The notes under the pieces: model-generated
Databases searched by the model: none
Told to the model about the DNA's origin: nothing
The model's input: the letters and a program-made list of their open reading frames with translations, nothing else
Program-made: the position numbers and the translations under genes
Shown: one piece after another, positions 1-32,000 of the stretch
Layout: the number at the start of each line of letters is the position of its first letter
Position numbering within the stretch: the first letter of the stretch is position 1
DNA from: Fastidiosibacter lacustris
Lineage (GTDB): Bacteria > Pseudomonadota > Gammaproteobacteria > Francisellales > Francisellaceae
Assembly: GCF_003428155.1 (NCBI RefSeq)
Contig: NZ_QLIR01000004.1
Span: forward strand, 60,001 to 92,000
Reading direction: 5' to 3'
DNA length: 32,000 bases

Positions 1-705
1 AAAAAGCAACAGCTTGAGAGAGCCGAGACTGCTGCCAACAATATTATACACATTGCTTACACAATTGGTGATGCGATTTATGAGCCAATGGCGATGATTC
101 AAATGTCTTCAACAACTTCAGAGCAAGATAATTACAAGAAACAGGCAAATGATATTAAGGAAGCATGGAAAAAGGAGAGTCGAATGATAAATGGTGAAAT
201 AACTTTAAAACAATTTTATCAGACAGATAACTTATCCGCTGTATGCGGGATAACACATCCCCCTGTCTCATCAAACATAACATTTCCATCTTGTCTTGAA
301 GCGAATAAGCCTCATAATAGATTTAGCCAAAATAATGGTAATTTCTTTTGTCAATGTACAAGTCAACAGATTGAAAAATTTCCATTCCTTAACATGGATG
401 GAAATGTTTTCATGCAGCCAATAGGTCTGGCTAATAATGAAACACCGAAATCCGTGTTATTACGTGTGCCTTATCCTGAGCGTGGCGGTAAAGTGGACAC
501 AGGACTCGCTCTAAGAATGATAGCGTATTTAAAGAAAAACCTAATTCACACGCCAGGGTCTAAGTTTGCAATTTGTGCAGGGAAATTAAAAAAAACAGGG
601 ATGACGCGTACTGAGTTTAGGTGTAAGGATGATATTGAATCAAATGATGTACTTGATCCTAGTGTTGTCGATCAGTTTATTTATATCGATATTGCAAGAA
701 GGTAA
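1..705 (+). CDS. hypothetical protein, 5' end outside window
   Basis: Frame 1 is open from nt 1 (KKQQLERAETAANN...) through the listed 88..705 ORF to the stop at 703-705, so the gene probably starts upstream of the window. No recognisable motifs. Lies directly upstream of the pil block on the same strand. Confidence 0.4.
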   Translation, partial: KKQQLERAETAANNIIHIAYTIGDAIYEPMAMIQMSSTTSEQDNYKKQANDIKEAWKKESRMINGEITLKQFYQTDNLSAVCGITHPPVSSNITFPSCLEANKPHNRFSQNNGNFFCQCTSQQIEKFPFLNMDGNVFMQPIGLANNETPKSVLLRVPYPERGGKVDTGLALRMIAYLKKNLIHTPGSKFAICAGKLKKTGMTRTEFRCKDDIESNDVLDPSVVDQFIYIDIARR

Positions 706-712
706 AAACAAT

Positions 713-1393
713 ATGAATAAGAAAATTAATTATAAGCTAAAGTGTTTTATTAGCTTCCCAGTACTTTTATGCACGGCTATGTTGCCTTATCAACTTGCTG
801 TGGCAAATAAATTAGCAGTAGATGATCACTTTAAGCTGTTAAACCCTTATTGTATTTCAGATAAAGCTTGTGCTGATGCTGATCTTACGAAAACACATGG
901 TATGGCTAAGATTTCTTCTGATGATGAATATAATGGTTTTGCACTCATTGTGGCTGACAATTTATTAGATCAGACGTTTTCTAGCAAACAGGTATATCAG
1001 ATTTTTAGCCAAGAAAACAATGATTATGCCATAAGTATTAATCTAGACGATAAAACAGTTGCGATTGCTAAAACACAAAAAGAAGCTGATTTACTAGCAA
1101 TGTGCCCAAGACAATTATTTTATGCCGAACAAGGGCAAACTTTAAAACAGACAGTTGAACGATGGGCCTCTTATCAAGGTATTAAAGTGATATGGGAAGC
1201 ATCTGTTGATTATAAGCTTGCCGCTTCGGCACAGTTTGAGGGACAACTGTTAGCAAAAAATGGAGCATTAAACAATTTGCTAAAAGCATTTGAAGATGCT
1301 GATCATCCACTGGAAGCACAGTTAAAGACAAATAACGTTTTGCTAATTAAAGCAAAATCATATTCTGCAAACATGGTCGTCATGCAAAAGTAG
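713..1393 (+). CDS. pilL: type IVb pilus PilL/TcpQ-like periplasmic accessory protein
   Basis: ATG at 713 preceded by AAGAAGG. N-terminal signal-like segment MNKKINYKLKCFISFPVLLCTAMLPYQLAVA. The C-terminal segment GQTLKQTVERWASYQGIKVIWEASVDYKLAASAQFEG matches, from memory, the TcpQ/PilL C-terminal domain pattern (G.TL...L..WA...G..L.W......D.......F.G). Sits immediately upstream of the secretin gene, as in R64/PAPI-1 pil clusters. The 629 start in the ORF track overlaps the upstream gene and lacks a signal peptide. Confidence 0.55.
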   Translation: MNKKINYKLKCFISFPVLLCTAMLPYQLAVANKLAVDDHFKLLNPYCISDKACADADLTKTHGMAKISSDDEYNGFALIVADNLLDQTFSSKQVYQIFSQENNDYAISINLDDKTVAIAKTQKEADLLAMCPRQLFYAEQGQTLKQTVERWASYQGIKVIWEASVDYKLAASAQFEGQLLAKNGALNNLLKAFEDADHPLEAQLKTNNVLLIKAKSYSANMVVMQK

Positions 1394-1408
1394 TTAAGGT
1401 TGTGGATA

Positions 1409-3025
1409 ATGAAAAACAATAAAAAGATATTACGTGTGTTGCTGTTGAGTAGCTTGATGCTATCGATGGCTGGTTGTAGCACTGCTATATATAAAACTGT
1501 TGATGAAAATGCAGATGCGAATATTGAGAAAACTAAGGCAATGATGTCAAACTTGAAAAAGCCAAAATCAGAGAGTTTTGTGACGATTAGTGATGAGCCT
1601 TACGTTCAAGGAGATTTAATTGATATTCAAGCACAAAACGCCTTGCCTGAAATATTTCAACGGTCATTTGCTTATAACAATACAGCAACAGGAGTAACAC
1701 TTGAAACGCTGATAGCAAAAATACAGCGAATTACTCAATCTAAGGTTGTTTTTTCGGAAGGTGCTATTGAGTATATTTCTCAGCGAGAACATCTAGCGAT
1801 GCCAGAGTCTGATATGCTAAAAAAAGAGCAGGTAGCGTATGAGATGTCGGATATTCATGATGTGATGATTCATTGTGACTATGATGGCAATATTGCCGGA
1901 TTTTTAGATTACTTTGCTTTTAAGCTTGGCATTTTTTGGAAGTATGATCAAAGTAGAAATACAGTTGAATTTTTTAGAATGGAAACAAAGACATTCCATG
2001 TTGATATTTTGACTGACAAGATTAAGACAACAGCGAAAGTCGGTAGTAACTCCAATACAGGGGTTAATCAATCTGCATCACTTCAAACTGAAAACCAAGC
2101 AGAATATGACAATCCTTGGGCAGCAGTGATTAAAACTATTAAATCTATTATTGGTAAATTGGGTACTGTGGATGAAAACTCGACACTTAACCTAATCACG
2201 GTAAAGACAACGCCACTATTAATGCGTCAAGTATCTCAGTATTTAGAAGAAATTAACCGTACAGCCAGAAAGAAAGTAGTGATTAGACTAGATGTCTATG
2301 ATGTAGATCAGAAAAATTCTTCTGGTTATGGTTTTAATTGGGATGCTGTATATAAAGCAACAAGTGGTAAAATTTCTTGGAACACTCCGACATTAACTGA
2401 TAACATTACTGGAATTAGTAATTATGGTACCCTAACAGGTGCTATTTCTTCAGGACCTTGGAGTGATTCGAAATTAATTATCAACGCTTTGCAAACGATT
2501 GGTAAAACAACACACGTGACAGGAACAACGCTTTATACGGTTAGTGGTCGTCCTGTGCCTATTCAAGTATCAACGACAACGGCTTATATTAAAAAAGTGG
2601 ATGTTGTGGTCACGGCAAGTGGCAGTGGACCAGGAGCTGTGCAACGATCAGTAACGCCTGGTGAATACACTGAAGGTTATGAAATCAAAGTCTTGCCGAT
2701 TGTTGTCAAAGGCAATGAAGTACTGGTTGATTTAAGTGTTAATTTAACGAATTTGGTACGTATGGATGAATCACAAGTTCCTGTGGATGGTAGTACACAG
2801 CCACAGACGATTAAATTGCCGTCAATACGTAATAAAAGTTTTATGCAATCTGTGCCGCTAAAGTCCGGACAAACCGTGATTTTGGCTGGTTTTGAAGACA
2901 CTAAAGATAACGCACAAACCGATAGCATTGGACCTAAAAGTACTTGGATGTTAGGTGGTTCACAAGCAGCTATAAACAACTCGACGATTACCGTTATTGT
3001 TGTAACGCCTTATTTAATACGTTAG
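1409..3025 (+). CDS. pilN: type IVb pilus secretin lipoprotein (PilN-like)
   Basis: ATG at 1409 after AAGG. Lipobox LSMAGC|S in MKNNKKILRVLLLSSLMLSMAGCS. The C-terminal third has secretin-domain character (GQTVILAGFEDTKDN...ITVIVVTPYLIR). Size of about 540 aa and position match R64 PilN. Confidence 0.8.
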   Translation: MKNNKKILRVLLLSSLMLSMAGCSTAIYKTVDENADANIEKTKAMMSNLKKPKSESFVTISDEPYVQGDLIDIQAQNALPEIFQRSFAYNNTATGVTLETLIAKIQRITQSKVVFSEGAIEYISQREHLAMPESDMLKKEQVAYEMSDIHDVMIHCDYDGNIAGFLDYFAFKLGIFWKYDQSRNTVEFFRMETKTFHVDILTDKIKTTAKVGSNSNTGVNQSASLQTENQAEYDNPWAAVIKTIKSIIGKLGTVDENSTLNLITVKTTPLLMRQVSQYLEEINRTARKKVVIRLDVYDVDQKNSSGYGFNWDAVYKATSGKISWNTPTLTDNITGISNYGTLTGAISSGPWSDSKLIINALQTIGKTTHVTGTTLYTVSGRPVPIQVSTTTAYIKKVDVVVTASGSGPGAVQRSVTPGEYTEGYEIKVLPIVVKGNEVLVDLSVNLTNLVRMDESQVPVDGSTQPQTIKLPSIRNKSFMQSVPLKSGQTVILAGFEDTKDNAQTDSIGPKSTWMLGGSQAAINNSTITVIVVTPYLIR

Positions 3026-3044
3026 GGGCTATGGAGAAGTTAAT

Positions 3045-4490
3045 ATGATCATTCATATAAATAATAACCATTATTTGATAGGACTGACGTGGCTGATGCT
3101 TGAAACAGAAAGTGCAATGATGCAAGAGTTTGAGCGTATGCATTGTGATGGCTTTCTTGTCGATACTAAGCGCGGAATTGCTGCGGGGGTGTCGCCTGAT
3201 TTATCTTTAAACAAAAATGATGTAATTGGTGCTATATCACTTGCTGCTGTGGTAAGTGAGTTATCAAAAGATGCTATTTATGTTTTCCCTTTGGCGAGTA
3301 AAAGTGGCGAATATACAGGAAAATATTGGTTGTGTTCTATTAAAAATGGCATTGTTTTGCCAACAGCATTACTTCCCGTTACTAAAGAAATAGAGTCTAA
3401 GATCTCTACTGTTAACCAATCACACGACCATATTCAACTATCAGGGGATATGATCGTTGATGAGGGGTCTTTGCATAGATTTTTGTTATATTTAGAGAAA
3501 GTTTTTTCATCAAATATATTTAGGCAAGTTTTACATTGTGATAAGGATAGTAGTGCCTTTTTTATCAATAAAATAGAATCAGATTTTGGAATTGACAGAA
3601 CAGCTATTAAAAAAAGCTCTTTAACTGAACTGCTTCTTAATGTGCCAGATCAACAACGATTTTGTATTAAACCATTGCTTAAAAATATTAAAAAGATAGC
3701 GCCAAAAAAAGGCACTGCTAATAAAAAAAGTCTTCCTATGTCACGGCGTAAGCTGATTGGATATGGAGTTTTATTATTATCATTGATGGTAGGTGGTTAC
3801 ATGTATTTTTTTAATGATTCGCCTTCCCAGCTTTCAGCTATAAAAGGAGAAGATAAGATTAAAAAGCAGCAAGAAAAAGAAGAATTTTTTAACAAAATAA
3901 ATAGTGAAATTAACAATAAGAATGCATATCCACTTATTATTAAATTTATTAATGCTATTAGCAATTTGCCTGTTTCTATTTTACAGTGGCATATCCAGAA
4001 AGTTTATTATGATGCTAGTGTATCGGATACTGTTGATGCTACTTATGTTTTATCTAGTAAAGATCATATTGTTTCACTGACTCAAGCGTCATTTAACAGT
4101 ATTCAATCATTGCAAGTAGCCTCAGTAACCGCTATAGCTGATAATATAACCAGTGCTCGTTTTAAGTTTATTTCTGATAAAAATACTTCAAAAGATCAAT
4201 CAACGTTTAACTTAAACAGTGCGGGACCCAAAGGTCATTATCGTTTTGATAAATTTATTGAAGAACTAAAACTCAGGGGGATGAACTTTAACTTGGCAAA
4301 AGCTCAGGTGTTGTCTTATGAGCTTCGCAAACACCCATTAACCATTTTAGGTCAGGGAATGCGGGAGCTTTTGTCGATAGCAGCAATGGCAAAAGAGCTT
4401 AATACATTTGTTTTAGTAAGTGTTGAAATACAAAATCATCAAAATACACCCATATCATGGGTTGTTAAAGGAGAGGTATATGAAGCATAG
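3045..4490 (+). CDS. pilO: type IVb pilus assembly protein PilO-like (bitopic inner membrane)
   Basis: 481 aa with one central TM segment (LIGYGVLLLSLMVGGYMYFF) preceded by a basic stretch (KKGTANKKSLPMSRRK). Lies between the secretin and PilP/PilQ, as PilO does in R64-type clusters. The assignment rests mainly on synteny and size. Confidence 0.5.
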   Translation: MIIHINNNHYLIGLTWLMLETESAMMQEFERMHCDGFLVDTKRGIAAGVSPDLSLNKNDVIGAISLAAVVSELSKDAIYVFPLASKSGEYTGKYWLCSIKNGIVLPTALLPVTKEIESKISTVNQSHDHIQLSGDMIVDEGSLHRFLLYLEKVFSSNIFRQVLHCDKDSSAFFINKIESDFGIDRTAIKKSSLTELLLNVPDQQRFCIKPLLKNIKKIAPKKGTANKKSLPMSRRKLIGYGVLLLSLMVGGYMYFFNDSPSQLSAIKGEDKIKKQQEKEEFFNKINSEINNKNAYPLIIKFINAISNLPVSILQWHIQKVYYDASVSDTVDATYVLSSKDHIVSLTQASFNSIQSLQVASVTAIADNITSARFKFISDKNTSKDQSTFNLNSAGPKGHYRFDKFIEELKLRGMNFNLAKAQVLSYELRKHPLTILGQGMRELLSIAAMAKELNTFVLVSVEIQNHQNTPISWVVKGEVYEA

Positions 4491-4971
4491 AATGATACGC
4501 TGTGCGTTGTTTTTTGTTGCACTAAACTCGGCAGTAGCAATGGCTTATACACAAACAAATTCATCGCAAACGTATGCAATTGATTCAACACAGGAATATT
4601 ATAAGAGTATTCAAGCGCAAGATCATTTGCATGCACAGATTGAACAGCAAGCACTTGAGAATAAAGCCATGCAGCAAAAGATAGATAGTTATAAATTGCA
4701 AAGGCAGCTTGCTGCCATTGGCAAATCGAAAGCATCATTAAGTGGAGCTTCGGCTAAGCAAGGTGACTATAGTATTGAAGTTGCTGAAGTATCAAAAGAA
4801 GATGGCATTTGGGAAGCAGTGATTTGGTATCATGCCAAAAAACATGAGCTTAAGGTTGGTGATATGCTGGAGGGTCGTTATAAAGTCGCTTCAATTAATG
4901 CCAATAAAGTGATACTCCTTGATGCTACAAGTCTTGATAAAGAGAGATACTTGACGATTGATGTTGGCTAA
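4480..4971 (+). CDS. pilP: type IVb pilus PilP-like periplasmic protein
   Basis: ATG at 4480 with AAAGGAGAGG 5-13 nt upstream, overlapping the pilO stop by 11 nt (translational coupling). Signal peptide MKHRMIRCALFFVALNSAVAMA. About 160 aa with a coiled-coil-like Q-rich centre. The call is based on position. Confidence 0.5.
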   Translation: MKHRMIRCALFFVALNSAVAMAYTQTNSSQTYAIDSTQEYYKSIQAQDHLHAQIEQQALENKAMQQKIDSYKLQRQLAAIGKSKASLSGASAKQGDYSIEVAEVSKEDGIWEAVIWYHAKKHELKVGDMLEGRYKVASINANKVILLDATSLDKERYLTIDVG

Positions 4972-4996
4972 ATTTAGTTAGGATGTAAAAGTATTT

Positions 4997-6625
4997 ATGA
5001 GTAGCAAATATCAAACAGTAGGCGATATTTACGGCAATATCTATCAGCCACAAAGTACCGGTGCGTATAAGCATATTGGTTCACTAAATGAGTTAGACTT
5101 TAGTATTCAAAAAGTAATTAGTGAGTCGATTAGAAAAGAACAATACGTTTTTGCTAAGGCACTCAAAGATGGTCGTCAAGAGATTATCGTAGCCTTTATT
5201 TCAACAGACGTACCTGAAGCACGCTATGAACATATTAAAAAACAAGTAAAGAGTTACGTTAAAGGCGATATACCGATTGTTGTCCAGCCAGTTTCCCCCC
5301 TATTGTTAGATGATGTTATTGCGTTAGCATCAGAAGATGAAATTGATACAGGCATTTTAAGTGAATTTTATAACATTGTGAAAGAGGCGGTAGACAACCA
5401 TGCCTCAGATATCCATATTGAAGCAACTGCCACAAAGGTTGAATTAAAGCATCGCATTAATGGTTTGGTATATTTACATAAAGAATATGATGCGGATGTG
5501 ATGCTTAAGGTGCTTCGTGCTATTTATAACACCAAAGGACATTATGGTACAGTTGATAAACAACTAGATTTATACAATAAAGCACAGCAAGCAGTAATTG
5601 ATCAAAATATTGCTGGCATGGTATATCGACTAAGGTTCCAAAGTACTCCTTTATATCCTTATGGTTATAATGTTGTTATGCGTGTATTATCGATGGGTAA
5701 AAAACAAAGCCAAACGATAAATTCATTAGGTTATTCCTCTCAACAAGTTGAATTAATAGATAAAGCCTTGACTGCACCGGAAGGAGTGATTATTTTTTCT
5801 GGTGAAACTGGTTCGGGGAAAAGTACCTCTTTGTCAGTGGTATTGAAATTAATGGTTGATCGCAGTCGTCGACAGAAAAAAATCCTTACAATCGAGTCAC
5901 CTCCTGAGTATATTATTGATGGTGCTTGCCAAATTCCTGTTCATGAAACGGCAGATGATACAAGTCAGATGACATTAGAAAAGTTTAATCATACTTTTAA
6001 AGCAGCAATGCGGCTTGATCCTGATGTTATTATGGCAGGAGAAATTCGTGATCGCTCATCTGCGGCATTGTTGCAACAGGCAGTGCAATCGGGGCATAAG
6101 GTGCTAACAACATTACATGCGCAAAATGCTTTTTTATGTATTGATCGTTTAATGGGAATTGGTATTGATAGAGATGTTTTATTATCACCTAAATTTTTAT
6201 CGCTGATTGTTCACCAAACCCTTATTCCAATTGTATGTCCTCGGTGTGCTTGGAGTTATGATAAATATCAATCCATATATCCTGATTGTCAGATATTGCA
6301 AAGGTTGCAAAATATTAATCGCTATTATGGTAATGATGACCATCGGTTAGCCGATGTGCATTTTGCCAACCCAGATGGATGTATTCACTGTGATCATAAA
6401 GCGGCGATTGGTCGCGAGGTGGTGGCTGAAATATTAGCACCAACGGAGAAAATATTAGAAAAAATTAATTTAGGTAAGCATCAACAAGCAAGAGAAATAT
6501 GGCATCAAAATGGTGGTAAAACGATTAGCTACCATGCCTTTGAAAAAGTGTTATCAGGTTTGCTTTGCCCTGTTATTTATGAGTATAAAATGGGTCGCTT
6601 AGATCAGTTGGAGGGGGTTTTATGA
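4997..6625 (+). CDS. pilQ: type IV pilus assembly ATPase, GspE/PilB family (PilQ of R64 nomenclature)
   Basis: Walker A GETGSGKST (nt 5801-5827), Walker B/Asp box DPDVIMAGEIRD, His box GHKVLTTLHA, and a tetracysteine motif CPRC...CIHC typical of GspE-family ATPases. Confidence 0.9.
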   Translation: MSSKYQTVGDIYGNIYQPQSTGAYKHIGSLNELDFSIQKVISESIRKEQYVFAKALKDGRQEIIVAFISTDVPEARYEHIKKQVKSYVKGDIPIVVQPVSPLLLDDVIALASEDEIDTGILSEFYNIVKEAVDNHASDIHIEATATKVELKHRINGLVYLHKEYDADVMLKVLRAIYNTKGHYGTVDKQLDLYNKAQQAVIDQNIAGMVYRLRFQSTPLYPYGYNVVMRVLSMGKKQSQTINSLGYSSQQVELIDKALTAPEGVIIFSGETGSGKSTSLSVVLKLMVDRSRRQKKILTIESPPEYIIDGACQIPVHETADDTSQMTLEKFNHTFKAAMRLDPDVIMAGEIRDRSSAALLQQAVQSGHKVLTTLHAQNAFLCIDRLMGIGIDRDVLLSPKFLSLIVHQTLIPIVCPRCAWSYDKYQSIYPDCQILQRLQNINRYYGNDDHRLADVHFANPDGCIHCDHKAAIGREVVAEILAPTEKILEKINLGKHQQAREIWHQNGGKTISYHAFEKVLSGLLCPVIYEYKMGRLDQLEGVL

Positions 6626-7755
6626 TAATATCTTCATTAAAATCAATGATTTTACGCTTGCGTGGAGTGCGTGAAAGTAAAAAGCAGGATACCTCCAAAA
6701 AGTACAATATGTTAATGGTTTTTGTTTTACGTCTATTTTTTTCTAACCGTGTGCGTGCATCATTGTATCAAAATATTATTTTGGTGATGAGTAACAGCAG
6801 CTTGAGTATCTATGGAACACTGGTGGCATTAAAGGAAAAATATCAATATTATCGATCATTTAACAATAAAGTTTTGGCAACAATTTTACAAGATTGGATT
6901 ACTAAAATTGAATACGATGGTATGACGTTTGATGAAGCGATTAAGCCTTATATTCCAGAAAATGAACATATGATGATTAAGGCAAACTTTGATAATCCGA
7001 TCAATGCGCTTGATTATGCTAGCTCACTCACTCAAAAGTTTGCCTTGTTAGCCAAGAAAATTGCCATCGGTATGATTATGCCAACAATTTCAATATTAGT
7101 TTTAATTGGTGTTATTGTTGGTTGTTCATTAAAGGTAATTCCGATGTTATTGGAATCGTTACCAAAAGAGAACTTATCAGGAAACATAGCAGATTTTATT
7201 GCGTTAAACGATTATATTACAGGTCATACTTGGCATATTATTTTGCTTGCTATTGTACTTTTTATTATGCTTCCTATTATTGTTAAGCGTTGGACTTTTA
7301 ATATACGTTACCATTTGTTTGATAAATTATGGGGATTTGCTGAGTATAAAAGAATACAGGCAACAAGTGTCCTTATTTCCTTAGCATCATTACTTAGCTC
7401 AGGAAAGAGCTTTAACATGGCATTTATGTTAATTGAAAATAACTGCTCTCATTACTTAAAGCAATATATTAGCAAGATTAGATTGATGATGTCACAAGAT
7501 GGAGTTTCTGCTGGACGTGCTTTAGCAAGTGTTAACCTTTTTAACAACAATACATCATTGCTTTTGGATATTTACACCGATACAGGTGCAATTGAACAAG
7601 GGTTACTTGCATTAAGTGAGCGTGTATTGGAAACGGAGATTGAAGCAATTGTAACAAAAATGAAGATGATTGGTTTTATTATCTTAAGTTTATCAATGAG
7701 CTATATTGGCTTTTTTTATTTCTCAGTTGCTACTTTGTCAGACAGCATGAAATAA
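6622..7755 (+). CDS. pilR: type IV pilus inner-membrane platform protein, GspF/PilC family (PilR of R64 nomenclature)
   Basis: ATGA overlap with the pilQ stop. 377 aa polytopic protein with about 3 hydrophobic segments separated by two soluble repeats, which is the size and architecture of GspF/PilR. Follows the ATPase, as in all R64-type clusters. Confidence 0.75.
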   Translation: MIISSLKSMILRLRGVRESKKQDTSKKYNMLMVFVLRLFFSNRVRASLYQNIILVMSNSSLSIYGTLVALKEKYQYYRSFNNKVLATILQDWITKIEYDGMTFDEAIKPYIPENEHMMIKANFDNPINALDYASSLTQKFALLAKKIAIGMIMPTISILVLIGVIVGCSLKVIPMLLESLPKENLSGNIADFIALNDYITGHTWHIILLAIVLFIMLPIIVKRWTFNIRYHLFDKLWGFAEYKRIQATSVLISLASLLSSGKSFNMAFMLIENNCSHYLKQYISKIRLMMSQDGVSAGRALASVNLFNNNTSLLLDIYTDTGAIEQGLLALSERVLETEIEAIVTKMKMIGFIILSLSMSYIGFFYFSVATLSDSMK

Positions 7756-7854
7756 ATTAGATTTTGGATACAAAACGGAATGCACGCTAACGCTTGGTCT
7801 AGGCATTAAATTGACTGTTTAGAGGGTATACAAATAACAAATTTGTTGTCCTTT

Positions 7855-16732: not shown

Positions 16733-17266
16733 CTAAAAGGTTGCTTCAATCTTAAAGTCAAAGTTGCCTTCATACTTTCCTTCTTGGTATTTATTAGTTC
16801 CATCACCGTAAATTACTTTTAAGTCTTTCGCCCCCCCCCCTGGTGTTAAGGATTTAAAATTTATTTTTGAAGTAGGGCTCTTAATTTCATTGCCACCTAT
16901 TTCGAACGTTACTGGCATTTCTTCACCGTGACCACTCGTAGTATTTTTGATTACATATTCATTACTACTACTATTTGTTGGTCCAGAAGTAATAGAAATG
17001 CCAATCTCCCCTGTACTGCTATCAGTCCACTCTAAGAAGTCAGTAATAATAGACTCTTGTTTGTTGGTTGACATAGCCGCTCTTTTTGGTGCACTTGTAG
17101 ACTTAGTTGTTGAAAGTTTTAAAACGTCTTGTAGTGTTTTCGGACCTACTTCTGTGCTAACTATAATTTGTACTGTATCAGTTACAGTAGCAGCATAGGA
17201 AGCCACAATACCGCCCAATAAGCTTGCCATTACGGTTGTAGCTAAAATTTTTTTACTTTTTATCAT
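16733..17266 (-). CDS. major fimbrial subunit (chaperone-usher pilin)
   Basis: Strong RBS (AAGGAG, 7 nt before the ATG). Signal peptide ...GGIVASYA|A. The mature N-terminus ATVTDTVQIIVSTEV has alternating hydrophobics and resembles a donor strand. C-terminus GKYEGNFDFKIEATF. Lies between chaperone and usher, as in cfaABCE/cooBACD-type operons. Confidence 0.7.
   Translation of the reverse strand: MIKSKKILATTVMASLLGGIVASYAATVTDTVQIIVSTEVGPKTLQDVLKLSTTKSTSAPKRAAMSTNKQESIITDFLEWTDSSTGEIGISITSGPTNSSSNEYVIKNTTSGHGEEMPVTFEIGGNEIKSPTSKINFKSLTPGGGAKDLKVIYGDGTNKYQEGKYEGNFDFKIEATF
16831..16840 (-). repeat. homopolymeric tract, C10 on plus strand = G10 on the pilin coding strand
   Basis: Read directly: tttcg CCCCCCCCCC tggtg. 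On the coding strand this is cca ggg ggg ggg gcg, encoding P-G-G-G-A in ...SLTPGGGAKDLK... It is the longest G/C homopolymer I found; the others reach at most 6. Confidence 0.95.
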
Positions 17267-17465
17267 TACATACTCCTTTTTTGGTTGTTGACTTGAGTTT
17301 CAATTACTAATTGGCTTAAATTTGTGTCGAAATAGGTTCTTAGAAGTAAATAATTTGTAACCTTTCCTAGCTCAATCTAAACAAGAAATAATTAAATCAT
17401 TTAGCTATTCGCATTTTTATTTTTGTCTTTTTTTGTAAATTTAGGTTTAACTTTTTACTTTTTGG

Positions 17466-18254
17466 TTACGCAAGGAAATAGCGCTGTTTTTGGGTATTCT
17501 TACCATTTTCAAAAACTTGAATTTCAATGTTCTCTTTAAGAAAGGATGTATCTATGACACGATTTTTTTGTGGATAAACTTTATATTTTTGTTCAAACAC
17601 ACCTTGTTGGTTACAATATGAATGATTGACAGTAACACCGCCTGTTTTCAATGAGTCATTTGTTTTACATTTTGCTTTAACTTCTGTTTCAATAACGGCA
17701 TTACCATTGTTATAAATATAAATAGCCTCATCTTTTTGCGAAACGGTTGTTTTGTAAAAGGCGTTTTGTGGTTGAACGGCTAAAATACTGGAAAAACCTA
17801 TCGTAATTCCTACACCTGCGGATATTCCGTCATTATCTGCAAGTTCTTTATCTGAAAGCGCAAAACCATCTTCTTTTTTTGGTGCAACAGGTGTCATATT
17901 GACACGATAATAAGAAACCTCATCTTTATTTCTGCCTTTTGGATAGTAAAAACGAATATTTTTTGACTGTCCAGGTGGAATAATTAACCTACTTGGTGTC
18001 ACGAATAATGATTCTGACATTTCTTTTGGCAGAAGTGTTTTTTCAGTTTTATTATCAGATAGTGGATTTTTTACTTCCACTAGTTCAATTTTGACATAAG
18101 CTGTTTTATTGGGATCATCATTATGAATTGTTTTAGAAAAAGTGACTTTATCTTCAGACCAAATATCATAAAGATCATCAATAGCAATATTTGCCATTGA
18201 TAAGCTGTAAAAACCACATAACATCGTAATTGTTAGTGTTATAACACCCTTCAC
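17466..18254 (-). CDS. periplasmic fimbrial chaperone (PapD-like fold expected)
   Basis: Preferred start is the GTG at 18254, since AAGGAG lies 6 nt upstream (AAGAAGGAGAACAAAGTG). This gives signal peptide VKGVITLTITMLCGFYSLSMA|N. The mature protein of about 240 aa contains LFVTPSRLIIPPGQSKNIRFYY, a chaperone-type strand pattern. First gene of the fimbrial operon. Confidence 0.65.
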   Translation of the reverse strand: MKGVITLTITMLCGFYSLSMANIAIDDLYDIWSEDKVTFSKTIHNDDPNKTAYVKIELVEVKNPLSDNKTEKTLLPKEMSESLFVTPSRLIIPPGQSKNIRFYYPKGRNKDEVSYYRVNMTPVAPKKEDGFALSDKELADNDGISAGVGITIGFSSILAVQPQNAFYKTTVSQKDEAIYIYNNGNAVIETEVKAKCKTNDSLKTGGVTVNHSYCNQQGVFEQKYKVYPQKNRVIDTSFLKENIEIQVFENGKNTQKQRYFLA

Positions 18255-18454
18255 TTTGTTCTCCTTCTTCAATCTCACCCCAACAAGTAAATCATACGAG
18301 TTTATTGATGTCATGGTTTATAATGTACCCATTTGTTAACATTAGAAATAATCTTCTTTATGGATTGATGTCTCCCTTGTTAAAGATGTCAATGCAGGAG
18401 TGTTATAGATCTGGCTAAATATGAAATCAAAGTATACAGCAGACTTAACTTGAC

Positions 18455-19273
18455 TTAGCGGGAACTGCTAATGTTGTTTTGATATTCGTGAGTACGTATG
18501 AAACAATTTTCTAGTTCTTTAGCATTAATCTTACAAGGAATATGCCCATTTACTGCGTCATGTAATTCCTTAGGATTAAGGTTTTTTAGATTTTTAAGCT
18601 GATGGGTGTTTAGATTATTGTAATACTCCTGTCCATCGTCATTTAAATGTAAATTTTTTTCTTTAAGATATTTGTCAATATAAGAAGCTCTATTTTCAGG
18701 ATTATTAATTGGCATGTCTTTAATCATAGTAAATAATATATCTTCATTTTTATTTGCTGGAGAATTAAAAACTTCTTTTTTGCTTTCCAAAAGGGTATTC
18801 ATTTGATTAAGCATTTTTGAAGAATTAGTTTCCATTGAAAACGCTGCTTTGAAATTGCCATTTAAAACGTTTCTAAAAAATTTAATAATTTGATAATGTG
18901 AATCAACAGTATTCCTGTGCTTGATAAATTCCTTATTATTACTTAAGACGTCTAATTCTTTTATTGCATTTTCTCTAAAATTTGAGAGTATATATTCGAT
19001 TTGATATTTAGGTTCAGCTTTAAACTGGGATAATTCGCCCTCTGTTCTAGTTACTATCTTTTTTAGATTATCTATAGTATTGAGTTTGTTATTTGCAAGT
19101 AATGAATTTTGAGATTTTAAATTCTGTATATATGATTTTAATAGATTTTCGAATAAATAAAATTTTTCTATTTCAATAAGATAATGAGGATGCGTCTTTA
19201 AATAATTTTGATTACTACATAAATAATTAGGTAGTTCATCCATGGAACGATTTAAGAAAGTAGACTTCGACAT
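18455..19273 (-). CDS. hypothetical Asn/Lys-rich cytosolic protein (orphan)
   Basis: 272-aa ORF with no signal peptide or TM segment, very AT-rich, weak RBS (AAGAG). No motif I recognise. Confidence 0.55.
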   Translation of the reverse strand: MSKSTFLNRSMDELPNYLCSNQNYLKTHPHYLIEIEKFYLFENLLKSYIQNLKSQNSLLANNKLNTIDNLKKIVTRTEGELSQFKAEPKYQIEYILSNFRENAIKELDVLSNNKEFIKHRNTVDSHYQIIKFFRNVLNGNFKAAFSMETNSSKMLNQMNTLLESKKEVFNSPANKNEDILFTMIKDMPINNPENRASYIDKYLKEKNLHLNDDGQEYYNNLNTHQLKNLKNLNPKELHDAVNGHIPCKINAKELENCFIRTHEYQNNISSSR

Positions 19274-19380
19274 GTAAATATTCTCTTTTTTAGCTTTCTT
19301 ACAATTATGCTGGTCAAATTATAACAATCCAGTCCAACATAAAATTTAGGACAAATAGGCTGATTTATTGTCAAAAATTG

Positions 19381-19654
19381 GGTTTTATCGCAAACTTTAC
19401 AATAATTAATGAAACTAATATTGTTTTTGCATTCAAACTCAAACATTTGATCAAATGTTGAATTTTATCGGTTGCGATTATTCAAAAGAGATCATTATGC
19501 AAGCTTTACAATTGTACCTATCCTATCCATTAAGCTATAGGCATGTATAAAAGAACTTACTAAAACTGTTGAAAGTATCTATGCCAATCTCTTTACAAAC
19601 GGCGATATTTACTTTTTGATAAGGTGGAGAGCATACCGACTCATACTGCTTTGA
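19381..19654 (+). mobile_element. decayed IS6-family insertion sequence relic (left IR plus truncated, frameshifted transposase)
   Basis: The ORF at 19455-19550 encodes MLNFIGCDYSKEIIMQALQLYLSYPLSYRHV*. This aligns position-for-position with the IS26 Tnp N-terminus as I recall it (MNPFKGRHFQRDIILWAVRWYCKYGISYRDL). A shifted frame (19541-19654) reads ...GDIYFLIRWRAYRLILL, reminiscent of DETYVKVNGRWAYLYR. GGTTTTATCGCAAACTT at 19381-19397, 74 nt before the ATG, resembles IS6-family terminal IRs (IS26 GGCACTGTTGCAAA; IS257 GGTTCTGTTGCAAAGTT, both from memory). Only about 270 bp remain of an expected roughly 800 bp. Confidence 0.5.
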
Positions 19655-19656
19655 TT

Positions 19657-21204
19657 TTAGTGATTTTTAAAATCTCTAACTCGTATCCCAAGCAGAAAAA
19701 TAGACATAAAATAACAGGCAATCCCTAGTATGATAAGCCAAACTAAACGGGTGACGCGTTGCATAAAATCGGCATGAAGCCAAAGTGAGGACTCTCCTTT
19801 AACAAGGTAAAGTACAGCTGACATAATAAGGCTTGCTAGTAGAACTTTAACAATAAGCGCGAAAAAAGCTGGCTCAAGTTGGAAATGGCTATAGCGATAT
19901 AAGGCATAAAATAGTAAAGCTGCATTAATAACTGCAGTTAGTGTAGTTGAAATGGCAAGTGCTAAATAGCCAAGCTCATGTGTATTTAAAATAGAAATTA
20001 AAATGATATTGCTGATAACATTGAATAAAATGCAAAACACTCCAATTTTTAATGCAACTTTTGTGTGATGTTTGGCATATAAAGCCGAAATAAGTACTTT
20101 AATTAACACAAAGGTAATGAGTCCAATGCCAAAAGAAATAAAAGCCCTTTGAGATTGGATGACATCAAAAGCTGTAAATTTACCATATTGAAAGAGGGTA
20201 GTAAGGACGGGATAGGATAAAACGCACATTCCACATGCTGCTGGAATGGTGATAACTAAGCTTAGCTTAATTCCCCAGTTGACAATTTGCTTAAATTGAA
20301 CATGAGTAATGGAGCGATTACTCAGTTTAGGTAGGATAGCAATAGCTAAAGCAATCCCCAAAATTCCTAATGGGAATTGATTCAAGCGGTCTGGATAATA
20401 AAGCCATGAAAGGCTACCGGTTTTTAAAAATGACGCAAATATCGTATCCAATAGTAAACTTATTTGTACAACGGAAGCCCCAATAATGCCTGGCAATAAG
20501 CGTTTGAGAATACGTTTAATGCAGTAAGAAGGTTTGCGAATAAGAGGGATGAGACTTATTTTTAAATACAAAATAGCTGGAATAAATAGTAACGTTTGGA
20601 GGATGCCAGCAATGAGCACACTCCAAGCAATTGCATAAATGGGTGAATTAAAGTAAGAAGTGTAGAGTATAAAAAGAATCATACAAAGGTTGAGCACTAT
20701 TGGCATAAACGCTGGCAGGAAAAAACGCTCGAATCGGTTTAAAAGCGCAGAAAATAGAGCGCTTAACGATATAAAGAACACATAAGGAAACATCACTTGC
20801 AATAATGATTTTGATAGTGCAAATTTGCTGGGGTCGTTGTAAAAACCAGGTGCGAATATGCTGATCCAAATGCTGGCAAAAATAAAGCCTAAAAACGCAA
20901 CAACAAGGCTTATGCCACCAATAAGGGTAATCAGTTGACGAAATAAATAATTTAAACGTTGATGTGTACTTTGCTTACTTAAACTAGGTACAAGCACTTG
21001 GCTTATTGAACCCTCAATAAAAAGTCTACGCATGAAATTAGGGACACGAAAAGCAACAATAAAAGCTTCCATTGCGCTAGTAGTACCAAAATATTTGGCA
21101 AATAACATATCGCGAGCAAATCCAAGTATGCGTGATAAAAAAGTGATGAATCCAAGTATTAAGGTTGATTTAAAGAGATCTTTTTTGTCTAATTGCGCAG
21201 ACAT
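19657..21204 (-). CDS. murJ: lipid II flippase MurJ (MviN)
   Basis: 515 aa polytopic protein. The N-terminus LFKSTLILGFITFLSRILGFARDMLFAKYFGTTSAMEAFIVAFRVPNFMRRLFIEGSISQVLVPSL matches the conserved MurJ signature (R.LG..RD...A..FG....DAF..AF..PN..RR...EGA...FVP). Confidence 0.9.
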   Translation of the reverse strand: MSAQLDKKDLFKSTLILGFITFLSRILGFARDMLFAKYFGTTSAMEAFIVAFRVPNFMRRLFIEGSISQVLVPSLSKQSTHQRLNYLFRQLITLIGGISLVVAFLGFIFASIWISIFAPGFYNDPSKFALSKSLLQVMFPYVFFISLSALFSALLNRFERFFLPAFMPIVLNLCMILFILYTSYFNSPIYAIAWSVLIAGILQTLLFIPAILYLKISLIPLIRKPSYCIKRILKRLLPGIIGASVVQISLLLDTIFASFLKTGSLSWLYYPDRLNQFPLGILGIALAIAILPKLSNRSITHVQFKQIVNWGIKLSLVITIPAACGMCVLSYPVLTTLFQYGKFTAFDVIQSQRAFISFGIGLITFVLIKVLISALYAKHHTKVALKIGVFCILFNVISNIILISILNTHELGYLALAISTTLTAVINAALLFYALYRYSHFQLEPAFFALIVKVLLASLIMSAVLYLVKGESSLWLHADFMQRVTRLVWLIILGIACYFMSIFLLGIRVRDFKNH

Positions 21205-21212
21205 TTATGCGC

Positions 21213-22616
21213 TTAAAATTTAGCGTTGCCAGGTGTGCGTGGAAAAGGGATTAAATCACGAATATTTGGCACACCTGTAATATAGCCTAACAAACGTTCA
21301 AATCCTAAGCCAAAACCACTATGTGGCACACTACCATAACGGCGAAGATCACGATACCAATATAAACCTTCTGCATCAACACCCGTTTCGGCAATGCGCT
21401 TATCCAGGATTTCAAGTCGATCTTCACGTTGACTGCCACCAATGATTTCACCGATGCCAGGGACGAGTATATCCATTGCGGCAACTGTTTTTTGATCATC
21501 GTTTAAACGCATATAAAATGCTTTAATATCCTTAGGGTAGTTCATGAGTACTACTGGGCTTTTGAAATGTTCTTCACATAAATAACGTTCATGCTCTGAT
21601 TGTAGATCCAAACCCCATTCCACAGGATACTCAAATTTCTTGCCACAGGTTTTTAGAATCTTGATTGCATCAGTGTATTGGACACGGACAAAATCGTTAT
21701 TAATGACGGAATTTAATTTATTGATTAGATTTTTTTCGATAAACTGCTCAAAGAACGCAATATCGTCTTTGCGCTCATCAATAACGGTTTTAATAACAGA
21801 TTTTAAGAGTTTTTCAGCAAGGTGTGCGTCATCATTTAAATCAGCAAATGCAATCTCTGGTTCTACCATCCAAAATTCAGCCAAATGTCTAGAAGTATTC
21901 GAATTTTCGGCTCTAAAAGTAGGACCAAAAGTATATACTTTGGATAGTGCCATACAGTAAGTTTCAACGTTTAACTGTCCTGATACGGTTAAAAAGGTTT
22001 CACCACCAAAAAAATCTTGACTGTAATCTATGTCCCCTTTGTCCGTTTTAGGTAAATTCAATTGATCCAAAGTGGAAACACGGAAGAGCTCGCCTGCACC
22101 TTCGCAATCGTTAGAGGTTAAGATAGGGGTGTTAACCCAGAAAAAACCTTCATGGTGAAAGAAATTATGAATTGCATTGGCAAGGCTGTGACGCATACGT
22201 GCAACTGCTCCGATAAGGTTGGTGCGCACACGCAGATGAGCATGCTCACGAAGATACTCCATCGTATGGCGTTTGGGTGAAACAGGATAAGTCTCAGGAT
22301 TATCGATCCAGCCGTGAACAATCACTTTATTGGCTTGGATTTCAACGCTTTGCCCCTTGCCCGCTGAGGCAACAAGTTTTCCACAGACTTCAACTGCACA
22401 ATCTTTGGTAAGACTTAAAATTTCATTTTGATAATTGGGAAGAGTGTTTTCGACAATCGCTTGGATGGGATCAAAGCACGAACCATCATGAATGGTTAGG
22501 AATGAAATCCCAGCTTTTGAGTCACGACGGCTTCGAATCCAGCCTTTAACGGTAATCTGTTGATCAATTAAATCAGCACGTGAAAAAAGTTCTTTTGCCG
22601 TATACGTTTGTGACAT
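21213..22616 (-). CDS. asnS: asparagine--tRNA ligase
   Basis: 467 aa, collinear with E. coli AsnS along its length ([72 protein letters not shown]). Confidence 0.97.
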
Positions 22617-22881
22617 AGTGATACTTACCTATTTGTTTTATAGTTTTTGGGGGGTATTGATATAGGTGAGAGATTATAACGAGATTTATAAATAAGCGAT
22701 AGAATAAGATTGCAAGTTAGATTAACTGTGTTTTTTGTGCGCCATATAAATTTGAGGTATTCTAAATTGACTCTATATAATCAAAAGCGCGTGAACTTAT
22801 CCAAAAAAATGGTCTGCAAAGTTTTGAAAAGCCTATGTGAATCTTGCTGAAAGAAAATAAGATGTTAACCGTTCACCCTAA

Positions 22882-22919
22882 ACTTTTTGTTTCAGTACTT
22901 ACTTTTTGTTTCAGTACTT
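22882..22919. repeat. perfect 19-bp tandem direct duplication (2 copies)
   Basis: ACTTTTTGTTTCAGTACTT occurs at 22882-22900 and again at 22901-22919, in the asnS/tRNA divergent intergenic region. Confidence 0.9.
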
Positions 22920-22991
22920 CAAGTGTGTTATACAAAGAAAAGGCAAATGTCAAAAATATTGATTAATTATTTAAAAACTTGAACTTAAGAC

Positions 22992-23019
22992 TTGCAATTT
23001 AAAAAAGAATTGTTAATAT
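22992..23019 (+). promoter_or_regulatory. candidate sigma70 promoter for the tRNA-fMet/rimP-nusA-infB operon
   Basis: TTGCAA (22992-22997), 16-nt spacer, TAATAT (23014-23019), 13 nt before the tRNA 5' end. AT-rich UP-like sequence lies upstream. Confidence 0.4.
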
Positions 23020-23032
23020 GTCTCGCAGTTGA

Positions 23033-23109
<77 letters not shown>

Positions 23110-23133
23110 ACCAAATAAATATCGAGATTTTCG

Positions 23134-23157
23134 GGCCCTGTTGGGCCTTTTTGTTTT
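23134..23157 (+). terminator. intrinsic terminator/attenuator 1 downstream of tRNA-fMet
   Basis: GGCCC-tgtt-GGGCC followed by TTTTTGTTTT. Confidence 0.6.
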
Positions 23158-23163
23158 GTAGAT

Positions 23164-23191
23164 AAAAAGGACTCGTAGTGGTCCTTTTTTT
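23164..23191 (+). terminator. intrinsic terminator/attenuator 2 upstream of rimP
   Basis: AAAAAGGAC-tcgtagtg-GTCCTTTTTTT, a hairpin with an A-tract and a T-tract. Confidence 0.6.
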
Positions 23192-23214
23192 ATATCCAAG
23201 GAGTATATTGGGGA

Positions 23215-23679
23215 ATGTTAATCGATCAATTAAAGAACCTTGTAGAGCCAGAAGTACAAGCGCTAGGTTTTATTCTGTGGGGAATCGAGATGGATGCGTA
23301 TTCTGTTGATACAGGTGCGGTGACTTTGCGTATATTTATTGATCATGAGGAAGGTATTTCAATAGATGATTGCCAAGAGGTTAGCCAAGCAGTAAGTGCG
23401 ATTTTGGATGTTGAAGATCCAATCAGTGGAACCTATTCTTTAGAGGTGTCTTCTCCTGGTATGAATCGCCGAGTGTTTAACGCCAAACAGGCAGGAGCAT
23501 TAGAAGGGTTTAAGGTAAAAGTACAGTTGCACCAGCCAACTGAAAATAATCGCCGCCGTTTTGAAGGTGCTATTACTGAAGTAAATGGTGAGTTGGTGAC
23601 GATTAAAACAGAAGAGGGTGAAGTGATTGGCTTCGATTTTGCTAACGTTGACAAAATGCGTGTTGTGCCAAAGTTTTAA
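23215..23679 (+). CDS. rimP: ribosome maturation factor RimP
   Basis: 154 aa collinear with E. coli RimP (ALGF.L.GIE.......LRI.ID.E.GI..DDC..VS..VSA.LDVEDPI...Y.LEVSSPG..R). RBS AAGGAG. Confidence 0.93.
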   Translation: MLIDQLKNLVEPEVQALGFILWGIEMDAYSVDTGAVTLRIFIDHEEGISIDDCQEVSQAVSAILDVEDPISGTYSLEVSSPGMNRRVFNAKQAGALEGFKVKVQLHQPTENNRRRFEGAITEVNGELVTIKTEEGEVIGFDFANVDKMRVVPKF

Positions 23680-23703
23680 ATTGAAAGTGAAAAGGTGGAC
23701 GTG

Positions 23704-25185
23704 ATGAGTAAAGAATTACTGTTAGTAATTGAAACCGTAGCCAACGAAAAAGAGGTTTCAAGAGATTTGCTTTTTTCAGCAATGGAAGAAGCTTTGGCAA
23801 TGGCGACAAAAAAACGCTTTGAAGAAGGTGCTGAAATCATTGTTAGAATAGATAAAAAAACAGGTAATTATGAAACTTTCCGCCAATGGCAAATCGTTGA
23901 TGAAGATCATGAAATTGAGAATTATGCCGCAGAGCTTTATGTAGATGTGGCATGTGAAAAAGGTCATAATGTTAAAGTTGGTGATATATTAGAAGAAGCT
24001 GTTGAATCAGTTGAATTTGGACGTATTGCTGCAATGACAGCAAAACAGATCATCATGCAGAAAGTGCGTGATGAAGAACGTAGACAAATGGTTTCGAAGT
24101 TCCGTGATAAAGTTGGTAGAATTGTTTACGGTGAAGTTAAACGTGTGACACGTGATTTTTTAATTGTTGATTTGGGTGATGATGCTGAAGGTGTATTACC
24201 ACGTAAAGAGTTGGTATCTAAAGAAAATTATCGTTTAAATGATAAGTTAAGAGCTTGTATTTTAAGGATCGATGAAGATGTCAAGGGTCAACAAATCATT
24301 TTAACACGTGCGCACAAAAAAATGCTACATGCGTTATTGATATTAGAAGTACCTGAAGTAGCAGAAGAACTAATGGATATTGTCGGTATTGCCCGGGATC
24401 CTGGTTCGCGTGCTAAAGTTGCGGTAAAGTCAAATGATAAACGGATTGATCCTGTCGGTGCATGTGTTGGTATGCGTGGTTCACGTATTCAAGCTATTAC
24501 CAATGAGTTGCAAGGTGAGCGAGTGGACATTGTGTTATGGGATGAGAATCCTGCACAATTTGTGATTAACGCATTGGCTCCTGCTGAGGTAACTTCTATT
24601 GTGCAAGATGAAGATAGGCAATCGATGCAAGTAGCAGTCAAAGAAGATCAATTATCACAAGCAATTGGTAAAAGTGGTCAGAATGTGCGCTTAGCAACGG
24701 CATTAACAGGTTGGCATATCAATGTGATTGCCGATACAGTTGCGGAAAAAACACATCAGGCAGAGTTGCAAAAAAGCATGCAATTATTTATCGAAGCACT
24801 TGATATTGATCAAGATGTTGCTGAAGCTTTGGTTGAAGAAGGATTTTCAACATTGGAAGAAGTCGCCTATGTTGCACGCGATGAAATGTTAGCGATAGAG
24901 GGCTTTGATAATGAAATTTGTGAAGAGTTGCAAGAGCGTGCTAAAACCGCGCTTATTTCACAAGCACTTGCCGGCAATAAGCCAGCAGAAGATTTGTTAA
25001 AAATGGAAGGAATGACACCAGAGTGGGCGCAAGTTTTAGCAGATAATAATGTGATCACAATGGAAGACTTAGCAGAGTTGGCAGTAGATGATCTAAGAGA
25101 GTTTATTACTATATCGGAAGATCAGGCTGCAGCTTTGATTATGACTGCACGTGCGCCTTGGTTTGATGAAGATAAGAAAAAGTAG
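23704..25185 (+). CDS. nusA: transcription termination/antitermination factor NusA
   Basis: Preferred start is the ATG at 23704 (MSKELLLVIETVANEKEVSRDLLF, compare E. coli [24 protein letters not shown]), with AAAAGGTGGA upstream. Contains S1 and KH regions (GACVGMRGSRIQAITNEL.GE..DIV.W) and C-terminal acidic repeats. Confidence 0.97.
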   Translation: MSKELLLVIETVANEKEVSRDLLFSAMEEALAMATKKRFEEGAEIIVRIDKKTGNYETFRQWQIVDEDHEIENYAAELYVDVACEKGHNVKVGDILEEAVESVEFGRIAAMTAKQIIMQKVRDEERRQMVSKFRDKVGRIVYGEVKRVTRDFLIVDLGDDAEGVLPRKELVSKENYRLNDKLRACILRIDEDVKGQQIILTRAHKKMLHALLILEVPEVAEELMDIVGIARDPGSRAKVAVKSNDKRIDPVGACVGMRGSRIQAITNELQGERVDIVLWDENPAQFVINALAPAEVTSIVQDEDRQSMQVAVKEDQLSQAIGKSGQNVRLATALTGWHINVIADTVAEKTHQAELQKSMQLFIEALDIDQDVAEALVEEGFSTLEEVAYVARDEMLAIEGFDNEICEELQERAKTALISQALAGNKPAEDLLKMEGMTPEWAQVLADNNVITMEDLAELAVDDLREFITISEDQAAALIMTARAPWFDEDKKK

Positions 25186-25194
25186 GGGGTAGTC

Positions 25195-27933
25195 ATGGCA
25201 GAAATTACAGTGGCTCAGTTAGCCAAGCTAATCAAAATTGATGAAAAAGTGCTGCTAGAAAAATTGGAGCAATCTGGGGTGCACAAAAAAAGTGTAAGCG
25301 ACGTAGTTAGTGATGCAGAAAAAAATCAGTTACTTGTGTTTATTCAAAGCGGCAGTGCAGTTCAAGCCAAATCAGTTACTTTACAACGCAAAACCACCAA
25401 GCAGTTAAAAGTTTCAGGTAATCGCAAGGTGAATATTGAAGTCCGCAAAAAGAAAACATTTGCAGCCCCCACTTTGGATGGGCATGAGTCCCATAAAAGT
25501 AAGCATGATGAGGAGATTGAGTTAGAAAAAGTCACTCAAGATGATCATCAGCCAGATTCAGGGCTTGAAAGTTATGCTGAAACAGCTAAAACTGAGTACC
25601 AAAATATGGATGCTAGTGAAGTGAAATTTGAACACGATGCTGTAGCGCATCAAGTTAAACGGCAAGCTCAAAAAGAAAATAAAGCAAAAGAATCGATTGA
25701 AGATAAGCGACAAGAATTAAAGTCAAGTGTTGAAAAGGCTATTCCTAAACCTAAGATGCCTGCTAAAGTTGATAAAAAAACAGTCATGCCAGGAGCTGCT
25801 GACCAAATTTTCGACGAGGAGTTAGCTACTCTTTTACCCGCTGCTAAAGTAGAGAAAGTAGAAAAACCTAGCAGTGGTGGCTTTAAAATTACATCAAGAC
25901 CAGAGTCCGTTACTCCTATAGTGGAAAATGAGGATGAGTCTAAAGTTAAAACCCCTCCCAAGAAGCAAGTAGAAAAACCTAAACGTAAGCAAAGTGAAGA
26001 AGAGGATGAAGCGGTACACAAGCTAAACAAAAAATCAAAGGTTAGTAAAAAGTCGTCAAGAAGTATTTATGACGAAGAAGAAGACTATGAAACATTTGTA
26101 CGTAAATCCTCTAAACCTAAGAAGTTACAAGTTAATAAAGTCAAAACTCAGCAATTTACAAAACCTGTCGAGAAGGTAACAAAGCAGGTTGTGATTTTTG
26201 AAGGTATGACAGTTAATGAGTTAGCACAAAAGATGGCGGTTAAGGCTGCTGAGCTTATTAAGATACTGTTTAAAATGGGTCTAATGGCAACTATTAATCA
26301 GCCATTAGATCAAGAAACAGCAATCTTCATTGTTGAAGAGTTGGGGCATGAGTATACTTTGCACAAAGGAGACGTGATTGAGGATACTGTGTTAATTGAC
26401 TCATCCGATCAAGAGGCATTACCAAGAGCGCCAGTTGTTACAATCATGGGGCATGTGGATCACGGTAAAACCTCTCTTTTAGACTATATTCGCAAAACAC
26501 GGGTTGCTATTGGCGAAGCAGGTGGCATTACTCAACACATTGGTGCTTATGCAGTAAAAACACTAAAAGGTCAAATTACTTTCTTAGATACACCTGGACA
26601 CGAAGCCTTTACAGCTATGCGTGCACGTGGTGCAAGCAGTACCGATATCGTTATTCTTGTTGTCGCAGCAGATGATGGTGTGATGCCACAGACAAAAGAA
26701 GCAATCCAGCATGCGCGTGCAGCTGGAGTGCCAATCGTTGTAGCCGTTAATAAAATGGATAAACCTGAGGCTGATCCAGATCGTATTAAAACAGAGTTAT
26801 CTCAGTTGGATGTTATTGCTGAAGACTGGGGTGGCGATGTCATGTTTGCCTATGTTTCAGCAAAGTCTGGTCAAGGTATTGATGATTTATTAGATGCGGT
26901 GTTATTGCAAGCTGAAGTGCTTGAACTTAAAGCTGTTCAAAAAGGTTTTGCTAAAGGTATAGTCATTGAGTCACGCTTAGATAAAGGGCATGGTGCAGTT
27001 GCTTCTGTGCTTGTTCAAAGTGGGGAATTAAATCAGGGTGATATTGTGCTTTGTGGAACGGAATATGGTCGCATTCGCATGATGATGAATGATTTAGGGC
27101 AAAAAATTGATCGAGCCACGCCATCGATGCCTGTTGAAATTTTAGGGCTCTCAAACGTGACAAATGCAGGGGATGAGATGGTTGCGGTTAAAGATGAGAA
27201 AACAGCGCGTGAAGTAGCAGAATTTAGGGCTCATAAGAAAAAGGATGAACGTTTAAAACAACAACAAGCAAGCAAACTTTCAAGCTTATTTGATCGCATG
27301 GGCGAGTCCAGTGGCGAACGTCAAACGCTCAATGTAATTGTAAAAGCAGACGTTCAAGGTTCAGTTGAAGCGATTCGAGAATCACTTGTGAAGTTATCAA
27401 ATGATGATATCAAGGTAGAGGTTATTGCTTCAGGCATAGGTGGAATCACGATTTCAGATGTTTCACTTGCAGTTGCTTCACAAGCTGTTTTGTTTGGTTT
27501 TAATGTTCGTGCTGATGCAGTAGCACGAAAGCAAGCTGAGATAGATGGTATTGAGCTTCGTTATTACGGTATCATTTATGATTTGATTGATGATGTGAGG
27601 CAAGCAATGTCTGGGATGTTGTCGCCTGAGCTTCGTGAACAAATCATTGGCATTGCTGAAGTGCGTGATGTCTTTAGGTCATCTAAGTATGGTGCGATTG
27701 CAGGATGTATGGTTGTTGATGGTGTGATTAAGCGCCATAACCCAATTCGTGTGTTGCGTGATCAAGTGGTGATTTATGAAGGCTCTCTTGAGTCGTTAAA
27801 GCGCTTTAAAGATGATGCGTCTGAAGTCAAAAAAGGTTTTGAATGTGGTATTGGTGTTAGAAATTATAATGATGTTAAAGTTGGCGACCAAATCGAAGTA
27901 TTTGAGACAGTTGAAGTCAAAAGAGAGCTTTAA
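25195..27933 (+). CDS. infB: translation initiation factor IF-2
   Basis: 912 aa with a K/E-rich N-terminal region and a G domain ([24 protein letters not shown]). The C-terminal domains are conserved to the end. Confidence 0.97.
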
Positions 27934-27935
27934 TT

Positions 27936-28373
27936 ATGGCAAGTAGTTCGCGTGTGGCACGTGTCGCTGATGAAATTCAAAAAATTATTGTTTCTCTTTT
28001 GGTGACAAAAGTTAGAGATCCTCGTTTAAAATGGGTTTCAATAACAGCTGTTGACGTTTCCAAAGACTTATCTTATGCCAAGGTTTTTTTCTCATCTTTA
28101 AATAAAGAAGTAAAACCTGAAGATATCGTTAAGGCATTTAAATCAGCAACAGGTTTTTTTCGCACAAGTTTGGCTAAAGAGTTACACTTACGCGTAGCAC
28201 CTGCGCTATGCTTTTTCTATGACGATTCATTGATTTATGGTAACAAAATGAATGAATTGATTGAAAAAGCACGCAAAGAAGATGCTGATTTTATCAAGGA
28301 GGAAGATGATGGTGTGAGGGATGAGAAAAAAACTGATCAGAATGACAGTAGTCCAAGAGAGCGGTTGCGTTAA
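27936..28373 (+). CDS. rbfA: ribosome-binding factor A
   Basis: Starts 2 nt after the infB stop. R.ARVADEIQK.I...L...V.DPRL..V.IT.V.VS.DL..AKV.F is the RbfA signature. Has an acidic C-terminal tail. Confidence 0.9.
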   Translation: MASSSRVARVADEIQKIIVSLLVTKVRDPRLKWVSITAVDVSKDLSYAKVFFSSLNKEVKPEDIVKAFKSATGFFRTSLAKELHLRVAPALCFFYDDSLIYGNKMNELIEKARKEDADFIKEEDDGVRDEKKTDQNDSSPRERLR

Positions 28374-28389
28374 AAGAATATTTTTTCGC

Positions 28390-28418
28390 TTGCACCTTCG
28401 GCTGTCGCTCTATATACT
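28390..28418 (+). promoter_or_regulatory. near-consensus sigma70 promoter upstream of atpI
   Basis: TTGCAC (28390-28395), 17-nt spacer, TATACT (28413-28418), in the 78-nt rbfA-atpI spacer. Confidence 0.45.
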
Positions 28419-28451
28419 TCATGGCGTAAAATTAAGGGATAGAAACAAAAT

Positions 28452-29644
<1,193 letters not shown>

Positions 29645-29663
29645 AGACAAAGCGTTTGTTTAA

Positions 29664-30011
<348 letters not shown>

Positions 30012-30050
30012 TTCAAAATAGGTCCTGAACATATCCACAAAGGAGAACTC

Positions 30051-30521
30051 ATGGATATAAATATTACTCTAATTGGGCAGATGATTACTTTTATCATCTT
30101 TGTCAGCTTTACAATGAAATTCGTTTGGCCACCGCTTAAAAAAGCGATGGATGATCGTAGAGCAAAAATTGCTGACGGTTTGGCTTCAGTTGATCGTGCT
30201 GAAAAAGAGCTAGAAGTTGCTCGTAGAAAAGCAAATGAGTTGGTTAAAGAAGCGAAAGCACAAGCAACGAAAATTATTGAGCAAGCAAATATGCGTGCGA
30301 TAAAAATTGATGAAGAAGCAAAAGAAACAGCAAGGTTTGATGCTGAACGTATTCGCAAAGCAGCACATGATGAAGCAGAGGCTCATATGCGTGCAATGAA
30401 GCAAAAGCTCCGTAAAGAAGTTGTTGGCATCGCTGTTGCAGGTGCTGAAAAACTCATTGGTAAGAACATTGATATGGTCGCCAATAATCACTTATTGGAA
30501 GAGATGGCGGCAGAGCTTTAA
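30051..30521 (+). CDS. atpF: F0F1 ATP synthase subunit b
   Basis: 156 aa with an N-terminal TM ([24 protein letters not shown]) followed by a long charged helix (RRAKIADGL...AEKELE.A). Confidence 0.9.
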
Positions 30522-30539
30522 ACAATTAAGAGGTGACAA

Positions 30540-31076
30540 ATGGCAGACTTAATCCCTATTGCAAGACCTTACGCGCAAGCTGCATATGAATATGCTAAGG
30601 CGCATAATTCACTTGCAAAGTGGAACAGCATGCTCTTGAACTTGTCTGAGTGCATAGTGAATGATGAGATTGTATTGCTACTGGATAATCCTGCCTACTC
30701 TCAAAAAGAAGTTTCAACGCTGATATTGGATGTTCTTGCAAGTGGGTTAGACGAGCATGGTAAAAATTTTGTTATGATCGCTGCTGAACATAATCGTTTG
30801 GCGATTATTCCAACCATCTATAATTTGTTTTTGTTATATAAAGCAGAAGATGAAAAGGCAAAGAAAGCAAAGTTTACGACTGCGTTTCCAGTCTTAGAAG
30901 TGGAAATAGAGAAACTAAAAAAGAGGCTTGAGCAAAAATATCAGTGTGCAATTGAGGTAGAAATGGCAGTTGACTCAAGCTTGATTGGTGGCGCCATAAT
31001 TGTAATTGGCGATCAAGTGATCGATGGTTCGATTAAAGGCAAACTGCAAAAGCTGAAGTATGAACTACAAGCTTAA
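30540..31076 (+). CDS. atpH: F0F1 ATP synthase subunit delta
   Basis: 178 aa. N-terminus IARPYAQAAYEYA and C-terminus D.SLIGG.I...GD.VIDGS..G.L..L are typical of delta/OSCP. Position between atpF and atpA. Confidence 0.85.
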   Translation: MADLIPIARPYAQAAYEYAKAHNSLAKWNSMLLNLSECIVNDEIVLLLDNPAYSQKEVSTLILDVLASGLDEHGKNFVMIAAEHNRLAIIPTIYNLFLLYKAEDEKAKKAKFTTAFPVLEVEIEKLKKRLEQKYQCAIEVEMAVDSSLIGGAIIVIGDQVIDGSIKGKLQKLKYELQA

Positions 31077-31101
31077 TAAAAGATTAATAGGAAGATAGTG
31101 T

Positions 31102-32000
31102 ATGCAACTTACTCCAGCAGAAATTAGTGAATTAATAAAAGAACGAATTGCGAAATTTAACAATGCTCCACAGACAAAAACAGAAGGAACAATTGTCTCT
31201 GTTTCAGATGGCATTATTCGCATTCATGGTTTAAATGAAGTTGCCGCAGGCGAAATGATAGAGTTACCAGGAAGTGTTTATGGTTTGGCGCTTAACCTGG
31301 AGCAAGACTCAGTTGGTGCTGTTGTGCTTGGTGACTATGAACATATTCAAGAAGGGCAAAAAGCGTATTGTACAGGTCGTATTTTAGAGGTCCCAGTCGG
31401 TGAAGCACTCTTAGGACGTGTAGTGGACGCGCTTGGCAACCCAATTGATGGTAAAGGTGATATCAAAACAACAGCCACTTCACCTGTTGAAAAAGTTGCT
31501 CCTGGTGTGATTTGGCGTCAATCAGTTGATCAACCAGTGCAAACAGGTATTAAAGCGATTGATGCAATGGTACCAATTGGGCGTGGTCAGCGTGAACTTA
31601 TTATTGGAGATAGACAAACAGGTAAAACAGCTGTTGCAATTGATACTATCATTAATCAAAAAAGTACAGGCGTTAAATGCGTTTATGTAGCGATTGGTCA
31701 AAAAGCCTCTTCTGTTGCAGATGTTGTGCGTAAACTAGAAGAGCATGAGGCACTAGCACATACGATTGTTGTTGCTGCTAATGCTGCAGATTCAGCAGCA
31801 CTTCAATATTTAGCACCATATGCAGGATGCGCAATGGGAGAGTATTTCCGTGATCGTGGTGAAGATGCGCTTATTATTTATGATGATTTAACCAAACAAG
31901 CTTGGGCATATCGTCAAATTTCATTGTTATTGCGTCGTCCACCTGGACGCGAAGCTTATCCAGGGGATGTATTCTATCTACATTCACGTCTATTGGAGCG
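31102..32000 (+). CDS. atpA: F0F1 ATP synthase subunit alpha, 3' end outside window
   Basis: ATG at 31102, [16 protein letters not shown]... Frame is open to the window end. Walker [19 protein letters not shown]. Not in the ORF track because no stop lies inside the window. Confidence 0.95.

Follow-up and report, generated by a model that had tools for sequence, protein, structure and literature searches.

Chaperone-usher fimbriae are known to switch mostly through promoter tracts, invertible elements or methylation. We know of no slipped-strand switch described for the CS1/CFA-I/ECP fimbriae, and a literature search found no intragenic slipped-strand switch for that clade. The closest described systems in which a homopolymer acts through the reading frame are Neisseria pilC (PMC13017665) and the phasomes of Neisseria and Campylobacter (PMC5953494), where poly-G tracts of at least nine bases lie inside pilus or surface-protein ORFs, and where a one-base change causes a frameshift and a premature stop that is reversible in principle. 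Here we analyze a run of ten guanines (G10) in a fimbrial gene of Fastidiosibacter lacustris, a free-living lake isolate of the order Thiotrichales and a relative of Francisella, using a 32-kb stretch of DNA that we refer to in its entirety as the window. G10 shares each of these features, and its length places the pilin ORF within the in-silico threshold for phase-variable genes, a poly-G/C run of at least nine (PMC5953494). It differs in its position and its distribution. The pilC gene, which encodes an accessory protein of type IV pili, has its tract in the signal-peptide coding region (PMC13017665), and the tracts of the Neisseria and Campylobacter phasomes are located toward the 5' end and conserved from strain to strain, with length polymorphism and switching rates on record (PMC5953494), whereas G10 lies 80% of the way along the ORF of a chaperone-usher major subunit and is private to one strain.

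Two further systems bracket the comparison. The original prediction, which had proposed G10 as a candidate slipped-strand switch, drew a parallel with the fim genes of Bordetella, and at fim2, fim3 and fimX a homopolymeric C/G tract does govern expression of a chaperone-usher major fimbrial subunit, as G10 would here. The parallel is nonetheless inexact, as the Bordetella C-stretch lies in the promoter and changes the spacing for BvgA-dependent transcription (PMC1891110), while G10 lies in coding sequence and would act via the frame. Listeria monocytogenes inlA likewise carries a homopolymer within a surface-protein ORF in some strains only, and its truncation is reversible; there, the tract is a poly(A) at the extreme 5' end of the gene, the truncated product is 8 aa long, and frameshifts arise at a frequency approximately 1000 times the point-mutation rate (PMC2831843). 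Against this background, the G10 locus would add a case of a known mechanism, not a new mechanism.

We estimate at roughly 55% the probability that G10 is real and will act as a frameshift hot spot, turning the pilin off and on. G10 may or may not have been selected for switching. As a strain-specific candidate phase-variation site of the textbook kind, G10 is plausible and unproven.

The tract lies in a minus-strand operon whose gene order, from chaperone to 513-aa protein, is the same in every relative. The features discussed below are as follows.

17466..18314, minus strand: periplasmic chaperone, 282-aa ORF
16733..17266, minus strand: major pilin gene, 177 aa
13910..16387, minus strand: outer-membrane usher, 825 aa, with TcfC and CooC_C domains
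12883..13923, minus strand: 346-aa protein, by position the counterpart of the tip adhesin of CS1/CFA-I operons
12348..12869, minus strand: 173-aa putative minor subunit with a pilin-like C-terminal motif (…YRGQLICTVSVNF)
11776..12336, minus strand: 186-aa putative minor subunit, conserved in all related operons
10073..11614, minus strand: 513-aa protein, function not assigned, the last operon gene in all relatives (about 500-520 aa)
16763..17173, minus strand: hypervariable mosaic cassette of the pilin gene, defined by comparison with 'Ca. Nebulobacter yamunensis'
16831..16840, minus strand: G10 homopolymer, codons 143-145 (GGG three times) and the first base of codon 146 (GCG)
16736..16831, minus strand: residues 146-177 of the pilin, which a +1 or -1 slip would remove or replace, including the final two predicted beta-strands

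We accept that the gene carrying G10 encodes the major fimbrial subunit of an alternate (ECP/CS1-like) chaperone-usher system because operon order, usher and chaperone homology, predicted fold, ribosome-binding site, Sec signal and size all agree, and the prediction of a chaperone-usher major pilin is upheld in this respect. The usher scores 68 bits against PF16967 TcfC, for which the cut-off is 29.4, and 49.7 bits against PF15976 CooC_C, for which it is 29, and its nearest annotated relatives by tblastn are EcpC (E about 4e-36) and the CS19 usher CsdC (E=1e-8). The chaperone is homologous to CsoB/CooB of CS1 (BLASTP E=2e-11, 27% identity over 149 aa), with a PapD_N match that is weak and below cut-off (16.3 vs 23 bits); by comparison with a related metagenome contig, its true start is probably the GTG at 18254, for a protein of ~262 aa. 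The order chaperone, major pilin, usher, tip subunit equals that of the annotated CS1 operon csoB-cooA-csdC-csdD.

The 177-aa pilin matches an NCBI 'hypothetical protein' of F. lacustris with 100% identity; it has no significant sequence match in Pfam, NCBIfam or PDB, and its hhalign probabilities are 24% against CooA, which is weak, and 1.4% against EcpA. Its gene has a strong AAGGAG ribosome-binding site 7 nt upstream, and the protein begins with a Sec signal peptide of ~25 aa that ends in SYA, before ATV. A model of the full-length protein had low confidence over the N-terminal 65 residues, so the mature domain was remodelled, giving an AlphaFold model with a pLDDT of 81.6 and a pTM of 0.78. 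The best PDB match to this predicted domain by Foldseek is EcpA (E=1.6e-5, probability 1.00, TM 0.52), followed by other chaperone-usher subunits (BPSL1626, AfaE/DraE, FimG).

The operon thus shares a TcfC/CooC_C usher and a CooB-type chaperone with the class 5 CS1/CFA-I (cooBACD/cfaABCE) and ECP (ecpRABCDE) operons of E. coli, with a gene order identical to that of CS1 and a predicted pilin fold closest to EcpA. Unlike those operons, its pilin and putative adhesin have no detectable sequence similarity to their counterparts, three extra genes (encoding 173, 186 and 513 aa) lie downstream, and no Rns/CfaD or EcpR-type regulator is encoded with it. For the putative adhesin, BLASTP of the 346-aa protein against the annotated CS1 tip adhesin CsdD gives E=0.12, which amounts to no detectable similarity, and a faint Fimbrial_CS1 match occurs only in its orthologue from Cysteiniphilum halobium. 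A type IVb pilus-like biogenesis cluster adjoins the fimbrial operon.

We also considered other ways in which the operon might be switched. An invertible promoter can be set aside, since there are no convincing inverted repeats around the intergenic regions and no recombinase in the window. Searches by tblastn and blastn, with every allele as query and both the window and related loci as targets, revealed no silent pilin cassettes that could serve as donors for gene conversion. Domain searches of the window's ORFs detected no regulator domain, AraC-type Rns/CfaD and EcpR both being absent, and a scan of the window for promoters and terminators returned the same counts as shuffled sequence. The absence of an invertase and of a recognizable regulator from the locus had been pointed out before and is borne out for the window, and we count it, together with the lack of invertible-promoter repeats and of silent cassettes, in favor of a switch at G10. 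The stronger suggestion that the tract may be the only switch is one that cannot be made: an OmpR/ToxR-type regulator accompanies related Cysteiniphilum operons, and the window encodes a 272-aa upstream protein of uncharacterized role that bears no relation to the Trans_reg_C regulator at the upstream position in Cysteiniphilum.

The tract is exactly where it had been reported, as C10 on the plus strand at 16831..16840, between the g at 16830 and a t, reading as G10 on the minus strand. Our run scan agrees that it is the sole G or C run longer than six in the 32-kb window (36.0% GC), the runners-up being two C6 and two G6. It begins at codon 143 in phase 0 (CCA GGG GGG GGG GCG, P-G-G-G-A) and is read through in the 177-aa ORF, in agreement with the predicted ON state. 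Its distance from the 3' end is slightly shorter than the ~35 codons given previously, with 32 codons following the three glycine codons and the tract starting at nucleotide 427 of 534. The expected number of G or C runs of at least ten in the window is 2.6e-3 under an iid model and 1.8e-3 under a first-order Markov model. Scaled to the genome (2.07 Mb, size from PMC9837558), this becomes 0.11-0.17, or ~0.4 runs per genome if the roughly 5-fold drop in run counts per added base seen in the window is extrapolated. G10 is therefore clearly non-random within the window, yet genome-wide it is merely mildly improbable, and its interest rests on its location, not on its existence.

The location is such that a slip would be costly to the protein. 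In computed translations, G9 yields a 148-aa product ending …GGGRKT, with a stop at 16821..16819, and G11 a 154-aa product ending …GGGGERLKSNLR, with a stop at 16805..16803, while G7 and G13 keep the reading frame. A swap to a long alternative C-terminus can be rejected, as both shifted frames hit a stop within 3-9 codons, making the outcome of a slip ON or OFF. Two predicted models of the pilin place the tract's glycines in an inter-strand loop, with the final two beta-strands (full-length residues 147-154 and 163-176) downstream of it. The region lost is also the most conserved part of the pilin family: the 18% of the protein downstream of the tract holds 14 of the 40 family-invariant columns (K.L...YGDG...Y..G.Y.G.F.F.I...F). 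The predicted truncation of the G.Y.G...IEATF region by a +1 or -1 slip is thus confirmed in these computed translations. In chaperone-usher subunits, the groove accepting the donor strand is lined by the C-terminal strand, with which the chaperone also pairs. Because the C-terminal strand is needed for assembly, the truncated subunit would be neither chaperoned nor polymerized, and a slipped pilin gene would very likely be OFF, judging from what is known of chaperone-usher assembly.

From these features we propose the following sequence of events. G10 codes for a surface loop of the major pilin, Pro-Gly-Gly-Gly-Ala, and the length of the tract would make it a slipped-strand hot spot during replication, as is generally the case for G/C tracts of at least nine. 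Loss or gain of one G would shift the frame and end translation after 148 or 154 residues, and the truncated subunit, without its last two beta-strands, would be degraded and form no fiber. A compensating slip would restore the frame, whereas an in-frame change of three bases would alter the length of the loop and nothing else. G10 would in this way constitute a de facto heritable and reversible translational ON/OFF switch of fimbriation, its present state being ON. Such a switch would be young, having arisen in one allele of a hypervariable cassette, probably by an expansion of the G7-to-G10 type.

The youth of the tract is suggested by comparison with its relatives, which are few. The pilin family is very small, with one relative returned by a word-indexed search over 5.8 billion clusters and three by an exhaustive HMMER scan of 1.84 billion representatives. 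Six alleles or paralogues were compared in total, comprising that of the window and the following.

'Ca. Nebulobacter yamunensis' JAMBMW, which lives as an obligate endosymbiont in the ciliate Euplotes and has 99.38% ANI to F. lacustris (PMC9837558)
A metagenome contig of 3.4 kb
Cysteiniphilum halobium
Cysteiniphilum sp. 19S12-1, with two paralogous operons

The original prediction had called for such a comparison, and its outcome is unfavorable to a conserved switch. All five of the other alleles or paralogues lack the tract, the 99.4%-ANI sister strain included, their codons at this position being AAT GAT AAA, GGA ACT AAG, GGT GAT GCT, AAT GAT GCT and GGT GAT ACC, and no G or C run longer than seven occurs across ~100 kb of related loci. 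G10 is therefore recent and confined to one strain, and is no conserved switch; we count its absence from all five relatives against a switch. No second copy of the G10 allele appeared among the 5.8 billion clustered proteins, the 1.84 billion representatives, or our genome and metagenome scans, and the cluster containing the exact pilin protein has one member; a single sequence of the allele is known and no tract-length polymorphism has been observed, which we count against a switch.

The surroundings of the tract, by comparison, evolve quickly. Between the window and 'Ca. Nebulobacter yamunensis', the 411-bp cassette contains ~166 differences (~60% identity), whereas the DNA flanking it differs by well under 1% and every flanking gene is 98-100% identical. 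Such a contrast between strains of 99.4% ANI indicates, from sequence comparison, that the pilin is under strong diversifying pressure. G10 lies inside this cassette, 68 nt from its 3' boundary, in a loop that is hypervariable in both sequence and length among relatives (5-6 residues) and that is one codon longer in F. lacustris than in four of the five. We count the diversifying pressure in favor of a switch, as it is the setting in which contingency switches evolve, and the longer, length-variable loop likewise, as it fits past in-frame slippage in a permissive loop.

The same loop gives rise to the alternative that survives best, which we regard as possible but on the doubtful side: that G10 is an incidental homopolymer, produced by mutation and slippage in an insertion-tolerant loop of a fast-evolving cassette and having no selected function. 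The tract would then be a mutational liability, bound in time to inactivate the pilin, and would sit in a lineage where decay of the fimbrial locus and of the genome has already begun. That loop length varies among relatives suggests that glycine insertions are tolerated there, the tract is private to one strain, and the 0.1-0.4 such runs per genome expected by chance count against a selected switch. So does its placement toward the 3' end of the ORF, since repeats selected for phase variation are biased toward the 5' end, in Francisella tularensis as elsewhere, although this is a statistical tendency and no absolute rule (PMC3315296, PMC2831843). Nor are long tracts always variable: in Bordetella pertussis, three of nine genotyped tracts (some shorter than nine bases) were invariant across 90 strains (PMC1891110), which we also count against a switch. 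Decay of the lineage could be read from the premature stop in the sister strain's chaperone, described below, and from the 129-191 predicted pseudogenes in the genomes of F. lacustris and 'Ca. Nebulobacter yamunensis' (PMC9837558).

Other observations are harder to accommodate under an incidental origin. GGG makes up 12.8% of glycine codons, and the probability that three glycine codons are all GGG is ~2e-3; elsewhere in the window, a further 26 Gly-Gly pairs are nearly all encoded by GGT or GGC. We count this improbability under the genome's codon usage in favor of the switch. Deriving G10 from the codons of relatives (GGT GAT GCT, for example) requires several AT-to-GC changes in an AT-rich genome. 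Long repeats in coding sequence are generally selected against (PMC3315296), yet G10 is intact and in frame. Even an unselected run would physically be a reversible frameshift hot spot, and so the main difference between an incidental tract and a selected one is whether the switching is adaptive. Taken as a whole, the proposed switch is favored by the length and frame of the tract, the identity of the gene as a pilin and the loss of its C-terminus upon a slip, while the restriction of the tract to one strain and its position at 80% of the ORF weigh on the other side.

Two further alternatives fare much worse. One is that G10 is a sequencing or assembly artefact, from a homopolymer miscall or a poly-G read artefact, and that the true run is shorter or interrupted. 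The F. lacustris genome (strain SYSU HZH-2) is a draft (QLIR00000000; 2.07 Mb, 36.3% GC, 62 contigs; PMC9837558), some sequencing chemistries are prone to errors in homopolymers, and the G10 allele is known from one assembly. However, coverage is ~100x (PMC9837558), the flanks align cleanly with the sister strain, the NCBI protein has the identical 177-aa sequence, and the frame continues beyond the tract into a C-terminus nearly identical to those of relatives, when two in three random errors in length would disrupt it. Since the frame is preserved into the conserved C-terminus at this coverage, we consider an artefact very improbable. The other is that selection at the protein level favored a flexible Gly3 loop, for antigenic or structural reasons, with the homopolymer a by-product of the amino-acid sequence; the tract does map between strands in a loop of hypervariable sequence and length, but no relative has more than one glycine there, protein-level selection does not require GGG codons, and other Gly-Gly pairs avoid G runs, such that we give this explanation very little credence.

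Whether G10 is selected or incidental, the operon has diverged between F. lacustris and its endosymbiotic sister strain in more than the pilin. In 'Ca. Nebulobacter yamunensis', the chaperone gene has a TGA in place of TGG at the tryptophan encoded at 18161..18159 of the window, and the gene is called as two fragments of 51 aa and 204 aa; besides the TGA, three substitutions separate the two chaperones in the aligned region. Recoding of UGA to tryptophan is present in one member of the family, XS4 (PMC13462651). In the endosymbiont it is unlikely, as none of 47 other tryptophan codons is TGA, and TGA ends one gene in the window. The sequence is better read as containing a true nonsense mutation, and the fimbrial locus may be under relaxed selection in this lineage, given the stop codon in the sister strain's chaperone, which we count against a switch at G10. 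Giannotti et al. 2022 found no genomic determinant for the split between free-living and obligate-symbiont lifestyles, and pili and fimbriae are unmentioned in the text of that paper. The pilin allele and the integrity of the chaperone are a concrete difference between F. lacustris and 'Ca. Nebulobacter yamunensis'.

It is conceivable, though we consider it improbable, that G10 is a new contingency switch on a hypervariable fimbria and that free-living F. lacustris and the endosymbiont differ in very few functions, the state of the operon being one of them. F. lacustris has an intact chaperone and would have a switchable pilin; the endosymbiont has a chaperone with a premature stop and a different pilin allele. 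Were this true, fimbriation, and turning fimbriation off, would matter for entry into the ciliate host or for persistence there.

Should G10 not be validated, it is an ordinary chance homopolymer. If it is validated, it would represent a slipped-strand switch inside the gene for the major pilin of a chaperone-usher fimbria, acting in coding sequence and carried by a protist-associated environmental bacterium of the Thiotrichales. To our knowledge, phase variation is essentially unstudied in the environmental, protist-associated members of this Francisella-related order. Since the tract is private to one allele, it would also represent a contingency locus caught at or near its birth. The locus marks a testable difference between two strains that have opposite lifestyles and, so far, no genomic explanation for them.

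The pilin gene of F. lacustris is a mosaic, in a pattern that looks as if recombination had replaced one allele with another under diversifying selection. The comparison that shows the mosaic is with 'Ca. Nebulobacter yamunensis', the sister strain living as an obligate Euplotes endosymbiont, whose genome shares 99.4% ANI with that of F. lacustris. The divergence between the two genes is confined to a central segment:

16763..17173, minus strand: divergent pilin segment (compared with about 10094..10478 of the endosymbiont locus, L001)

Across these 411 bp there are about 166 differences (about 60% identity). Outside them the two genes are essentially identical, over the signal peptide and the 6 mature residues that follow it as well as over the last ~10 codons, and so is all of the flanking DNA. 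The pilin of a metagenome contig (L002) represents a third allele, which is equally distant.

Comparison across the family indicates that the pilin evolves much faster than the usher throughout, as identities relative to the window are 73% for ushers and 39-49% for pilins. The genome of Cysteiniphilum sp. 19S12-1 carries the whole operon in two paralogous copies (L009 and L010). The usher of either copy shares about 73% identity with the window usher, and the two pilins share 44% identity with each other. The distribution of the pilin family is extremely restricted: a search of 1.84 billion representative proteins yielded about six distinct sequences in total, all from Fastidiosibacteraceae (Fastidiosibacter, Cysteiniphilum) or the one metagenome contig.

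The operon's surroundings and terminal gene comprise the following:

629..1393, plus strand: TcpQ-domain protein, type IVb pilus-like cluster
1400..3025, plus strand: secretin, same cluster
4997..6625, plus strand: T2SSE ATPase, same cluster
6622..7755, plus strand: T2SSF platform protein, same cluster
7855..9744, minus strand: 629-aa protein
10073..11614, minus strand: 513-aa protein, terminal gene of the fimbrial operon
18455..19273, minus strand: 272-aa protein, unrelated to the regulator found at this place in Cysteiniphilum
L003 6333..7031 and L009 2746..3399: Trans_reg_C regulator, just upstream of the chaperone

The type IVb pilus-like biogenesis cluster spans 88..7755 on the plus strand; with the fimbrial operon, the region carries genes for two types of surface appendage. 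Just beyond the downstream end of the fimbrial operon, Cysteiniphilum (L003, L009) has a type IV pilin gene. Searches of Pfam and NCBIfam gave no matches for the 513-aa and 629-aa proteins. Every relative keeps the 513-aa protein as its last operon gene (about 500-520 aa), which makes it a possible uncharacterised part of the fimbrial system. Directly upstream of the chaperone, two Cysteiniphilum operons (L003, L009) encode the OmpR/ToxR-type regulator; the 272-aa protein found there in F. lacustris has no recognisable domain and is 99.6% conserved in the sister strain.

Two positions in the chaperone gene bear on its reading:

18314, minus strand: ATG of the ORF as listed (282 aa)
18159..18161: Trp codon, TGG in the window and TGA in L001 (9106..9108)

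Comparison with the L002 orthologue, which is 262 aa long, puts the probable true start at a GTG codon at 18254; the protein would then have about 262 aa, with a signal peptide and the N-terminus MKGVITL…. In L001 the gene is called as two fragments (51-aa and 204-aa), and besides TGG to TGA just three substitutions separate the aligned regions. The comparative genome paper makes no mention of this TGA (PMC9837558). Reading it as a stop carries two caveats: TGA seldom serves as one (1/27 genes in the window), and UGA-to-Trp recoding occurs in the family member XS4 (PMC13462651). It is probable that the free-living strain has an intact fimbrial system and the endosymbiont an inactive one.
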